This document shows, one piece after another, positions 1 through 64,000 of a stretch of 64,000 nucleotides of DNA. Positions within the stretch are counted from its first letter, which is position 1; every line of letters begins with the position of its first letter. This stretch comes from Alphaproteobacteria bacterium (GTDB taxonomy: Bacteria > Pseudomonadota > Alphaproteobacteria > JACZXZ01), in assembly GCA_052143835.1 (NCBI GenBank), contig JBKQRV010000067.1, positions 1,461 to 65,460 of the forward strand, read 5' to 3'. A model generated the notes under the pieces. That model saw only the letters and a program-made list of their open reading frames with translations. It did no database searches and had not been told where the DNA came from. A program made the translations under genes and the position numbers.

Positions 1-722
1 TCGATTGTGGGGAAGTCCTTGGAGAAGCGCATGACGGCACTGTGGCGTTGCTCGACGCTCTTGCGCCCCAATTTCGGATTGCTCTTGAGGGCCGCTGTCC
101 ACTCTTCCACCAGCACGCCAAAGGCTGTCCCGGCGTCATTGGGAGCCTCACCCGTGCTCACTGGGGCGGCCGGAAGGGGCACGTCCGCGCGCCGGGCGGC
201 AACCGCTACGCGGTATCTGTCCAGGATCACGCCGCGCGCTATCACGAGTTGGGAGTCGCTGGGATGATCGACGCCAAGGGACTTGAGCAAATCGGCGGCA
301 GCCAATCCAAGCCCTTTGCTATGCGGCAGAAGAGGAGCATCCGGCTCGCCTTCCGTGTCCCTGTCGAGCGCCGCAGCCAAGGCTTGCAGCCGGCCGGGAA
401 TGCTGGTGAGATCGCCGATCGACTCATAGGCGCGTCTAAGCTCGCTGTAGGCCGCTACCTTCATATCGTCAACGGTGAGGGCGGCCCCGCGCTTCGCGCG
501 CCGTATCTGAGCTTTCAGGTTGGCGATGATGGGAGCGGCTGCAATCTTCGCCTTCTCGGAGTCGTCCGTGCCAAGCCGGTACTCAAAGTGAGTCCGCTTC
601 GCGTTGCCAAGGGCCGCGCGCAATTTCGTGGGAATCCGAACGCGGACGTAGAACATGCCGCCGCGCGCGTAGAGGTGCTTCATGCGGGTGTTGCGCGGGG
701 TGGCGATTGTGAGGAGAGACAT
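1..722 (-). CDS. Tyrosine (phage-type) integrase, N-terminal ~240 aa only; gene continues past the left window edge
   Basis: Absent from the ORF track because it has no stop in-window. Hand translation of the minus strand from ATG 722-720 stays open to position 1: MSLLTIATPRNTRMKHLYARGGMFYVRVRIPTKLRAALGNAKRTHFEYRLGTDDSEKAK...FGVLVEEWTAALKSNPKLGRKSVEQRHSAVMRFSKDF. This N-terminal arm plus core-binding layout resembles island/phage integrases. GGAGG lies 5 nt before the ATG. The catalytic domain is not visible. Confidence 0.65.
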   Translation of the reverse strand, partial: MSLLTIATPRNTRMKHLYARGGMFYVRVRIPTKLRAALGNAKRTHFEYRLGTDDSEKAKIAAAPIIANLKAQIRRAKRGAALTVDDMKVAAYSELRRAYESIGDLTSIPGRLQALAAALDRDTEGEPDAPLLPHSKGLGLAAADLLKSLGVDHPSDSQLVIARGVILDRYRVAVAARRADVPLPAAPVSTGEAPNDAGTAFGVLVEEWTAALKSNPKLGRKSVEQRHSAVMRFSKDFPTI

Positions 723-837
723 GAGAGCCTCCAAGGTTCGAGATCGGGAGTCGGTAGGGTACTCCTTTCCCGTTCCTTGTCAACACTTTTCGCACACACC
801 TCCCTTCTTTTCCCCAGGTTTTCTGCGGATCAGAAGG

Positions 838-957
838 CGCCCCCTCACTCTCAAGGGGGGAGGGAAGCGACGAGTGCCATCAAGAAAACTCCCCCTCCCC
901 CTCGAAGGGGGAGGGTAGGGAGGGGGTGACGCTCGAATTTGCGAGAGTTGGCACTAA
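838..957. repeat. Family A composite palindromic repeat (REP/BIME-like), copy A1
   Basis: Degenerate CCCTC..CTCAAGGGGGGAGGG hairpin, ~25-nt spacer, then CCCCCTCCCCCTCGAAGGGGGAGGGTAGGGAGGGGGTGACGCT..GAGAGTTGGCACTAA. Near-identical right half at 57441-57508. Confidence 0.85.
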
Positions 958-1634
958 CCCTCGCTGCGCTCGCCGGGCTCGAAGAGCGAGAAGCGCACCG
1001 GCAGGACCTCGCGCATCGAGAGCTTGCCGCTCGCGTCCTTGACCACGAGGGTGAGCTGCTGGGACTCGGGCATGCCGGCCGGGATCACCATGCGTCCGCC
1101 CGCCTTGAGCTGGGAGAGCAGCGGGGGCGGGACGAGCTCGGGGGCGGCGGTGACGATGATGCGCTCGAAGGGGCCGTGCTCGGGCCAGCCGTAATAGCCG
1201 TCGCCGAGCTTGAACTCGACGTTCTTGTAGCCGAGGCGCGCGAGGCGGGTGCGCGCCTCGCGGGCAAGCTCGTCGACGATCTCGACGGTGAAGACCTGCC
1301 GCGCGAGCTCGGCGAGGATCGCCGCCTGATAGCCGAGCCCGCTGCCGATCTCGAGCACCTTGTCGTCGCGTCCGACCTCGAGGAGATCGGTCATGAGCGC
1401 CACGATGAAGGGCTGGGAGATGGTCTTGCCGTAGCCGATCGGGAGCGGGGAGTCCGCATAGGCGTACTGGCGCAGCTCGAGCGGCACGAAGTCGTGGCGC
1501 GGCACGCGGCCGAGTGCGTCCATCACCGAGGGAGCGAGGGTGTCCTTGCCGAGCTGCTCGCGGGCGAGCTGAGCGTGGGCCAGGATCTCCTGCACCATGA
1601 TCGTCCGAAGGGCCGTGAACTGGGCGTCGCTCAT
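954..1634 (-). CDS. pcm: Protein-L-isoaspartate O-methyltransferase
   Basis: 226 aa; GYGKTISQPFIVALMTDLL, SAM-binding VLEIGSGLGYQAAILAEL, C-terminal GGRMVIPAG. Confidence 0.9.
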   Translation of the reverse strand: MSDAQFTALRTIMVQEILAHAQLAREQLGKDTLAPSVMDALGRVPRHDFVPLELRQYAYADSPLPIGYGKTISQPFIVALMTDLLEVGRDDKVLEIGSGLGYQAAILAELARQVFTVEIVDELAREARTRLARLGYKNVEFKLGDGYYGWPEHGPFERIIVTAAPELVPPPLLSQLKAGGRMVIPAGMPESQQLTLVVKDASGKLSMREVLPVRFSLFEPGERSEG

Positions 1635-1955
1635 GAGGGCTGCCTCGCCGCCTCCGGGGTGCCGCGCACCGCCGGGCTCGCGAGCAAGTTTAAGACGCTC
1701 GCACCCCGAATTGCACCAGGAAAGCGCGAGGCGAGCTTGACGGAGCGCAAGGCGGCAGCGCGCGTCGCCGTTGCCGTCGAATCATCCGCGCCCTCGGGGC
1801 GTACCGCTGCCCAATCCAAAAAAGCCGGGGCCGGCCGCGATTGGGGCTTGAATTCCGCGTGTGCGGCTTCCTACAAGAGATAGGGGCGACGGGGCAGCCG
1901 CCGCCCGCGGAGTCTTTGGGCGACAGCCTCACGGCAAGCGTCAAAGGATGCGTGG

Positions 1956-4900
1956 ATGAGCGGTCTCAAGCTGGCGCATGGACTCGCGTTCGAGGCGCTC
2001 TACACGCGCGAGGGCTGTCTCGAGCTCGACGGCCTCTTTTGCCGCAGGCTCAAGGAGAACGACGTCGCCCTCTTCAACCGGCTCATGGCCGCGCGCGCCG
2101 AGCCCGACGCGTTGGACGACAAGGTGGAAGGCGATCTCGCGATTGCGCTCGCACCCGCACTCGAGGATTTTCTCGCCGAGCTCTTCGGCATCGAGGCCGA
2201 GCTCGCGGCACTCGAGGCAGCACACGAGCAGCTCGCGCCGCTTTACACCTGCAAACGCCTCTTCGTGCAACGCGAGGCGACGCGGGCGCATGGCGAGGCC
2301 GCGGCGGCGGCTTTCGACGGTGCGGCTCTCCGCGCAGCCCTCGACGCCCATCTCGGCTCCGGCTGGGACGAGCTCGCCTTTGCCGCCAAGGTCATGACTT
2401 GGCGCGAGCATGAGGCGGGGAATGCGGCGGTCCTCGATCTCGCGCGCCGCTATGCCGCCTGGGCGGTGTTCAGTGCCGAGGGCAAGGAGCGCCACCGGTC
2501 GGGCGTGCTCTTCAAGGTGCCGCACAAGCTCGATCCCTACCGTCTCGTGCCGGTGGTGACCGAGAAGTGCCAAGGTTACGAGGTCATGCGCGTCGACCTC
2601 CGTCACGCGCCGCGCCGCGAGGGCCTCGATCTCAGCGACCGCGGCGCCGATTTGGTGCTCGGCCTCGATGACGCGAACTATTGCATCTGGTGCCATTACC
2701 AGGGCAAAGATTCCTGCTCCAAGGGCCTCAAGGAGAAGCAGGGCGCGAGCTTCCGCAAAAGCGTCTTCGGGGTGACGCTCGCCGGCTGTCCGCTCGAGGA
2801 GAAGATCTCCGAGATGCATGTGCTCAAGGCATCGGGCCATCCGCTCGGTGCGCTCGCGGTCGTTTGCGTCGACAATCCGCTGTGCGCGCTAACCGGGCAC
2901 CGGGTGTGCAACGACTGCATGAAATCCTGCGTCTACCAGCGCCAGGAGCCCGTCAACATCCCGCGCAGCGAGACCCGCATCCTCGCGGATGCCTTGTCGC
3001 TCCCCTGGGGCGTCGAGATCTACGGCCTCCTGGGGCGCTGGAACCCGCTCGACGTGCGCCGGCCGGTGCCCAGGCCCGCCACGGGGAGGAAGGTCCTCGT
3101 CGTCGGGCTGGGACCCGCGGGCTGCAATCTCGCTCACCATCTGATGAACGACGGCCACACGGTCGTGGGCATCGACGGCCTCAAGATCGAGCCGCTCAAG
3201 GTCGAGCTCTCGGGCATCACGGCTGCGGGCGAGCGCGTCCCCTTCCAGCCGGTCGAGCGCTTCGCCGACATCCGCGAGCGGCTCGACGAGCGCGTCATGG
3301 CGGGCTTCGGCGGGCTCTCGGAGTACGGCATCACCGTGCGCTGGGACAAGAACTACCTCAAGCTCGTCCGCCTGCTCCTCGAGCGGCGCGCCGGCTTCCG
3401 CGCCTTTGGTGCTGTGCGCTTCGGCGGCACGCTCGGGGTGGAGGATGCCTGGAGGCTCGGCTTCGATCACATCGCCCTTTGCATCGGCGCCGGCCGGCCC
3501 ACCATGCTCGAGGTGCCGAACGGGCTCGCGCGCGGCGTGCGCGCGGCGAACGATTTCCTCATGGGCCTCCAGCTGGGCGGTGCGGGCAAGCGGCACTCGC
3601 TCACCGACCTCCAGCTCCGCCTTCCCGTGGTGGTGATCGGCGCCGGGCTCACCGCGGGCGACACGGCCACCGAATCGTTAGCCTACTATCCGATCCAGGT
3701 GGAGAAGTTCCTCGCCCGCTACGAGACGCTTGCAGCCGATGGGGGGGAGGTAGCGCTGCGCGAGGCCTGGAATGCCGAGGAACGCGAGATCGCCGAGGAA
3801 TTCTTGGCACACGCCCGCGCCATCCGCGCCGAGCGCAGGGCGGCTCAAGCCGAAGGCCGCCCGGCGCGCATCCGCGAGCTCGTCCAAGGCTGGGGCGGGG
3901 TCACCATCGCCTATCGCCGGCGCCTCATCGATTCACCGAGCTATACCCTGAATCACGAGGAGGTGGAGAAGGCGCTCGAGGAGGGGGTCGTCTTCGCCGA
4001 GTGTCTCGCCCCGCGCGCCGTCGAGGTCGACCGGCACGGACACGCGCAGGCGCTCCGCATGATGCGCATGGCGGCGGGGGCCGACGGCAAGCTCGAGGAG
4101 ACGGGAGAGGTCGTGACCCTTCCGGCGCGCAGCATCCTCGTTGCCGCCGGTACTGTGCCCAACACCGTGCTCGCGCGCGAGGACGAAGCACACTTCAAGC
4201 TCGACGGCCGCTATTTCCAGGCGCTCGACGAGGCGGGCCGGCCGGTCAAGCCCGAGCGGGTCGCGAAGCCGCAAGAGGCGCAAGTGCTGATCCATCTCGA
4301 GCGCGACGGCCGCGCGATCAGCGCCTATGGCGACCTGCATGCCTCCTTTGCCGGCAACGTGGTGAAGGCGATGGCGAGTGCCAAGCGCGCCTATCCGCTC
4401 CTCTCGCGGCTGCTCGCCGAGCGCCCGGCCGTGGGCGGGACGACGGACGAGGCCTTCTTCGAGCGCCTGAGGTGGGCCTTGAGCTCGCACGTGCGCGAGG
4501 TGAGGCGGCCGGCACGCGGCTTCGTCGAGCTCGTGCTCGAGGCGCCGCTGGCCGCGCGGGCCTGGCGGCTGGGCCAGTTCTTCCGTGTCCAGAATCTCGA
4601 GACCCTGGCGCTGCGCGCCGGGGATACGCCTCTTGCGATGGAAGGCATTGCCGCCCTCCCCTCGGCGGTCGATGCGGCAAGCGGCCTCGTCTCGCTCGTG
4701 CTCGCGACGGAGGGCGGCTCGAGTGCCTTGGCGCCGCTCTTGAAGCCGGGAGAGCCGCTCGCCCTCATGGGACCGAACGGGACGCCGGTAAGCCTGCCGG
4801 AAGGAGGTGCCGTAATGCTCGCCGGCAACGGCTTCGGCGTGGCGGCCCTTCTTCCGCTCGCGCGCGCCGCCAAGGCGCATGGCCTCGCGACCCTCGTCGT

Positions 4901-5456
4901 CGCCGACTATTCCGGCGCCGATCGGCACTTCATGCAAAAGGAGATCGAGGCCGACGCCGACGCTGTGCTGTGGGTCGTCGAGCGCGGGCCGGCCATCATG
5001 CCGTCGCGCGCGGCGGACAAGAGCTTTTCCGGCAGCGTGGCGGCCGCCGTCGCGGCCTACGGCCGCGGCGAGCTCGGCGAGGTCGAGATCGCCTTGCAGC
5101 ACGTCGGCCGCATCTTCGCCTTGGGCCCAAGCACCTTCCTCGCCGCCCTCGCCGCGGCGAAAGCGAACGAGCTCGCGTCCTTCTTCGCAGGCACCCCCCT
5201 TCTCGTCGGCAGCCTCGTCTCGCCGATGCAATGCATGATGAAGGAGATCTGCGGGCGCTGCCTTCAGCCGGTGCGCGACCCTGCCTCGGGGACGACCAAG
5301 CTCGTCTTCGCCTGCGCCGATCCCAATCTGCCGCTCGAGCTCGTCGACACCGCTTCCCTTTGCCAGCGCCTCGGCCAGAACGGCGTGCAGGAAAAGCTCA
5401 CCCGCCGCTGGATCGAGCGCTGCCTGGGCGAGTTCGACCGTGCGGCGACAAGCTAG
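1956..5456 (+). CDS. Large multidomain FAD/NAD(P)-binding oxidoreductase (GltD-like Fe-S + dinucleotide-binding core fused to a PyrK/ferredoxin-reductase-like C-terminus)
   Basis: 1166 aa. Cys-rich region CIWCHYQGKDSCSKG..GCPLEE..CNDCMKSCVYQ; Rossmann motifs VLVVGLGPAGCNLAHHL and VVVIGAGLTAGDTA; C-terminal CMMKEICGRCLQP..FACADP cluster motif. High GC3. Confidence 0.75.
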   Translation: MSGLKLAHGLAFEALYTREGCLELDGLFCRRLKENDVALFNRLMAARAEPDALDDKVEGDLAIALAPALEDFLAELFGIEAELAALEAAHEQLAPLYTCKRLFVQREATRAHGEAAAAAFDGAALRAALDAHLGSGWDELAFAAKVMTWREHEAGNAAVLDLARRYAAWAVFSAEGKERHRSGVLFKVPHKLDPYRLVPVVTEKCQGYEVMRVDLRHAPRREGLDLSDRGADLVLGLDDANYCIWCHYQGKDSCSKGLKEKQGASFRKSVFGVTLAGCPLEEKISEMHVLKASGHPLGALAVVCVDNPLCALTGHRVCNDCMKSCVYQRQEPVNIPRSETRILADALSLPWGVEIYGLLGRWNPLDVRRPVPRPATGRKVLVVGLGPAGCNLAHHLMNDGHTVVGIDGLKIEPLKVELSGITAAGERVPFQPVERFADIRERLDERVMAGFGGLSEYGITVRWDKNYLKLVRLLLERRAGFRAFGAVRFGGTLGVEDAWRLGFDHIALCIGAGRPTMLEVPNGLARGVRAANDFLMGLQLGGAGKRHSLTDLQLRLPVVVIGAGLTAGDTATESLAYYPIQVEKFLARYETLAADGGEVALREAWNAEEREIAEEFLAHARAIRAERRAAQAEGRPARIRELVQGWGGVTIAYRRRLIDSPSYTLNHEEVEKALEEGVVFAECLAPRAVEVDRHGHAQALRMMRMAAGADGKLEETGEVVTLPARSILVAAGTVPNTVLAREDEAHFKLDGRYFQALDEAGRPVKPERVAKPQEAQVLIHLERDGRAISAYGDLHASFAGNVVKAMASAKRAYPLLSRLLAERPAVGGTTDEAFFERLRWALSSHVREVRRPARGFVELVLEAPLAARAWRLGQFFRVQNLETLALRAGDTPLAMEGIAALPSAVDAASGLVSLVLATEGGSSALAPLLKPGEPLALMGPNGTPVSLPEGGAVMLAGNGFGVAALLPLARAAKAHGLATLVVADYSGADRHFMQKEIEADADAVLWVVERGPAIMPSRAADKSFSGSVAAAVAAYGRGELGEVEIALQHVGRIFALGPSTFLAALAAAKANELASFFAGTPLLVGSLVSPMQCMMKEICGRCLQPVRDPASGTTKLVFACADPNLPLELVDTASLCQRLGQNGVQEKLTRRWIERCLGEFDRAATS

Positions 5457-5494
5457 GGTCGCGATTCGGAAGCTTGTCTCACCCCGAGATTATC

Positions 5495-5584
5495 GTCATT
5501 GCGAGCGCAGCGAAGCAATCCATGATGCATGGTGCGAAACCCTATCTGGATTGCTTCGTTGCCCTTCGGGCGCCTCGCAATGAC
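5495..5584. repeat. Family C inverted-repeat element (GTCATTGCGAG...CTCGCAATGAC), copy C1
   Basis: 90-bp element with terminal inverted repeats and inner GAAGCAATCC/GGATTGCTTC arms. About 90% identical to the reverse complement of 33496-33585. Confidence 0.85.
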
Positions 5585-5636
5585 ACGTGTTCACCTGATG
5601 TGGTGAGTTTCAGAACCAGGATACTGGGACGCTCTC

Positions 5637-6509
5637 ATGCCCGACATTGCAATGAATGCGAATAGACGCGGCGGGATCGACGGCGACACGTTGATCTTCG
5701 CCACACCGGGGGATCCGGTTGCGCAGATGCGCCTGCCCTCGGTCATGGGACCCGTCTTCGCCGCCCTCGGCATCAATGCGGTCTGGCTGCCGTTCCACGT
5801 CGATCGCGACGGTCTCAGCTTGGTGCTGCAGGCGCTGCGCTCGGTGCGCAATTTCAAGGGGATCACGGTCGCCATCCCTTACAAACCCGTGGTCGCGGAG
5901 CTGATCGAGCGGCTCAGCGAGCGTGCGCGCGCGGCGGGTGCCGTGAACCTCGTGCGCCTCGAGCCGGACGGCAGCCTCGCGGGCGACATGGTCGATGGCG
6001 CCGGTTTCGTACGCGGCCTGGAAATGCGCGGATACTCGCCCAAGGGGGCCAAGGCCTGGCTCGTGGGGGCTGGCGGCGCCGGTTCCGCCATCGCCTCGGC
6101 CCTCGCCGAAGCCGGAGTCGACCGTCTCTTTCTCACGGAGGCAAATCGCGCGCGCGGGGCCGCCGTCGTCGAGCGTCTCCGCGCGCATCACCCCGGCTGT
6201 GCGATCGAGCTCGTCGCAACACCGCCGGGGCCCGTCGATCTCGCCGTCAACGCCACGCCGGTGGGCCTCAAGGCGGACGATCCCTTGCCCTTCGATCCGG
6301 CCGGCCTTGCCGCGGAGACGCTCGTTTGCGACATCATCATGAAGCCCAAGGAGACCCCACTCCTCGTGGCCGCGCAGGCGCTGGGCCTGAGCGTGCATCA
6401 CGGCCATCACACGCTCGACTGCCAGATCCCCATGTATTTGCGCTTCTTCGGCTTCACTGTCCCCGACGAGCGGGCGATCGTCGCCCTGGCGAGCGGCATC
6501 GCGACTTAG
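5637..6509 (+). CDS. Shikimate/quinate dehydrogenase family protein
   Basis: 290 aa; GITVAIPYKPVV, AGAVNLV, NAD(P) site WLVGAGGAGSAIASALAEAG. Confidence 0.8.
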   Translation: MPDIAMNANRRGGIDGDTLIFATPGDPVAQMRLPSVMGPVFAALGINAVWLPFHVDRDGLSLVLQALRSVRNFKGITVAIPYKPVVAELIERLSERARAAGAVNLVRLEPDGSLAGDMVDGAGFVRGLEMRGYSPKGAKAWLVGAGGAGSAIASALAEAGVDRLFLTEANRARGAAVVERLRAHHPGCAIELVATPPGPVDLAVNATPVGLKADDPLPFDPAGLAAETLVCDIIMKPKETPLLVAAQALGLSVHHGHHTLDCQIPMYLRFFGFTVPDERAIVALASGIAT

Positions 6510-6812
6510 GAGGCATTCTCGGATCATGCCGAGATATTGACCGCGCTTGGCGATCTGTCCGGGAAGTGGATCGACCGCGTGCACCGACGACGCCCTGAAG
6601 CGCAGTCAGCGTCCTCGGATCCCTTGTCTGTAGGGCCGAATTTGTACATAATTCCACCGAGTTCCCGCTCACCCGGGGAATGTCCGCTAAATTATGTTTA
6701 TAGGGAAGGGATCTTCGGGCAATTCAGGCGATCACGATAAACCCTGAGGTGTGCCACGGCCGACTACAGCAGCGACGCTCAAGGCTTTGTCAATGACGTA
6801 ATCGCTCCAGTC

Positions 6813-7262
6813 TTGGATGGACTTGGCCTGGACGAAAGTCCACAGGCAGCCACGGAACTGTTGCTTGGAACGGCGCTCCAAGAGAGCGGTTTGTTATATA
6901 GAGTCCAGCAGGGTGGGGGACCCGCCCTCGGGCTCTTCCAAATGGAGCCAAACACCCACGACGACATCTGGAATAACTTTTTGAAATATCGAGCGGACCT
7001 TTCCGCCAAAGTACAGGCATTTCTTGGGGGTAATCCGCAAAATTCTGCTTCTCTTCAAAATAATGATCAATATGCTGCCGCAATGGCGCGCGTCCATTAC
7101 TATAGAATGGGGCAAATTGTTGGAAAGGCTAATCTACCAGACGCCGGAGATATTCCCGGGATGGCGAGTTATTGGAAAACGTACTACAATACAGCAGGTG
7201 GCGCAGGGACTGCGGCCCAATTTGTTGCCAACTGGGAAGCGCATCACGGCTCTGTAGCTTAG
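6813..7262 (+). CDS. Small lysozyme-like / lytic-transglycosylase (SLT)-like protein, possibly a 5'-truncated remnant
   Basis: 149 aa in a visibly low-G+C stretch. LQESGL..GGGPALGLFQMEP resembles the catalytic E-S ... GLxQ motif of SLT domains. Only a TTG start, with no obvious RBS. Confidence 0.5.
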   Translation: MDGLGLDESPQAATELLLGTALQESGLLYRVQQGGGPALGLFQMEPNTHDDIWNNFLKYRADLSAKVQAFLGGNPQNSASLQNNDQYAAAMARVHYYRMGQIVGKANLPDAGDIPGMASYWKTYYNTAGGAGTAAQFVANWEAHHGSVA

Positions 7263-7576
7263 CTCGGACTCGGCGAGCCCAGGGGTCCGACCCCCGCCAT
7301 ACAGTCTTGTAGTGCGCATTATTCAATCTGGGCCCTCGGGCAGCGAGCTGATATTGCCATCTTAAAGTGTTTGGCACCTTTCGCCGCCCGGCGTTTCTGG
7401 TGTTGCTTGCCCAAATCGACCGTAAGTTCTAACGGCGGATGAAAGCAACGTCTGTCTGCCCAGCGGCGAGAGGTTCTCGGGCCATGGCACGGTCAATCGC
7501 TCTATCGGGGAATATATACGCTCAGAGTGACGCTCGCGAGCTTGCGGGTCGCCTTGCGGCGATGCACGAACCGCAC

Positions 7577-8356
7577 TCACCCCCCGAAGCGCCGGCGCAT
7601 CAGCTGTGCCGCCATGCGCACCACGGTCGCGCGCGGCGAGCGTTGCGCAAGCATGGCGCCGAGACGATTCAAGCCGCCCACCACATGCACGTTCTTGCGT
7701 CCGAGAGCGGCAAGCCCCTCGCGCGCGACCCGCTCGGGCGTGGCGAACCCGCGCTGCGAGCCGCGCATGCCGGCGCGCGTGAAAAACGCCGTCTCGGTGC
7801 CGCCGGGACAGAGTGCCAGCACGTCGATCGGCAATCGGCTAAGCTCGCCCGCAAGCGCCTCCGCATAGAAGAGGTCGAACGTCTTGGTGGCGCCGTAGGT
7901 GGCGAGATAAGGGGTGGGCTGAAAGGAGGCCGTGCTGGCGACGATGATGAGGCCGGCGCGGCTTCGCCTTGACGCGGCGCGCTCGAGCATCTGCGGCAGG
8001 AGCGCGCGGGTGAGCATCACCACCGCCACCACATTGACCTCGACCATCTCGCGCTCGCTCTCGGCGGAGTTGTCGATCATGCGGCCGAAGCGCCCCAGGC
8101 CGGCGTTGTTTATTAGGAGGTCGATGGGAAGTGCGGCCGCCGCCGCGAGGAAACAGCGCCGTCCGGCCTCGCTCGCGAGGTCGGCCGCGATCGTCTCGAC
8201 GCGCCGCCCGCCTTGCGCGAGGGGGGCCTTGGCCGCGGCGAGCTTGGCCGCGTCCCGTCCCGTGAGCAAAAGGTTGGTCTGAAGCGGCAGCGCGCGGGCA
8301 AAAGCGGCGCCGATGCCGCTCGTCGCCCCGGTGATCGCAGCGAACGCGTATGCCAT
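7577..8356 (-). CDS. SDR-family short-chain dehydrogenase/reductase
   Basis: 259 aa; ITGATSGIGAAFA, NNAGLG, YGATKTF (YxxxK). Confidence 0.85.
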   Translation of the reverse strand: MAYAFAAITGATSGIGAAFARALPLQTNLLLTGRDAAKLAAAKAPLAQGGRRVETIAADLASEAGRRCFLAAAAALPIDLLINNAGLGRFGRMIDNSAESEREMVEVNVVAVVMLTRALLPQMLERAASRRSRAGLIIVASTASFQPTPYLATYGATKTFDLFYAEALAGELSRLPIDVLALCPGGTETAFFTRAGMRGSQRGFATPERVAREGLAALGRKNVHVVGGLNRLGAMLAQRSPRATVVRMAAQLMRRRFGG

Positions 8357-8524
8357 GGGGAAGATGCCTCCACGAGATGGGAGGGGGAGTATAGCCGTTG
8401 AGGCAAGTCGCGTCCGCGGGCGCTTGTGTGCTCTTGCGGGCTGCCGAGCGTGCGGCTAAGGAGAGGCGCGCGCTTGCCCGAAAGGCGCAGCCGCCTCAGT
8501 GACGCCAACGAAAAGACGGGAAAG

Positions 8525-9733
8525 ATGCCGAAATTGCGAACCCTCGATGATCTCGACGTGCGCGGCAAGCGCGTGCTCGTGCGGGTCGATCTCAACGTCC
8601 CCATGAAGGACGGCAAGCCGAGCGATACGACCCGAATCGACCGGGTGGCGCCGACGATCGACGAGCTCGCGCGCAAGGGCGCACGCGTCATCGTGCTCTC
8701 CCACTTGGGCCGCCCCAAGGGCAAGCCTGAACCCGAGTATTCGCTCGCCCCCTTAGCACCCGCGCTCGAAAAATCCCTCGGCGGACGCAAGGTCGCCTTC
8801 GCGCGCGACTCTGTGGGGCCGGAGGCAAGTGCGGTCGTGGCGAAGCTCGAGGACGGCCAAGTGGCGCTCCTTGAGAACCTGCGCTTCGAGCCGGGCGAGG
8901 AGGCGAACGATGCGAGGTTCGCGCAAGCGCTGGCGGCACTCGGCGAGCTCTATGTGGACGACGCCTTCGCTTGCGCGCATCGCGCCCATGCCTCGGTCGA
9001 GGCTTTGGCACGCCTCCTTCCGGCCGCGGCCGGCCGGCTCATGGAGGCCGAGCTCGGCCACCTCGCCGCCGCGCTCGAGCACCCCGCGCGCCCGCTTTAT
9101 GCCCTCGTCGGCGGCGCCAAGGTCTCGACCAAGTTGGCACTCCTCGGCAATCTCGTCGCCAAGGTCGACTCCCTCATCATCGGCGGCGGCATGGCCAACA
9201 CATTTCTCGCAGCCCTGGGTCGCCAAGTCGGCAAGTCGCTTTACGAGCACGACCTGGCCGAGACCGCCCGCGCCGTTCTCGCTTCCGCGGCGGCGCGCAA
9301 ATGCGCCATCCTTCTGCCCACGGATGCGGTGGTGGCGGTGGGGCTCGAGGCGGGCTCGGCAGCACATGTGGTCGGCATCGAGGCCGTGCCCGCCGGCGAG
9401 ATGATCCTCGATATCGGGCCGCGGACGGCCGCGGCGCTCGCTCGGCATCTCGAGGGCTGCCGCACGCTGGTGTGGAACGGCCCGCTCGGCGCCTTCGAGA
9501 CGCCACCCTTCGATGCCGGCACCAACGTGGTGGCGCGGGCGGCCGCGGCGCTCAGCAAGGCCGGCAAGCTCCTGAGCGTCGCGGGCGGTGGGGATACGCT
9601 CGCAGCCCTCCATCATGCGGGTGTTGCGCAGGACTTCAGCTACGTCTCGACCGCGGGCGGAGCGTTCCTCGAATGGCTCGAGGGCAAGGAGCTGCCCGGC
9701 GTCGCCGCACTCGAGGCCGCCGCCAAGACTTGA
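8525..9733 (+). CDS. pgk: Phosphoglycerate kinase
   Basis: [27 protein letters not shown] start chosen inside track ORF 8426..9733; [19 protein letters not shown]. Confidence 0.95.
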
Positions 9734-9865
9734 GCGGTGTGGCGGCGTGCTCGTCCGCGCTTGCGCCGCGCACATCGACAGCCGCGCGCCGGCTGTGATA
9801 ACAAAACGCCATTCCAGGTGCGGGCGCGATTGCCCTCGAGGGGGAGGGAGAGCGGCGTGAAGCCC

Positions 9866-11236
9866 ATGTGGTCCTGGCGCTTCTCCGTCGTCCTCGGCGC
9901 CGCTCTTCTCGCCGCACTCCTCGCGGCCGGGCGGAGTGCCGCGGAGGCGAGCGAGCGCCGCGTCGCCCTCGTCATCGGCAACGGCCAGTACGTCAACGTC
10001 CCGCGGCTCGCCAATACGGCGAACGACGCGCGGCTCATCGCCGAGACGCTGGAGCGCATCGGCTTCTCGCTGGTGGGCGGCAAGGCGCTCATCGATCTCG
10101 ACCGCGCCGGCATTCAGAAGGCGATCCGCAGCTTCGGCGACCAGTTGAACGCCGCCGCGGTCGGGCTCTTCTATTATGCGGGCCACGGGCTCCAGATCGA
10201 CGGCGTCAATTACCTGGTTCCGGTCGATGCCAACCCCGCCAAGCCCTCGGACGTCGACTTCGAGCTGGTCGAGGCCGATCTCGTGCTCAAGGTGATGGAG
10301 GGGGCCAACTCGAAGCTCAACCTGGTGATCCTGGATGCCTGCCGCAACAATCCCTTCGGTGGCCGCGGCCTGCGCGACGTGGGCGGCGGGCTGGCGCAGA
10401 TGAGGGCGCCCAGGGGCACGCTCATCTCCTATGCGACGCAGCCCGGCAATGTGGCGAGCGACGGCGGTCCCGGCAGCCGCGACAGCCCCTATGCGCTGGC
10501 GCTCGCCGAGACGCTGAGGGTTCCCGGCCTCGAGCTGCTCGAGACCTTCAACAAGGTGGGCGTCGTCGTCGACCGCCAGACGAGCGGCGTGCAGCGGCCG
10601 TGGGTGGCGAGCTCGCCGATCGAGGGCAGCTTCTATTTCGTGCCGCCCGGCGCACCCGCCTCGGCACCGGCGCCAGCGGTCCCTGCGGCGGCCACCCCAC
10701 CTGCCGGCGCGGACCGGGAGATCGTCTTCTGGCAGTCGATCAAGGACAGCAGGAACCCCGCGGATTTCGAGGCCTATCTCGCCCAATATCCCAAGGGCGA
10801 GTTCCGGGGCTTGGCGCAGAACCGCCTGAGCGAGCTCAAGACGGAGCAGCAGGCGGCCCTCGCACCGCGCGCGCCGACGCCCGTTGCGAGTGCGGCAGCG
10901 CCGGAGAGCCAGCCGGCGCCGGCCAGCCCCACGTCCGGGCGCTTCGACGGCGAGTGGCGGGGCTCGGTCAGCGCCTTCGGGAACAACTTCAGCAACAATC
11001 CCTGTCAGAACCTGGAAGTCACCCTCAAGGTGGTGGGCAACAGCGTCTCCGGTGAGATCGTGGGCGCGCTCGGGCGGAGTGCGGTTTCCGGGACGATCGC
11101 GGCCGACGGCACGGTCAAGGGAACGAGGGGTGCCGAGGAGCTCTCAGGCCGTTTCCAGGAGGACCGTTTCGAAGGCAGCCTGCAAGGCGGCGATTGCCGG
11201 ATCGGCTCGATTTCGCTCAAGCGCAGCAAGTCCTGA
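9866..11236 (+). CDS. Secreted caspase-family (peptidase C14) protein
   Basis: Start at MWSWRFSVVLGAALLAALLAAGRSAAEA (signal-peptide-like). RVALVIGNGQY, catalytic-type YYAGHG and LDACRNNPF. C-terminal ~200 aa has no motif I recognise. Confidence 0.85.
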   Translation: MWSWRFSVVLGAALLAALLAAGRSAAEASERRVALVIGNGQYVNVPRLANTANDARLIAETLERIGFSLVGGKALIDLDRAGIQKAIRSFGDQLNAAAVGLFYYAGHGLQIDGVNYLVPVDANPAKPSDVDFELVEADLVLKVMEGANSKLNLVILDACRNNPFGGRGLRDVGGGLAQMRAPRGTLISYATQPGNVASDGGPGSRDSPYALALAETLRVPGLELLETFNKVGVVVDRQTSGVQRPWVASSPIEGSFYFVPPGAPASAPAPAVPAAATPPAGADREIVFWQSIKDSRNPADFEAYLAQYPKGEFRGLAQNRLSELKTEQQAALAPRAPTPVASAAAPESQPAPASPTSGRFDGEWRGSVSAFGNNFSNNPCQNLEVTLKVVGNSVSGEIVGALGRSAVSGTIAADGTVKGTRGAEELSGRFQEDRFEGSLQGGDCRIGSISLKRSKS

Positions 11237-11299
11237 GGCCGCCGCGACCCGGCTCACGGCTGCTTGTCGCTTGCCCTGCGATGGTCCACAGTGAGGCGC

Positions 11300-11860
11300 A
11301 TGACGGAGACGAAGCGGCCCGAGGAGATGCGGCCGAAGGGCCCGAGCGTGCGGGCGGTGCCGGAGGGCGACAACCGCGAGCGGCTCATGTGCCCGGACTG
11401 CGGTTTCGTCCATTACGACAACCCCAAGGTCGTGGTCGGCTCGGTCGCGCTGTGGCAGGAACGCATTCTGCTCTGCAAGCGCGCCATCAATCCGCGCCTG
11501 GGCTATTGGACGCTTCCCGCGGGCTACCTCGAGCTCAATGAGACGACGAGCGAGGGGGCCGTGCGGGAGGCCTACGAGGAGGCGCGTGCCCGAATCTCAT
11601 TGGACGGCCTCCTTGCCGTCTACAATATTCCGCGCCTGAGCCAGGTCCAGCTCATCTACCGTGCGCATCTCCTCTCGCCTGAAATCTCCGCCGGGCCGGA
11701 GAGCGAGGCGGTCGGCCTCTTCGCCTGGGAGGAGATTCCCTGGGATGAGCTCGCCTTCCCCTCGGTGCATTGGGCGCTTCGCCATGCGCGCGAAGTGTGG
11801 GAACGCGAGGTCTTCACCGTGCGCGGCAATCCGCCGGGCGAGCTCGGCAACATGCGCTGA
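11300..11860 (+). CDS. NUDIX hydrolase with N-terminal zinc-ribbon-like CPDCG
   Basis: GYWTLPAGYLELNETTSEGAVREAYEEA Nudix box. ATG 11300 chosen within track ORF 11264..11860. Confidence 0.85.
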   Translation: MTETKRPEEMRPKGPSVRAVPEGDNRERLMCPDCGFVHYDNPKVVVGSVALWQERILLCKRAINPRLGYWTLPAGYLELNETTSEGAVREAYEEARARISLDGLLAVYNIPRLSQVQLIYRAHLLSPEISAGPESEAVGLFAWEEIPWDELAFPSVHWALRHAREVWEREVFTVRGNPPGELGNMR

Positions 11861-11888
11861 GGTCCGCCCGGGCGCCCGCCAGCGCTTC

Positions 11889-12743
11889 TCAGCGGCTGGT
11901 CTCGAGCACGATGATGCCGGCCGCCACGACCGTTGCGGCAAGCACGCGGCGGCGCCCGAAGGGCTCGCGCAGGAAGAGGCTGCCGATGATGGCGGCGAAG
12001 ATGACGCCCGTCTCGCGCAGGGCCGCCACCTGCCCCATGGCGCCGAACGACATGGCCCAGATGGCGATGCCGTAGCCGGCGAAGGAGAGCAGGCCTCCTA
12101 CCAGCGGGACGAGCCAGGCGCCGCGGAAGTAGGCGAGCATTTGGCCGCGGCGGCGAAGCCAGGTCGCGATGACGAAGGGCATGCCGACGATGGTGAAGAG
12201 CCAGGCGATGTAGCCGAGCGGTGCCCCCGAGCGCCGCACGCCGAGCCCGTCGATGACCATATAGGCGGTGATGGTGAGCGCTATGAAGAGCGCGTAGAGC
12301 ACGGCGCGCCGCTGGTCGCCGCGCGGCCGGCCGCGCTCGAAGGCGAGGCTCGCGGTGCCGAGCGAGACGAGCGCTATCCCGGCGAAGCCGCCCCAAGGCA
12401 AGAGCTCGCCCGCGGCGAGTGCCGAGACGAGCGCCACCATGACCGGGGCCGAGCCGCGCGCGAGGGGATAGACCTGGCTCAGATCGCCGTAGCGGTAGGC
12501 CTGCACCAGCCCCGCATAGTAGCCGATGTGGACGAGCATCGAGCCCGCGAGGAAGGGCCAGCTCGCCGGCGCCGGCGCCTTGAGCCACAGGAGGGCCGCC
12601 GCGAGCGCCGGCACCATCGGCCAGAAGGCGACGAAGGCCATGGTGAGCAAGTGGTCGCCGGAGCCCTTGACGAGCGCGTTCCAGCTCGCGTGCATGACGG
12701 CCGCGGCCAGCACGAGAAGCGCTGCGGGGAGCTCGAGCGGCAT
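11889..12743 (-). CDS. EamA/DMT-family transporter
   Basis: 284 aa, about 10 hydrophobic segments; N-terminal AAVMHASWNALVK typical of EamA repeats. Confidence 0.85.
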   Translation of the reverse strand: MPLELPAALLVLAAAVMHASWNALVKGSGDHLLTMAFVAFWPMVPALAAALLWLKAPAPASWPFLAGSMLVHIGYYAGLVQAYRYGDLSQVYPLARGSAPVMVALVSALAAGELLPWGGFAGIALVSLGTASLAFERGRPRGDQRRAVLYALFIALTITAYMVIDGLGVRRSGAPLGYIAWLFTIVGMPFVIATWLRRRGQMLAYFRGAWLVPLVGGLLSFAGYGIAIWAMSFGAMGQVAALRETGVIFAAIIGSLFLREPFGRRRVLAATVVAAGIIVLETSR

Positions 12744-12853
12744 GGGGGAACGCGGCTCCGGCGAGAGGGGTCCGTCACGGGACTGTCATAAAGCTTTTGG
12801 CCCGCGGCCGCCGCGCGGTCAAATCAATTAGCGCCGGCAATACGCGAAGCCGC

Positions 12854-12905
12854 TTGACCATATCACTCAAAGGGAGCAATCTGGTTTGTGCACATGTGCA
12901 CAAAC
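12854..12905 (+). promoter_or_regulatory. Candidate promoter (TTGACC-17-CAATCT) followed by a perfect 22-bp palindrome, putative operator of the TA operon
   Basis: TTGACC 12854-12859 and CAATCT 12877-12882. GTTTGTGCACATGTGCACAAAC 12884-12905 equals its own reverse complement. Confidence 0.45.
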
Positions 12906-12923
12906 TATGATGGGAGCCCAGCC

Positions 12924-13358
12924 GTGCCCTTCCTCTCCTTCCGCGTGGCGGCTGCGACCCGTGACCGAGTCAGGCTGGTAGCGGCCAGGCGGGGCGAGAG
13001 CCTCCAGGCGGTCATGGGCCGAGCCGTCGATCGGCTGCTCGCGGAAGAGGATCGGCGACAGCCGACGTTGAGCCATATCCTGCGCCGGCTGCGCAGCCGC
13101 CAGGCCGAGTTGCGCAAACGCGGCATCGCGAGGCTTTGGGTTTTCGGCTCGATCGCGCGCGGAGATGCGCGACCCGAGAGCGATGTCGATCTCGTCGTCG
13201 AATTCAACCCGGCCGCGAGTGTCTCGCTCACCGCTTTCGCGCGGCTGCGCGAGGATTTGTCCGGCAGCGTTGGCGCCCAGGTCGATCTCGTTGAGTGGCG
13301 CAATCTCAGGCCTCACGTTCGCGCCGCGGCCGAGCGTGACGCCGTGAACGTGTTCTGA
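12924..13358 (+). CDS. MNT-type nucleotidyltransferase antitoxin with N-terminal ribbon-helix-helix-like extension
   Basis: LWVFGSIARGDARPESDVDLVVEF (GSxxRG..DxD). N-terminal LSFRVAAATRDRVRLVAARRGESLQAVMGRAVDRLL looks RHH-like. GTG 12924 has GGGAG 7 nt upstream; track ORF starts at 12888. Confidence 0.8.
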   Translation: MPFLSFRVAAATRDRVRLVAARRGESLQAVMGRAVDRLLAEEDRRQPTLSHILRRLRSRQAELRKRGIARLWVFGSIARGDARPESDVDLVVEFNPAASVSLTAFARLREDLSGSVGAQVDLVEWRNLRPHVRAAAERDAVNVF

Positions 13359-13723
13359 TGCCGGCCCGGGACGCCGAAGACCGCCTCCGCGATATTCTCG
13401 ATGCCGTGCGGGACATTCAGGCCTTCACGCGGGCGATGGCTGAAGAGCGCTTCCTGGCCTTGCCAAATGAGGATAGGCGGACCTATCGCGCGATCAAGAA
13501 CGCGGTCGCCGAGATCGGCGAGGCTGTCAAAGGCCTGCCGGGCGAAATCTGCGCGCGCCATCCGGCGGTGGATTGGCGCGGCCTTGCGGGGTTGCGCGAC
13601 ATCTTGTCCCACCGCTACTTCGTCGTGGACCTGCCGAGACTGTGGCCGGTCCTGAGGGATGAGCTCCCGGTTCTGCGTAAGGCCGTCGAAAGCGAGCTGC
13701 CGCCTGGGACAGAGACGCTGTAA
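13358..13723 (+). CDS. hepT: HepT-like (DUF86) toxin
   Basis: 121 aa; RDILSHRY matches the Rx4HxY motif. Start overlaps the upstream stop (TGATG). Confidence 0.85.
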   Translation: MPARDAEDRLRDILDAVRDIQAFTRAMAEERFLALPNEDRRTYRAIKNAVAEIGEAVKGLPGEICARHPAVDWRGLAGLRDILSHRYFVVDLPRLWPVLRDELPVLRKAVESELPPGTETL

Positions 13724-13741
13724 CGGCGCGGCGACTAAGAC

Positions 13742-14695
13742 TCACTCCGACAGCCCCATGAGGCTGCGAGCGAAGTCGCGCGCGGCAAAGGGGTGCAGGT
13801 CGTCGGCACCCTCGCCCACGCCGATCGCGTGCACCGGGAGGCCGAAGCGCTCGGCGAGTGCCACCAGCACGCCGCCGCGCGCAGTGCCGTCGAGCTTGGT
13901 CACGACGAGCCCGCTCACCTCGATCATGGCGCGGAAGGTCTCGACCTGGGCGTGGGCGTTCTGGCCGGTCGTGGCGTCGAGCACGAGCAGCACCGCGTGC
14001 GGTGCCGAAGGATCGAGCTTCCTGATCACCCGCCGGATCTTCTGCAGCTCGGCCATGAGGTCGGCGCGGTTGTGCAGGCGGCCGGCGGTGTCGATGAGGA
14101 GAAGGTCGGCTGCGGCCTTCCGTGCTGCCTCGAGCGCATCGTAGGCGAGCCCGGCCGCATCGGCCCCGCGGCCGCCCGCGATCACCTCGACGCCGACGCG
14201 CGCACCCCAGATCTTGAGCTGCTCGATCGCGGCGGCGCGGAAGGTGTCGCCCGCGCACAGCATCACGGCGAGACCCTCTTGCTTGTAGAGGCGGGCGAGC
14301 TTGCCGATCGTCGTGGTCTTGCCGGTGCCGTTCACGCCGACCACGAGGACGACGAAGGGCTTCTTCGCCCTGTCCACGGCGAGCGGCTTGGCGACCGGAG
14401 CCAGCACCTCCGCGATCGCGCGCGCCAGGCTCTCGCGCACTTGCTCGGCACTCGCCTCGCCCGCGAAGCGCTCGCCCGCGAGCCGTTTGATAAGCTTGGC
14501 CGCCATGGCCGGCCCGAGATCGGCGGCAATGAGGAGCTCCTCGAGCTCCTGAAGCGTCGTCGCATCGAGCTTGCGCTTGCTGAGGATTCCGGCGATGCCG
14601 TCGCCGAGCTTGCTCGAGCTGCGGCTGAGCCCCGCCTTGAGCCGGCTCAGCCAGCCGCGGCTGGGTGCCGCGCTCTCCTCGCTCATCGCCGGCAC
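13742..14695 (-). CDS. ftsY: Signal recognition particle receptor
   Basis: VGVNGTGKTTTIGKLA, DTAGRL, TKLDGTARGG. GTG 14695 or ATG 14686 as start. Confidence 0.95.
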   Translation of the reverse strand: MPAMSEESAAPSRGWLSRLKAGLSRSSSKLGDGIAGILSKRKLDATTLQELEELLIAADLGPAMAAKLIKRLAGERFAGEASAEQVRESLARAIAEVLAPVAKPLAVDRAKKPFVVLVVGVNGTGKTTTIGKLARLYKQEGLAVMLCAGDTFRAAAIEQLKIWGARVGVEVIAGGRGADAAGLAYDALEAARKAAADLLLIDTAGRLHNRADLMAELQKIRRVIRKLDPSAPHAVLLVLDATTGQNAHAQVETFRAMIEVSGLVVTKLDGTARGGVLVALAERFGLPVHAIGVGEGADDLHPFAARDFARSLMGLSE

Positions 14696-14709
14696 TGTGC
14701 CACTACTCC

Positions 14710-15948
14710 TCAGACGACGCGCGCGAGAAGCTCGGCGCCGTCGGCCGCGATGACGCGCGCCCGCGCGATGCTGCCGGGGGCTGCGGCTCCCTCGAGCCTC
14801 ACGGCGGCGAAATGCTCGCTCCTGCCGCGCCCCTCCTCCTCGACCAGGACCTCGGCGGTGCTGCCGACGCGGCTCAAGAGGAAGCGGGCGAGGGCTTGTC
14901 CCCCTGCCGCGCGCAAACGGGCGGCGCGCGCCTTGCGCTCCGCCGGCGGGACCTGCGGCATGCGCGCGGCCGGTGTTGGCGCGCGCGCGGAATAGGGAAA
15001 GACATGGAGGAAGGCGAGCCCTGAGGCCTCCACGAGCGAGAGCGTGTTCTCGAACATCGCCTCCGTCTCGGTCGGAAAGCCCGCGATGAGATCGGCGCCA
15101 AGCGCTATGCCCGGGCGCAAGCGGCCGAGCCGCTCGGCGACCGCGAGCGCATCTCTACGGCTGTGGCGCCGCTTCATGCGCTTCAAGACGAGATCGTCGC
15201 CGGCCTGGAGGCTCAAATGGAGGTGCGGCATGAGCCGTGGCTCCTCGGCGATGAGGCGATAGAGCTCGTCGTCGATCTCGACCGGATCGAGGGAGGAGAG
15301 CCGCAGGCGCTTGAGCGCCGGCACGGCCGCGAGCAAGCGCCGCACCAATTGGCCGAGGGGCGGTGTTCCGGGGAGGTCCTTGCCGTAGTCGGTGAGATCG
15401 ACGCCGGTCAAGACCACTTCGTTGACGCCGCGCTCGACGAGATTGCGGACCTCGTCGGCGATGCGGCCGAGCGGCGTGCTGCGGCTCGGCCCGCGACCGT
15501 AGGGAATGATGCAGAAGGTGCAGCGATGGTCGCAGCCCTGCTGCACCTGGACGAAGGCCCGTGCGCGGCCGGCAAAGCCGTCCGAGAGGTGCGCCGCCGT
15601 CTCGCGCAGCGTCCGGACGTCGTCGACCGCTGTTCTTGCCCCTCTTGAGTAGGACTCGGACCTGAGCTTGGCACCATTGCCGAGCACCTGGTCGACCTCG
15701 GCCATGGCGGCATAGCGCTCTGGGTCGATCTGCGCAGCACAGCCGGTGACGATGATCGGCACCTCCGGCCGAGCGCGCCTCGCCTTGCGGATGGCCTGGC
15801 GGGCCTGGCGCTCGGCCTCGGCGGTGACGGCGCAAGTGTTGACGATGACGGCCGCCGTCAGTCCCGCCTCGCGCGCGCGCGCGCGAATCAGCTCGGACTC
15901 GTAGGCGTTGAGGCGACAGCCGAAGGTGACGACGTCGAGGCCGGACAT
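14710..15948 (-). CDS. mtaB: tRNA (N6-threonylcarbamoyladenosine) methylthiotransferase, MiaB-like radical SAM
   Basis: VTFGCRLNAYESE, radical-SAM CDHRCTFCIIP; lies between dapF and ftsY. Confidence 0.85.
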   Translation of the reverse strand: MSGLDVVTFGCRLNAYESELIRARAREAGLTAAVIVNTCAVTAEAERQARQAIRKARRARPEVPIIVTGCAAQIDPERYAAMAEVDQVLGNGAKLRSESYSRGARTAVDDVRTLRETAAHLSDGFAGRARAFVQVQQGCDHRCTFCIIPYGRGPSRSTPLGRIADEVRNLVERGVNEVVLTGVDLTDYGKDLPGTPPLGQLVRRLLAAVPALKRLRLSSLDPVEIDDELYRLIAEEPRLMPHLHLSLQAGDDLVLKRMKRRHSRRDALAVAERLGRLRPGIALGADLIAGFPTETEAMFENTLSLVEASGLAFLHVFPYSARAPTPAARMPQVPPAERKARAARLRAAGGQALARFLLSRVGSTAEVLVEEEGRGRSEHFAAVRLEGAAAPGSIARARVIAADGAELLARVV

Positions 15949-15955
15949 GCGGGCC

Positions 15956-16828
15956 TCAGGCGAAGAAGGAGGGGTCGAGCCGGCCGGAAAAGCTCGTCGC
16001 CACCGGTCCGGTCAGGACCACGTGGTTGTCGCGCTCGCGCCACTCGATGAGGAGCGGACCGCCGTCGAGAACGACGGTCGCTTTGCGCGGGGAGAGGCCG
16101 CGGCGGTGGGCGGCAACGAGGGTGGCACAGGCGCCCGTTCCGCAGGCGCGCGTGATGCCGACCCCGCGCTCCCACACGCGCATGCGGAGCGTGCCGTCGC
16201 TGCGGCGCTGGGCGAGCTCGACGTTGGTGCGCTCGGGGAAGAGGGGATGATGCTCGATCTCTGCTCCGAGCTCCTCGAGCGCCACAGCCTCGGCATCGGG
16301 CACGAAGAAGACGACGTGCGGATTGCCGACATTGACGGCGACCGGGTCGCTGAGCGGGCCGATCGAGAGCTCGAGGTGAAGCGTGTCCATCGGGCGCGCG
16401 AGGGGGATCTCGCGCCAGTCGAGCCGCACCGGGCCCATGTCGACGGCGATGAGGCCGTCCGAGAGCCGCTCGGCGTCGAGCAGCCCGACCGGCGTCTCGA
16501 TCACCACGTGATCGCGCCCGGCTTCCTTCATGAGCACGGTCGCGATGCAGCGCGCCGCGTTGCCGCACGCCTCGACCTCTCCGCCGTCGGCGTTGCGGAT
16601 GCGCATGAAGGCATCGGCGCGGCGGTCGTGCGCCGGCTCGAGGATGATGAGCTGATCGCACCCCACGCCGGTCTTGCGGTCGGCGATCGCGCGCGCGCGC
16701 GCGGCATCGAGCGCAAGCGGCCGCAGGCGCGCATCGAGCACGACGAAGTCGTTGCCCAGCCCATGCATCTTGATGAAATGGGGCATCTTGAGGAAATCGG
16801 ACGAGCGCTCTTCGACGATCTCGGCCAT
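15956..16828 (-). CDS. dapF: Diaminopimelate epimerase
   Basis: KMHGLGNDFVVLDAR, NADGGEVEACGNAARC, ACGTGACA. Alternative start at 16786. Confidence 0.9.
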   Translation of the reverse strand: MAEIVEERSSDFLKMPHFIKMHGLGNDFVVLDARLRPLALDAARARAIADRKTGVGCDQLIILEPAHDRRADAFMRIRNADGGEVEACGNAARCIATVLMKEAGRDHVVIETPVGLLDAERLSDGLIAVDMGPVRLDWREIPLARPMDTLHLELSIGPLSDPVAVNVGNPHVVFFVPDAEAVALEELGAEIEHHPLFPERTNVELAQRRSDGTLRMRVWERGVGITRACGTGACATLVAAHRRGLSPRKATVVLDGGPLLIEWRERDNHVVLTGPVATSFSGRLDPSFFA

Positions 16829-16888
16829 GGGCCCGGTTATAGGGCCCGGGCCCGGGCCAAGTCCAACGCTTTCGCCCCGCGCGGCTCC

Positions 16889-17332
16889 TCAGGACCGGGT
16901 CGCGCGCCGCTTGCGCGGCTTGACCGGCTTGCCGGACTTGGCGAGCGCGCCCAGCATCTGGCGCACGCCCTTGCGCACCTGGGCGTCGGCGACCCCGCTA
17001 TAGGCCTTGACCAGCTCCATGGTCTCGCGGTCCGAGAGGATGTCGGCATCGTAGCCCGCACGCTCCTGCTCGGCGAGGCCGAGGACCGGGCCGGCGCCCC
17101 GCCCCCTCCTGCTGAGGCCTTCGAAGAAATAGGCGGGCTGGATGTTGAGCACGTCGCTCAGGAGCCACAGCATGCTGGCGCCGATGCGGTTGGTGCCGCG
17201 CTCGTACTTCTGAATCTGCTGATAGCTCACGCCGGTGACGCCGCTCAGCTTCTGCTGGCTCAACCCGAGCTCGATGCGCCGCTGCCGGAGACGCTTGCCG
17301 ACATGCGTGTCGATGGATTCCACCTTCGCCAA
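16889..17332 (-). CDS. XRE-family helix-turn-helix transcriptional regulator
   Basis: VGKRLRQRRIELGLSQQKLSGVTGVSYQQIQKYERGTNRI; paralogous to 17657..18040. Confidence 0.8.
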   Translation of the reverse strand: MAKVESIDTHVGKRLRQRRIELGLSQQKLSGVTGVSYQQIQKYERGTNRIGASMLWLLSDVLNIQPAYFFEGLSRRGRGAGPVLGLAEQERAGYDADILSDRETMELVKAYSGVADAQVRKGVRQMLGALAKSGKPVKPRKRRATRS

Positions 17333-17437
17333 CGCAGCCCCCTATCCGTTGGGGGCGCCGCTCACCGGCGCTCTTACCGGCACCGCAGCGCCGTCATTCC
17401 GCCCTCTGGTTGGTGACGCGTATTTATCGTCAACTGA

Positions 17438-17462
17438 GGCGAATTTGGCAAGCCAATTCGCC
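17438..17462. promoter_or_regulatory. Inverted repeat GGCGAATTTGG-caag-CCAATTCGCC upstream of the XRE gene, candidate operator
   Basis: Near-perfect 10/11-bp arms, ~110 nt upstream of the 17332 start. Function inferred only. Confidence 0.25.
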
Positions 17463-17656
17463 GACGGATCCGCCGTCAGCATGGCTCTTCATGCACGTGA
17501 AAGATGCTTGCGGTAGAGCGCCTAATGCGGATTGTCGCGCGCTCTTGCAGCGCTGTCGACGTGTTGTCGGGTGCTCCCTGCGCTCGCGGCGCGGGTAGCG
17601 GCCTAATCGCCTGGGGGCCGCCTTGCGGTCCTCCGTCGGATAGCCGGATTTGCCGG

Positions 17657-18040
17657 CTAATGCCGCACCGCGACGCTCATGCGCGCGATCTCGCGGATGA
17701 ACTCGATGAATTGCCGGCGCAGCTTCCCGTCGGCCACCTTGTGGTAGGCCCGCAGAAGGTCGAGCGTCTCGCGCCGGTCGACGAGCAGCGCCTCTTCCGC
17801 CCCGTGCTCGTCGAGGCGACGCTTGAGCAGTTCGTCGAAGAAGAAGGAGACCGGAACGTTGAGGGCCTCGGCCACGATGAAAAGCGTGCTCGCGGCGATC
17901 CGGTTGATGCCCTTCTCGTATTTCTGCACTTGTTGCGGGGTAAGCCCGATGGCGTCGCCGAGCTGCTTCTGGCTGAGCCCGAGCATGGCGCGGCGCAGCC
18001 GGATGCGGCTGCCGATCTCGCCATCGACACGCTGCAGCAT
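17657..18040 (-). CDS. XRE-family helix-turn-helix transcriptional regulator (paralog)
   Basis: IGSRIRLRRAMLGLSQKQLGDAIGLTPQQVQKYEKGINRI. ATG 18040 chosen by alignment with the paralog's N-terminus; track ORF extends to 18136. Confidence 0.75.
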   Translation of the reverse strand: MLQRVDGEIGSRIRLRRAMLGLSQKQLGDAIGLTPQQVQKYEKGINRIAASTLFIVAEALNVPVSFFFDELLKRRLDEHGAEEALLVDRRETLDLLRAYHKVADGKLRRQFIEFIREIARMSVAVRH

Positions 18041-18340
18041 CTCGCCGGCCACCTCGGATCCTCCTCGTCGAGATGGCCCCCCCCTCGGCGCCGCGCCGAT
18101 GGGGCCAAATCGAGGAACTATGTTTACATTTTTCACCCGTGGGTAGCAATCGTAAAGGTTGCTGAATTAGACGATGACTTTTATCTATGCGAGCAGGCGC
18201 GGTGCGCTTGACTTGGCTCGCGTGCGTCCCTTAGAGTGCGCCCTCGTCACGGAGCAAGGAGAGAGTTCGCGCTCCCGAGGGGGTCCGCCAGTCCGCGAGT
18301 ATCGCGCACTGGCGCGTTGGGTTTTGGCGAGGTGCCTCGC

Positions 18341-19711
18341 ATGTTTGAGGGTTTGACCGGCAAGCTCGGCCAGGTTTTCGACCGCCTGCGCGGCCGCGGC
18401 GCCTTGAGCGAGGCGGACGTCGATGCAGCACTCCGCGAGGTGCGCCTGGCTCTCCTCGAGGCCGACGTGGCGCTTCCGGTGGTCAAGGATCTGGTCGCCG
18501 CCGTCAAGGAGAAGGCGGTCGGCGGGGAGGTGCTCAAGAGCGTCACCCCCGGCCAGATGGTGATCAAGATCGTGCACGACCATCTGGTGGCCGCACTCGG
18601 GGCGGAGGCGGCCGAGCTCAATTTGCGGGCAACACCGCCGGCCGTCATCCTCATGGTCGGCCTGCAGGGCTCGGGCAAGACCACGACGACGGCCAAGCTG
18701 GCCCTGAGGCTGCGCACGCGCGAGCGCAAGAAGGTGCTGCTCGCCTCCCTCGACACGAGACGGCCCGCGGCGCAGGAGCAGCTCGCCATCCTCGGGCTTC
18801 AGGCGGAGGTCGACACGCTCAACGTCGTGCCGGGCGAGCCGCCGCTCGCGATCGCCAAGCGCGCGCTGCAGAAGGCGCGGCTCGAGGGCTACGACGTGGC
18901 GTTGCTGGATACCGCCGGCCGGCTCCACATCGACGAGGAGCTGATGGAAGAGGCCGAGGCGGTGCGCGAGGCGACCCGCCCGGTCGAGACCCTCCTCGTC
19001 GCCGACGCCATGACCGGCCAGGACGCCGTCAACGTGGCCGGGGCCTTTCACAAGCGCTTGGGACTTTCCGGGATCGTGCTCACGCGCGTCGACGGCGACG
19101 CCCGCGGCGGTGCGGCCCTCAGCATGCGCGCGGTCACCGGCTGCCCCATCAAGCTCATCGGCGTCGGCGAGAAGCTCGAGGCACTCGAGACCTTCCATCC
19201 GGCGCGCATCGCCGGCCGCATCCTCGGCATGGGCGACGTCGTCTCGCTGGTCGAGAAGGCGGCCGCGACGATCGAGGAGGAGGAGGCCGCGAAGCTGGCG
19301 CGCAAGATCGAGAAGGGCCAATTCGACCTCGATGACATGGCCCAGCAGTTGCGCCAGCTGCGCAAGATGGGCGGCATGGAAGGCCTGCTCGGGCTCCTGC
19401 CCGGCGTCGCCAAGGTGAAGAAGCAGCTCGCCGAGCAACGCATCGACGAGAAGATCCTGAAGCGTCAGGAGGCGATCATCGCCTCGATGACCAAGGGCGA
19501 GCGCCGCAATCCCGCCGTCATTCATGCCTCGCGCAAGCGGCGCATCGCCACCGGCTCAGGCACCTCCGTGCAGGACATCAACAAGCTCTTGAAGCAGTTC
19601 CAGGAGATGAGCCGGATGATGAAGCAGGTCAGCAAGCTCGGGCAGAAGGGGCTGATGCGCTCCGGCTTCCTCACGCAACGGGGCCTGCCCCCCGGCGTGC
19701 CGCCGCGCTGA
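18341..19711 (+). CDS. ffh: Signal recognition particle protein
   Basis: MFEGLTGKLGQVFDRLRG start; GLQGSGKTTTTAKLA, DTAGRLH, methionine-rich M domain. Confidence 0.95.
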   Translation: MFEGLTGKLGQVFDRLRGRGALSEADVDAALREVRLALLEADVALPVVKDLVAAVKEKAVGGEVLKSVTPGQMVIKIVHDHLVAALGAEAAELNLRATPPAVILMVGLQGSGKTTTTAKLALRLRTRERKKVLLASLDTRRPAAQEQLAILGLQAEVDTLNVVPGEPPLAIAKRALQKARLEGYDVALLDTAGRLHIDEELMEEAEAVREATRPVETLLVADAMTGQDAVNVAGAFHKRLGLSGIVLTRVDGDARGGAALSMRAVTGCPIKLIGVGEKLEALETFHPARIAGRILGMGDVVSLVEKAAATIEEEEAAKLARKIEKGQFDLDDMAQQLRQLRKMGGMEGLLGLLPGVAKVKKQLAEQRIDEKILKRQEAIIASMTKGERRNPAVIHASRKRRIATGSGTSVQDINKLLKQFQEMSRMMKQVSKLGQKGLMRSGFLTQRGLPPGVPPR

Positions 19712-19783
19712 GCCCATGGGACTGCCGCAGCGGGACGAGTGCGAACGCAACAGATCAGCCTTAGAGAAGGAGCAGGACAAAGC

Positions 19784-20206
19784 ATGTCATTGAAAATCCG
19801 CCTAGCGCGGGCGGGCGCCAAGAAGCGCCCCTTTTACCGCATCGTCGTCGCCGACACGCGCTCGCCGCGCGACGGCCGCTTCATCGAGCGCATCGGCAGC
19901 TACAATCCGATGGTCGCCAAAGACCATCCCGAGCGCCTCGTGCTGAACGCCGAGCGTGCCAAGCACTGGCTCTCGAACGGCGCGCAGCCGACCGAGCGGG
20001 TGGCGCGCTTCCTGGGCACGCTCGAGCTCGGCCCGGTGCCCGCCGTCCCGCAACAGACGAAAAAGCACCTGCCCAGGGCCAAGACGCAGGAGCGGCTCAA
20101 GGCGGCCGAGGCACCGGCGGCGGCGCCGGCCGCCCAAGCGCCGGCCGCGGCACCGGCCGCCGCGGCACCGGCCGAAGCGCCGGCCGCCGAAGCGCCGGCC
20201 GAGTGA
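19784..20206 (+). CDS. rpsP: 30S ribosomal protein S16 with Ala/Pro-rich C-terminal tail
   Basis: [24 protein letters not shown]; tail [31 protein letters not shown]. Confidence 0.95.
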
Positions 20207-20254
20207 GGAATTGCGCGGCTGCCGTCCTCAGGCCGCGCGGTTCGGGAGTCGAGC

Positions 20255-20803
20255 GTGACGCGAGCGAAGCACATGGTCTGTCTCGGTGCCATCTCCGGCG
20301 CCCATGGCGTGCGCGGCGAGGTGCGCGTGGAGAGCTTCACCGCGAATCCCGCGGACGTGACCGCCTATGGTCCGCTCAGCGACGAGACGGGCATGCGCCG
20401 TTTCGTGCTCACGCCGAGGGGCTCGGCGCGCGGCGGGCTCATCGCCCGCATCGAGGGGATCGAGGACCGGCACGCCGCCGAGGCGCTCAAGGGCACGCGG
20501 CTCTACGTCGAGCGCACCGCACTGCCCGCACCGGCCGAGGGGGAATATTACCACAGCGACCTTTTGGGCCTCAGCTGCGAGCGCGCGGACGGGGGCCACT
20601 TCGGCATCGTCAAGGCGCTCTATAATTTCGGGGCGGGCGACGTGATCGAGGTGGAGAAGGACGACGGCGAGCGCGTCATGCTGCCTTTTACGCGCGCCAC
20701 CGTGCCGCTCGTCGATGTGGGCGCCGGGCGCCTCGTCGTCGCCCCGCCCGCCGAGCCCGACGAGGCGGGGCAAGCCGAGAGGCAAGAGGAGACCAGCCGA
20801 TGA
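20255..20803 (+). CDS. rimM: 16S rRNA processing protein RimM
   Basis: [24 protein letters not shown]. Start GTG 20255 or ATG 20273. Confidence 0.9.
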
Positions 20804-21534
20804 GCGCCTCCTTGGGGCGGCCGTGGACCGCGAAGGTGCTCACCATCTTCCCCGAGATGTTTCCGGGCCCGCTCGCCTTCTCGCTCGCGGGCCGGGCCTT
20901 GGCCGCCGGCCTATGGACGCTGGAAACGGTGGACATTCGCACCTTCGCAAGCGATAAACACCGCACCGTGGACGATGCCCCCTTCGGAGGCGGGCCGGGC
21001 ATGGTGATGCGCCCCGACGTGCTGGACGCGGCGATCGCGGCCTCGGCCGAGGGGAGCAGTCCGCTCATCTATCTCTCTCCGCGCGGACGTCTCATCGATC
21101 AGGCGCGGGTACGCCGGCTCGCCGAGGTGCGGTCGGTCGTCCTCATCTGCGGCCGCTTCGAGGGGCTGGACGAGCGGGTTCTGGAGCTGCACGAGGTCGA
21201 GGAGCTGAGCCTCGGCGACTTCGTGCTCTCGGGCGGCGAGCCGGCGGCGATCGCTTTGATCGATGCCTGCGTGCGGCTCATCCCCGGGATCGTGGGGCGC
21301 TCGGAGTCGCTCGAGGAGGAGAGTTTCGAGAGGGGGCTGCTCGAGTACCCCCATTACACCAGGCCGCAGAGCTGGCGGGGCCGCGAGGTCCCCGAGGTGC
21401 TGCTGAGCGGCCATCACGAGCGCATCAAGGCTTGGCGCATAAGCCAGGCCGAACGCATTACCCGGGAGCGGCGGCCGGACCTGTGGGCCCGCTACCTCGC
21501 CTCCGGGCACGGCAATCGAGGTGAAAGGCCATGA
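20800..21534 (+). CDS. trmD: tRNA (guanine37-N1)-methyltransferase
   Basis: [37 protein letters not shown] overlap with rimM. Confidence 0.95.
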
Positions 21535-22067
21535 ACATCATCGAAGAGCTCGAGCGAGAGCAGATCGCGAAGCGCACCGCCAAGAGCGAGGTGCCGAGCT
21601 TTGCGCCGGGCGATACCTTGCGCATCCACGTCAAGATCGTGGAGGGCGAGCGCGTGCGCATCCAGATCTTCGAGGGCGTGTGCATCGGGCGCAAGAACGC
21701 CGGCATCAATTCGGCCTTCACCGTGCGGAAGATCAGCTACGGCGAGGGCGTCGAGCGCGTCTTCCCGCTTTACAGCCCGCTCGTCGACCGCATCGAGGTC
21801 GTGCGCCGCGGCCGCGTGCGCCGCGCCAAGCTCTATTACCTGCGCGGCCGCACCGGCAAGGCGGCCCGCATCGCCGAGAAGACGGGGGGTGCGCTCTCGC
21901 TGCGCGAGGTGGCGAGTGCCGCCGAGCTCGACGCCGCGACGCTCGAGGCCGACCTCGCGGCCGGTGCTGCCGAGGGCGCTGCCGCTGCCGCGAGCGAGGC
22001 CGCGAGCGCGAAGAAGGCCAAGAAGAAGGCCAGGAAGGCCGAGACGGCGGCGCCCGCCGGAGCCTGA
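21531..22067 (+). CDS. rplS: 50S ribosomal protein L19 with ~55-aa Ala/Lys-rich C-terminal extension
   Basis: [51 protein letters not shown]. Confidence 0.95.
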
Positions 22068-22102
22068 GCCGCTTGGGAGTGGACGCAAAAGGACCCTAGA
22101 CC

Positions 22103-23512
22103 ATGGCCGCACCCCGCACGCTTTTCGACAAGATCTGGCAGACCCACCTGGTCGAGCGCCAGCGCGACGGCACCGTCATCCTCTATATCGACCGCCATCT
22201 CGTTCACGAGGTGACCAGCCCGCAGGCCTTCGAGGGGCTGCGGCTCGCCGGGCGCAAGGTGCGCCGGCCCGACGCCACCATCGCGGTCGCGGATCACAAT
22301 ATCCCGACCACCGATCGCGCGAGCGGCATCAAGGACGCGGAGTCGCGCCTCCAGGTCGAGACCCTCGAGGCCAATTGCAAGGAGTTCGGCGTCCCCTACA
22401 TTCCCGTGGCCGACGTGCGCCAAGGCATCGTGCACATCATCGGCCCCGAGCAGGGCATGAGCCAGCCGGGCATGACCATCGTGTGCGGCGACAGTCACAC
22501 CTCGACGCACGGCGCCTTCGGCGCGCTTGCCTTCGGCATCGGCACGAGCGAGGTCGAGCACGTGCTGGCGACCCAGACGCTGGTGACGCGGCCGTCCAAG
22601 AACATGCGGGTGAACGTGAGCGGCCGGCTTCCCTTGGGCTGCACCTCGAAGGACCTGGTGCTGGCCGTCATCGGCAAGATCGGCACCGCCGGCGGCACCG
22701 GGCACGTCATCGAATATGCCGGCGAGGCCGTGCGCGCGCTCTCGATGGAGGCGCGCATGACGATGTGCAACATGACGATCGAGGGCGGTGCCAGGGCCGG
22801 GTTGATCGCGCCCGACGAGACCACCTTCGCCTATCTCCAGGGCCGGCCCATGGCGCCCAAGACGGGTCAGTGGGAGCAGGCGCTTGCCTACTGGAAGACG
22901 CTGCCCTCCGATCCGGGGGCCGTCTACGACAAGGAGGTGACGCTGGACGCCGCCGCGATCGCACCGCACGTGAGCTGGGGCACCTCGCCGCAGCAGGTGC
23001 TGCCGATCACGGGCGTGGTCCCCGATCCCAAGGAGGCACCCGACCAGGGCACGCGGGAGGCCTGGAGCCGGGCGCTCGCCTATATGGGGCTCGAGCCGGG
23101 CACGCCGCTCTCGGAGATCAAGGTGGATACGGTCTTCATCGGCTCCTGCACCAACGGCCGCATCGAGGACCTGCGTGCCGCCGCCGCCCTCCTCCAGGGC
23201 CGGCGCGTGGCCCCGGGCGTGCGCGCGCTCGTCGTCCCCGGCTCGGGCCTGGTCAAGGAGCAGGCGGAGAGCGAGGGGCTCGATCAGGTCTTTCAGGCGG
23301 CGGGCTTCGAGTGGCGCGAGCCGGGCTGCTCCATGTGCCTCGCCATGAACGCGGACCGCCTCGAGCCGGGCGAGCGCTGCGCCTCCACCTCGAACCGCAA
23401 CTTCGAGGGCCGCCAGGGACGCGGCGGTCGCACGCACTTGGTCAGTCCGGTGATGGCGGCGGCGGCGGCCGTCAAGGGCAAGCTTACCGACGTGCGCGAG
23501 CTCTTGGTATAG
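22103..23512 (+). CDS. leuC: 3-isopropylmalate dehydratase large subunit
   Basis: [45 protein letters not shown]. Confidence 0.95.
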
Positions 23513-23546
23513 TGTTGTGGCCCTAACGTTCGAGTTTTCGGCACCC

Positions 23547-23648
23547 CGTCATGCGCGGGCTTGGCCCGCGCATCCACGGCTTGAAACGAGGACAATTCGT
23601 GGATGGCCGGAACACCCCCGGGCTTGGACCCGGGGGCGGCCATGACGG
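23547..23648. repeat. Family D inverted-repeat element, copy D1, in the leuC-leuD spacer
   Basis: CGTCATGCGCGGGCTTGGCCCGCGCATCCACG ... CGTGGATGGCC..CCCCCGGGCTTGGACCCGGGGG..CATGACG. Flanked by direct repeat ACGTTCGAGTT at 23526-23536 and 23662-23672. Confidence 0.8.
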
Positions 23649-23694
23649 CGAAAAGCACTATACGTTCGAGTTACTGAACTAGGAGACGGTGGAG

Positions 23695-24300
23695 ATGGAG
23701 AAGTTCACCACGCTCAAGGGACGGGCAGCGCCGCTGCCGATGGTCAATGTCGATACCGACATGATCATTCCCAAGAATTTCCTCAAGACGATCAAGCGCA
23801 GCGGCCTGGGCAAGGCGCTCTTCTTCGAGAAGCGCTACGACGATCAAGGGCGGGAGCGGCCCGACTTCGTGCTCAACCGCGCCCCTTACCGCGAGGCCAA
23901 GATCCTCGTCGCCGGCGAGAATTTCGGCTGCGGCTCGAGCCGTGAGCACGCGCCCTGGGCGCTCGCGGATTTCGGCATCCGCTCGGTCATCGCCCCCAGC
24001 TTCGCCGACATCTTCTACAACAACTGCTTCAAGAACGGCATGTTGCCGATCAAGCTGCCGGCTCAAGAGGTCGAGCTCCTGATGGAGGACGCCAAGCGCG
24101 GCGACGAGCTCACCGTCGATCTGGCCAAGGAGCGCATCCGGCGCGCGGATGGGAGCGAGATCGCCTTCGAGATCGACCCCTTCCTCAAGACCTGCCTCCT
24201 CGAGGGCCTCGACGAGATCGGGCTCAGCCTGCAGAAGGCGCCCTTCATCGCCAGCTTCGAGGCCAAGCAGCGCGCGAGCCAGCCGTGGCTCTGGCGCTGA
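23695..24300 (+). CDS. leuD: 3-isopropylmalate dehydratase small subunit
   Basis: [40 protein letters not shown] before ATG 23695. Confidence 0.95.
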
Positions 24301-24400
24301 GCTACCCTCATTGAAAATGCCCGCACCTCGGTCGAGGGCTGCACGAGCGCCCAAGGCGAGGGCGAGGACGCGGGCGCGAACCACGAGCGGAGGAAGCCGT

Positions 24401-25513
24401 ATGAGTGCAAACAAGTCGCTTCTCATGCTGCCGGGAGACGGCATCGGCCCCGAGGTGTTGCGCCAGACGAGGCGCGTGATCGACTGGTTCGACCGCCGGC
24501 GCGCGCTGCGCTTCGAGCTCACGGAGGGGCTGATCGGCGGCGCTTCCATCGACGCGCACGGCACGCCGCTCACGGATGAGACGCTGGCGGCAGCACTTGC
24601 GACCGACGCCGTGCTGCTTGGTGCTGTCGGCGGGCCCAAGTGGGAGAAGCTCGAGTTCGCCAAGCGGCCCGAGCGCGGCCTGCTCGGGTTGAGGAAGGCG
24701 ATGGAGCTCTTCGCCAACTTGCGGCCGTCCGTCGTGTTCGAGTCCCTCGCCGGCGCCTCCACGCTCAAGCCCGAGGTGGTCTCGGGGCTCGATCTCGTGA
24801 TCGTGCGCGAGCTCACCGGCGGCATCTACTTCGGCGAGCCGCGCGGCATCGAGGACCTCGGCCGCGGCGAGCGGCGCGGCGTCAACACCGAGGTCTACAC
24901 CAGCGAGGAGATCAGGCGCGTCGCGCGCGTCGCCTTCGAGCTCGCCCGCGGGCGGCAGAAGCGGGTCACCTCGATCGACAAGGCGAACGTGCTCGAGGCG
25001 AGCGTGCTGTGGCGCGAGGAGGTGCAGAAGCTGCGCGACAAGGAGTTCAAGGACGTGGCCCTCGGCCACATGTACGTCGACAATGCGGCGATGCAGCTCC
25101 TGCGCGAGCCCAAGCAGTTCGACGTGATCGTGACCTCGAACCTCTTCGGCGACATCCTCTCGGACGAGGCTTCGATGCTGGTGGGCTCGCTCGGCATGGT
25201 GCCGTCGGCCTCGCTGGGTGCTGCCGGCAAGGATGGGCGGCGCAGGGCGCTCTACGAGCCGGTGCACGGCTCGGCCCCCGACATCGCCGGACGCGACATC
25301 GCCAACCCCATCGCCGCCATCCTCTCCTTCGCCATGCTGCTGCGTCACTCCTACGAGATGACGGAGGAGGCCGACCTCGTCGAGCGCGCGGTTAGGAACG
25401 TGCTGACGAGCGGGCTCAGGACCGCCGACATCATGCAGCCCGGCAAGGGCCGGGTCTCGACCACGGTGATGGGCGATTCGATCGTGCGCGAGCTCGACAA
25501 GAGCGCGGCGTAA
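24401..25513 (+). CDS. leuB: 3-isopropylmalate dehydrogenase
   Basis: [51 protein letters not shown]. Confidence 0.95.
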
Positions 25514-25576
25514 GCGCCAGCGCGCCATTTCCTCCCTCGCCCGCTTGCGCGAGAGGAAGGAGGCGGCCGCTTAATC

Positions 25577-25906
25577 CTACTCCCCGCGCTGGCGCTTGCG
25601 CTCGGCCTCGAGCCGGCCAACGAGGAAGAGGGCGAGCATGCGGAAATCGCTCACGAAGGACCATAAGGGATAGCGCAGGGTCGCCGGCCGGTTGCGCTCG
25701 AAGACGAGATGGCCGAGCCAGGCGAAGCCGTAGCCGACGAGGAGGGCGGCCGGGAGTGCCCGCCAGTCGGCTGCGACGATGCCGGCCAAGAGGAGGAGGA
25801 CGCCGAGGCCGCTGCCGAGGTAATGGCAGGCGCGCGTCGTCGCCCCGCGGTGCTCGGCGAGGTAATAGGGCCAGAACTCGGCGTAGGTCGTCGGGCGCTT
25901 GCTCAT
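25577..25906 (-). CDS. DUF962 (Mpo1-like) small membrane protein
   Basis: MSKRPTTYAEFWPYYLAEHR..TRACHYLG..GYGFAWLGHLVFERNRPAT. Confidence 0.75.
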   Translation of the reverse strand: MSKRPTTYAEFWPYYLAEHRGATTRACHYLGSGLGVLLLLAGIVAADWRALPAALLVGYGFAWLGHLVFERNRPATLRYPLWSFVSDFRMLALFLVGRLEAERKRQRGE

Positions 25907-26017
25907 TTCCACCTGCGAAAGAGCGCCACTCGTCTTGAAATTCCCCACCTTGAAAATCGAGGGCGATGGGCGTAAGTCAACGGGCTCGAGAGCTCAACGT
26001 CAGGCTGGTAGCGTATC

Positions 26018-27043
26018 ATGGGATACAGAGTTGCGGTGGTCGGTGCGACCGGCAATGTCGGCCGCGCGATGCTCGAGACCCTCGCCGAGCGCAATTTCCC
26101 CGTCGACGAGGTGGTGGCGCTTGCCTCCGAGCGCTCGGTCGGCCAGGAGGTCTCCTTCGGCGAGAAGGACACGCTCAAGGTCCGCGAGCTCGCGAAGTTC
26201 GACTTCAAGGGCATCGACATCGCGCTCTCCTCGCCGGGGGCCAAGGTCTCGGCCGTCCACAGCCCGCGCGCGGCCAAGGCGGGTGCCGTCGTCATCGACA
26301 ACACCTCCTATTTCCGCATGGACCCCGAGGTGCCCCTCGTGGTGCCCGAGGTCAATGCGCACGCCATCAAGGACTACGCGAAGAAGAACATCATCGCCAA
26401 TCCCAACTGCTCGACGATCCAGATGGTGGTGGCGCTCAAGCCGCTCCACGACCTCGCGCGCATCAAGCGCGTGGTGGTCGCGACCTACCAGTCGGTGTCG
26501 GGTGCCGGCAAGGCGGCCATGGACGAGCTCTTCGAGCAGACGCGCGGAATCTACGTGGGCGACCAGCCGGTCAAGCACAAGTTCACCAAGCAGATCGCCT
26601 TCAACGTCATTCCTCACATCGACGTCTTCATGGAGGACGGCTCGACCAGGGAGGAATGGAAGATGCGGGTCGAGACCAAGAAGATCCTCGACCCGGACAT
26701 CGAGGTGGCGGCGAGCTGCGTGCGCGTGCCGGTCTTCATCGGCCACGGCGAGGCGGTCAATCTCGAGTTCGCCAAGCCGATCACGGTCGAGGCCGCGCGC
26801 ACAGCACTCAAGGCGGCACCGGGAGTGGCCGTCGTCGATTACCGCGCGGACGAGGGCTATGTGACGCCGGCCGAGTGCGCAGGCGAGGACGCGGTCTTCG
26901 TGAGCCGCATCCGCCAGGACCCGAGCGTCAAATACGGCCTCAGCCTCTGGGTCGTCTCGGACAATCTGCGCAAGGGCGCGGCGCTCAATGCCGTGCAGAT
27001 CGCCGAGGAGCTGGTCCGCTCCTACATGCAGAAGGCGGCGTAG
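26018..27043 (+). CDS. asd: Aspartate-semialdehyde dehydrogenase
   Basis: VAVVGATGNVGR, IANPNCSTIQMVVALKPL, SVSGAG. Confidence 0.95.
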   Translation: MGYRVAVVGATGNVGRAMLETLAERNFPVDEVVALASERSVGQEVSFGEKDTLKVRELAKFDFKGIDIALSSPGAKVSAVHSPRAAKAGAVVIDNTSYFRMDPEVPLVVPEVNAHAIKDYAKKNIIANPNCSTIQMVVALKPLHDLARIKRVVVATYQSVSGAGKAAMDELFEQTRGIYVGDQPVKHKFTKQIAFNVIPHIDVFMEDGSTREEWKMRVETKKILDPDIEVAASCVRVPVFIGHGEAVNLEFAKPITVEAARTALKAAPGVAVVDYRADEGYVTPAECAGEDAVFVSRIRQDPSVKYGLSLWVVSDNLRKGAALNAVQIAEELVRSYMQKAA

Positions 27044-27048
27044 CGCGC

Positions 27049-27205
27049 GGAATCATGGGTGCGTGATATACCCCCCACCCCACCCTCCCCCTCAAGGGGG
27101 GAGGGGGAAGTGGAGGTTCGCGGCCCTGGAACGCCTCTCCCCTTGAGGGAGAGGCCGGCCCGCAGGGCCGGGTGAGGGGTCTTACGGCCGGAAGGCCGGA
27201 GACAA
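27049..27205. repeat. Family A left half (copy A2) followed by a cluster of further GC hairpins
   Basis: GGAATCATGGGTGCGTGATATACCCCCCACCCCACCCTCCCCCTCAAGGGGGGAGGG matches 57361-57417. Then CCTCTCCC-cttga-GGGAGAGG and CCGGCCC-gca-GGGCCGG. Confidence 0.8.
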
Positions 27206-27310
27206 TCTGCAGCGAAAGGCCACCCTGGCAATTACGTGAAGAGCCGATTCCGTCTGAACGGGATCCGCTCTAGCGCATGTATAGATGGGGACGCCGCGCC
27301 CCGGCCGCGG

Positions 27311-27445
27311 TCACCACAGCGGGTAGATGTGCGTCTCGTCGCTCTCTTTTTCGGCCTTGCGACGGCGCACCAGGCGGTTGAAAAGCGCAAAGGCGATCCC
27401 TGCCGCGACGAGGGTAAGCAGAATCCACAGCTCCACTGCGAGCAC
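27311..27445 (-). CDS. Candidate small single-pass membrane protein (41-44 aa), unclassified
   Basis: Below the track's length cut-off. Hand translation: (VLA)VELWILLTLVAAGIAFALFNRLVRRRKAEKESDETHIYPLW*. GGGAG lies 8 nt before GTG 27436. About 80% G/C at third positions, as in neighbouring genes. Confidence 0.35.
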   Translation of the reverse strand: MLAVELWILLTLVAAGIAFALFNRLVRRRKAEKESDETHIYPLW

Positions 27446-27619
27446 TCCCGCCGGTTCGATGCCACTCGCTCAAAGAACCGGAACCTACCTATACGGCTCC
27501 GGCTCGATTGTCAAAGTGCCGCGGGAGGTTGGCGCCGATGAGCCGCCTCTTTCGTCCCGCCGGCAGGCCGGATAGGCTGTGACGGCGGGGCCGCCCCAGG
27601 CGAAAGGAGAGAGGCCGTC

Positions 27620-28789
27620 ATGCCGGTCGTCGAGCGCATCAAGGCCTGTCACGCGGAGCTCGCGCGCATCCGACGCGACATCCATGCCCATCCGGAGCTC
27701 GGCTTCAAGGAGAGGCTGACCTCCGATCTCGTGGCGCGCGAGCTCGCGTCCTACGGCATCGAGGTCCATCGCGGCCTCGCCAAGACGGGGGTCGTCGGCC
27801 GCCTCAAGGCCGGAGGCACCAACCGCGCGATCGGCTTGCGCGCCGACATGGATGCGCTCCCCATCCACGAGAAGAACGAGTTCGCGCACCGCTCGCAGCA
27901 CGAGGGCGTCATGCACGCCTGCGGCCACGACGGGCACACGACCATGCTGCTGGGTGCTGCGCGCTATCTCGCCGAGACGCGCGACTTCGACGGCACCGTG
28001 CATTTCATCTTCCAGCCCGCCGAGGAGGGTGGGGGCGGTGCCAAGGTCATGATCGAGGAGGGGCTCTTCGACAAGTTCCCTTGCGATGCGGTCTACGGCA
28101 TGCACAACTGGGCGACCGCGCCCGCCGGCACCTTCGGCATCCGCCCCGGCCCGATCATGGCCGCCTCGGGCAATTTCGACCTCGCGATCCAGGGCTGCGG
28201 CGCGCATGCGGCTCGGCCCGAGTCGGGAATAGACCCCGTGGTGGTCGCCGCCAACATGGTGATGGCGCTCCAGACGATCGCGAGCCGCAACGTGAGCGCC
28301 ATCGACTCGCTCGTGGTCAGCGTCACGCAGATCCACGGTGGAGAGGCCTATAACGTCATCCCCGACGAGGTCACGCTCGGCGGCAACGTGCGCGCCTACC
28401 GCCCCGAGGTGATCGCCAAGATCGCTCCCGCGCTCGAGCGCATCGCAAACGGCGTCGCCGCCACCTATGGCGCGCGCGCGAAGCTCGCCTTCCGCATGCA
28501 CTATCCCCCGCTCGTCAACCACGCCGAGGAGGCGCGGCTCGCGGGCGACGCAGCGGCCCTCGTGGTGGGCGAGGCGAACGTCAACCGCGACATGCCGCCG
28601 CGCACGGCGTCCGAGGACTTCTCCTACATGCTCGAGGCCAAGCCCGGAGCCTTCATCTTCATCGGCAACGGCAAGGGCGAGGGTGCCTGCGACGTGCACA
28701 ATCCCCACTACGACTTCAACGACGACATCATCCCGCTCGGCGCCAGCTTCTTCGTGCGGCTGATCGAGACGATCCTGCCGAAGCGCTGA
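27620..28789 (+). CDS. M20-family amidohydrolase (hippurate hydrolase / N-acyl-amino-acid amidohydrolase type)
   Basis: IRRDIHAHPELGF, MHACGHDGHTTMLLGAARYL, FQPAEEGGGGA. Confidence 0.9.
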   Translation: MPVVERIKACHAELARIRRDIHAHPELGFKERLTSDLVARELASYGIEVHRGLAKTGVVGRLKAGGTNRAIGLRADMDALPIHEKNEFAHRSQHEGVMHACGHDGHTTMLLGAARYLAETRDFDGTVHFIFQPAEEGGGGAKVMIEEGLFDKFPCDAVYGMHNWATAPAGTFGIRPGPIMAASGNFDLAIQGCGAHAARPESGIDPVVVAANMVMALQTIASRNVSAIDSLVVSVTQIHGGEAYNVIPDEVTLGGNVRAYRPEVIAKIAPALERIANGVAATYGARAKLAFRMHYPPLVNHAEEARLAGDAAALVVGEANVNRDMPPRTASEDFSYMLEAKPGAFIFIGNGKGEGACDVHNPHYDFNDDIIPLGASFFVRLIETILPKR

Positions 28790-28807
28790 GCTACGCGTAA
28801 GAAGGTC

Positions 28808-28906
28808 ATTACCACGGAGATCACGGAGGACACGGAGGAAGGGAAGATGTCCGCGCGCGAAAGCGCGCAAGAAAGCCTTCTCCGTGCCCTCCGTGTCCTC
28901 CGTGGT
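28808..28906. repeat. Family B long inverted repeat (CACCACGGAG...CTCCGTGGTG), copy B1
   Basis: TACCACGGAGATCACGGAGGACACGGAGGAAGG ... CCTTCTCCGTGCCCTCCGTGTCCTCCGTGGTGA around a GCGCGCGAAAGCGCGC core. Confidence 0.85.
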
Positions 28907-28937
28907 GAAACTTCTTCTGCTTGAGTCGCAACGCCTC

Positions 28938-29669
28938 TCAGCAGCCCAACTGGCCGGCGAGATCGTTGAAATCCTTGGCGACGAAGTCCCATGCCTGTGC
29001 GGGCTCGAGGTCCGGCTTGCCCGCCGGGCCGTATTCTTGGGGCCGCGGCACGAAGGCGGTCCCGAGCCCTGAGGTGCCGGCCGCCTTGAGGTCCGAGTTG
29101 TGCGCGGCGACCATGACGCATTCGGCCGGCGCGAGCCTGAGGAAGGCGACCGATTTGAGGTAGGCCTCGGGGCAGGGCTTGTAGTGGCGCGCGAGCTCGG
29201 CGCCGAGAATCATGTCCCATGGCAGCCCGCCCCATTTCGCGAGCTCGACCATGAGCGAGACGTTGCCGTTCGAGCAGGTGGCGATGATGTACTTGCGCTT
29301 GAGGCGCGCGAGCCCGTGGACGGCGTCCGGCCAGGGGTCGAGCCGGTGCCAGGCGCGGTTGAAGCGCTCGACGGCCGCTTCCGGGACGCCCTTCAGGCCG
29401 CGCTCGGCCAAGAGCCGGTCGAGGCTCATGCGATGGAGCTCGTCGAGCACGCGCCAAGCCATTTCGCCGCGTCTTACCTTCTCGAGCGTGGGCTGATAGA
29501 GGCCGCGCCAGGCATCGGCGAAGGCCGTCCAGTCGACGCCCTCGATGCCGTTCTCGCGCCCGAAAGCTGCGCCCTCGCGCGCGATGCTCGTGCGCCAATC
29601 GACCACGGTGCCGAACACGTCGAAGAGGAGCGCCCTGAGGCCGGCTCCGGCACTCGGCTGGCTGGGCAT
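28938..29669 (-). CDS. Haloacid dehalogenase type II (HAD superfamily)
   Basis: LLFDVFGTVVDW (DxxGT), SNGN, YKPCPEAY, VAAHNSDL. Confidence 0.85.
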   Translation of the reverse strand: MPSQPSAGAGLRALLFDVFGTVVDWRTSIAREGAAFGRENGIEGVDWTAFADAWRGLYQPTLEKVRRGEMAWRVLDELHRMSLDRLLAERGLKGVPEAAVERFNRAWHRLDPWPDAVHGLARLKRKYIIATCSNGNVSLMVELAKWGGLPWDMILGAELARHYKPCPEAYLKSVAFLRLAPAECVMVAAHNSDLKAAGTSGLGTAFVPRPQEYGPAGKPDLEPAQAWDFVAKDFNDLAGQLGC

Positions 29670-29682
29670 GGAGGTTCCCCGC

Positions 29683-30300
29683 TCAGGTCAAAATATGCAC
29701 GAGCACGCCGGCACCGAAGACGAGCATGATGACGCCGGCGGTCCGGTGAATCCAGTGCAGGTAGTCGTCCGAGACCGCGGCGCGGAAGAGATTGACGCCG
29801 CTCGTGAGAATGAGCCACCAGAAGGCCGAGCCGAGATAGACCCCGCCCGTCACCAGCGCTCCGCCCAAGAAGGTCTCCGTGCCCGTGGTGATGCCGATCG
29901 CGGCGAACACCGCCGTCAGCGAGAAGATGGTGATCGGATTGGTGATGGTGAGGAGGAAGGTGGTGACCGAATCATGGGCGAGGTCGCTCGCCTCGGCTTC
30001 TGCGCGCGGCGGGCGCCACCGGCTCAAGAGGGTATGGCAACCCATGACGAGGAGGAGGCTGCCGCCGGCGAGCTGGAACCAGTATTGCTCGCGCGCGAGG
30101 AACTCGGCGATGAAGCTGACGCCGAAGGCGGCGATCGCGCCGAACACCGCATCCGCGCACGCGGCCCCCAAGCCCGAGACCAGGCCGTAGAGCACGCCCT
30201 TGGTGAGCGAGCGTTGGATGCAGAGCACACCTACGGGACCGACCGGCGCGGCGATCGCGAATCCCACGGCAAGGCCCTTGATGAAGAGAAGCAGCTGCAT
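29683..30300 (-). CDS. LysE/RhtB-family amino-acid exporter
   Basis: 205 aa; FIKGLAVGFAIAAPVGPVGVLCIQRSL; six hydrophobic segments. Confidence 0.85.
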   Translation of the reverse strand: MQLLLFIKGLAVGFAIAAPVGPVGVLCIQRSLTKGVLYGLVSGLGAACADAVFGAIAAFGVSFIAEFLAREQYWFQLAGGSLLLVMGCHTLLSRWRPPRAEAEASDLAHDSVTTFLLTITNPITIFSLTAVFAAIGITTGTETFLGGALVTGGVYLGSAFWWLILTSGVNLFRAAVSDDYLHWIHRTAGVIMLVFGAGVLVHILT

Positions 30301-30425
30301 GAGGCCGATCGATCGAGGTGGAAATGCTGCCCGTCGGCCGAGGTGACGCAGAGGCGAGCCGCGACTAAGGAATCATCCCCGTTCCGCGGAATGCTGCGTG
30401 CCTCCCGTCGGCCGTAACAGCCCCT

Positions 30426-31277
30426 TTAGCCTATCCTGGCGGCTTTGAACAGGCGCTTGGGTGCCCGCAATTCGTCCTGCGCCTCGACGAGGGCGAGCTC
30501 TCTGCTTCGCCTCCGCGCCGTCCTCGTCATCACCGCATGGAGTGCGGAGACGGCATGCTCGAGGGCCAAACGCGCGCTCCGCCGCTTGAGGTAATGGCCG
30601 AGAAAAAGCGCAGCAAAGCAGTCGCCGGCCCCATGTGCCTGCGAGCGTACGGCGGGGCATTCGACAACCCAGGCCGCCTTGGCCTCGACCGCCAGCGTTG
30701 CGACGAGAGCTCGCCCGCCTCTCCCGCCGCCGAGGCCTTTCACCACGATCAGACGAGGGCCGCGGGCAAGCAGGCCGCGCGCGGCGGCAAGGGCCGTGGC
30801 GATGCCGTCGATCTCGCGGCCGGCAAGCCAGCCGAGCTCGAAGGCGTTCGGCAAGAGCATGTCGGCGCGCGCGATGGCGCGGTCGCGGAAGAACTCCGGG
30901 ATGCCGGGGCGCACATAGAGGCCCTTGGCGCTGTCGCCCATGACCGGATCGCAGGCGAAAATTGCCTTCGCGTTCCCCACCTTCACGCGCGCGACGGCGC
31001 TCAAGAGGCTGGTACCGAGGGCGGCGTCGCCGAGATAGCCGCTCAAGACCGCAGCGCAGTGCTGGAAGGCCCCGCACTCGGCGAGCCCGTCGAGCAGCGC
31101 CGCGATTTCCGCGGGGGCCGCGACACTGCCGTGCCAGCGGCCGTAGCCTGGATGGTGGGCGAGCCGCACGGTGTCGATCGGCCACACCTCATGGCCGAGG
31201 CGCTCGAGTGCGAGCCGCGCCGCGCTGTTGCCGACGTGGCCGAAGACGACCGAGGACTGGATGGAGAGCACGTTCAT
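30426..31277 (-). CDS. pdxY: Pyridoxal/pyridoxamine kinase
   Basis: MNVLSIQSSVVFGHVGNSAA, CDPVMGD, GAGDCFAALFLGHYL. Only the 3' 283 codons of track ORF 30426..32438 look real. Confidence 0.9.
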   Translation of the reverse strand: MNVLSIQSSVVFGHVGNSAARLALERLGHEVWPIDTVRLAHHPGYGRWHGSVAAPAEIAALLDGLAECGAFQHCAAVLSGYLGDAALGTSLLSAVARVKVGNAKAIFACDPVMGDSAKGLYVRPGIPEFFRDRAIARADMLLPNAFELGWLAGREIDGIATALAAARGLLARGPRLIVVKGLGGGRGGRALVATLAVEAKAAWVVECPAVRSQAHGAGDCFAALFLGHYLKRRSARLALEHAVSALHAVMTRTARRRSRELALVEAQDELRAPKRLFKAARIG

Positions 31278-31436
31278 AGCGGACGCCGGTCGAGGGGAGT
31301 GCTTTTGCGCCCGAGCTTGCCACGCCGGCGCACGCGCGCGCCAGCTTCTTGCAACAAAGTATCGATCCTTGTTAGGGTCGCGCGAGGCGCCGAGGCAGCG
31401 GCGCACGATCACCGCACGTGTCGAGAGAGATGGAGC

Positions 31437-32321
31437 ATGAGCCAGAGTGCTAAGCCCCGGCGCAGCGTGCTGTACATGCCGGGCTCGAACGCGCGCGCGC
31501 TCGAGAAGGCGCGCACGCTGGCCGCGGACGCGCTCATCCTCGACCTCGAGGACGCGGTCGCCCCCGACGCCAAGGCCTCGGCGCGCGCCGGGATTGCCGC
31601 CGCCCTCGCGGCCGGCGGCTATGGCGGGCGTGAGCTCATCGTGCGCGTGAACGCACTCGATACGCCCTGGGGCTCGGACGACGTCGCCATGGTCGCGCGC
31701 AGCCCCGCCCACGCCATCCTCCTGCCCAAGGTCGAGCGCAGGGTCCAGGTCCAGGAGGTCGAGAAGCGCCTCGAGGCCGCGGGTGCCGCGAGCTCGCTCG
31801 CGATCTGGTGCATGATGGAGACCCCGCTCGGCATGCTCCATGCCGAGGAGATCGCTTCGTCCTCCGCCCGCGTCGGCTGCCTGGTCATGGGCACCTCCGA
31901 TCTCGCCAAGGACCTCCATGCCGCGCACACGCGCGAGCGCCTGCCCCTGCTGACGAGCCTCGGCCTCTGCCTGCTCGCCGCGCGTGCCTTCCGCTTGGCC
32001 ATCCTCGACGGCGTGCATCTCGATCTCGCCGACGACGAGGGCTTTGCCGCGAGCTGCCGGCAGGGGAAGGAGCTCGGCTTCGACGGCAAGACCCTCATCC
32101 ATCCGAAGACGATCGCCGCGGCGAACGAGATCTTCGCGCCCTCGCCCGCGGAGGTCGCCTGGTCGCGCCGCATCATCGCGGCTCACGGCGAGGCGGGGAA
32201 GGGCGTGGTCGTGGTCGACGGCAAGCTGATCGAGAGCCTGCACGTCGAGAGTGCTGCGCGGCTCGTCGCCTTGGCGGACGCGATCCAGGCGCTCGAGGCG
32301 TCCGCCGCGGCCGCGGATTAG
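31437..32321 (+). CDS. HpcH/HpaI aldolase / CitE-like CoA-ester lyase (malyl-/citramalyl-CoA lyase family)
   Basis: RRSVLYMPGSNARALEKARTLAADALILDLEDAV, LIVRVNALDTPWG, KTLIHPKTI. Confidence 0.85.
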   Translation: MSQSAKPRRSVLYMPGSNARALEKARTLAADALILDLEDAVAPDAKASARAGIAAALAAGGYGGRELIVRVNALDTPWGSDDVAMVARSPAHAILLPKVERRVQVQEVEKRLEAAGAASSLAIWCMMETPLGMLHAEEIASSSARVGCLVMGTSDLAKDLHAAHTRERLPLLTSLGLCLLAARAFRLAILDGVHLDLADDEGFAASCRQGKELGFDGKTLIHPKTIAAANEIFAPSPAEVAWSRRIIAAHGEAGKGVVVVDGKLIESLHVESAARLVALADAIQALEASAAAAD

Positions 32322-32332
32322 GGAGCCGCGCC

Positions 32333-33394
32333 ATGGCGGGGGCGAAGACCGCTGCCGGGAATTTCTTCGAGGACTTCCGCCTCGGCCAGGAGCTCGCGCA
32401 CGCGACGCCGCGCACGGTAGGTGCCGGCGATGCGGCACTCTATCTGGCGCTTACCGGCACGCGCTTCGCGCTCAACTCCTCGGACGAGTTCGCGCGTGGT
32501 TGCGGGCTGCCGTGCGCGCCGCTCGACGATCTGCTCGCCTTTCACATCATCTTCGGCAAGACCGTGCCCGACATCTCGCTTAACGCGATCGCCAATCTCG
32601 GCTATGCCGACTGCCGCTTCCTCGCCCCCGTCTATCCAGGCGACACGCTCCAGGCGAAGAGCCGCGTGATCGGGCTCAGGGAGAACGCCAACCGGCAAAG
32701 CGGCATCGTCTATGTGCGCTCGACGGGGACGAATGAGAGCGGCGAGACCGTGCTCGAGTACGTGCGCTGGGTCATGGTGCGCAAGCGCGACGAGGCGGCG
32801 CCGGCGCCGGCTGCCTCGGTGCCCACACTTGCCCGCGCGGTGCCGGCGACGGCACTCGCGCTGCCGGCGGGCTTAGCACTCGAGCGCTACGACTTCGCGC
32901 TCGCCGGCTCGCCCTTCGCCTGGGAGGACTATGCGCCGGGCGAGCGCATCGATCACGTCGACGGCGTCACCATCGAGGAGGCCGAGCACATGATGGCGAC
33001 GCGGCTCTACCAGAACACGGCGCGGGTCCACTTCAACCAGCAGGCCCAAGCGGCCGACCGCTTCGGCCGCCGCCTCGTCTACGGCGGACACATCATGAGC
33101 CTCGCGCGCGCGGCGAGCTTCAACGGCCTCGCCAACGCGGTCAAGATCGCCGCCATCAACGGCGGCCGTCACCTTGCCCCGAGCTTCGCCGGCGACACGA
33201 TCTATGCCTGGAGCGAGGTGCTCGAGCGCTGGGAGATCGCAGGCCGGCGCGATCTCGGCGCGCTGCGCCTGCGCACGCTCGCGACCAAGGAGCGGCGCGC
33301 CGGCGATTTTCCCGACAAGGACGCGCAAGGGAAGTTCGACCCCGCGGTCGTGCTCGAGCTCGACTACACGGTGCTGCTCCCGCGGCGCGGCTGA
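32333..33394 (+). CDS. MaoC-family (double hot-dog) enoyl-CoA hydratase/dehydratase
   Basis: 353 aa; FEDFRLGQEL, NLGYADCRFLAPVYPGDTL, second hot-dog YGGHIMSLA..GGRHLAPSFAGDT. Confidence 0.85.
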   Translation: MAGAKTAAGNFFEDFRLGQELAHATPRTVGAGDAALYLALTGTRFALNSSDEFARGCGLPCAPLDDLLAFHIIFGKTVPDISLNAIANLGYADCRFLAPVYPGDTLQAKSRVIGLRENANRQSGIVYVRSTGTNESGETVLEYVRWVMVRKRDEAAPAPAASVPTLARAVPATALALPAGLALERYDFALAGSPFAWEDYAPGERIDHVDGVTIEEAEHMMATRLYQNTARVHFNQQAQAADRFGRRLVYGGHIMSLARAASFNGLANAVKIAAINGGRHLAPSFAGDTIYAWSEVLERWEIAGRRDLGALRLRTLATKERRAGDFPDKDAQGKFDPAVVLELDYTVLLPRRG

Positions 33395-33408
33395 CGGCCG
33401 CAAAGGCT

Positions 33409-33620
33409 TTCACCACGGAGAACACGGAGGTCACGGAGAAGAGGAGGGAGACTTCGTGTCCTCGTTCTTAAATTCACGACATCAGGAAAACACTCGTCAT
33501 TGCGAGGCGCCCGAAGGGCGCCGAAGCAATCCATATGGGGTTTCGCACCAGACGCGCTGGATTGCTTCGCTGCGCTCGCAATGACGGCTACCTGCAGGCG
33601 AGACAGACCCGTGGTGAAAC
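33409..33620. repeat. Family B element (copy B2) split by a nested Family C insertion
   Basis: Left terminus TCACCACGGAGAACACGGAGGTCACGGAG (33409-33437) and right terminus CCCGTGGTGAAACC (33607-33620) match the B1/B3 termini. C2 sits between them. Confidence 0.7.
33496..33585. repeat. Family C inverted-repeat element, copy C2 (inverted relative to C1)
   Basis: GTCATTGCGAGGCGCCCGAAGGGCGCCGAAGCAATCC...GGATTGCTTCGCTGCGCTCGCAATGAC. Confidence 0.85.
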
Positions 33621-33645
33621 CTTCTGCAGCCGCTCGCCTCGGCTT

Positions 33646-33678
33646 CAAAACGAAACGCCGCGGAGGCGCATCCGCGGC
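33646..33678 (-). terminator. Candidate rho-independent terminator (minus strand)
   Basis: Minus strand reads GCCGCGGA-tgcgcc-TCCGCGGC followed by GTTTCGTTTTG. Confidence 0.45.
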
Positions 33679-33696
33679 GCTCGGAGGCGAAGCCCT

Positions 33697-33768
33697 AAAA
33701 TAAAGTGAGGCGTCAGGAGCGTAAGCGAGAACCCACGCTACGTGTCCGGGCGGGACACTCCTGACGCC
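33697..33768 (-). terminator. Y-shaped hairpin element copy T1 plus T-tract, candidate 3' end of module 1
   Basis: 11-bp outer stem GGCGTCAGGAG/CTCCTGACGCC enclosing two inner hairpins (one is TGTCC-gggcg-GGACA). On the minus strand it is followed by TCACTTTATTTT. Confidence 0.4.
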
Positions 33769-34310
33769 TCTGGAGCCGAAGCCCCATGGCTCGTGAGAGC
33801 GACCCGGCTTCCGGCCGTCTCCCTCCTCGGCAACGCCCCCGTGAAGGGACGCCCCGCCGGAGCGAGGAGCCGTACCCCCCTCGCGGGGGATCGCCAGCGA
33901 AAAGCCCACTCGTCGGCCGCGTCCGGTTCCTCCTGTCGCGTCCCTCCTCCCTTGCGGGAGAATTTTCGCGCCTAGGACCGCAAGGCCCCGAAAGGTCTCG
34001 CGGCCCCCCGTGACGGCCCCGATGGCCCGAAGGCCGCCGACGCCGATCCGGGAAAAGAGCCGGCCAACCGGGAGTTTGACCTCCCGCCTGGGGGCGGTGC
34101 TCCGAAGAGTTCCGTCCTCAAGGCCGGGTAGTGCCGCCCCGAAGGGCCGCATCGCCCCGAAGCTTTCGTCCTCTTGCCCGCCGCCCGAAGTCCCGAAGGG
34201 CCTCGGATGGTTCCGCTTGGGCTTACTCGCTTCGACACTCTCTCGTGCCGTCTAAAGCCTATCTCTTTCAAAGGCACGTTCAATGAAAAAGCGGCTTTCC
34301 TTTGAAAATA
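33769..34310 (-). ncRNA. Candidate large structured RNA, module 1 body (unclassified; transcription not shown)
   Basis: No credible ORF. On the minus strand there are 7 CUUCGG in 423 nt and GNRA-capped stems at 33947-33960 (GCAA) and 33876-33889 (GCGA). Further stems at 34024-34035, 34136-34147, 34069-34086 and 34266-34307. Confidence 0.3.
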
Positions 34311-34333
34311 TCTGTGCGTAGATTTGTCAATTG

Positions 34334-34376
34334 CACACAAGGCTTCCACAAATTCTCCACATGTTTATCCACAAAG
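34334..34376. promoter_or_regulatory. Conserved head block P1 with perfect DnaA-box 9-mer TTATCCACA (34365-34373) and one-mismatch box TTCTCCACA (34353-34361)
   Basis: Ungapped alignment to 35219-35259 gives 30/41 identities, including a 12/12 block TTATCCACAAAG. Confidence 0.5.
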
Positions 34377-34424
34377 ACTATTCAGGCAGTCGAGGCCTCA
34401 AAATTCAACGTCTTGTTATTCAGG

Positions 34425-34640
34425 CACTTACGCTGCGCGTCCGCGCGGGCGAGACACTCCGACGCCCCCAAATCTTTCGCCTGAAATGAAGGCGGCGCCG
34501 GGAGCGTAAGCTGCACTTACGCTGCGTGTCCGGGCGGGAGGGTCCCGATGCCCCAAATCTTTCGCCTAATAAGAAGGCGGCGTCGGGAGCGTAAGCTGCA
34601 CTTACGCTGCGTGTCCGGGCGGGACACTCCCGACGCCGCC
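34425..34640. repeat. Tandem array (period 85-89 bp, ~2.5 units) of the Y-shaped hairpin element (T2c partial, T2b, T2a)
   Basis: CACTTACGCTGCG starts at 34425, 34514 and 34599. T2a 34579-34637 has intact arms GGCGTCGGGAG/CTCCCGACGCC; T2b 34494-34552 is degenerate. Confidence 0.85.
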
Positions 34641-35160
34641 GGGGCCTGGGCGGACCCCGTGCTGAAAGGCCTGCGGCCGCACCGCCGTCGACGCGCGCGC
34701 GCCTCAGGGAGAAGCGCGAGCAGCGGCGAAGCTTGAGGGCCGGGCCTGCCCTGGGCGGAGCAGAACCCGAGCCCGCGGCACGTCACCGTCACGCGAACCG
34801 CTCCCGACGGGAACTCGCGCTCGCGCGCGCGCCCCGTCCAAGCGAAGGAAACCGAGACTCCCGGGCGAGGAGGCGGCCCCCCTAGCCGCCCGCCCCCCGG
34901 CATGCCCTTGGGGCGCCGTGGGGCCGGCGTCAGATCCTCGTTCCGGCACGTCGGCACCCTCTTTTGCCTGGGACCGAGCCTTGCGGATCGGCCCACGCGA
35001 GAGGCTGCCCCGCTTTCTTGCGAAAGCGTCGCCGCGTCCGCTGCGGAACCGCGGTCCCACCCCCGAGGCCGCACGAAGGCGGTTCGCTCAAGGTTCTAAG
35101 ATCGGGCTCCGCTGCGGTGACCTCAGCACCGCCAAGTATAGTGCAGAGCGCGTTGTCGGG
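34641..35160 (-). ncRNA. Candidate structured RNA, module 2 body (unclassified; weaker case than module 1)
   Basis: No credible ORF. Minus-strand CGCUUUC-GCAA-GAAAGCG hairpin (35011-35028) and (GC)n runs at 34690-34703 and 34817-34834. No sequence similarity to module 1 body seen by eye. Confidence 0.2.
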
Positions 35161-35195
35161 CGGCAACGAGAAAAACAAATAATGGTCAAAAATCT

Positions 35196-35259
35196 TGTGA
35201 ATAAATCCAGACTTTCCTCACAGGTCCGCAACAAGTTTTCCACTGTCTTATCCACAAAG
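35196..35259. promoter_or_regulatory. Conserved head block P2 with perfect DnaA-box TTATCCACA (35248-35256), inverted one-mismatch box (35196-35204) and adjacent ~74% A+T stretch
   Basis: TGTGAATAA at 35196-35204 is the complement of TTATTCACA. GAAAAACAAATAATGGTCAAAAATCTTGTGAATAAATCC (35170-35208) is the most AT-rich run in this region. Confidence 0.5.
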
Positions 35260-35371
35260 GGCTCAGTTTCGGCAGGCGCGCCGCAGCCAAGGCCCTTGCT
35301 TGTCTTGGATTTGTGCGGGGGAACTTCGGTTGGCGCGTGGCCGCCATGCGCTTTTGCTGCGGCGCGGAAGA

Positions 35372-35400
35372 TTGACTTAGGCGGTGCGGCGGCCTAGAAA
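35372..35400 (+). promoter_or_regulatory. Candidate sigma70-type promoter for sdhCDAB
   Basis: TTGACT (35372-35377), 17-nt spacer, TAGAAA (35395-35400), ~93 nt upstream of the sdhC ATG. Motif match only. Confidence 0.3.
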
Positions 35401-35492
35401 GCTTTCGGACGATCTAGCGGGCGTCCCCTCGCCCGCACGCGACCGGGCGCATCCGTGCTCGGCTCGCCGACCATGCCCATGTAGGCGCGCTC

Positions 35493-35891
35493 ATGACCGC
35501 TCGGAACAGGCCGCTCTCCCCTCATTTGCAGATCTACCGGCCGCAGCTGACCTCGCTGCTCTCGATCACCCATAGGGCGACCGGCATCGCCCTCGTGGCG
35601 GGCGCCTTCCTCCTCGTCTGGTGGATCGCCGCCCTCGTGCGCGGCCCGGCCTCCTTTGCGCTCTTCCAGCACTTCATCGCCTCGTTCCTCGGCCGGCTCC
35701 TTCTCTTCGGCTGGACGTGGGCGCTTTTCTACCATTTGGCCAACGGCATTCGCCATCTCTCGTGGGACGCCGGCTGGGGCTACGAGCTCGAGAGCACCTA
35801 CGCGAGCGGCTGGTTCGTGGTCGCCGCCTCGACGGTCTTGACGCTCGTCGCCTGGTCGATCGGCTACGTCATGCTGGGAGGGCACGGATGA
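35493..35891 (+). CDS. sdhC: Succinate dehydrogenase cytochrome b556 subunit
   Basis: RPLSPHLQIYRPQLTSLLSITHRATG. Confidence 0.95.
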   Translation: MTARNRPLSPHLQIYRPQLTSLLSITHRATGIALVAGAFLLVWWIAALVRGPASFALFQHFIASFLGRLLLFGWTWALFYHLANGIRHLSWDAGWGYELESTYASGWFVVAASTVLTLVAWSIGYVMLGGHG

Positions 35892-36277
35892 GCGGCATGC
35901 GCACCCCGCTCGGCCGCGTGCGCGGCCTCGGCTCCGCCAAGGGAGGAGTGGAGCACTGGTGGATGCAGCGCCTGACCGCGGTGGCGCTCGTGCCGCTCAC
36001 GCTGTGGTTCGTCTATTCGATGGTGGCGCTCACCGGCGCCGAGCATGCGAGCGTGGTCAACTGGTTCGCGCGGTCGCGCAACGCCGTGCTGATGATCCTC
36101 CTCGTCATCGCCACCTTCCACCATGGGCAGCTCGGCATCCAGGTGGTGATCGACGACTACGTCCATAGCGAGAGAACGAAGCTGGCGGCCATCATCATCG
36201 TCAAGTTCGCAGCGGTGCTGCTCGCGGCCGGCAGCATCTTCGGGATCGTGCGGATCGCCTTCGGAGTGATCGGCTGA
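35888..36277 (+). CDS. sdhD: Succinate dehydrogenase hydrophobic membrane anchor
   Basis: [41 protein letters not shown] overlap with sdhC. Confidence 0.9.
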
Positions 36278-38067
36278 TGGCACAGGCATACGAGCTCATC
36301 GACCATGACTACGACGTGGTGGTCGTCGGCGCCGGCGGCGCCGGGCTGAGGGCCACCCTCGGCATCGCCGAGAAGGGACTGAAGACGGCCTGCATCAGCA
36401 AGGTCTTCCCCACGCGCAGCCACACGGTAGCGGCGCAAGGCGGCATCAGCGCAGCCCTTGGCAACATGGGCCCCGACGACTGGCGCTGGCACATGTACGA
36501 CACGGTCAAGGGCTCGGACTGGCTCGGCGACCAGGACGCCATCGAATACATGTGCCGCGAGGCGATTCCGGCGGTGATCGAGCTCGAGCACTACGGCGTG
36601 CCCTTCTCGCGCACGCCCGAGGGCAAGATCTATCAGCGCCCCTTCGGCGGCATGACGACGGAGTTCGGCGAGGGCACGGCCCAGCGCACCTGCGCCGCGG
36701 CCGACCGCACCGGCCATGCCATGCTCCACACGCTCTACGGCCAGGCGCTCAAGCGGCGGGCCGAGTTCTTCATCGAGTATTTCGCGATCGACCTCATCAT
36801 GGACGAGGACGGCGGCTGCCGCGGCGTCGTCGCCTGGAACCTGGATGACGGCACGCTCCACCGCTTCAACGCCGCCCTCACCATCCTCGCCACGGGCGGG
36901 GCGGGGCGCGTCTATTTCTCCTGCACCTCGGCCCACACCTGCACGGGCGACGGCAACGCCATGGTGCTGCGCGCCGGGCTGCCGCTCGAGGACATGGAGT
37001 TCGTGCAGTTCCACCCGACCGGCATCTACGGCGCCGGCTGCCTCATCACCGAGGGCGCGCGCGGCGAAGGCGGCTATCTCACCAACTCCGAGGGCGAGCG
37101 CTTCATGGAGCGCTACGCGCCCCACGCCAAGGACCTCGCGAGCCGCGACGTGGTCAGCCGCTCCATGACGATCGAAATGCGCGAGGGACGCGGCTGCGGC
37201 CCGAACAAGGACTATATGCTCCTTCATCTCGAGCACCTCGATGCCAAGGTCCTGCACGAGCGCCTTCCGGGCATCTCGGAGACGGCAAAGATCTTCGCGG
37301 GCGTGGAGGTGACCAAGGAGCCGATCCCGGTGCTGCCCACCTGCCATTACAACATGGGCGGCATCCCGACCAACTACCACGGCGAGGCCTTGACGCGGCT
37401 CGACGGCAATCCGGACCATGTGGTGCCCGGTCTCATGGCGATCGGCGAGGGCGCCTGCGTCTCGGTGCACGGCGCCAACCGGCTCGGCTCGAACTCGCTC
37501 CTCGACATCGTGGTCTTCGGCCGCGCCGCAGCCTTGCGCGCCGTCGAGGTGGTCAAGCCGGGCGAGCGCCCGAAGCCGCTTCCCAAGGGTGCCGGCGAGG
37601 CGGCCGTGGCCCGCCTCGACCGCCTGCGCCACGCCGACGGCTCGACGCCGACCGCCAAGCTGCGCCTCGAGATGCAGCGCACGATGCAGCGCGACTGTGC
37701 GGTCTTCCGCACCGGATCCGTCCTCGCGCAAGGCCTCAAGAAACTCGACGAATGCTGGCAGAAGCGGGCCGACCTCAAGGTGAGCGACCGCTCGCTCATC
37801 TGGAACAGCGACCTTATGGAAACGCTCGAGCTCGACAACCTGCTGGCGCAAGCGCTCACCACCATCGCCGCGGCGGCGCAGCGCACCGAGAGCCGGGGAG
37901 GGCACGCGCGCGAGGACTACCCCGAGCGCGACGACGCGCACTGGCTCAAGCACAGCCTCGTCTGGCTCGACGGGAGCGGCAAGGTGCGCCATTCCGACCG
38001 TCCGGTGCACTTGCAGCCGCTCACCAACGAGGTGCAGTCCTTCCCGCCCAAGGCGCGGGTGTATTAG
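36277..38067 (+). CDS. sdhA: Succinate dehydrogenase flavoprotein subunit
   Basis: [45 protein letters not shown]. Confidence 0.97.
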
Positions 38068-38078
38068 GCAGTGTAGCG

Positions 38079-38254
38079 ATCACCACGGAGACACGGAGGT
38101 CACGGAGATCGCGGAGAAGCAAGCTTTCAGCGCAGAGGTCGTAGAGGATGCGCAGAGGCCGCAAGGTATAAATTTTCTCTCCGCGTCCTCTGCGCATCCT
38201 CTGCGACCTCTGCGCTAAGCCTTTCCTCTGTTCTTCTCCGTGCCTCCGTGGTGA
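38079..38254. repeat. Family B long inverted repeat, copy B3 (~176-bp near-perfect palindrome) between sdhA and sdhB
   Basis: GATCACCACGGAGACACGGAGGTCACGGAG...CAGCGCAGAGGTCGTAGAGGATGCGCAGAGG is mirrored by CCTCTGCGCATCCTCTGCGACCTCTGCGCT...CTCCGTGCCTCCGTGGTGAATC. Confidence 0.9.
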
Positions 38255-38296
38255 ATCCTTTTAAGAGCCTGTCGTCGTAATCAGAGGGCCGAGGCC

Positions 38297-39073
38297 ATGG
38301 TTGAATTCACGCTTCCCGCCAACTCCAAGGTGCGGCCCGGCAAGGTAAATGCGGGACCGGCGGACGCCAAGCGGCCCAAGGTCTTCAAGATCTACCGCTG
38401 GAGCCCGGACGACGACGCGAACCCGCGGATCGACAGCTACACCGTCGATCTCGCCGACTGCGCGCCCATGGTCTTGGACGCGCTCATCAAGATCAAGAAC
38501 GAGGTCGATGCCACCCTCACCTTCCGCCGCTCCTGCCGCGAGGGCGTGTGCGGTAGCTGCGCCATGAACATCGACGGCACCAACACGCTCGCCTGCACCA
38601 AGCCGATCGAGGAGGTGAAGGGCGACGTCAAGATCTATCCGCTCCCGCACATGAAGGTAGTGAAGGACCTCGTCCCCGACATGACCGAGCTCTACGCCCA
38701 GCACGCCGCCATCGAGCCGTGGCTCAAGACGGAGAGTGCGGCACCCGACCGCGAGCGGCTGCAAGCGCCCGAGGACCGCGCCAAGCTCGACGGACTCTAC
38801 GAGTGCATCCTCTGCGCCTGCTGCTCGACCGCCTGCCCGAGCTACTGGTGGAACAGCGCGCGCTATCTCGGCCCCGCCGTCCTCCTGCAGGCGCACCGCT
38901 GGATCGTCGACAGCCGCGACGAGGCGACGGGCGAGCGGCTCGACCAGCTCGAGGACCCCTTCCGCCTCTACCGCTGCCACACGATCATGAACTGCACCAA
39001 GACCTGCCCCAAGCACCTCAACCCGGCCAAAGCGATCGGCGAGATCAAGAGGCTCATCCTCGGGCGGCGCTGA
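38297..39073 (+). CDS. sdhB: Succinate dehydrogenase iron-sulfur subunit
   Basis: [49 protein letters not shown]. Confidence 0.97.
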
Positions 39074-39186
39074 GACGTCGAGTGGTCCCGAAAAGCCCAT
39101 AAAGTGGCTCTTTCGGGGATGCCACTTTCTCCGCTACGCTCAGCCCTCGGCCGCGCGCTTAGGTCCGGCGAGAAGAGGACAAAGGC

Positions 39187-39810
39187 ATGTATATCCCCAA
39201 GGGCTTCGAGGTCGAGGATCTCGCGACCCTCCACGGCTTCATGGAGGAGCACAGCTTCGCCATCTTGACCGGTACCCTCGACGGCGCTCCCTTCGCGACC
39301 CACCTCCCGCTCCTCATCGACCGCGAGCGCGGCGAGAAGGGCACCATCGTGGGCCACATCGCGCGCGCCAATTCCCACGGGAAAATCCTCGACGGCACGA
39401 CCCCGGCGCTTGCCATCTTCAGCGGCCCGCACGCCTACGTCTCGCCGAGCTGGTACGCCTCCAAGGACGTGGTGCCGACCTGGCTCTATACGGTCGTCCA
39501 CGCCTACGGCAGGCCGCGGGTGAGCGCTGATCCGGCCCGCGTGCGCGCGCTCCTCGAGCGCATGGTGCGGCTCTTCGAGAGCGGCTCGAAGCACCCGTGG
39601 CAGCTCGCGAGCCAGCGCGAGGCCTATCTCGAGGGCATGCAGAAGGCGATCATCGCCTTCGAGATGCCGATCGAGCGCATCGAGGGCAAGTTCAAGCTCA
39701 ACCAGATCAAGAGCGAGGCCGACCGCCGCGGCACCATCGCCGGGCTCGAGGCGACCGGCGATGCGATGTCCCGCGAGATCGCCGCCCTCATGCTGGCGCG
39801 GGAGCCCTGA
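39187..39810 (+). CDS. FMN-binding negative transcriptional regulator (PaiB family)
   Basis: MYIPKGFEVEDL, GHIARANSH, GPHAYVSPSWY, GKFKLNQ. Confidence 0.85.
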   Translation: MYIPKGFEVEDLATLHGFMEEHSFAILTGTLDGAPFATHLPLLIDRERGEKGTIVGHIARANSHGKILDGTTPALAIFSGPHAYVSPSWYASKDVVPTWLYTVVHAYGRPRVSADPARVRALLERMVRLFESGSKHPWQLASQREAYLEGMQKAIIAFEMPIERIEGKFKLNQIKSEADRRGTIAGLEATGDAMSREIAALMLAREP

Positions 39811-39823
39811 GGGGTGCGGCAGC

Positions 39824-40030
39824 TCAGCCGAGCTTGATACTGCCCGCGATCTCGTGGGCGAGGCCGAGCCTGTCGATGGTGAGCACCATCCTCGCCTGGA
39901 GCGTCTCCCGATCGGAGAGCTTGCCGGCGGCGAGCGCTTGCCGCACCGCCGCCTCGATCTCGCGCTGGGAGGTGACGCCGACCGTCTTCAGAAACTTGCG
40001 CACGTCCATGTTGAAGATGTCCTCGTTCAT
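39824..40030 (-). CDS. Small DUF6494-like hypothetical protein
   Basis: MNEDIFNMDVRKFLKTVGVTSQREIEAAVRQAL (68 aa). ATG 40030 chosen within track ORF 39824..40120. Confidence 0.6.
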   Translation of the reverse strand: MNEDIFNMDVRKFLKTVGVTSQREIEAAVRQALAAGKLSDRETLQARMVLTIDRLGLAHEIAGSIKLG

Positions 40031-40114
40031 GGCTCCCTTCCCTTCGCTCGAGTGCGCGACGGCGTTGCGACTTCGATAAAGCAGGCAAGCCAGCTTAGCA
40101 TCGGGCATTTTCTT

Positions 40115-40167
40115 CGTCATTCCCGCGAAAAGCGGGAATCCACCCCCCCGCTTTCGCGGGGGTGACG
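40115..40167. repeat. Family D inverted-repeat element, copy D2
   Basis: CGTCATTCCCGCGAAAAGCGGGAATCC-ACCCCCCCGCTTTCGCGGGGGTGACG; reverse complement matches 63644-63705. Confidence 0.85.
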
Positions 40168-40198
40168 ACCGGCGCGCTTCAACGCGCCGGATGCTGCT

Positions 40199-41077
40199 CT
40201 ACGCCTGCGCCACGGTCGGCGCATCGCCGGCGACCGTGGTGCGGCGCATGTCGCGCACTTCGCTCTCGTCGAAGCGGCGCACCCGGTGCATGGTCTGGCG
40301 GTTGTCCCACATGACGAGGTCGAAACAGCACCACTTGTGCACGTAGACGAACTTTGCCTGCGTCGCGTGCTCGGTCAAGTCGCGCAGGAAGGCGCGCGCC
40401 TCCGGCACGGGCCAGCCGAGGATGGTGCCGGCGTGCGAGGCGAGATAGAGCGATTTGCGGCCTGTGACCGGATGCGTGCGCACGAGACGCTGGCGCACGG
40501 GCTTGAACATCAGGCATTCCTCCGGCGTGAATTCGGTGAAGCCGAGGGCACCACGCGAATAGAGGAGCGAATGCTCGCAGACGAGGTCCTCGACCTCGGC
40601 CTTGGTGCGCTTATCGAGCGCGTCGTAGGCGGCGCGCATGTCGGCGAACTCGGTGTCCCCTCCCCAATTCGCGACCGTGCGGGCCGAGAGGAGCGAGTAT
40701 TTCGCCGGGATCGCCCGGTAGGAGCTGTCCGAATGCCAGAGGCGGTTGCCGAGATTGAAGTAGCGCCGCCGGTCGTCGCGGGCGAGGGGCTTGTGCTCCT
40801 GGTCGAGGTTGGAGACGTCGTTCATCTGCGGCGGAAGGCGCTTCTCGTGCGCCCGGGTGACGTTGCCGCCGGCCGAGTTCTCGATCTCGCCGAAGTTGCG
40901 GGTGAAGGCGATCTGCTGCGCGTCGCTGATCCGCTGCTCGTGGAAGACGAGCACGGCGAAGCGGTCCATCCCCGCCTCGATCGCGGCCACCTCCTCGCGC
41001 GCCAAGGGCTTGGTGAGGTCGCATCCCGAGACCTCGCCTCCGATGGTGGGATGGAGCGGGCGGATGGAGACCGCCAT
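40199..41077 (-). CDS. TauD/TfdA-family Fe(II)/2-oxoglutarate-dependent dioxygenase
   Basis: MAVSIRPLHPTIGGEVSG, LWHSDSSY, GGDTEFADM, VMWDNRQTMHR. Confidence 0.85.
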   Translation of the reverse strand: MAVSIRPLHPTIGGEVSGCDLTKPLAREEVAAIEAGMDRFAVLVFHEQRISDAQQIAFTRNFGEIENSAGGNVTRAHEKRLPPQMNDVSNLDQEHKPLARDDRRRYFNLGNRLWHSDSSYRAIPAKYSLLSARTVANWGGDTEFADMRAAYDALDKRTKAEVEDLVCEHSLLYSRGALGFTEFTPEECLMFKPVRQRLVRTHPVTGRKSLYLASHAGTILGWPVPEARAFLRDLTEHATQAKFVYVHKWCCFDLVMWDNRQTMHRVRRFDESEVRDMRRTTVAGDAPTVAQA

Positions 41078-41228
41078 TGGGCTCGAGCTCCGACAATACC
41101 AGCCTGAGGCGGGAAGGATAGCAATTGCAGGGGTCCGTGTCACGAGTTGCCGCCCGGAACCTGGATCGCCGCGGCTCGCCGTGCTAGCGTCGCGCTTTGC
41201 CAAGGGAGAGCGCGGAGGACGGCCGTCC

Positions 41229-42593
41229 ATGAATCTCAACGCCTTGCTCGGAAAGCGCGCGGAGGAGGGCCGGCCCGTCCGCGTGGCGCTGATCGGCGCC
41301 GGCAAGTTCGGCACCATGTTCCTCGCGCAGGTGCGGCGCACGGCGGGCCTGCAGCTTGTCGGCATCGCCGATCTTTCGCCCGCGCGGGCCAAGGCGGCCC
41401 TCGAGCGCACCGGCTGGCCCGCCGCCCAGATCGGCGCCGCGAGCTTCGCCGAGGCAGTAGCGCGCGGCTCGGTGTGTCTCAGCGATGACGCCGAGGCGCT
41501 CATCGCGGCCGACGGGCTCGAGGTGGTGATCGAGGCGACCGGCGTGCCCGCGGCCGGCCTGCGCCACGCCATGGCGGCGATCCGCCGCGGGCGCCATGTG
41601 GTGATGGTGACCGTCGAGGCCGACGTGCTCGCGGGCCCGCTCCTGGCAAAGCGGGCGCAGGCGGCGGGGGTGGTCTACAGCATGGCCTACGGCGACCAGC
41701 CAGCGCTCATCGCCGAGCAGGTCGATTGGGCGCGCGCCATCGGCCTCGACATCGTGGCCGCGGGCAAGGGCACCAAATATCTCCCCGAGTACCATCAATC
41801 GACGCCCGAGACCGTGTGGCCCTATTACGGCCTGACGCCCGAGGCGGCCGCCGCCGGCGGGATGAATCCCCAGATGTTCAATTCCTTCCTCGATGGCACC
41901 AAGTCGGCGATCGAGATGGCGGCGGTGGCGAACGCGACCGGGCTGGTGCCGCAGGCGGACGGGCTCGGCTTTCCGCCCGCAGGCGTCGACGATCTGCCGG
42001 GCGTGTGCCGGCCGCGCGGGGACGGCGGCACGCTCGCGCACAAGGGAACCGTCGAGGTGGTGTCGAGCTTGAAGCGCGACGGCAGTCCCGTCTTCCGCGA
42101 CCTGCGCTGGGGCGTCTATGTCACCTTCGAGGCGCCGAGCGACTATGTGAAGCGCTGCTTCGCCGAATACGGCCTCCATACCGACGAGAGCGGACGCTAC
42201 GCAGCACTCTATCGCCCCTATCATCTGATCGGGCTCGAGCTCGGCATCAGCGTCGCCTCGGCGGCGCTGCGCGGCGAGGCGACCGGCTCGGCCCGGGCCT
42301 TCATGGGCGACGCGGTCGCGACGGCGAAGCGCGACCTCGCTCCAGGCGAGGTGCTCGACGGCGAGGGCGGCTACATGGTCTACGGCAAGCTGATGCCCGC
42401 CGAGAGATCGCTCGAGCTCGGCTGCCTCCCGATCGGGCTCGCGCACAAGGTCAAGCTCACGGCTGCGGTGAAGGCCGGTAGTGTCTTGCGCTGGTCGGAT
42501 GTGGCGGTTGACGCGAACGACATCGCCGTCCGCCTGCGCCGGGAGATGGAGGCGGCTTTCGCCCGCAGCAACCGCCCCCAGGCTGCGCAGTAG
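41229..42593 (+). CDS. NAD(P)-binding oxidoreductase with C-terminal SAF domain (homoserine-dehydrogenase-like, COG4091 type)
   Basis: VRVALIGAGKFGTMFLAQ Rossmann motif; C-terminal GEVLDGEGGYMVYGKL..LPIGLAH. Confidence 0.75.
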   Translation: MNLNALLGKRAEEGRPVRVALIGAGKFGTMFLAQVRRTAGLQLVGIADLSPARAKAALERTGWPAAQIGAASFAEAVARGSVCLSDDAEALIAADGLEVVIEATGVPAAGLRHAMAAIRRGRHVVMVTVEADVLAGPLLAKRAQAAGVVYSMAYGDQPALIAEQVDWARAIGLDIVAAGKGTKYLPEYHQSTPETVWPYYGLTPEAAAAGGMNPQMFNSFLDGTKSAIEMAAVANATGLVPQADGLGFPPAGVDDLPGVCRPRGDGGTLAHKGTVEVVSSLKRDGSPVFRDLRWGVYVTFEAPSDYVKRCFAEYGLHTDESGRYAALYRPYHLIGLELGISVASAALRGEATGSARAFMGDAVATAKRDLAPGEVLDGEGGYMVYGKLMPAERSLELGCLPIGLAHKVKLTAAVKAGSVLRWSDVAVDANDIAVRLRREMEAAFARSNRPQAAQ

Positions 42594-42624
42594 CCGCGCT
42601 GCTTGCGATCAGAATGCGCTCGTC

Positions 42625-42735
42625 CGTCGTCCCGGCGAAAGCCGGGACCCATTTCAGAGCAGGTGCGTCGCCTTTCCTCTTTGCGACAATGGTGATTCTG
42701 GTCAATGGATACCGGCTTTCGCCGGTAATGACGGA
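42625..42735. repeat. Family D-like element, copy D3
   Basis: CGTCGTCCCGGCGAAAGCCGGGACCC ... GGATACCGGCTTTCGCCGGTAATGACGG. Confidence 0.7.
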
Positions 42736-42830
42736 GCCGGTAACGTGCGGGTTCAACAAATGCGATTGCCCTGCCCTCAAGGGGGGAAGGGATCGGCGAT
42801 TTTTGCGCGAGGGATCAGCAAGGAGTCTGC

Positions 42831-43577
42831 ATGAGTAGCGTGCTCGTCATCACCGGCGGCAGCCGCGGCATCGGTGCGGCGACCGCCCGCCTCGCGGCAC
42901 GGCGCGGCTACGACGTCTGCTTCAACTATCGCGGCAACCGCGAGGCCGCGGACAAGGTGGTGGCCGCGATCGAGCAGGCGGGCGGCCGCGCCTTGGCCGT
43001 GCGCGGCAACGTCGCCGAGGAGGCCGATGTGGTGGGCCTCTTCGATGCGGCGGAGCAGGCCTTCGGCCGGGTCCGCGGCCTCGTCAACAACGCGGGCATC
43101 GTCGGCCCGTCGAGCCCGGCGGCCGATGTGCCGCTTGCCGCCTTGCGCGAGCTCTTCGACACGAACGTGCTCGGCGCCTTCCTCGCGGCGCGCGAGGCGG
43201 TGCGCCGCATGTCGACCGCGCGTGGCGGCAAGGGGGGCTCAATCGTCAATCTCTCCTCCATGGCGGCCTTCTTGGGCGCACCCGGCGAGTTCGTGCATTA
43301 CGCCGCCTCCAAGGGTGCGATTGAGACGCTCACCATCGGCTTGAGCCGCGAGGTCGCGCGCGAGGGCATCCGGGTGAACGCGGTCGCACCCGGCCTCATC
43401 GACACCGAGATCCATGCCTCGGCGGGAATGCCCGACCGTGTCGAGAAATTGGGCCCCATGGTCCCGATGGGCCGCAGCGGCACGGCAGACGAGGTCGCCG
43501 AGGCGATCCTCTGGCTGCTCTCGGACGCCGCCTCCTACGTGACCGGCACCACGCTCCGCGTCTCGGGCGGGCGCTGA
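42831..43577 (+). CDS. SDR-family oxidoreductase
   Basis: ITGGSRGIGAATA, NNAGI, YAASKGA. Confidence 0.9.
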   Translation: MSSVLVITGGSRGIGAATARLAARRGYDVCFNYRGNREAADKVVAAIEQAGGRALAVRGNVAEEADVVGLFDAAEQAFGRVRGLVNNAGIVGPSSPAADVPLAALRELFDTNVLGAFLAAREAVRRMSTARGGKGGSIVNLSSMAAFLGAPGEFVHYAASKGAIETLTIGLSREVAREGIRVNAVAPGLIDTEIHASAGMPDRVEKLGPMVPMGRSGTADEVAEAILWLLSDAASYVTGTTLRVSGGR

Positions 43578-43609
43578 GGCGGGGACCCCGCGATTCCGCT
43601 CGCCCGGTG

Positions 43610-44734
43610 ATGACCAGCACCTCAAGCCTGCGGGGACTGCTCGGCGCCTATCGCGCTTTGCGCGAGGCGGGCCAACTCAACCCCGATCCCGCCCAGCTCC
43701 TTGCCGCCGAGAAGCTGCAGGCGCTCGCGAACGCGCTGCAGCGCTACCGCCCGGCAGGGAACGGCAACGGCTGGAAGGCCCGGCTCGGGCGATTGAGCCG
43801 CAACAATGCAACGCCGCAGGGCCTCTACCTGTGCGGCGACGCGGGGCGGGGGAAATCCATGCTGATGGATCTTTTCTTCGCGCACGCGGCGACCCCCCGC
43901 AAGCGGCGCGTCCACTTCCACGCCTTCATGCTCGAGGTGCATGAGCGCATCCATCGCCTGCGCCAGAGGGGGAAGGGCGAGACCATCGCCCCTCTGGCGC
44001 AAGCGCTCTCGGAGCAGGCCTGGCTCCTCTGCTTCGACGAGTTCCACGTCACCGACATCGCGGACGCCATGATTCTCGGGCGCCTCTTCGAGGCGCTCTT
44101 CGCAGCCGGCGTCGTGGTCGTCGCCACCTCGAACTTCGCGCCCGACGAGCTCTACAAGGGAGGCCTCAAGCGCGAGCTCTTCCTGCCTTTCATCGCACTC
44201 ATCAAGGAGAAACTCGACGTGCTCCATCTTGGAGGCGGGGTCGATTGGCGCCGGCAGCGCCTGCGCGGCATGCGCACCTACCTGACCCCGCTCGGTGCCA
44301 CGGCGAGTGCTGCCTTGAGCCAGTCCTTCAAGGCCTTGAGCGACGGCGCCGAGGCGGGCCCCGACACCCTCATCGTGCAAGGCCGCACCCTCACCCTTGC
44401 GCGCGCGGCCAACGGCGTGCTCCACACGAGCTTCGCCGAGCTTTGCGAGGCGCCGCTCGGGCCCGCCGATTACCTCGCGATCGCCCAGCATTATCGCGCG
44501 GTCGTGCTCGACGGCATTCCGCGTCTCGGGCCGGAGCGGCGCAACGAGGCGCGCCGGTTCGTCACCCTCATCGACGAGCTCTACGAGCACAGGGTCCATC
44601 TCGTCTCAGCGGCCGCGGCCGAGCCCGATCTCATCTGCCCGGCGGGCGACGTGGCCGAGCTCTTTCGCCGCGCCGCCTCGCGGCTCATCGAAATGCAGAC
44701 CGCCGAATACATCGACCTCGAGCATCTGACCTGA
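43610..44734 (+). CDS. zapE: Cell division protein ZapE (AFG1-like ATPase)
   Basis: GLYLCGDAGRGKSMLMDLFF Walker A; LLCFDEFHVTDIADAM. Confidence 0.9.
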   Translation: MTSTSSLRGLLGAYRALREAGQLNPDPAQLLAAEKLQALANALQRYRPAGNGNGWKARLGRLSRNNATPQGLYLCGDAGRGKSMLMDLFFAHAATPRKRRVHFHAFMLEVHERIHRLRQRGKGETIAPLAQALSEQAWLLCFDEFHVTDIADAMILGRLFEALFAAGVVVVATSNFAPDELYKGGLKRELFLPFIALIKEKLDVLHLGGGVDWRRQRLRGMRTYLTPLGATASAALSQSFKALSDGAEAGPDTLIVQGRTLTLARAANGVLHTSFAELCEAPLGPADYLAIAQHYRAVVLDGIPRLGPERRNEARRFVTLIDELYEHRVHLVSAAAAEPDLICPAGDVAELFRRAASRLIEMQTAEYIDLEHLT

Positions 44735-44742
44735 GGTATCCC

Positions 44743-45753
44743 ATGCAGGCCTATCACCTTCTCGAGCCCTATGGTTTCGCCGCCCTGCGACCGGTCGAGC
44801 TCGCCCGTCCCGAGCCGGGGCCGGGCGAGGTGCTGGTGCGCGTGCGCGCGGTCTCGCTCAATTATCGCGACCTCCTCATCGTCAAGGGCGACTACAGCCG
44901 CCGCCTCAAGCTGCCGCTCGTTCCGGGCTCGGACGGCGCCGGCGAGGTGGCGGCGGTCGGACCTGGGGTGAGCCGCTTCGCTCCCGGCGACCGCGTGGTC
45001 GCCGCCTTCTTCCAACGTTGGCTTGCGGGGCCCATCGGGCCTGAGGCGCGGGCGTCGGCACTCGGTGCCGGCTATCGCGGCATGCTCGCCGAATATGTGG
45101 TGCTCAGCGAGGCGGGACTCCTTGCTGTGCCTGAGCATCTCTCCTTCGCCGAGGCGGCCTGCCTTCCTTGCGCTGGCGTCACCGCCTGGCACGCGCTCGA
45201 GGCGGACGAGCCGGCCGCGAGTAGGGAGACCGTGGTCACGCAAGGCACGGGCGGGGTCTCGATCTTCGCGCTTCAGCTCGCCAAGCTGAGGGGCTGCCGC
45301 GTGATCGCGACCTCGAGCCGCGACGAGCGCTGCCAGCACCTCGAGACCCTCGGCGCCGATGCGACGATCAACTACCGCACCACGCCCGAATGGGACCAGC
45401 GCGTGCTCGAGCTCACCCAGGGTCTGGGTGCGGACCGAATCGTCGAGGTCGGCGGCGCCGGCACCCTTCAGCGCTCGCTCCGCGCGCTCAGGCCTGGCGG
45501 CCTCATTGCCGTGATCGGCGTGCTGTCGGGCAAGGGCGCTTCCTTCGATCCCATGCCCATCATCATGAAGAGCGCGCGGCTTTACGGCATCAGCGTCGGC
45601 TCGAAGGAGATGTTCGAGGCGATGAACCGCACCATCGTCGCGCACGCCCTCCATCCGGTAATCGACCGCACCTTCCCCTTCGCCGAGCTCCACGCCGCAC
45701 TCCGCCACATGGAGGCGGGCGCGCATTTCGGGAAGATTTGCGTAGAGGTTTGA
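44743..45753 (+). CDS. Zinc-type/medium-chain NAD(P)-dependent alcohol dehydrogenase or quinone oxidoreductase
   Basis: GEVLVRVRAVSLNYRDL, PGSDGAGEV, TQGTGGVSIFALQLAK. Confidence 0.85.
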   Translation: MQAYHLLEPYGFAALRPVELARPEPGPGEVLVRVRAVSLNYRDLLIVKGDYSRRLKLPLVPGSDGAGEVAAVGPGVSRFAPGDRVVAAFFQRWLAGPIGPEARASALGAGYRGMLAEYVVLSEAGLLAVPEHLSFAEAACLPCAGVTAWHALEADEPAASRETVVTQGTGGVSIFALQLAKLRGCRVIATSSRDERCQHLETLGADATINYRTTPEWDQRVLELTQGLGADRIVEVGGAGTLQRSLRALRPGGLIAVIGVLSGKGASFDPMPIIMKSARLYGISVGSKEMFEAMNRTIVAHALHPVIDRTFPFAELHAALRHMEAGAHFGKICVEV

Positions 45754-45842
45754 GGCGCTGTCTCTGCCGTTTGAGTTTGAGGCAACCATTGCCTATTTCG
45801 ATCAGTGAGGCGAAGCTGCCACGCTGGCGTTTTGCGCGCCGA

Positions 45843-46304
45843 ATGGCTGCGTCTCAATCGGAGGGTTCGAGCGTGGCTACCGATGCGCCGAATATAACAG
45901 CGGTTCGCGCCGACAAAGCTCGACGTCTGGTCGTCACCTGGAAGGGTGGGGCTGAAAGCGTCGTCGATCTATCGAAGCACTTGGCGCACTACGCGATATT
46001 TGCCCCACTCCGCCGAAGCGACAAGCTATTCCGCGCGCTCGAGGTTGGCGAGTGGGGCTGGTGCGTCCATTGGTCGCCCGATCTGGAGATCTCCTCGGAC
46101 GCACTCTGGCGGCTCGCACTGGAACAGGGAGCTGCCTGGTTGCGCATGTGGCGCAAGGCGCGCCGGCTGACCCAGAGCGAGGCGGCAAGGGCCTTGGGCG
46201 TGAGCCCGCGCATGTGGCGCTATTATGAGGCAGGCTCGCACCTCCTGCCCAAGACCGTGCGACTTGCCTGCATCGGCTTCGACGCCCAGGCGCGCGCGGC
46301 CTGA
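45843..46304 (+). CDS. DUF2442-like domain fused to a C-terminal XRE-type HTH
   Basis: ITAVRADKARRLVVTWKGGAESVVDL..EVGEWGWCVHWSPDLEISSDALW, then RKARRLTQSEAARALGVSPRMWRYYEAG. ATG 45843 within track ORF 45390..46304. Confidence 0.65.
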   Translation: MAASQSEGSSVATDAPNITAVRADKARRLVVTWKGGAESVVDLSKHLAHYAIFAPLRRSDKLFRALEVGEWGWCVHWSPDLEISSDALWRLALEQGAAWLRMWRKARRLTQSEAARALGVSPRMWRYYEAGSHLLPKTVRLACIGFDAQARAA

Positions 46305-46571
46305 GGCGCTACCCGCCCGCCCGCGCTTGCAATCGTCGTTACGCGGCGGACAATATGACGTCCGGTGCCACCATCAGGGCGCCTGCTCATTCGATCATCT
46401 CGTCGGCGCGGGCAAGGAGCGACGGCGATCGCGACAGCATTCAGAGCCGCAGGGTTTCGGAAGCTGCCACCACCGGGGTTCCTGCTGCCGTAATTAGATG
46501 CCCCGAACGGGCAATGGCCGGCATTTAATCGGTACCGCTTGCGATTCCGTGGCAATCAGTATTGGAGGCGA

Positions 46572-47408
46572 TTATGGCGTCCTCGTTGTCGCTAGAGCAG
46601 CCTGCGTCTCGGGAGGCGGCGATTCCGCGGCGAGCGTATCCATCACGAGAAGTCCGGCGTCGATGTTCGCGAAGCTGGATTGCCCGGGGAATCTGCCCGC
46701 ATCGACGACCGCTTCACGGCGCTGCAGATAGAGGCTGCGCAAAGAGGCATAGTAGTCGACCGAGGTGCGCTCGATCGAATCGAGGGTGTCGAGATATTCG
46801 GCGCGCTGGTCCACGGCGGAGGTTGCCGACCTGCTGTAACCGGCTACGGTGATGGCGACTCCCCCGCCCGCGAAGAAGAACGGATTGGCGACGAAGCCAA
46901 TGACCAATCCGACCGCGTCCCTCAGGTCAGAGGGGCCGAAGAAGGGCAATTCGACGAAGGGCCCCTCGGGGATGCCCCATACCCCGAAAGTCTGACCGAA
47001 GTCGGCGTCGTGGTGCTTGAGGCCCCAATTCGACGCCACATCCATGATGCCAACCGCACCCGCCGTCGTATTCACCACGAAGCGGCACACCGCCGCCCAA
47101 GCGCGGTCGAAATTGCCCTGCAGGACGTCGTTGAGGCCGACGACGGGCTCATTCAGGTTGCTGAGCACGTTGTGGATACCGTGGCGAACGTCCTCGGGCA
47201 CCTCGTCGCGGTAGCTCTCGGCCACCGGCTTCATCACGTTGCGGTCGGCGAACTGATTGGCATCGAAGATGTCCCGGTTCACCGATTCGACGGGATCGTC
47301 GACCTCGCCCGTTTGAAGCTTGGCCCGGTCCGCGTTGGGACCTTCCGAGCATGCGGACAGGCACAAAAGCGCCGCCGCAACCAGCGTTATCTGCGCGGTT
47401 GCCTTCAT
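46572..47408 (-). CDS. mlaA: MlaA/VacJ-family outer-membrane lipoprotein
   Basis: Lipobox LLCLSAC after MKATAQITLVAAA; NRDIFDANQFADRNVMKPVA, NTTAGAVGIMDVA, GPSDLRD. Confidence 0.88.
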   Translation of the reverse strand: MKATAQITLVAAALLCLSACSEGPNADRAKLQTGEVDDPVESVNRDIFDANQFADRNVMKPVAESYRDEVPEDVRHGIHNVLSNLNEPVVGLNDVLQGNFDRAWAAVCRFVVNTTAGAVGIMDVASNWGLKHHDADFGQTFGVWGIPEGPFVELPFFGPSDLRDAVGLVIGFVANPFFFAGGGVAITVAGYSRSATSAVDQRAEYLDTLDSIERTSVDYYASLRSLYLQRREAVVDAGRFPGQSSFANIDAGLLVMDTLAAESPPPETQAALATTRTP

Positions 47409-47751
47409 GCCATGCGAATATTCGGTGGCCGTGATGCCCTCGTTGGACCTTAATGCCAGGGCAGCGGCGAGCTTCTTAAGAACACTTCCCATCATTCGCC
47501 CCCCGAAGGTGTGGGATGACGCCGGAAATTAGACCATGCAATTGTAAAAATGCTGTTAAAGTTATGGTCTTAGGAGGCCCAACAAGATCTGCGGCCCTTT
47601 TCTAGAGATGCCCTCCGAACTTTGGGTGGTGTCCTAATCCGAACGCCGCCCCGCCCAGCTCAAAAATCCGCTTACCACTCTATTTCGAAGGTTTGTCCAC
47701 CAATTCCTCCAGCAAGGTAACGTCGATCGTTGTGTGTCAGGAGGAAAGGGG

Positions 47752-47907
47752 TACGTGGATCGCATCCTGAAGGGCGACAGGCCGGGCGATCTGCCGGTCA
47801 AGCAGCCGACCAAGTTCGACCTAGTGATCGACCTGAAGACCGCGAAGGCTCTCGACATCGCCATCCGGCCGTCGCTCCTCGCCACCGCGGACGAGGCGAT
47901 CGAATGA
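47752..47907 (+). pseudogene. C-terminal fragment (~51 aa) of an ABC-transporter substrate-binding protein
   Basis: Hand translation [51 protein letters not shown]. This matches the conserved C-terminus of a large SBP family. No upstream reading frame or start. Confidence 0.6.
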
Positions 47908-48128
47908 AGCTGCTATTTGCTGCGGTGCATGAGTCCGCAGCTGGCACGTCCCCGGAGTGTCGCGTGCCGCGAGTGACAGCCGCTTACGGTTCCAAAGCGG
48001 ACTCTGCCAAGCCGCTCTAAGACCCCTTTATGAGTCACTCCCTAGATCGCGTGTTCCAGAACCGCGCCCCTGCCATATGCTGCAGCGCACGCCCGGCCTT
48101 GCTCTTGCCCCCGAATCGCGCTACCTAG

Positions 48129-49199
<1,071 letters not shown>

Positions 49200-49269
49200 G
49201 CGTCTTGGTGCGCAGCGGCGCGCGCCGCAGCAGGCAAGAGCAAGCGAAGCAGGGCCGGGGGAAGCCGAG

Positions 49270-50436
49270 ATGAACATCCATGAGTACCAGGCCAAGACGC
49301 TGCTTGCCAAATATGGCGTCGCGGTGCCGAGGGGCGGGGTCGCCTACACCGCCGCCGAGGCCGAGCAGGTGGCGAAGGAGCTCGGCGGGCCCGTCTGGGT
49401 GGTCAAGGCCCAGATCCACGCGGGCGGACGCGGCAAGGGCGGCGGCGTCAAGCTCGTCAAGTCGGTCGAGGAGGTGCGCGAGACCGCCAAGAAGATGATC
49501 GGGATGACGCTCGTCACCCATCAGACCGGCCGAGAAGGCAAGGCGGTGAAGCGCGTCTATATCGAGGAGGGCTGCGACATCAAGCGCGAGCTCTATCTCG
49601 GCGTGCTGATCGACCGTGCCACCTCCCGGGTCACCCTCATGGCCTCGACCGAGGGCGGGGTGGAGATCGAGGAGGTGGCGGCGCGAGCACCCGAGAAGAT
49701 CCTTCGCGTGGCGGTCGATCCGGTCGTCGGGCTGCAGCCCTTCTATGCGCGCAAGATCGCCTTCGGCCTCGGCCTCGTCGGCCAGGAGGTCGCGTCTGCG
49801 GTCAAGTTCCTCTCCGGCATGTACAACGCCTTCGTCGGCCTCGATGCGAGCCTCGTCGAGATCAATCCGCTGGTGATCACGGGGAAAGGCGAGGTCGTGG
49901 CCCTCGATGCCAAGATGAACTTCGACGACAACGCGCTCTTCCGTCATCGCGACATAGCCGATCTGCGCGACGAGGACGAGGAGGACCCGACCGAGCGCGA
50001 GGCGTCGCGCCACGACCTCAACTACGTCAAGCTCGACGGCAACATCGGCTGCATGGTGAACGGCGCCGGGCTCGCCATGGCGACGATGGACATCATCAAG
50101 CTCTACGGCGGCGAGCCGGCCAATTTCCTCGATGTCGGCGGCGGCGCGACCAAGGAGCGCGTCACCACCGCCTTCAAGCTGATCCTCTCCGACGCCAACG
50201 TCGAGGGCATCCTCGTCAATATCTTCGGCGGCATCATGCGCTGCGACGTGATCGCGGAGGGAGTCGTCGCGGCCGCGCGCGAGGTGAGCCTCCACGTGCC
50301 GCTCGTCGTCCGCCTCGAGGGCACCAATGTGGAGCTCGGCAAGAAGATCCTCGTCCAGTCGGGCCTTCCCATCGTCTCCGCCGACAATCTCGCCGACGCC
50401 GCCGAGAAGGTGGTGAAGGCCGTCAAGGAGGCGTGA
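49270..50436 (+). CDS. sucC: Succinate--CoA ligase subunit beta
   Basis: [45 protein letters not shown]. Confidence 0.97.
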
Positions 50437-50438
50437 GC

Positions 50439-51314
<876 letters not shown>

Positions 51315-51372
51315 CAATATGTAAGAGTGGGGCGCTATGATGAGTGGCGCGAGCCGGGGCCGTAGGCATGAC

Positions 51373-51476
51373 GTACCCCCACCCTAACCCTCCCCCTCAA
51401 GGGGGGAGGGGACGCTTTAGCAAATACCGAAATCTCCCCCTCCCCCTCGAAGGGGGAGGGTTGGGGTGGGGGTGAT
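51373..51476. repeat. Family A composite palindromic repeat, copy A3 (most complete)
   Basis: Outer arms ACCCCCACCCTAACCC / GGGTTGGGGTGGGGGT enclose hairpins CCCTCCCCCTCAAGGGGGGAGGG and CCCCCTCCCCCTCGAAGGGGGAGGG, separated by a ~25-nt spacer. Confidence 0.9.
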
Positions 51477-51520
51477 GCTTGGCATCGGGCCGGGCGACGC
51501 CAGGAGCAACCGGGCAGATC

Positions 51521-54406
<2,886 letters not shown>

Positions 54407-54439
54407 CGGAAGAGATCGGGCGAGGAGGGTGAGGACCCC

Positions 54440-55768
54440 ATGGCGACAAATATTGTGGTGCCGCAGCTCGGCGAGTCGGTGAGCGAGGCGACCGTCTCCA
54501 AATGGCTCAAGCGCGTGGGCGAGGCGGTCGCTGCCGACGACCCGCTCGTCGAGCTCGAGACCGACAAGGTGACGCTCGAGGTGCCTTCGCCCGTGGCGGG
54601 CACGCTCGGCGAGATCCTCGCCCCCGCGGGCAGCACGGTTGCGGTCGGCGCCACCTTGGCGGTGGTGGAGGTGGGGGGCACCGCCCCAACGCGAGCGCCG
54701 GCGCCGCCCAAGGCCGCCCCCTCGGCTGCCGCGCCAGCCAAGCCGGCGGCGGCCGCACCCGCGGTCGAGGAGGTGCTGTCGCCCGCCGTGCGCAAGCTCC
54801 TCGAGGAGAACGCGCTCCAGCCGGCCCAGATTCCCGCTTCGGGCAAGGACGGCCGGCTCACCAAGGGCGACGTGCTCGCCTACCTCGAGCGCCGCGCGAA
54901 GCCGGCGGCAGCGGCGCCCGCCGCAGCCGCTGCGGCACCTCCACGTGAGCCCGCTCCGGCGCCTCAGCCCGCTCCAGTACCCGAGCCCGCTCCGGCACTT
55001 CGGCCCGCTCCGGCCGCAGCACCCGCCGCGGCGGCGCCAGTGGCCGCACGGCCGGCAACAGAGGCGGGCGCGCGCGAGGAGCGCGTGCGCATGTCGCGGC
55101 TGCGCCGCACCATCGCCGCACGCCTCAAGGAGGCGCAGAACAACGCCGCCATGCTGACCACCTTCAACGAGGCGGACATGTCGGCGGTCTTGGCGCTGAG
55201 GAGCCGTTACCGCGACAGCTTCGAGAAGAAGCACGGCGTGCGTCTCGGCTTCATGTCCTTTTTCGTCAAGGCCTGCGTGGTCGGCCTCAAGGAGCTGCCC
55301 TCGGTCAACGCGCAGATCGACGGCGAGGACTTCGTCTACAAGAACCACTACGACTTCGGCATCGCGATCGGCAGCGGCCAGGGCCTGGTGGTCCCGGTGG
55401 TGCGCGACGTCGACGCGAAGTCCTTCGCCGAGATCGAGAAGGAGATCGCCGCCCTCGGCAACCGTGCGCGCGAGGGCAAGCTCACGATCGAGGAGCTGAC
55501 GGGCGGTACCTTCACCATCACTAACGGCGGCATCTACGGCTCGCTCAACTCGACGCCGATCATCAATCCGCCGCAGAGCGCCATCCTCGGCATGCACAAG
55601 ATCCAGGAGCGGCCGGTGGCGATCGAGGGCAAGATCGAGATCCGGCCGATGATGTATCTCGCCCTCTCCTACGATCACCGCGTCATCGACGGCCGCGAGG
55701 CGGTCAGTTTCCTCGTGCGCGTGAAGGAGTGCATCGAGGCGCCCGAGCGCATGCTGTTCGACATGTGA
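54440..55768 (+). CDS. sucB: 2-oxoglutarate dehydrogenase E2 (dihydrolipoyllysine-residue succinyltransferase)
   Basis: Lipoyl domain [14 protein letters not shown], Ala/Pro linkers, catalytic [14 protein letters not shown]. Confidence 0.97.
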
Positions 55769-55898
55769 GGGTACCCCCCTCCCATCGGCCGCTCCTTAAC
55801 GGGCGGCCGCTCCCCCTCAAGGAGGCAGGGGAAGATGTTCGCACATCCAACAAAATTCCCCCTCCCCCTCGAAGGGGGAGAGTTGGGGTGGGGGTGAA
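55769..55898. repeat. Family A composite repeat, copy A4 (with an extra CGGCCGC/GCGGCCG hairpin inserted)
   Basis: GGTACCCCCCTCCC...CTCCCCCTCAAGGAGGCAGGGG...CCCCCTCCCCCTCGAAGGGGGAGAGTTGGGGTGGGGGTGA. Confidence 0.85.
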
Positions 55899-55924
55899 CC
55901 TTCTGAATATAGGGAGCTCACGGG

Positions 55925-57343
55925 ATGGCCGACTCATACGACCTCGTCGTCATCGGCGGCGGCCCGGGCGGTTACGTCGCCGCCATCCGTGCCGCCCAGC
56001 TCGGCATGAAGGTGGCGTGCGTGGATAAGCGCGGCAGCCTCGGCGGCACCTGCCTCAACGTGGGCTGCATCCCCTCAAAGGCGCTCCTCGAGTCGAGCGA
56101 GCGCTTCGCCGAGGCGGGCCACAGTTTCGCGCAGCATGGGGTCAAGGTCGGAAGTGTCGAGCTCGATCTCGGCGCCATGATGGCGCACAAGGACAAGGTC
56201 GTCGCCGACAACACGCGCGGCGTGGAGTTCCTCTTCAAGAAGCACAAGATCGCCTACGTGAAAGGCACGGGCCGTATTCAGCGCGCGGGCCTCGTCGAAG
56301 CGAGCTTGCTCGAGGGCGGGGACATGGGCCTCGCGGCGCAAAGCATCGTGATCGCGACGGGCTCGGACTCGACCCCCCTGGCTGGCGTCGAGGTCGACGA
56401 GAAGGCGATCGTGAGCTCGACGGGCGCACTCGCGCTCGAGGCTGTGCCCGGGCATCTCGTCGTCGTCGGTGCCGGCTACATCGGTCTCGAGCTGGGCTCG
56501 GTCTGGCTGAGACTCGGCGCGCAGGTCACCGTCGTCGAGTTTCTCGACCGCATCCTGCCCGGCATGGACGGCGAGATCGCCAGGCAGTTCCAGCGCCTGC
56601 TCGAGCGACAGGGCTTCAAGTTCCGCCTGTCGACAAAGGTGAGTGCGGCGAGGAGCGCAAAGAACGGCGTCGCGCTCACGCTCGAGCCGGCCGACGGAAG
56701 TGCGGGCGGCGCTGCCGCGGAGACGCTCGCCTGCGACGTGGTGCTGGTGTCGGTCGGCCGGCGACCCTTCACCCAAGGCCTCGGCCTCGAGGCGTTGGGC
56801 GTCGCCCTCGACAACCGCGGCATGGTCCAGGTCGACGAGCGCTTCGAGACCAACGTCAAGGGCATTTACGCCATCGGCGACGTGATCCGCGGCCCCATGC
56901 TCGCGCACAAGGCGGAGGACGAAGGGGTCGCCGTCGCCGAGATCCTCGCGGGCCAGAAGGGCCATGTGAACTACGAGGCGATCCCCGGCATCGTCTACAC
57001 CTTTCCCGAGGTGGCGGCGGTCGGCAGGAGCGAGGAGCAGCTCAAGGCGAGCGGCATCGCCTACAAGGTCGGCAAGTTCCCCTTCTCCGCCAACGCGCGC
57101 GCGCGCGCGGCCGCGACCACGGACGGCTTCGTCAAGATGCTGGCGGACGCCAAGAGCGACCGCGTGCTCGGCTGCCACATTCTCGGCCCCGACGCGGGTA
57201 CCCTCATCCACGAGGTCGTGGTGGCGATGGAGTTCGGCGGCTCGGCCGAGGACATCGCGCGCACCTGCCACGGCCATCCGACGCTCAACGAGGCCGTCAA
57301 GGAAGCCGCCCTCGCCGTCGGCGGCCGCGCGATTCATATCTGA
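55925..57343 (+). CDS. lpdA: Dihydrolipoyl dehydrogenase (E3)
   Basis: LVVIGGGPGGYVAAIRAAQLG, GGTCLNVGCIPSK, HGHPTLNE. Confidence 0.97.
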   Translation: MADSYDLVVIGGGPGGYVAAIRAAQLGMKVACVDKRGSLGGTCLNVGCIPSKALLESSERFAEAGHSFAQHGVKVGSVELDLGAMMAHKDKVVADNTRGVEFLFKKHKIAYVKGTGRIQRAGLVEASLLEGGDMGLAAQSIVIATGSDSTPLAGVEVDEKAIVSSTGALALEAVPGHLVVVGAGYIGLELGSVWLRLGAQVTVVEFLDRILPGMDGEIARQFQRLLERQGFKFRLSTKVSAARSAKNGVALTLEPADGSAGGAAAETLACDVVLVSVGRRPFTQGLGLEALGVALDNRGMVQVDERFETNVKGIYAIGDVIRGPMLAHKAEDEGVAVAEILAGQKGHVNYEAIPGIVYTFPEVAAVGRSEEQLKASGIAYKVGKFPFSANARARAAATTDGFVKMLADAKSDRVLGCHILGPDAGTLIHEVVVAMEFGGSAEDIARTCHGHPTLNEAVKEAALAVGGRAIHI

Positions 57344-57360
57344 GGACGCGCCCGAGCTCG

Positions 57361-57508
57361 GAATCATGGATACGTGATACACCCCCCTCCCTGCCCTCCC
57401 CCTCAAGGGGGGAGGGGAATTACGAGTATCATCGACAACTTCCCCCTCCCCCTCGAAGGGGGAGGGTGGGGAGGGGGTGACGCTCCAATTTTCGAGAGTC
57501 GGCACTAG
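57361..57508. repeat. Family A composite repeat, copy A5 (both halves plus the GAGAGTCGGCACTAG extension)
   Basis: Left half matches 27049-27110; right half matches 889-957. Confidence 0.9.
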
Positions 57509-57510
57509 AG

Positions 57511-58743
57511 ATGGCTGCAGGCGGCACCGCCGAAATCTCGGCCTTGCGCTTCGCCGCCGCGATGGTCGCGGCCGAGGTGCTCGGCATGCTCGGCATCTCC
57601 GCCTTCCCCGCCCTCCTGCCGAGCTTCACGCAAAGCTGGGGCCTGAGCGCCACCGAGGCCGGCTGGATCAGCGGGCTCTATTTCGCCGGCTATGTGGTGG
57701 CGGTGCCGCTACTCACCGCGGTCACGGACCGCATGGACCCGCGCCGCATCTATCTCGCCTCGACCGCCTTGGGCGGGATCGCCAATCTCGGCTTCGCCCT
57801 CACCGCGAACGGCTTCTGGAGTGCGGTCGGCTGGCAGGCGCTCGCGGGCATCGGACTTGCCGGGACCTACATGCCCGGGCTCAAGGCGCTCACCGACCGC
57901 ATCTCGGGCCGGATGCAGTCGCGCGCGCTCGCCTCCTACACGAGCGGCTTCTCGCTCGCGATCAGCATCTCCTTTCTCATGGCGGGCGAGCTGGCACCGG
58001 CCTGGGGTTGGCGCTGGGCCTTCCTCGTGCCCGCGGGCGGTGCTGCCGTCGCCTTCGCCATCGCCTGGCTCGCCCTCGTGCCCACGGCACTTCCGCAGGA
58101 GCGCCCGGGCACGCGCCGCCTTCTCGATTTCCGCCCGGTGCTGGCCAACCGCGCCGCGATGGGCTTCATGCTCGGTTATTGCTTCCACGTCTGGGAGCTC
58201 TTCGGCGTGCGCAGCTGGATGGTCGCCTTCCTCGCCTTCAGTGCCACCCTGCAGCCTGCCGGCAGCCCGATTTGGGAGCCGACCTGGATCGCGACCGGCA
58301 TGACCTTGCTCGGCGTCTTCTTCAGCATCGGCGGCAACGAACTCTCGCTGCGCTACGGCCGCCGGCCGACGCTCGCGGCGCTGATGTCGCTCTCGGCCCT
58401 CTTCGCCTGCGGCATCGGCTTCGCCGCCGCCTGGGACTATCGCCTCCTCGCCCTCCTCGCTCTCTTCTACGGCGCCCTGGTGATGGCGGACTCCGCCTCG
58501 CTCACGGCCGGCCTGGTCGAGGCGGCGACGCCCGGCCTTCGGGGTGCGACGATGGCGCTCTACTCCTCGGTCGGCTTCCTGGGCGGCTTCTTGGGCCCGC
58601 TCGTCTTCGGCAACGTGCTGGATCGCGCAGGTGGCGCGCATGACGTCCGTGCCTGGGGCCTCGCCTTCGCCAGCCTCGGCATCGCGGTCGCCTGCGGGCC
58701 GCTCGCACTCGCCTGGCTGAGACCGCGGCGCGGCCGGGGGTGA
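57511..58743 (+). CDS. MFS transporter
   Basis: 410 aa, about 12 hydrophobic segments; TDRMDPRRIYL loop motif. Confidence 0.85.
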   Translation: MAAGGTAEISALRFAAAMVAAEVLGMLGISAFPALLPSFTQSWGLSATEAGWISGLYFAGYVVAVPLLTAVTDRMDPRRIYLASTALGGIANLGFALTANGFWSAVGWQALAGIGLAGTYMPGLKALTDRISGRMQSRALASYTSGFSLAISISFLMAGELAPAWGWRWAFLVPAGGAAVAFAIAWLALVPTALPQERPGTRRLLDFRPVLANRAAMGFMLGYCFHVWELFGVRSWMVAFLAFSATLQPAGSPIWEPTWIATGMTLLGVFFSIGGNELSLRYGRRPTLAALMSLSALFACGIGFAAAWDYRLLALLALFYGALVMADSASLTAGLVEAATPGLRGATMALYSSVGFLGGFLGPLVFGNVLDRAGGAHDVRAWGLAFASLGIAVACGPLALAWLRPRRGRG

Positions 58744-58762
58744 ACCTCACCGCGGCCGCAAA

Positions 58763-59719
58763 TTACCCCCGTGCGCGCGGATGCGCCTTCTCGTAGACGG
58801 CGATGAGGGTCTCGGCCTCGACCTCAGTGTAGCGCTGCGTAGTCGAGAGCGAGGCGTGGCCGAGGAGCTCCTGGATCGTGCGCAGGTCGCCGCCGGCGGC
58901 CAGGAGATGGGTGGCGAAGCTGTGGCGGAGCGCGTGCGGCGTCGCACTCTCGGCGAGGCCGAGCCAGACGCGCAATTTCCGCATCTGGCGCTGCACGATG
59001 GCGGGATCGAGTGCCGCCCCCCGCGCGCCGAGAAAGAGTGCGCCGCTCGGGCCGGGGTCGTAGGGGCAAAGTGCCAGATAGCGGGCGATCGCCTCGCGCA
59101 CGACCGGGAGCACCGGTACCAAGCGCTCCTTCCGTCCCTTGCCCAGCACGCGCAACGTGTCGCCCCCGGGGGCCTCGTGGCGCTTGAGCCCCAACGCCTC
59201 GCCGATGCGCAGTCCGCCGCCGTAGAGGAGTGTGAAAATCGCCACGTCGCGTGCCGCGATCCAAGGCACCTCCGAGAGCACGGCCGCCTTGTCGATGACC
59301 TCGGCGGCATCCGCGACCGTGAGCGCCTTGGGCAGCGAGCGTGGCAGCTTGGGCGTGCGCACGGCGCGCACCGCCGCCGCATCCGCGAGCCCGCGGCGCT
59401 CGCAGAAGCGGAAGAAGCTGCGCAGCACCGAAAGTGCCCGCGCGCTCGAGCTGCGCGCAAGCCCGTCCATCGTGCGCCGCGCGAGCCAGGCGCGGAAGTC
59501 GGCCGCACGCAACGCCGCGAGCGAGGCGAGCCTTGGCGCCTCGCCGAGATGCCCGGCCAAGAAGGCCATGAAGCTCGCGAGGTCGCGGCCGTAGGCCTCG
59601 ACCGTGTGGAGGGAGGCGCGCCGCTCGTTGGCGAGCCAGCTCTGCCATGCCATGATTGCCGCGCGCAGGTCCGCGGCCGCGGTGAAGGCTTCGGCGCCTA
59701 GAGGGGCAGGTCCAGCCAT
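58763..59719 (-). CDS. xerC: Site-specific tyrosine recombinase XerC (XerC versus XerD not resolved from sequence alone)
   Basis: SLHTVEAYGRDLASF, GLRIGEALGL, HALRHSFATHLL, LLGHASLSTTQRYT. The adjacent DUF484 gene is the E. coli yigA-xerC arrangement. Confidence 0.85.
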   Translation of the reverse strand: MAGPAPLGAEAFTAAADLRAAIMAWQSWLANERRASLHTVEAYGRDLASFMAFLAGHLGEAPRLASLAALRAADFRAWLARRTMDGLARSSSARALSVLRSFFRFCERRGLADAAAVRAVRTPKLPRSLPKALTVADAAEVIDKAAVLSEVPWIAARDVAIFTLLYGGGLRIGEALGLKRHEAPGGDTLRVLGKGRKERLVPVLPVVREAIARYLALCPYDPGPSGALFLGARGAALDPAIVQRQMRKLRVWLGLAESATPHALRHSFATHLLAAGGDLRTIQELLGHASLSTTQRYTEVEAETLIAVYEKAHPRARG

Positions 59720-60417
59720 GCGCGGATGCTGATCTCGACGACGCGCGCGAGAAAGCCGAGAAGCTCCGTGCCCTGGCCCGGATGGAAGCGGCTCTCCTTG
59801 CGCGAGCCGAGGGCCAAGAGGCCGACCGGCGTCGCCGGGCTGATCTTGAGGCGCATCATCGCGTCGGAGCGCACGAGGGCCGCACCTGCGCCGAAGATGG
59901 CGCGCTCGCCGCGCACGCTCTGGCGCAAGAGCAGGTCGCGCGCGGGGCCGAGGAGGCGGTCGACGGCACCGCGGTCGAGCAGGCGCACGCCGGTCGTCTC
60001 GCAGCGCGGCGGCGGGCTTCCCGTGGCCTCGATGCAGAGTGAGGCCACGTCGACGCCGAGGAAGACCGGCAAATCGATGGTGGTCACTTGGATGAGGTGC
60101 TCGAAGCTCGGCGCCCCCATGAGCGCCAGCACGGCACGATGCACGCGCGCCTGGCTCTTGAGGTTGAGGCGCGCGAGCCCGACCATCTGCTGGCCCTCCT
60201 CCTCGAGCTCGCGCAGGCGCCGCTTGAGGCGCTCCGCCATGAAGCGCTGCAGGTCGACGATGCGGTCCCCGCTCTCGCGCTCGAGGCTCAGGAGGGGGGC
60301 GAGCAGCTCGGCGTGCTCGGCAAGAAACTCGGGATGCGCGCGCAGATAGGCGAGGACTTGGGAATCGTCCAGGCCGCTCTCGAGCTCGGGGGTCGCTTGT
60401 TCGTTAGGCTTTTGCAA
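59698..60417 (-). CDS. DUF484-family protein (YigA-like)
   Basis: [19 protein letters not shown] and a GAF-like remainder. No ATG/GTG near the expected N-terminus, so in-frame TTG 60417 is proposed, overlapping the tal stop by 14 nt. Confidence 0.7.
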
Positions 60418-61096
60418 CGGCGCGCGGTCCCTGTTCGTGTCCGAGGATCGACTGGCCCGTCTTGGCCCAGTCGGCGAGGAATTGGGCGAGGCCCTTGTCG
60501 GTGAGCGGATGGACGAAGAGCTGGCGCAAGACCTGCGGCGGCAAGGTCGCGACGTGGGCGCCAAGCCGCGCCGCCTCGACGACGTGCAGCGGATGGCGCA
60601 CGGAGGCGACCAGCACCTCGGTCTTGAAGCTCGGATATTGGCGATAGATCGCGACGATGTCGCGGATGAGCTCGATGCCCGGCTGGGAGACGTCGTCGAG
60701 GCGGCCGATGAAGGGGGAGATGAAGGAGGCCCCCGCCTTGGCCGCGAGGATCGCCTGGGCGGGCGAGAAGCAGAGCGTCACGTTGACCATGCTGCCCTCG
60801 TCCGAGAGCGCCTTGCAGGTCTTGAGCCCGTCCATCGTGAGCGGCACTTTGACCGCCACGTTCTTGGCGAGCCGCGCCAAGCGGCGGCCCTCGGCCAGCA
60901 TCGTCGCATGGTCGACGGCCGTCACCTCCGCACTGACGGGGCCGGAGACTATCGCGCAGATCTCCTGGATGACGTCGAAGAACTTCTTCCCAGTCTTGGC
61001 GACGAGCGAGGGGTTGGTGGTGACGCCGTCGAGAAGGCCGGTGGTGGCGAGCTCGCGGATTTCCCCCAAGTCGGCGGTATCGACGAAGAACTTCAT
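60404..61096 (-). CDS. tal: Short transaldolase / fructose-6-phosphate aldolase family protein
   Basis: [39 protein letters not shown]. Confidence 0.92.
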
Positions 61097-61186
61097 GGCG
61101 GCCCCACTCGTTTCGGAAGACGTCCGCTCGCTCAGCCTACCCGGGGGCGTTCCGTCGTCCCCCGTTTCCGGCTACTACTGTAGCCA

Positions 61187-63400
61187 ATGACCATGGAAAA
61201 CACCATCTCGGCGAAGGCCGCGGGTTTCACGCAAAGGCTTGCGGTGCTCCTACCCCTCCCCTTGGCCGGCGCCTATGATTACGGCGTGCCCGAGGGCCTG
61301 GAGCTGGCGCCGGGCGATTTCGTGCAGGTACCGCTCGGCAGCCGCGTAACGATCGGCGTGGTCTGGGGCGAGGCCACGGGCGAGGTCGCCGCCCACAAGC
61401 TCAAGGCGGTCGACGGGCGCCTCGACACCCCGCCTCTCCCGGAGGCCGAGCGCCGCTTCATCGATTGGGTGGCCCATTACACCCTCTCCCCGCCGGGGGT
61501 CGTGCTGCGCATGGCGATGTCGGCCTCCCGCGCGCTCGAGCCGCCGCGGCCGAGCCTGGCCTATGCGCGCGCCACGGCCCCGCTTGAGGAGCTCGCGCTC
61601 AGGCTTACGCCCGAGCGCCGGCGCGTGCTGGCGCTCCTAGAGGATGGCCCGCCGCGCAGCCCGCTCGAGCTCGCGCGCGAGGCGGGTGTGACGCCCGGCG
61701 TCATCAAGGGCCTCTTCTCCGCGGGTGCGCTCGAGGCGGTGGCGCTCCCGCCTCCTTCTCCCTTTGCGCTGCCCGACCTCGACCACCCCGGCGTCGAGCT
61801 CTCAGCCGTGCAAGCGGCGGCCGCGGCCGCTTTGCGCGAGCGCGTGGCGGCAGGCGGCTTCAGCGTCACGCTGCTCGACGGCGTCACCGGCTCGGGCAAG
61901 ACCGAGGTCTATTTCGAGGCCATTGCCGCGGCCTTGCGCGCGGGGCGGCAGGCCCTCGTGCTGGTGCCCGAGATCGCCCTTACCCAGCAGTGGCTCGCGC
62001 GCTTCGAGCGTCGCTTCGGGGTCGCCCCCGCGGTATGGCACTCCAATCTCTCCTCCGCGGCACGGCGCGTGACCTGGCGCGCGATCGCGGAAGGGCGGGT
62101 GAAGGCGCTGGTGGGGGCCCGCTCGGCGCTTTTCCTGCCCTTCCCCGACCTTGGCCTCATCGTGGTCGACGAGGAGCACGACGCCTCCTTCAAGCAGGAG
62201 GACGGCGTCATCTACCATGCGCGCGACATGGCGGTGGTGCGGGGGCGCCTCGGCGGCCATGCCGTCGTCCTCGCCTCCGCCACCCCTTCGCTCGAGACGA
62301 TCGAGAACGTGCGCCAAGGCCGCTATCAGGTGCAGCACCTGCCCGACCGTCACGGCGGCGCCGCGCTGCCCGAGATCGGGGTCATCGACATGCGCGCCGA
62401 CGCGCCGGCGCGGCAATCCTGGCTCTCCCCGGCCTTGCGCCGGGCGCTCGCCGAGACGCTCGAGGCCGGCGAGCAGGCCATGCTCTTCCTCAATCGCCGC
62501 GGCTACGCGCCTTTGACGCTCTGCCGCGGCTGCGGCCACCGCCTGAAGTGCCCGCATTGCTCGGCCTGGCTCGTCGAGCATCGCCTGCTCGGGCGTCTGC
62601 AGTGCCATCACTGCGGCCACGCCGCGAGCGTGCCGCGAGCGTGCCCGGAATGCGGGGCTCACGCCAGCTTCGTCGCCTGCGGTCCGGGCATCGAGCGCCT
62701 TGCCGAGGAGGTAGCAGGGCTTTTGCCCGCGGCGCGCCTCGCGATCGTGGCGAGCGACACGCTCGGCGGCCCGGAGGAGATCGCCGAGCTCGTCCGCCAG
62801 GTCGAGGCGCGCGAGATCGACGTGCTGATCGGCACCCAGATCATCGCCAAGGGCCATCACTTCCCGATGCTGACCCTGGTCGGCGTCGTCGATGCGGACC
62901 TCGGGCTCGACGGCGGCGAGTTGCGCGCGGCGGAGCGCACCTACCAGCTCCTCTCGCAGGTGGCCGGTCGCGCCGGCCGCGAGATGCGGCCCGGCCGCGT
63001 CCTCTTGCAGACGTACCGGCCCGACCATCCGGTGATGCGGGCACTCCTCGCGGGGGAGCGCGAGAGCTTCCTCGCCGTCGAGGCGGAGATGCGGCGCCAG
63101 GCCGGCTTTCCCCCCTTCGGCCGGCTCGCCGCCCTCATCCTGGCGAGCCACGACGAGGCGGCCGTCGAGCGTGCCGCGCGCAGCTTCGGGCGCAAGGCGC
63201 CAAGGGGCGCCGGGATCGAGGTGCTGGGCCCGGCACCCGCACCCATGGCCCTTCTGCGCGGCCGCTTCCGCCGCCGCCTGCTGCTCAAGGCCGCGCGTGG
63301 AACCAACCTTCAGGCCGTGCTCACGAGCTGGCTCGCGCGGGTCGAGGTGCCGCCAAGCGTGCGCGTCGTGGTCGACGTCGATCCCTACAGCTTCCTTTGA
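61187..63400 (+). CDS. priA: Primosomal protein N' (replication restart helicase)
   Basis: [21 protein letters not shown], zinc-binding [28 protein letters not shown]. Confidence 0.95.
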
Positions 63401-63643
63401 GGCGGCGCGCTATTGCGGGCAACGGGCCACCCTATCGGTTTCGCTCGATGATTCGGCGCGCCGGTCCTGATCCGCTTGACTCGATGGCCATCGGTGAAGT
63501 TGTATTATTGCAACGTGGGAGCGTGTGACCCGAGGCCCATGATAGTGCGGCTGCCTGCGGATAGAGAGCCGGGCACCGTCGGTCCGAGACGTTCGAGGGC
63601 CGCTCCCGCTTAGAGGCCGATCCGATCAGGTTCAAACACCCAG

Positions 63644-63705
63644 CGTCACCCCCGCGCAAGCGGGGGTCCAGACGCTGCTGGATTCCCGCTTTCGCGGGAA
63701 TGACG
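63644..63705. repeat. Family D inverted-repeat element, copy D4
   Basis: CGTCACCCCCGCGCAAGCGGGGGTCC...GGATTCCCGCTTTCGCGGGAATGACG. Confidence 0.85.
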
Positions 63706-63884
63706 AAGTGAATACCCGATTCAATTTGACTGGATCACGCTCTAGCCTCCGCCGCGCGCCAATCTCCAAATTTGCGACGAGTCGGCCGTCCGGGCAATGC
63801 CCGGCCGGGTCGCGCCGTTGTGCGCTCCGGCTCGTCCCAACTGCCGATGCATCCTTTAACCCCTCAGCAAGGAGGAACGCTCCC

Positions 63885-64000
63885 ATGGACCCCAGGCCCA
63901 AGAAGAACATCCTGCGCGATGACGACGACAACCCGGTGTACGACAAGGTCGACCATCGCGTCATCGAAATGCCGCCCGGCGAGGATCCTCATTTCTTCGT
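63885..64000 (+). CDS. 5' end of an unidentified gene running off the right edge
   Basis: AAGGAGGA RBS 8 nt before the ATG; MDPRPKKNILRDDDDNPVYDKVDHRVIEMPPGEDPHFF. I do not recognise the family. Confidence 0.5.
   Translation, partial: MDPRPKKNILRDDDDNPVYDKVDHRVIEMPPGEDPHFF

Follow-up and report, generated by a model that had tools for sequence, protein, structure and literature searches.

The interval upstream of sdhC

The 64-kb stretch of DNA analyzed here (the window) contains a 2.1-kb gap upstream of sdhC, at 33395–35492, in a neighborhood that includes mcl, mesaconyl-CoA hydratase, sdhCDAB and genes for an FMN-binding protein and TauD. A first-pass annotation of the window had singled out this gap as its largest non-coding stretch and had read it as free of coding signal. 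The former holds because the other large gaps of the window are occupied by real genes (MNT/HepT, DUF2442-HTH, and MlaA); the latter is borne out by third-position GC periodicity (max–min), which collapses from 0.35–0.6 in the flanking genes to 0.0–0.25 across the interval, and by a Pfam search of the interval ORFs, which returned no match at E ≤ 0.1. A decayed protein gene, raised in that annotation as a possible refutation, was not detected in the interval by protein searches and frame analysis.

The same annotation had described the interval as two tandem head/body/tail modules. Every feature that it listed is found at the position given, and the two modules are both read on the minus strand (Table 1). 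One qualification concerns 33395–33645: these leftmost ~250 nt alone are REP/MITE-like filler, separate from the modules, and are not conserved at the same position in two relatives (L007 and L008). The filler repeats recur within the window at 28802–28910, 38080–38119, and 5475–5624. Each module begins with four phased candidate DnaA boxes, followed at exactly 43 nt by an inverted box and then by an A/T-rich spacer of 27 nt and σ70-like −35/−10 elements; past the putative promoter come a GC-rich predicted RNA of ~560 nt, a 3′ hairpin and a conserved three-way-junction terminator.

Table 1. Features of the interval upstream of sdhC (positions refer to the window; elements of a feature follow it).
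Feature	Position	Strand	Details	Basis
Repeat filler	33403..33605	.	Outside the modules
 9-mer repeat	33403-33445		CACGGAGAA
 Palindromic element	33456-33605		MITE/REP-like, 150 nt
Second simple hairpin plus T-tract	33646..33678	-	Putative back-up intrinsic terminator of M1	Terminator scan, alignment, BLAST
Predicted M1 RNA	33697..34252	-	~555 nt, 69% GC	Alignment A1, n = 11
 3′ hairpin	33785-33772	-	GGGGCUUCGGCUCC
 Three-way-junction terminator	33770-33707	-	Followed by ACUUUAUUUU
Putative M1 promoter	34256..34311	-	Start predicted near 34249	Sequence and conserved geometry
 A/T-rich spacer	34311-34285	-	27 nt
 −35	34283-34278	-	TTGAAC, then 16-nt spacer
 −10	34261-34256	-	TAGGCT
Head P1, candidate DnaA-box array	34312..34373	-		Perfect-match scan, spacing comparison, head consensus
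 Box 1	34373-34365	-	TGTGGATAA, then TGTGGAGAA, TGTGGAAGC, TGTGTGCAA
 Inverted box	34321-34312		CTACGCACAG, 2 mismatches to consensus
Extra tandem tail copies	34424..34562	-	~1.5 partly degenerate three-way-junction copies, 85-nt period
Predicted M2 RNA	34563..35131	-	~566 nt, 73% GC	Alignment A2, n = 8
 3′ hairpin	34658-34641	-
 Three-way-junction terminator	34640-34576	-	Followed by U-rich tail
Putative M2 promoter	35138..35194	-	Start predicted near 35131	Sequence and conserved pattern
 A/T-rich spacer	35194-35168	-	27 nt
 −35	35166-35161	-	TTGCCG, then 17-nt spacer
 −10	35143-35138	-	CACTAT
Head P2, candidate DnaA-box array	35196..35256	-		Perfect-match scan, invariant spacing, 30-head consensus
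 Box 1	35256-35248	-	TGTGGATAA, high-affinity; then three degenerate direct boxes with 11-12-nt phasing
 Inverted consensus box	35204-35196		TTATTCACA, exactly 43 nt after box 1
sdhC promoter/leader region	35257..35492	+	Divergent from M2; conserved through L008
 Inverted repeat	35277-35298 / 35345-35366

Structure, conservation, and distribution of the predicted RNAs

The annotation had named absence from close relatives, or failure to align with them, as a refuting outcome; relatives do carry the interval, and it aligns. In L006–L008 it is syntenic, with 76–94% identity over 0.85–1.9 kb, and L010 carries M1 as well. About 28 non-redundant full-length modules were recovered from genomes and metagenome contigs. 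The carriers are related uncultured Alphaproteobacteria, including taxa whose SdhC is only 70–80% identical; none of the carriers found is cultured, and the cultured Tistlia consotensis (L020) has no detectable RNA module. Across modules, the heads, the 5′ and 3′ ends and the overall architecture are kept, and the predicted RNA reaches ~680–750 nt in other lineages. In two lineages (L086 and L101) the RNA gene lies away from sdhC, so the gene is autonomous, usually but not always adjacent to sdhC. At L101 a head resembling a DnaA-box array stands beside the RNA gene, with two mismatches to the consensus in box 1; the L086 module was recovered with a profile, and there the strict head pattern is unmatched on the RNA strand.

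M1 is predicted to consist of a 5′ hairpin and closing helix followed by a body of ~20 helices, with seven CUUCGG tetraloops. Its model comprises 184 predicted pairs (95.2% paired in the 11 sequences of alignment A1), of which 57 show double, compensatory changes vs. 22.7 ± 3.3 in shuffles (0/500) and 9–22 in slid controls. M2 is predicted to have a multi-branched body, for which RNAalifold gives 187–199 pairs (97.4% paired); 19 pairs show double changes vs. 11.4 ± 2.1 in shuffles (0/500) and 1–6 in slid controls, a signal of the same kind as that of M1 and weaker, obtained from eight sequences in two clades. Compensatory substitutions beyond controls in both M1 and M2 demonstrate that an RNA secondary structure is maintained. 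In the 3′ element, too, the outer stem covaries across 20 diverse sequences; RNAalifold recovered only this stem from the diverse 3′ elements because MAFFT misaligns the inner hairpins.

The strand of the predicted transcript can be read from the same data. In A1, G·U cells greatly outnumber A·C cells (290 vs. 27), which places the predicted transcript on the minus strand. Fold z-scores were more negative on the minus strand than on the plus strand for all four RNAs tested: M1 (−5.6 vs. −2.9), M2 (−4.6 vs. −2.0), and the distant modules L066 (−8.2 vs. −4.5) and L073 (−7.7 vs. −1.2). The predicted transcripts contain more G than C.

The bodies of M1 and M2, which the first-pass annotation had called unrelated, indeed share no recognizable sequence: body-only profile HMMs found nothing at E ≤ 10, BLAST clustering gave no link between them, and M2 was never hit by a covariance model built on the central domain of M1. 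Full-length nhmmer matches that had been taken as body homology were accordingly withdrawn, since body-only profiles, BLAST clustering and the covariance model confine the similarity to heads and tails. The bodies are nonetheless predicted to share a common overall fold layout. Because the bodies of M1, M2 and the distant members are not demonstrably homologous, their designation as one family rests on heads, termini and similar abstract shapes.

Nor do the bodies resemble known RNAs, again in line with the annotation. An Rfam 15 cmscan gave no match at E ≤ 1 in 33000–36000 and none at the gathering threshold in the whole window, and 15 related loci likewise gave none at E ≤ 1, a test that covers RNase P, tmRNA, SRP, 6S, OLE, GOLLD, ROOL, HEARO, raiA, and group I/II introns; ARAGORN reported no tRNA or tmRNA.

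Candidate DnaA-box heads, promoters, and terminators

The heads P1 and P2 are homologous, as had been proposed: 34331–34376 and 35214–35259 are 72% identical, and TTATCCACAAAG occurs in both. The DnaA-box reading of the annotation is borne out by three perfect TTATNCACA matches, all of them in the two heads, vs. 0.09 expected in the window. A consensus built from 30 unique heads contains four direct boxes and one inverted box, and the direct boxes are spaced 12, 11, and 11 nt start to start, a helical phasing compatible with cooperative DnaA oligomers. The distances of 43 nt (box 1 to inverted box) and 27 nt are invariant across lineages, giving the order box 1, 43 nt, inverted box, 27 nt, TTG, 16–18 nt, −10. 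By sequence, the heads are candidate DnaA-binding arrays. A P2-type block is also found in distant Alphaproteobacteria, and in many distant taxa its position is 200–390 nt upstream of sdhC; the P2-type head is ancient and widespread rather than local. A CRP-like site (TGTGA-N6-TCACA) was ruled out by its spacing, and inspection by eye revealed no consistent CtrA (TTAA-N7-TTAA) or GANTC sites.

A strict σ70 consensus scan returned no promoter sites, and the putative promoters are for this reason inferred from conserved geometry. Their −10 hexamers (TAGGCT and CACTAT) are weak. In A1, the conserved columns include the −35 TTG plus A2 and T6 of the −10, and the spacing and the TTG/nAnnnT pattern (TTG, 16–18 nt, nAnnnT) are kept across more than 40 modules. 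The first covarying helix of M1 begins at the predicted +1. The constant 27 nt from array to −35 couples the array to the putative promoter of the RNA.

At the 3′ side, the tandem hairpin units described downstream of the M2 body were recovered by Tandem Repeats Finder at 34424–34637 (period 85, 2.5 copies, 85% matches), and the same hairpin type recurs at 33707–33770, as stated in the annotation. L008 and L091 likewise have two to three tail copies at this position. The extra copies beyond the M2 terminator probably serve as back-up terminators, which would shield the M1 promoter from transcription running on out of M2. M1 is predicted to end in a three-way junction trailed by a U-rich stretch, backed up by a scan-positive putative terminator, the second hairpin and T-tract of the annotation, whose hairpin (33655–33669) is the sole minus-strand site of the terminator scan in 33395–33700; it is conserved in L006 and L008, and BLAST conservation with L008 begins at 33647.

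Interpretation and competing explanations

Synteny, covariation, the minus-strand G·U bias, promoter-like geometry and terminators together argue for the two minus-strand units that the annotation had preferred over random spacer. The interval is best explained as two tandem, paralogous, independently transcribed minus-strand genes of a previously undescribed family of large structured non-coding RNAs, to which we assign a probability of roughly three in four; the analysis shows the non-coding nature of the interval, its conservation, the structure and strand of the predicted RNAs, and the geometry of the putative promoters and terminators, while DnaA binding, expression and a function in trans are inferred.

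The alternative that survives best makes the DNA the functional unit, with the heads acting as datA/DARS/DBC-like clusters for DnaA titration or recycling, or as DnaA operators of sdhCDAB, and with body transcripts that are incidental or tune DnaA occupancy. The box array does resemble DnaA-oligomerization regions, P2-type heads lie near sdhC in many distant taxa as described above, and T. consotensis has a perfect DnaA box upstream of sdhC with the RNA module undetected. The compensatory changes and the 10:1 G·U bias of the bodies are, however, explained only by selection at the RNA level; no sdhC lies beside the duplicated head P1, the distance from array to −35 is fixed, and at L101 a head, albeit with two mismatches in box 1, stays with an RNA gene away from sdhC (at L086 the strict head is unmatched). 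We therefore regard a purely DNA-based function as improbable.

There is only a small chance that the module is oriC or a secondary, transcription-primed origin, in which the boxes and the A/T stretch would be joined by a structured G-rich transcript acting as an R-loop or as a primer of the ColE1 RNA II type. ColE1 RNA II is an origin-associated primer transcript, and the predicted RNAs resemble it as structured transcripts of ~550 nt that adjoin initiator-related DNA signals; the head itself is oriC-like, combining a strong box with phased weak ones, an inverted box and an A/T-rich 27-mer beside them, and the predicted transcripts have G in excess of C. Unlike the ColE1 system, the element is chromosomal and tandem, its RNAs end at strong predicted terminators, it carries no origin signature, and it has no plasmid homologs, plasmid, phage and viral-contig collections having yielded no match. 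oriC, considered for the box array, was set aside on GC skew, gene orientation, neighborhood, and tandem duplication: there is no GC-skew minimum, the cumulative skew having a weak maximum near 30 kb; gene orientation does not switch, both flanks being mostly on the plus strand; and the flanking genes are metabolic, without ori-linked genes of the hemE/dnaA/parAB type. The A/T-rich stretch, moreover, is only 27 nt long, with no evident DnaA-trio repeats.

Slighter still is the probability that the interval is strain- or lineage-specific debris, that is, REP/BIME/MITE palindromes and mobile-element remnants in a permissive intergenic region. The leftmost 250 nt do consist of such repeats, the tail hairpin is tandemly repeated, and short-read contigs break at the tails; but multiple dispersed copies within the window are true only of the 33403–33605 filler, heads and bodies being unique in the 64 kb. 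Synteny and purifying selection on structure extend across taxa with SdhC only 70–80% identical, neither a transposase nor terminal inverted repeats nor dispersed copies turned up, and mobile-element collections gave no matches. That the bodies represent protein genes, decayed or of an unusual kind, or encode small proteins has a negligible probability, since their long ORFs (on both strands, up to 262 aa) have no codon-position GC periodicity in a genome whose real genes have GC3 near 0.9, lack Pfam matches at E ≤ 0.1, and run through alignments with many 1–2-nt indels (in A1, not multiples of three) and compensatory helix substitutions.

If the interval does hold two genes for structured RNAs, a mechanism can be proposed. 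In each head, one consensus box would nucleate DnaA binding on three weak, helically phased boxes, with the inverted consensus box 43 nt away, an oriC-like design fixed 27 nt upstream of the σ70-type promoter of each gene. ATP-DnaA oligomerizing on this array would set the rate of RNA transcription, and would probably also affect the divergent sdhCDAB promoter where this is adjacent, such that the RNA level could be a readout of replication-initiation potential. Transcription of each gene would end at the conserved 3′ hairpin and three-way-junction terminator, with extra tandem terminators behind the upstream gene, M2. The RNA would then work in trans, with a scaffold for protein binding as its likeliest role. 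Its functional handle would be the conserved 5′/3′ terminal core, made up of closing helix, 3′ hairpin and three-way junction, and its body would be a lineage-specific domain that evolves fast under structural constraint.

The candidate DnaA-box heads on predicted large RNA genes suggest that the replication initiator is linked to a ~560-nt RNA. It could be speculated, as a tentative and rather unlikely extension, that the RNA is a direct riboregulator, acting on replication initiation or on the way in which this is coupled to respiration, or that it serves to prime or open a cryptic DnaA-dependent origin. In the riboregulator form, whether the RNA is made would depend on an ATP-DnaA filament on the oriC-like array, and the RNA would feed back on DnaA, the origin or the expression of TCA/respiratory genes. 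In either form this would define a new class of cell-cycle-coupled large non-coding RNA in Alphaproteobacteria. The array, the apparent regulatory input of the RNA, offers a testable handle on function: it would connect the replication initiator with a ~560-nt RNA and also, in the majority of carriers, with the succinate dehydrogenase operon.

Large structured RNAs are seldom newly found in bacteria, and the biochemistry of several earlier ones proved unexpected; the comparative support for the present candidate is unusually strong for a first look. Known examples include OLE, GOLLD, ROOL, raiA, and the smtA “Soda Lake” motif, whose functions are unknown or were found recently (PMC11109978; PMC9723947; PMC10861870). 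Like RNAs of the OLE/GOLLD/ROOL/raiA type, the predicted RNAs are ~550–750 nt long with many covariation-supported helices and frequent UUCG/GNRA tetraloops, appear to be encoded by stand-alone genes with their own putative promoter and terminator, and were discovered by comparative genomics in long GC-rich intergenic regions. Unlike them, they have no sequence or structure match in Rfam 15, belong instead to uncultured Alphaproteobacteria, and are conserved at the termini alone while the body turns over; conserved termini around a fast-changing, structure-constrained body are unusual among bacterial RNAs. The predicted DnaA-box promoter and the tandem paralogy are likewise specific to the present element, of which the searched literature contains no earlier description.

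DnaA-box clusters and DnaA-regulated promoters have been described at the E. coli dnaA and nrdAB promoters, at datA and DARS1/2, and in clusters of B. subtilis (PMC11317965; PMC4447404). The heads share with these the consensus 9-mer TTATNCACA, the 11–12-nt phasing, the combination of one strong and several weak boxes, and an intergenic location. In contrast to known clusters, the array described here, to which DnaA binding is predicted, precedes a predicted large non-coding RNA gene at a constant distance, an arrangement for which the searched literature gave no precedent.

The tandem arrangement of M1 and M2 is a natural experiment in its own right. Tandemly duplicated regulatory RNA genes include AbcR1/AbcR2 of Rhizobiales and PrrF1/PrrF2 of Pseudomonas, which encode Hfq-type RNAs of 100–150 nt with similar sequences. 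As in these pairs, two paralogous RNA genes lie head to tail in one intergenic region, each with a promoter and terminator (putative for M1 and M2), whereas the RNAs predicted here are ~560 nt long and alike at their ends only.

Probable structured RNA modules upstream of sdhCDAB

The interval between the mesaconyl-CoA hydratase gene and sdhC probably contains two genes, M1 and M2 (the latter nearer sdhC), for structured RNA of a new family read from the minus strand, a reading to which we give a probability of roughly 0.75–0.85. As the first-pass annotation had it, this is the largest non-coding stretch of the window, because the other apparent gaps hold genes. In the window (~68% GC), the GC3 of real genes is close to 0.9; within the interval, GC content becomes similar in the three codon phases (maximum minus minimum, 0.0–0.25). 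Coding is excluded by the frequent 1–2-nt indels in A1 (an alignment of 11 M1-type sequences) and by the lack of Pfam matches among interval ORFs. All of the repeats and hairpins noted earlier were found, including the two 46-nt heads, P1 of M1 and P2 of M2, which are 72% identical and share TTATCCACAAAG. The leftmost ~250 nt differ in kind: a repeated 9-mer and a 150-nt palindrome make them up, both with further copies elsewhere in the window and neither kept at this site in relatives.

Coordinates of features in the window
Feature	Position	Strand	Remark
150-nt palindrome, inverted copy	5475-5624		82% identity to copy at 33456-33605
MNT nucleotidyltransferase/HepT-like RNase toxin-antitoxin pair	12888-13723	+	in apparent 1-kb gap
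CACGGAGAA-based repeat	28802-28844, 28877-28910, 33403-33445, 38080-38119		about 30-43 nt
Malyl-CoA lyase-type (HpcH/HpaI) and mesaconyl-CoA hydratase genes	30537-33394		convergent with M1, immediately upstream
Interval	33395-35492		sdhC starts at 35493
Repeat-derived left part of interval	33395-33645
150-nt palindrome	33456-33605		MITE/REP-like
Second hairpin and T-tract	33655-33669
Forked hairpin	33707-33770		same as in 85-nt tandem repeat
Tandem repeat	34424-34637		85 nt, 2.5 copies
22-nt inverted repeat	35277-35298/35345-35366		82% complementary; between P2 and sdhC start
402-aa ORF	44581-45789	-	no Pfam match
DUF2442 + HTH protein	45390-46304	+	in lower-GC stretch (46-48 kb, GC 0.62)
MlaA lipoprotein	46572-47495	-	in the same stretch

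Relatives gathered by an SdhC scan of species-representative genomes are related uncultured Alphaproteobacteria in which the interval is syntenic. Contigs with identical SdhC from several metagenomes are at least 99.8% identical to the window; L006 and L007 match the interval at 92–94% and L008 at 76% over 1871 nt (SdhC identity 81%), and in L010 M1 alone aligns (71%), so that the interval is present and alignable upstream of sdhC. A tail-derived pattern scan of metagenomes added 33 loci, and profile searches yielded 38 full-length modules (28 non-redundant at 97%). The module is transcribed divergently from sdhC wherever sdhC is on the contig; many relatives have a short gap upstream of sdhC and no module there. 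Modules away from sdhC, in L086 (between an ABC ATPase and an SDR gene; a profile match without the strict head pattern on the RNA strand) and L101 (between PFK and cytochrome P460; a DnaA-box-like head with two mismatches in box 1), indicate that the module is an autonomous gene.

The RNAalifold consensus of A1 contains 184 pairs, with 95.2% of cells paired. Both sides changed in 57 pairs, against 22.7±3.3 in column shuffles (none of 500 reached 57) and 9–22 when 3′ partners were slid by 1–3 columns. G·U cells far outnumber A·C cells (290 vs. 27), thus the paired molecule is the minus-strand sequence, which points to RNA; CUUCGG tetraloops of M1 number seven on the minus strand and none on the other. 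Covariation evidence for M2 (8 sequences, two clades) is weaker and in the same direction: 97.4% of cells pair, and both sides changed in 19 pairs (shuffles, 11.4±2.1; slid controls, 1–6). Single-sequence fold z-scores favor the minus strand over the plus strand for M1 (−5.6 vs. −2.9) and M2 (−4.6 vs. −2.0), and the RNA strand in the distant members L066 (−8.2 vs. −4.5) and L073 (−7.7 vs. −1.2). Together, synteny, covariation and strand bias argue for two minus-strand transcription units, as first proposed, rather than random spacer.

In most lineages the RNA begins with a small hairpin of GNRA type (CACGCGAAAGCGUCG or a variant of it), which M2-type RNAs lack. The 3′ end is kept even in distant lineages: on the RNA strand, a GGAGCC-loop-GGCUCC hairpin is followed by an 11-bp outer stem (GAGGCGUCAGG/CCUGACGCCUC), itself showing compensatory changes, that encloses two hairpins of varying sequence and persistent stems, and then by a U-rich tail. 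We interpret the 1.5 extra tail copies past M2 and the second simple terminator past M1 as insulation of tandem units.

Identity and history of the two bodies

Neither body had resembled any recognized RNA on inspection, and Rfam 15 likewise matched no family in the interval, the whole window or 15 related loci; no tRNA or tmRNA was found. Full-text literature searches brought up no account of a DnaA-box-associated large RNA or of an RNA upstream of sdhC in Alphaproteobacteria, and the element is absent from a paper on recent GC-IGR discoveries. These two tandem paralogues apparently represent a new kind of large bacterial ncRNA gene whose promoter carries an oriC-like set of DnaA boxes. Derivation from a known mobile element was rejected: plasmids, phages and viral contigs all gave no match.

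Homology of the M1 and M2 bodies, to which full-length profile matches could be taken to point, was not upheld: the signal came from heads and tails alone, body-only HMMs detected no similarity, and BLAST clustering separated an M1 type (18 members) from an M2 type (9 members), distant lineages being singletons. A covariance model built on the central domain of M1 found every M1-type copy (E 1e-10 to 1e-22), L009 marginally, and never M2. The abstract shapes of the consensus structures are nearly alike: a large domain, closed by pairing of the 5′ end with the region before the 3′ hairpin, holds a three-hairpin and a two-hairpin cluster, and is followed by the 3′ hairpin and the three-way junction. 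Two modules occur in L006–L008, L091, L105, L109, L117, and L118, with SdhC 69–97% identical to that of the window, and 2–3 tandem tail copies lie between them in L109 (4424-6093) and L091 (1066-2724); L010 and L092 carry a single M1-type module directly adjoining sdhC. This distribution indicates an old duplication, after which, in the evolutionary order that we infer, M2 was probably lost in some lineages (L010, L092).

DnaA-box heads and proposed role

Perfect matches to the DnaA-box consensus TTATNCACA number three in the window against 0.09 expected, all in the two heads. The upstream geometry is strikingly rigid across lineages. In the 5′-to-3′ direction of the RNA, box 1 (consensus TGTGGATAA) precedes three degenerate boxes whose starts are spaced by 12, 11, and 11 nt; next come an inverted box (TTAYNCACAR), exactly 43 nt past box 1, an A/T-rich spacer of exactly 27 nt, and then TTGnnn, a 16–18-nt gap and the hexamer nAnnnT (TAGGCT in M1, CACTAT in M2, elsewhere CACGAT, CAACAT, or TAGCAT); the first covarying helix begins about 7 nt past the hexamer. 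The block may represent a σ70-type promoter under a DnaA-oligomerization array, an assignment that stays putative because a strict promoter scan found nothing. The heads are fairly likely to be DnaA-binding arrays controlling RNA promoters, since no other explanation easily accounts for their consensus, phasing, strong-plus-weak boxes and invariant spacing.

A replication origin was rejected: cumulative GC skew near the locus reaches a weak maximum, not a minimum, there is no switch of gene orientation, and the neighbors are metabolic. A more radical and improbable reading would have the RNA itself take a direct part in controlling initiation, or act at a cryptic origin. The usual adjacency to sdhCDAB suggests a link of initiator status with TCA/respiratory metabolism; our guess is that the RNA would act in trans, probably protein-bound, with the conserved terminal core as its functional handle.

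Perfect TTATCCACA boxes also lie 200–270 nt upstream of sdhC in L020 (Tistlia consotensis, about position 848), L015, and L035 (two in tandem). Neither an inverted box nor an RNA tail was found in the cultured Tistlia; in L015 and L035 the head and body start match the family profile, on contigs too short upstream of sdhC for a whole module.

Other features of the window

The CACGGAGAA-based repeat occupies several intergenic spots, one between sdhA and sdhB, and resembles a genome-wide repeat of the REP kind; one copy marks the end of metagenome contig L001. The palindrome has the core CATTGCGAG...GAAGCAATCC...GGATTGCTTCG...CTCGCAATG, and a 30-nt piece of it occurs in L041. The 22-nt inverted repeat in the sdhC leader/promoter region could be a regulatory element of sdhC. 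Given the genes that precede the interval, apparent ethylmalonyl-CoA or methylaspartate cycle genes adjoin sdhCDAB.

Follow-up and report, generated by a model that had tools for sequence, protein, structure and literature searches.

Organization of the mch–sdhC gap

The DNA analyzed here is a 64-kb stretch from an alphaproteobacterium, called the window below, with a G+C content of about 67–68%. Within it, the mch and sdhC genes are separated by a 2.1-kb gap (33395–35492) that is non-coding, with no codon-position bias in G+C: no GC3 periodicity was found in 33400–35490, and the flanking genes have a GC3 of ≈0.9. The long open reading frames (ORFs) that span the gap had no match in Pfam and are spurious frames of the kind usual for G+C-rich DNA. 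ARAGORN detected no tRNA or tmRNA gene in the window.

In the minus-strand direction, the gap contains two tandem modules that share one layout (Table 1): TGTGGA-type boxes are followed by an AT-rich segment with -35 and -10 hexamers, a G+C-rich body of 555–570 nt, a 64-nt Y-shaped element and a U-rich stretch. Directly beside module 1, the sequence at 33458–33604 behaves as a true dispersed repeat.

Table 1. Positions of the features discussed in the text, numbered from the first nucleotide of the window.
Feature	Position	Strand	Sequence, extent or basis
mcl and mch (malyl-CoA lyase-like; mesaconyl-CoA hydratase)	left of the gap, ending at 33394	plus	
U-run, then second, canonical terminator-like hairpin	33641..33706	minus	CACUUUAUUUUA, then CGCCGCGGA...UCCGCGGCG + UUUCGUUUU
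Module 1 RNA gene, ≈555 nt	33696..34250	minus	inferred start at ≈34249–34252, to the U-run after the Y element
Y-shaped 3' element	33707..33770	minus	conservation; outer-stem covariation; fold z -7.7
Central and 3' body with tetraloop-capped hairpins	33771..34147	minus	sequence reading; co-varying stems in alignment A2
UUCG caps	34136–34147, 34100–34109, 34024–34035, 33986–33995, 33771–33786	minus	
Hairpin with GNRA cap	33876–33889	minus	CCCCC-GCGA-GGGGG
Hairpin with GNRA cap	33947–33960	minus	CUCCC-GCAA-GGGAG
Hairpin with UUCG cap	34024–34035	minus	GGCC-UUCG-GGCC
Near-invariant hairpin	34069–34086	minus	CGGGAG-GUCAAA-CUCCCG
Hairpin with UUCG cap	34136–34147	minus	GCCC-UUCG-GGGC
Conserved 5' domain	34117..34252	minus	family-wide alignment A6; covariance model R1
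Inferred sigma-70-type promoter, module 1	-35 34283–34278; -10 34261–34256	minus	TTGAAC, 16-nt spacer, TAGGCT
DnaA-box-like array, module 1	34312..34373	minus	upstream
Array boxes (RNA sense)	34373–34365; 34361–34353; 34350–34342; 34339–34331	minus	TGTGGATAA (perfect); TGTGGAGAA; TGTGGAAGC; TGTGTGCAA
Extra, partly degenerate Y copies	34494–34555; truncated 34424–34466	minus	between module 2 and the module 1 promoter
Module 2, paralogous RNA gene, ≈567 nt	34566..35132	minus	homologues 76–95% identical
Module 2 promoter (inferred)	-10 35143–35138; -35 35166–35161	minus	CACTAT; TTGCCG; 17-nt spacer
Module 2 DnaA-box-like sites	35248–35256; 35196–35204		TTATCCACA; TTATTCACA, opposite orientation
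sdhCDAB	right of the gap, from 35493	plus	

A cluster of tetraloop-capped hairpins in module 1

A preliminary description of the segment 33769–34310 had pointed to an unusual density of CUUCGG- and GNRA-capped hairpins on the minus strand. All seven reported copies of the plus-strand complement, CCGAAG, were confirmed (33776, 34027, 34102, 34139, 34157, 34185 and 34193), and CTTCGG is absent from the same segment. The density is far above the background of 0.54 per kb per motif and strand in the window outside the gap, from which 0.29 copies would be expected (Poisson P(≥7) 2.9e-8). Dinucleotide shuffles of the region contained 0.82 CCGAAG on average, and none of 5000 attained seven; other 542-nt stretches of the window have at most two CCGAAG and three CTTCGG. 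Two extra CCGAAG motifs, at 33511 and 33521 just outside the segment, are part of the unrelated dispersed repeat.

The individual hairpins that had been quoted could all be read off the sequence where they had been placed (Table 1). In 551 nt, the minus strand has five UUCG-capped hairpins whose stems are 3 bp or longer, and the plus strand has none; the background in the window is 0.089 per kb per strand. One further structure, a 9-bp stem in the AT-rich part, was right only as DNA: its halves, TTTCAAAGG (34266–34274) and CCTTTGAAA (34299–34307), are present, but because the inferred transcription start is near 34250, they belong to the promoter and not to the RNA. Upstream of that start, the stem shares nucleotides with the inferred -35 hexamer, and neither L090 nor L091 conserves it.

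Folding of the module sequence gave a minimum free energy of -308.5 kcal/mol (z -4.74) for the minus strand and -273.4 kcal/mol (z -4.17) for the plus strand. Both beat shuffled sequences, and the minus strand is better by 35 kcal/mol. The RNA contains 37.7% G and 31.4% C.

Compensatory changes support a conserved structure on the minus strand

Thirteen module-1-type sequences were aligned over 570 columns (alignment A2), and a consensus structure of 185 pairs was derived with RNAalifold. Standard pairs are formed in 95.8% of the cells, compared with 91.6% in shuffled alignments and 42–51% in controls in which the pairing partners had been slid. Compensatory double changes occur at 55 of the 185 pairs, versus 19.2 ± 3.3 in the shuffles, none of 500 reaching 55, and 9–23 in the slid-partner controls; the corresponding covariation scores are 0.252, 0.175 and 0.06–0.10. 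The homology search and covariation test that had been suggested as a check thus came out in favor of a folded RNA. The co-varying stems of the body are helices 7, 8, 10, 13, 14, 16, 18, 20 and 21, and the UUCG- and GNRA-capped hairpins described above fall among the co-varying helices. The long-range helices proposed by RNAalifold are less certain than the local hairpins; in the consensus, the invariant local hairpin at 34069–34086 is replaced by a long-range pairing.

The same 13-sequence alignment has 354 G·U cells and 30 A·C cells, and because G·U so exceeds A·C, the minus strand is the RNA strand. The low-GC group folds in the same manner: four sequences gave a consensus of 184 pairs, 25 of them with compensatory changes; for one of its members, L081, only the sense strand beats shuffles (z -3.59, versus -0.82 for the antisense strand). 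Substitutions among the homologues show no period-3 signal (p = 0.5), and the gaps are mostly of 1–2 nt, so that the stretch is non-coding by this test as well.

The first ≈135 nt could be aligned across 15 sequences from groups A, C, D and E (alignment A6). In this 5' domain, 18 of 27 pairs show compensatory changes. The domain begins with a 5' hairpin, GGCAC-GAGAGA-GUGUC, which is followed by a CGAAGC/GCUUCG helix around a UUCG-capped hairpin and then by a second UUCG hairpin; A6 conserves the 5' hairpin, the helix and the enclosed UUCG hairpin. A covariance model built from A6 (R1) scores the module 1 stretch at 126.8 bits and recovers every 5'-domain member as well as a copy on contig L114 that had not been used in training (E 5e-12). 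Apart from these, neither the window nor nine control genome loci contained a match.

Module 1 fulfils two generic criteria for a structured non-coding RNA (ncRNA) gene, compensatory changes in excess of controls and a strand-specific signal. Motif density, folding, covariation and the G·U asymmetry all support the folded minus-strand RNA of ≈0.5 kb that had been proposed, and we consider it highly likely that the region is a structured ncRNA gene on the minus strand. Its expression is inferred, without transcript data.

The Y-shaped 3' element

At the 3' end of the module is a three-way junction, the Y element, with two hairpins inside an outer stem of 12 bp (GGCGUCAGGAG.../...CUCCUGACGCC). 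Of these hairpins, the first, GUGUCC-CGCCC-GGACAC, is unchanged in all sampled members; this invariance is partly built in, because the members were retrieved with a 20-mer that covers the hairpin. Compensatory changes were found at five positions of the outer stem (18 sequences) and also in the second hairpin. Between the window and a second genome, L002, 48 consecutive nucleotides of the element are identical, compared with 70% identity in the bodies. A 17-nt core is unchanged in the sampled members, again retrieved by the core 20-mer, across genomes in which the bodies cannot be aligned by BLAST. Outside the Y element, the 3' 230 nt were too noisy for a family-wide consensus by MAFFT and RNAalifold.

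The preliminary description had taken this part of the module for a terminator-like tail. Like intrinsic terminators and REP or BIME repeats, the Y element consists of a G+C-rich inverted repeat, often with a U-rich stretch after it, and it occurs in tandem after module 2. It differs from them in being a nearly invariant three-way junction instead of a plain terminator hairpin, in not being dispersed in the 64 kb and in having no U-run in group C; because group C members lack the U-run, it cannot simply be an intrinsic terminator. A repeat of the REP, BIME or MITE type was rejected for the element: the 20-mer occurs in the 64 kb only at the modules and only once in L002, and it is identical in distant lineages. 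Thirty nucleotides past the module 1 Y element is the canonical terminator-like hairpin with UUUCGUUUU, and a terminator scan lists a site at 33669–33655. The 3' end of the module 1 RNA could be at either the U-run or this second hairpin.

The inferred promoter and upstream DnaA-box-like sites

In all groups, a TTG-containing -35 and an A/T-rich -10 element are found at a constant distance before the 5' hairpin, and the TTG is invariant. Since a scan for E. coli-type promoters returned no site, the sigma-70-type promoter in Table 1 is inferred from conservation only, and the transcription start is likewise inferred.

Upstream of the module 1 promoter are four DnaA-box-like sites in a row with a spacing of 11–12 nt, plus one in the opposite orientation at 34312–34320. 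Perfect TTATCCACA boxes (equivalent to TGTGGATAA) occur only twice in the 64 kb, one at each module. Boxes with no more than one mismatch are found in every one of 19 family representatives. In 18 of the 19, a box in the same orientation is at -104 to -118, and it is perfect in 12 of these 18; in the exception, L092b, the sole box is reversed and at -65. Several representatives carry an additional reversed box at -57 to -66. Boxes with at most one mismatch reach 7.76 per kb upstream of the RNA, compared with 0.077 per kb elsewhere in the loci, a 100-fold difference.

The fixed position of the box is an observation and fulfils the sequence criterion for a DnaA-regulated promoter, whereas binding of DnaA and control of transcription by it are inferred from the conservation of the boxes, the restriction of perfect boxes to the modules and the four-box array. 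On sequence alone, we lean only slightly towards DnaA control of module 1 transcription. The DnaA-box-like sites could serve another protein. A search of the alignments by eye for a sigma-54 promoter, CtrA boxes, IHF sites or a pair of GAAA tetraloop and 11-nt receptor found none conserved across groups, and these ideas were dropped for that reason.

Module 2 and additional Y copies

Module 2 has the same upstream layout as module 1 and a Y element at 34576–34640, with a diverged body. An alignment of module 2 sequences (A5) gave 215 pairs, 19 with compensatory changes, and the covariation term was not favorable; support for module 2 from covariation is only weak. Because the 5'-domain model R1 does not detect module-2-type RNAs, module 2 can be called a paralogue only by its upstream layout, its length and its 3' element. 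The extra Y copies between the modules are in tandem, 85 nt apart, and two other contigs, L083 and L114, have an identical tandem arrangement of Y copies after a module-2-type RNA. A promoter-like sequence for sdhC, TTGACT...TAGAAA, was noted at 35373, ≈120 nt from the module 2 boxes.

Distribution of the RNA family

A scan of genomes with the Mch protein gave 80 loci, only one of which contained a related sequence: L002, a metagenome-assembled genome (MAG) labelled Alphaproteobacteria, has a single module between mch and sdhC that is 70% identical over 500 nt. A scan of metagenomes with the Y-element 20-mer gave 26 loci, two of which were chance matches in coding DNA. In total, 13 metagenomic or MAG sequences are homologues of module 1 (67–96% identity). 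By BLAST, the full-length module 1 homologues comprised five contigs at 94–96% identity, five at 77–81% (including two near-identical pairs) and four at 70–74%, where the sequence of L084 is that of L002. Nine further contigs matched by BLAST in the 3' element only and share the architecture from the boxes to the 3' end, as judged by eye and with MAFFT. They are L081/L085/L094, L082/L088 and L089, with 48–53% G+C in the 5' domain, as well as L093 and L095/L101. These divergent groups are members of the family, sharing the 5' domain, the 3' element and a TGTGGATAA box ≈105–118 nt upstream, and their neighboring genes are unrelated. Contig L114, found by a protein-guided look-up, has both modules in tandem. 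Over the whole family, the RNA is ≈555–640 nt long, and between the conserved 5' domain and the Y element its center is variable and rich in hairpins.

The order mch, RNA, sdhC is found in the window, L002, L099 and L114. Elsewhere, the RNA is next to genes for an ABC ATPase and an SDR, a phosphofructokinase and a cytochrome P460, cpYpsA and an SDR, or UPF0047. Telmatospirillum sp. J64-1, the closest named relative by Mch (73%), has mcl-mch and sdhCDAB separated by a 224-nt gap that contains neither the RNA nor a DnaA box. For the genes beside the RNA in the low-GC group, the best labelled relatives are in Pelagibius and a Kiloniellales MAG, and both lack the RNA at the corresponding spot. Because the neighbors vary and relatives lack the RNA at matching spots, it is not a leader, untranslated region (UTR) or antisense RNA of a particular operon. 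The carriers are uncultured, and their taxonomy is taken from MAG labels and the best matches of neighboring proteins; apparently, they are alphaproteobacteria-like genomes, ranging from peat and soil to lower-GC contigs of an apparently marine type.

None of the 4227 models of Rfam 15, which include OLE, ROOL, GOLLD, HEARO, raiA, RNase P, tmRNA, 6S and SRP, matched anywhere in the window at gathering thresholds. With the cutoff relaxed to E ≤ 10, only noise was found in 33000–35800 (at most 22 bits, E ≥ 1.2), and in five divergent family members nothing overlapped the RNA. A literature search for large alphaproteobacterial RNAs or DnaA-box-driven RNAs yielded nothing relevant. The RNA family is new, without a match in Rfam 15 or the literature searched. 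No viral contig matched the 3'-element 20-mer, and none of 72,556 plasmids matched the RNA in BLASTN, so a phage or plasmid origin was dropped.

Alternative explanations

We considered four other readings of the region. The preliminary description had itself offered a repeated protein-binding DNA motif as an alternative to RNA, and more generally the CCGAAG/CGCCCCGAAG repeats might be protein-binding sites or REP-, BIME- or MITE-like repeats with no RNA function. The motif does recur, tandem hairpin copies are present at 34424–34640, and a true dispersed repeat adjoins the module. However, the recurring CGCCCCGAAG turned out to be the 3' half of co-varying UUCG hairpins, the helices are kept by compensatory changes while the sequence shifts, and an asymmetry between G·U and A·C is meaningless in duplex DNA. 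The restriction of the Y-element 20-mer to the modules also speaks against dispersed repeats, as does the conservation of the whole 555-nt unit, which is collinear from high-GC to roughly 50%-GC genomes. A purely DNA-level element is largely refuted by the covariation and seems very improbable to us. Still less credible, to the point that we give it almost no weight, is a protein-coding gene on the minus strand. Long stop-free frames exist (33364–34152, 262 aa; 33972–34349, 125 aa), as is usual throughout DNA with 67% G+C, but they have no Pfam match and no GC3 bias, and among the homologues substitutions lack a period of three, 1–2-nt indels dominate and no reading frame is conserved.

The upstream boxes raise the question of a replication locus: an oriC or secondary origin, or a site that titrates or reactivates DnaA, where the RNA would act as a primer, form R-loops or be a by-product. 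Boxes in phase and in the same orientation beside an AT-rich segment would fit such a locus, and so would the G-richness of the RNA. Plasmid primer RNAs such as ColE1 RNA II are of similar length to the module 1 RNA. Boxes and an AT-rich stretch, which one would look for in an oriC, are present, but the AT-rich stretch contains the conserved RNA promoter. Against this reading, one gap contains two copies in tandem, the position is unrelated between lineages with variable neighbors, and the mcl-mch and sdhCDAB operons on either side run in the same direction, not divergently. The cumulative GC skew is maximal near 31–33 kb, which is terminus-like and not origin-like, although this evidence is weak in a window of only 64 kb. 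By the criteria of a single locus per replicon at the GC-skew minimum, divergent genes and neighbors such as dnaA, dnaN, hemE and parAB, the region does not qualify as an oriC. The plasmid and viral collections had no match, and the 500 nt downstream are under selection for RNA pairing; this selection, on helices distant from the boxes, speaks for a function of the RNA itself. We judge a replication locus improbable; titration of DnaA by the boxes, besides promoter control, is not excluded. Slightly less plausible again is a cis-acting or antisense element of the neighboring genes: for mch, a 3' UTR or terminator region, and for sdhCDAB, a divergent transcript with a regulatory role. The recurrence of the RNA between mch and sdhC in four sequences and the proximity of the module 2 boxes to the sdhC promoter-like sequence would agree with it. 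The RNA strand is opposite to both operons, however, other family members are between unrelated genes, and Telmatospirillum has both operons without the RNA. The explanation that we favor overall, and regard as likely, is a stand-alone gene for a large structured ncRNA with a DnaA-box promoter, probably acting in trans.

Comparison with known systems

OLE (ornate, large, extremophilic) RNA is an RNA of ≈600 nt from Bacillota. It works as a ribonucleoprotein (PMC12054373). The module 1 RNA resembles it in its size, its stand-alone gene, its multi-branched structure backed by covariation and a function that is not obvious from the sequence. This is also the mode of action that we find likeliest, albeit tentatively, for the module 1 RNA. 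Unlike OLE, it has no conserved adjoining gene for a partner protein, and OLE is encoded in an operon, whereas the module 1 RNA has its own inferred promoter with DnaA-box-like sites. There is no similarity in sequence or structure between the two, as shown by the lack of an Rfam match even at E ≤ 10, and they are from different phyla.

ROOL and GOLLD are often associated with phages or tRNAs. Both are large and ornate and assemble into multimeric cages made of RNA alone (PMC12286853). The module 1 RNA is similarly a large ornate bacterial RNA with many capped hairpins and unknown function, and formation of multimers is a possibility suggested by this likeness; no conserved palindromic kissing loop was seen in it. 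It differs from ROOL and GOLLD in having no Rfam match, no match to viral contigs and no nearby tRNA.

CcnA of Caulobacter crescentus is a cell-cycle ncRNA that is controlled by CtrA and acts by base pairing with mRNAs (PMC8959179). As an alphaproteobacterial ncRNA tied to a master regulator of the cell cycle or replication, it is the closest precedent for a coupling between an RNA and DnaA. It is a much smaller sRNA, however; the module 1 RNA is three times longer, has DnaA-box-like sites and has no known target pairing.

DnaA boxes are found at the sda and dnaA promoters, in the DnaA-box clusters of B. subtilis and at E. coli datA and DARS. The module 1 array shares with these several close, helically phased boxes in an intergenic position beside a promoter. 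We know of no DnaA-box locus that drives a large structured RNA; those known to us either regulate genes for proteins or serve to titrate or reactivate DnaA. The module 1 array differs in preceding a large structured RNA, albeit without binding data.

Proposed function and significance

In the model that we propose, a sigma-70-type promoter would drive a minus-strand transcript from ≈34250 to ≈33696, the ends being inferred from the promoter-like hexamers and hairpins. The RNA is predicted to fold into multi-branched domains made of many short G+C-rich helices with UUCG and GNRA caps. Binding of DnaA, which is both the replication initiator and a transcription factor, to the phased array upstream, with its perfect TGTGGATAA ≈110 nt before the start, may couple the level of the RNA to the state of replication or the cell cycle. 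Inferred, too, is the mode of action: most likely, the RNA would be stable and act in trans, in a structural role or by binding protein. Its Y element may serve as a terminator and protect the 3' end, and, given its invariance, it may also be a recognition site.

How the RNA might act is less certain. A role as a scaffold or in a ribonucleoprotein is a tentative suggestion. More speculative still is the wider picture of a new class of ornate RNA that is wired to DnaA and has a role in replication or the cell cycle, as a ribonucleoprotein scaffold or in feedback on initiation, with the Y element as a dock for a partner and the paralogues in distinct roles.

Large, intricately folded bacterial RNAs of unknown function are rare, and to our knowledge each one so far (OLE, GOLLD, ROOL and raiA) has opened new biochemistry. 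We are not aware of any other large structured RNA with a DnaA box at a fixed position upstream of its promoter. If control by DnaA is real, the family would be the first case of a large structured RNA linked to the machinery that initiates replication, and mutation of the boxes or depletion of DnaA would provide a direct handle on its role. Even without the link to DnaA, the family is a ready candidate for Rfam and for structural study.

Module 2 and Tandem Y Elements

Module 2, which lies with its promoter and DnaA-box-like sites in the mch–sdhC gap, is a diverged second RNA gene with the same layout as module 1. Its body did not align with that of module 1, and it was not found by the 5′-domain model, a covariance model of the first ≈135 nt of the family. 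Module 2 is retained in five other contigs at 76–95% identity, in every case with a module-1-type gene downstream. Covariation support for its structure was weak, at 19 of 215 pairs, with an unfavourable covariation term in RNAalifold.

The module-2-type RNA is followed by two to four tandem copies of the Y element, the Y-shaped three-way junction that ends each module, in the window (period 85 nt) and in two related loci, L083 and L114. The copies have decayed to varying degrees; in L114, the first inner hairpin carries an insertion and each copy ends in a U-run. The array may be a terminator stack that shields the downstream promoter, or it may reflect ready duplication of the element.

Coordinates of features in the window and in related loci.
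Feature	Contig	Position	Strand	Sequence or location
Module 2 with promoter and DnaA-box-like sites	Window	34566–35256	minus	
Tandem Y elements	Window	34424–34555		
Tandem Y elements	L083	1703–1928		
Tandem Y elements	L114	6985–7290		
Canonical terminator-like hairpin	Window	33641–33694	minus	CGCCGCGGA...UCCGCGGCG + UUUCGUUUU
Dispersed repeat	Window	33458–33604; 5494–5621		
Dispersed repeat	L090	1536–1843 region; 8220–8366		
Promoter-like site	Window	35373–35401	+	TTGACT, 17 nt, TAGAAA; ≈95 nt upstream of sdhC
511-aa gene	L114	8020–9555	minus	between sdhC and module-2-type RNA
cspA thermoregulator match	L081	892–1216		

Ends of the Module 1 RNA

The module 1 RNA may really end at the terminator-like hairpin, which lies 30 nt past the module 1 Y element; a counterpart of this hairpin (ACCGCGGACGCGGCGACGCGCCCGCGGUUUUCGUUU) is present in L114. 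In the alignment of 13 module-1-type sequences (A2), RNAalifold paired columns 12–17 with 463–468 (window ≈34236–34241 with 33785–33790), joining the purine-rich loop (GAGAGU) of the 5′ hairpin to a CUCUC-type stretch directly 5′ of the last hairpin. The predicted pairing shows some covariation (GC to AU at 12–468), is in competition with the local 5′ hairpin, and might close the entire RNA through a long-range interaction or a pseudoknot.

Neighboring Elements and GC Skew

A separate dispersed repeat of ≈130–147 nt lies near module 1 and folds into a long branched hairpin with perfect 12-bp outer arms (CGTCATTGCGAG/CTCGCAATGACG). The other window copy is inverted and 86% identical, and L090 has two copies. 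CCGAAG at 33511 and 33521 belongs to this REP/MITE-like repeat, which has no relationship to the RNA family. Equally unrelated is the Rfam match to the cspA thermoregulator on L081, which at 34 bits (E = 2e-5) falls below the gathering score of 78 and sits apart from the family member there.

Cumulative GC skew over 1–64000 climbs to a maximum at ≈31–33 kb and then declines, placing the switch point at the mch–sdhC gap that holds the modules. The signal is weak in so short a window, and the G-rich minus-strand RNAs are themselves a partial cause.

The Region Upstream of sdhC

In L114 the mch–sdhC gap is 3.9 kb because of the inserted 511-aa gene, which had no Pfam match. The promoter-like site upstream of sdhC is conserved in the related locus L002 (TTGACTTGGCGGGAAGCGCGCCCTAGAAC). 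The module 2 DnaA boxes lie ≈120 nt away from this site and might therefore also act on sdhCDAB.

Follow-up and report, generated by a model that had tools for sequence, protein, structure and literature searches.

Candidate DnaA-Box Arrays Upstream of a Predicted Family of Large Structured RNAs in Soil and Marine Alphaproteobacteria

Two tandem arrays of five DnaA-box-like sites each, here called P1 and P2, lie upstream of sdhCDAB in the window, the whole 64-kb stretch of alphaproteobacterial DNA analyzed in this study. Each array is, in our judgment, probably the DnaA-controlled upstream region of a gene belonging to a new family of large non-coding RNAs (ncRNAs), read leftwards on the minus strand. 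We infer from sequence that DnaA is the binding protein, and in the same way the direction of regulation, the promoters, and the 5′ ends of the RNAs. Related loci have the same arrangement, and in many Alphaproteobacteria from soil and the sea, an RNA of this kind seems to be linked to the protein that initiates replication. The predicted RNA family occupies an otherwise puzzling 1–2 kb gap upstream of sdhCDAB.

Results and Discussion

Perfect and Double DnaA Boxes

DnaA boxes were defined as 9-mers matching the degenerate consensus TTATNCACA, with TTATCCACA as the high-affinity consensus. The window contains only two copies of TTATCCACA, both on the plus strand (34365–34373 in P1 and 35248–35256 in P2), which confirms a previous reading of this DNA made from the letters alone (the sequence-only reading). 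Shuffled windows contain a mean of 0.05 copies, and two or more copies occurred in 0 of 100 shuffles. The rarity claimed for the 9-mer is borne out; the G+C content assumed for that estimate (65%) is replaced by the measured 68.0%.

A double DnaA box was defined as a box with at most one mismatch preceded, 2–3 bp upstream on the same strand, by a second box with at most two mismatches. The only such pairs in the 64 kb are those of P1 and P2, and none was found in 100 dinucleotide shuffles. The P1 pair is TTCTCCACA-tgt-TTATCCACA and the P2 pair is TTTTCCACT-gtc-TTATCCACA, the perfect box forming the downstream half in both; the two partner boxes are where the sequence-only reading had placed them (Table 1). 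In Escherichia coli, DnaA binds in vivo to same-orientation boxes 2–3 bp apart in which a box matching at 7–8 of 9 positions accompanies a perfect one (PMC11317965). The P1 and P2 pairs agree with this rule (PMC11317965) both in spacing and in make-up.

An ungapped alignment of 34336–34376 with 35219–35259 reproduces the 30/41 identities reported previously, with TTATCCACAAAG as the longest identical run. This stretch had been described as the single block shared by the two heads; in fact, the whole five-box architecture is common to P1 and P2. In each array, one inverted box and a 9-nt gap precede a series of four same-strand boxes, whose successive spacers measure 2, 2, and 3 nt. The inverted P2 box, TGTGAATAA, is located as had been described (35196–35204), but its quality was understated, as it has zero mismatches to TTATNCACA rather than one. 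The A+T content of 35170–35208, given as about 74%, was measured at 74.4%.

Table 1. Features of the two arrays, the predicted RNAs, and the sdhC promoter. Positions are those of the window.
Feature	Position	Strand	Description
Y-shaped 3′ element of RNA-A	33707..33770	-	Outer stem GAGGCGUCAGG/CCUGACGCCUC, two inner hairpins, then ACUUUAUUUU
RNA-A, predicted structured ncRNA, ~550 nt	34249 to ~33697	-	Covariation and folding; putative 5′ end
Putative RNA-A promoter	34256..34283	-	-35 TTGAAC (34283-34278), 16-nt spacer, -10 TAGGCT (34261-34256); position conserved in alignment
P1 proximal inverted box	34313..34321	-	CTACGCACA, 2 mismatches; plus-strand start 34313; 9 nt from box 1, 29 nt from RNA-A -35
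P1 box 1	34331..34339	+	TTGCACACA, weak
P1 box 2	34342..34350	+	GCTTCCACA, weak; CCACA half kept
P1 box 3	34353..34361	+	TTCTCCACA, 8/9; 3 bp from perfect box and paired with it as double DnaA box
P1 distal perfect DnaA box	34365..34373	+	TTATCCACA; invariant or TTATGCACA in orthologues
Degenerate extra 3′-element copies	34424..34554	-	Tandem, 85-nt period, downstream of RNA-B; 34479-34554 scores 43 bits
Y element of RNA-B	34576-34640	-	Same 3′ element as RNA-A
RNA-B, second predicted structured RNA, ~570 nt	About 35131-35133 to ~34564	-	Head and 3′ element as in RNA-A
Putative RNA-B promoter	35138..35166	-	-35 TTGCCG (35166-35161), 17-nt spacer, -10 CACTAT (35143-35138)
P2 proximal inverted box	35196..35204	-	TTATTCACA, full fit to TTATNCACA; plus-strand start 35196; 29 nt from RNA-B -35
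P2 box 1	35214..35222	+	TTCCTCACA, weak
P2 box 2	35225..35233	+	TCCGCAACA, weak
P2 box 3	35236..35244	+	TTTTCCACT, 7/9; 3 bp from perfect box
P2 distal perfect DnaA box	35248..35256	+	TTATCCACA; invariant in L006-L008
sdhC sigma-70-type promoter, outside array	35372..35400	+	TTGACT-N17-TAGAAA; invariant in 4 MAGs

Conservation of the Boxes

Among relatives, the boxes are fixed and the spacers drift. The boxes are the conserved part of the block, contrary to the earlier proviso that it might simply belong to a repeat family present at many loci with no conservation of boxes. Across loci, the arrays contain two to four same-orientation boxes, of which the perfect one is outermost or next to outermost, and the gap between the inverted and the perfect box falls into two size classes, 31 and 43 nt, that differ by one box unit. 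The middle boxes retain little beyond CACA. The fifth base of the box varies across lineages (C, G, A, T), and TTAT and CACA are kept; variation at this base is the known degeneracy of TTATNCACA. In some lineages, the proximal site is TGTTGA(C/T)AA. The origin of Caulobacter, also an alphaproteobacterium, uses non-consensus boxes, and the box preference of DnaA in the present lineage is assumed.

The same conservation pattern bears on whether the sites could be bound by a factor other than DnaA, for example an OmpR-type response regulator recognizing (T)NCACA direct repeats with a period of 11–12 bp, in which case the match to DnaA boxes would be coincidental. Response regulators of the winged-helix type typically bind direct repeats in helical phase, and both the conservation of mainly CACA at the middle sites and the TGTTGA(C/T)AA proximal site would suit such a factor. 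We nevertheless consider it unlikely, as the best-conserved site is the full TTATCCACA with variation mostly at the degenerate fifth position, and an inverted full-consensus box accompanies the array. To our knowledge, no alphaproteobacterial factor has a (T)NCACA repeat motif, and none was found in literature searches. The spacing of the sites also follows the double-DnaA-box rule (PMC11317965).

Predicted Structured RNAs

The sequences to the left of P1 and P2 are best read as two structured ncRNA genes on the minus strand, RNA-A and RNA-B, for which transcription is predicted. Covariation support and strand asymmetry are both strong for RNA-A. Its alignment yields 188 predicted pairs, with 93.7% of cells paired. 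Compensatory changes are present in 59 of the 188 pairs, as against 28.3±3.6 in shuffles (0/500 reach 59), a control inflated by relatedness, and 10–23 in slid controls, which are the more reliable comparison. Strand comparisons point in the same direction as the assignment to the minus strand: consensus folding energies are −254 (sense) versus −152 kcal/mol (antisense) for RNA-A and −290 versus −240 for RNA-B, G-U cells in RNA-A number 212 (sense) versus 72 (antisense), and the model of the 3′ element scores 90.5 bits on the minus strand versus 30.8 on the plus strand.

When RNA-A and RNA-B were compared by nhmmer, only the first ~78 nt on the plus strand, corresponding to the 3′ element, could be aligned. 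Because alignment is confined to this element, the two bodies are treated as different RNAs. Between the conserved head and the conserved Y-shaped 3′ element, the body differs by type (A, B, and marine). A U-tract follows the terminator-like Y element in soil lineages, and none follows it in the marine group.

Rfam 15 covariance models returned nothing credible at E≤1 over 7 kb, nor when the 1.55 kb comprising the RNAs was searched at E≤10, and ten related loci gave zero Rfam matches at the gathering score. The Rfam matches obtained were chance miRNA only. No tRNA or tmRNA was found by scanning. There was likewise no third-position GC signal across 33395–35492, no conserved ORF in the RNA-A alignment, and no Pfam match for the five longest ORFs.

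Putative Promoters in Fixed Register with the Arrays

The 5′ ends of the RNAs, and with them the transcription starts, were placed where they are because conservation begins there. A consensus sigma-70 scan of 33300–35600 found zero promoter-like sites. The hexamers conserved at the putative promoters are TTGNNN (−35) and a weak YANNAT (−10), and T-tracts are located upstream of the RNA-A −35 hexamer. The distance from the −35 hexamer to the proximal box is 29 nt in WIN-A, WIN-B, L010, L021, L043, L089, and L095, and 28 nt in L009. This 29-nt stretch is AT-rich in some lineages and GC-rich in L021, L043, and L073; all that is kept in it are short T/A tracts adjoining the −35 hexamer and the box. 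A terminator scan returned weak terminator-like sites only, of which one, on the minus strand at 33655–33669, is useful.

The sequence-only reading had proposed DnaA-dependent control of two modules, and this is the best-supported interpretation. The modules themselves had been drawn in reverse, however: a head goes with the GC-rich body to its left, a predicted structured RNA read leftwards from the minus strand, and not with the sequence that comes after it on the plus strand.

That reading had also raised the possibility of a relic or accessory replication origin. A box cluster with oppositely oriented end boxes does recall the DnaA-assembly region of oriC, and the 74% A+T stretch adjoins P2. 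An origin is nonetheless extremely improbable here. Conservation does not extend to the AT-richness of the 29-nt stretch (L021, L043, L073), and the conserved flank is a predicted structured RNA rather than an unwinding element. Two tandem copies are found in one intergenic region, and the neighboring genes vary by lineage (sdhC, liv, pfk). Plasmid or viral relatives were not found: a BLAST search of both RNA-plus-head units against PLSDB plasmids gave zero matches, as did a scan of viral contigs with the 3′-element pattern. Cumulative GC skew across the window reaches a local maximum at ~31–33 kb, beside the locus, whereas an origin would be marked by a minimum; with a window of just 64 kb, this is weak evidence.

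Linkage of the Array to the RNA Gene

Retrieval by the RNA 3′ element alone yielded 31 metagenome loci, comprising 28 RNA genes with enough flank. A perfect match to TTATNCACA, in the right orientation and 540–800 nt from the 3′ element, accompanies 23 of these 28 genes, and all 28 have a match with at most one mismatch; the background for TTATNCACA is 0.05 per kb. These observations support linkage of the arrays to the RNA gene rather than primarily to sdhC. In L086, L095, L096, and L101, sdhC is absent within at least 2 kb beyond the array, and in L102 it is absent within 1.7 kb. In these sdhC-free loci, the array abuts a liv-type ABC transporter gene at its 3′ end or, in L101, a pfk gene, likewise at its 3′ end.

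Control of sdhCDAB by the arrays has to be weighed against this linkage; here the factor bound upstream of the operon, DnaA or a different one, would couple the capacity of the TCA cycle and of respiration to the cell cycle. At least 15 lineages have an array on the sdhC strand that precedes sdhC by 166–430 nt. Perfect boxes in 812 kb of sdhC loci number 16, of which 15 are within 1300 nt upstream of sdhC. Given this frequent divergent pairing, the array may act on sdh also, or instead. We regard sdh control as quite unlikely, because P1 is ~1.1 kb from sdhC with RNA-B in between, RNA-linked arrays without a nearby sdhC exist, and the arrays keep a fixed distance to the RNA promoter but a variable one to sdhC. 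Furthermore, sdhC has its own conserved promoter, TTGACTT-N16-17-CTAAAT, ~120 nt beyond the distal box; this motif is found upstream of sdhC in L022, L024, L043, and L055. For the control of sdh that the sequence-only reading had entertained, this leaves at most a side effect, since P1 is not beside sdhC and the array follows the RNA gene. Many sdhC loci have boxes between −200 and −390, which had suggested a regulon element of sdhC; as the main explanation, this was rejected in view of the RNA-linked loci without sdhC.

Tistlia consotensis (L020) is the only cultured match with a perfect box upstream of sdhC. It is not yet named here as a cultured carrier, as its contig ends 1051 nt upstream and a clear inverted box and 3′ element were not seen.

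The arrays could also be DnaA-regulatory DNA, acting in titration or as a nucleotide-state switch in the manner of datA/DARS or the Bacillus subtilis clusters, with the RNA being incidental or modulating. Five phased boxes, one of them perfect, are conserved in non-coding DNA, and in the soil clade two tandem clusters share one intergenic region. The double-box arrangement is also present at DARS2 (PMC11317965). A pure titration site would not predict the fixed 29-nt register with the RNA −35 hexamer, nor the strict co-inheritance with a highly structured RNA, and five sites constitute a small DnaA reservoir; a role of this kind as their main one is unlikely. DnaA-regulatory DNA is compatible with a DnaA-controlled RNA promoter.

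Proposed Mechanism

In the proposed DnaA-controlled RNA promoter, the layout from the RNA start outward would be a weak −10, a TTGNNN −35, T/A tracts resembling an UP element, 29 nt, and a box facing the promoter, followed by a 9-nt gap and two to four boxes of opposite orientation 2–3 bp apart. DnaA would dock first on the perfect box. DnaA-ATP could then spread cooperatively toward the promoter along the helically phased weaker boxes, much as happens on the low-affinity arrays of oriC. The oligomer formed in this way would reach to about −65 to −73, beside the A/T tract, and would set the transcription rate of the highly structured ~550-nt RNA. RNA-A would be the output of P1 and RNA-B that of P2. 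If a DnaA oligomer sets the rate, RNA output would consequently follow the DnaA-ATP level and hence the replication-initiation status of the cell.

A broader possibility, which we put forward tentatively, is that these loci represent an unrecognized class of large (~550–700 nt) structured RNAs, widespread among soil and marine Alphaproteobacteria, that is hard-wired to DnaA through a miniature oriC-like assembly site standing in fixed register with the RNA promoter, the RNA being a direct output of the DnaA-ATP cycle. If so, the RNA could be an effector or part of an RNA-coupled device of the DARS/datA type, and replication initiation could be tied to some other process; as the loci are often paired with sdhCDAB, this might be central metabolism. 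Should DnaA bind these arrays, they would serve as a compact natural indicator of DnaA-ATP status in a large and mostly uncultured part of the Alphaproteobacteria. Binding would also give a first clue to the function of this unannotated RNA family, whose conservation extends from soil to ocean and which has paralogous versions with different bodies. The arrays additionally serve as a warning that origins in metagenome-assembled genomes are not callable from DnaA-box clusters alone.

Comparison with Known Systems

OLE, GOLLD, ROOL, and raiA are large structured bacterial ncRNAs whose functions are unknown or only recently emerging. The predicted RNAs resemble them in length (~550–600 nt), in having many covarying helices with UUCG or GNRA loops, and in being stand-alone genes, here with a putative promoter and a terminator-like 3′ element. 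They differ in having no Rfam match, alphaproteobacterial carriers, and variable bodies. We know of no large RNA of this type with a DnaA-box array. As a transcription factor, DnaA is known to act on a few protein genes, and no conserved DnaA-box array dedicated to a large structured RNA is known to us; literature searches found none either. Searches of the literature on DnaA boxes with sdhC, ncRNA, or Alphaproteobacteria returned nothing describing the present locus.

Several genes coupled to the cell cycle offer a partial parallel. B. subtilis sda and Caulobacter gcrA are DnaA-activated checkpoint or cell-cycle genes, and the Caulobacter ncRNA CcnA is under the control of CtrA and is not known to depend on DnaA-box arrays. 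Expression of CcnA is timed by the cell cycle (PMC8959179). As proposed for the present loci, the expression of a regulator is tied to a master replication or cell-cycle factor via sites upstream of the promoter. In contrast, neither a small protein nor a short base-pairing sRNA is predicted here; the product would be a ~550-nt highly structured RNA.

E. coli datA and DARS1/2 and the DnaA-box clusters of B. subtilis are chromosomal, non-origin clusters in non-coding DNA, and the arrays described here are likewise non-origin box clusters in non-coding DNA. They have no sequence relationship to these elements, and, unlike them, stand in fixed register with a putative promoter.

The oligomerization region of E. 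coli oriC has high-affinity end boxes in opposite orientation and low-affinity sites 2 bp apart. The arrays share with it a perfect anchor, progressively weaker same-orientation sites with an 11–12 bp period, and an opposite box at the far end. Unlike oriC, they have no conserved unwinding element, origin-type GC skew, or origin gene context, and they are tandem and always attached to an RNA.

The closest match in box arrangement is to the double DnaA boxes found in E. coli at the DnaA-regulated promoters of nrdA, mioC, purH, and polA and at DARS2 (Stringer, Fitzgerald & Wade 2024, PMC11317965). In both cases, two same-strand 9-mers, one perfect and one matching at 7–8 of 9 positions, are located 2–3 bp apart upstream of a promoter. 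The alphaproteobacterial sites differ from those of E. coli in forming a 4+1 array with an inverted box, in being registered to the putative promoter of a large ncRNA rather than to a protein gene, and in the conservation of the array across several alphaproteobacterial groups.

DnaA-box arrays

The perfect DnaA-box 9-mer TTATCCACA occurs exactly twice in the window (68% G+C), once in each of two heads, P1 and P2, against an average of 0.05 copies per window after dinucleotide shuffling. This agrees with the sequence-only reading, which had drawn attention to the two boxes and whose coordinates and counts are all correct, including 30/41 identities between the heads in a 41-nt ungapped alignment, the placing of the companion boxes TTCTCCACA, TTTTCCACT and inverted TGTGAATAA, and a run of 74% A+T. 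Double boxes, defined as a box with at most two mismatches lying 2–3 bp upstream of a box with at most one, number exactly two pairs in the window, the P1 and P2 heads, and none in 100 shuffles.

Each head consists of an inverted box, a 9-nt gap and four same-strand 9-mers ending in (C)ACA, with gaps of 2, 2 and 3 nt; the perfect box is the last. The same layout is found 166–430 nt ahead of sdhC in many distant members of the Alphaproteobacteria (under the labels Rhodospirillales, Kiloniellales, Rhodospirillaceae and Stellaceae), where TGTG(A/T/C)ATAA is the inverted box and TTATCCACA the usual sequence of the distal box. Two size classes, 31 nt and 43 nt, are seen for the distance between these boxes, a difference of one box unit. 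Perfect TTATCCACA copies number 16 in 812 kb of sdhC loci, and 15 of them lie at most 1300 nt upstream of sdhC. A variant head (L089, L103, L105, L106, L111 and L016) has TGTTGACAA as its proximal site and TCCACA boxes in a longer run, and ends in the palindrome TTATGCACA-gca-TGTGGATAT, two facing boxes.

Coordinates of features at the locus
Feature	Position	Strand	Remark
Malyl-CoA-lyase-like (HpcH) and mesaconyl-CoA-hydratase-like genes	30537-33394		upstream of locus
Mesaconyl-CoA-hydratase-like gene	31808-33394	+	left flank of noncoding stretch
Noncoding stretch	33395-35492		2.1 kb
REP-like palindromic insertion	33478-33582		CATTGCGAGGCGCCCGAAGG...GCAATCCA / TGGATTGCTTCGC...CGCAATG
GC hairpin, then UUUCGUUUU	33655-33669	-	between mch stop codon and RNA-A end
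RNA-A, predicted ends	34249 to ~33697	-
3′ element, RNA-A	33707-33770	-
P1 inverted box (TGTG)	begins 34313
P1 perfect box	34365-34373	+
Degenerate tandem 3′-element copies	34424-34554		85-nt period, downstream of RNA-B
RNA-B, predicted ends	~35131 to ~34564	-
3′ element, RNA-B	34576-34640	-
A+T-rich run	35170-35208
P2 inverted box (TGTG)	begins 35196
P2 perfect box	35248-35256	+
Conserved inverted repeat, 22-nt arms	35277-35366		between P2 array and sdhC promoter
sdhC promoter, TTGACT-N17-TAGAAA	35372-35400	+	conserved; about 120 nt past distal box
sdhCDAB	sdhC start 35493	+	right flank of noncoding stretch

Predicted structured RNA genes on the minus strand

Contigs with identical SdhC come from soil metagenomes, and the most similar genomes are soil MAGs of uncultured organisms named "Alphaproteobacteria bacterium" (SdhC identity 97% in L006, 95% in L007, 81% in L008 and 74% in L010). 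Aligned with L006–L008, the noncoding stretch is highly conserved and contains two GC-rich blocks, each opening on the plus strand with a three-way hairpin element of about 65 nt. The REP-like insertion has no counterpart at its position in L006–L008. The order HpcH-family gene, RNA(s), sdhCDAB is repeated in the soil clade (e.g. L097); long overlapping ORFs in several frames around 30537-33394 are typical high-GC artefacts.

A protein-coding reading of the stretch can be excluded: it carries no codon-position G+C signal, no conserved ORF in the RNA-A alignment and no Pfam match among its five longest ORFs. The minus strand of block A gives much the better fold, with G-U pairs that correspond to C-A mismatches on the plus strand, and in these folds the block behaves as a structured RNA of the minus strand. 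The RNA-A consensus from eight distinct homologues has 188 pairs, with 93.7% of cells paired. Compensatory changes occur in 59 pairs, against 28.3±3.6 in column shuffles (0/500 reach 59) and 10–23 in a slid-partner control. Sense folds are also the more stable in RNA-A (−254 vs −152 kcal/mol antisense), RNA-B (−290 vs −240) and the marine group (−151 vs −125). RNA-A and RNA-B have head and tail in common, but not the body. A known RNA family is excluded in that no Rfam family matches.

Conservation of the RNA strand begins at GGCACG (34249) in RNA-A and at GGCGGUGC (35133) in RNA-B. Upstream of both lies a putative promoter, made up of a YANNAT hexamer and, across a 16–17-nt spacer, a TTGNNN hexamer accompanied by T-tracts; the transcription start is inferred from the onset of conservation. 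The spacing between the TTGNNN hexamer and the proximal inverted box is 29 nt in both window units, L010, L021, L043, L089 and L095, and 28 nt in L009. A simple sigma-70 scan of 33300-35600 found no promoter-like site. In L086, with a marine-type RNA, an extra perfect TTATTCACA (6141-6149, window-like orientation) lies within the putative promoter spacer; it is not kept in L095 or L102.

The 3′ element

The hairpin element is the predicted 3′ end of the RNA. In RNA sense it reads GAGGCGUCAGG-(GUGUCCCGCCCGGACAC)-(second hairpin)-CCUGACGCCUC. Across both window copies and L009, L016, L066, L073, L086 and L101, soil and marine alike, the sequences of the outer stem GAGGCGUCAGG/CCUGACGCCUC and of the hairpin GUGUCCCGCCCGGACAC hardly change, and the second inner hairpin covaries. 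A covariance model of the whole element gives 90 bits for the minus strand and 31 for the plus strand; with it the element is also located ahead of sdhC in L022, L043, L024 and L055. U-tracts follow the element in soil lineages (e.g. U7 in L009). No U-tract follows it in the marine group, which implies a role beyond termination; together with the conservation, this suggests that the element is recognized by a protein or an RNA.

The window holds one more tandem 3′-element unit than L006 and L007, so the copy number of these repeats differs among close relatives. The GC hairpin beyond RNA-A is a possible back-up terminator, or a bidirectional one.

Linkage of the array to the RNA

As an independent test, a metagenome scan with the 3′-element pattern alone returned 31 loci, in which 28 RNA genes had the flank of 800 nt or more that was required for counting. 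A perfect TTATNCACA in the expected orientation lies 540–800 nt from the 3′ element in 23 of the 28, and within one mismatch it is at the expected place in all 28; in the remainder of these loci the density of perfect boxes is 0.05 per kb, both strands counted. RNA genes are often paired with sdhCDAB. In L086, L095, L096 and L102 (about 60% G+C, probably marine), the unit is flanked on one side by a short-chain dehydrogenase gene and on the other by a liv-type ABC transporter operon, whose 3′ end faces it, and in L101 the RNA and array adjoin a pfk gene. No sdhC is present in L086, L095, L096 or L101, each reaching at least 2 kb beyond the array, or in the 1.7 kb beyond it in L102. The array therefore co-travels with the RNA, not with sdhC. 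The sdhC gene has its own conserved promoter of sigma-70 type, which in other lineages reads TTGACTT-N16-17-CTAAAT.

The proposal that DnaA controls transcription of the modules, and possibly of sdh, was right in spirit, but mistook target and strand, which are predicted RNA genes on the minus strand. From the comparisons of sequence, we consider it rather probable that the conserved, oriC-like arrays of predicted DnaA boxes serve as control regions upstream of large structured RNAs that form an undescribed family. The box pair is real and of more interest than stray motifs, and it marks these arrays.

The other proposal, a relic or accessory origin, is unsupported and very improbable given the two tandem copies, the varying neighbourhood and the lack of a conserved AT-rich unwinding element. 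Cumulative GC skew (window 1-40000) climbs to about 31–33 kb and drops until about 40 kb, a local maximum adjoining the locus that is the opposite of an origin signature, in a window too short for interpretation. A mobile or plasmid origin is excluded, there being no match to either RNA-plus-head unit in PLSDB and none to the 3′-element pattern in viral contigs.

Comparison with known DnaA sites

The DnaA assembly region of oriC comprises an anchor and a weak array with an opposed end box, and the array described here, with its anchor, weak boxes and opposed end box, resembles it. The best-conserved array site is the full E. coli-type DnaA consensus, variation across lineages is at the degenerate fifth base, and the boxes retain their 2–3 bp spacing. 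A literature search brought up no alphaproteobacterial factor other than DnaA that has this motif. In vivo, E. coli DnaA binds almost only "double boxes", typically a 7/9 box and a perfect box 3 bp away (Stringer et al., ChIP-seq and mutagenesis; PMC11317965). The make-up of P1 and P2 is exactly that of this double box.
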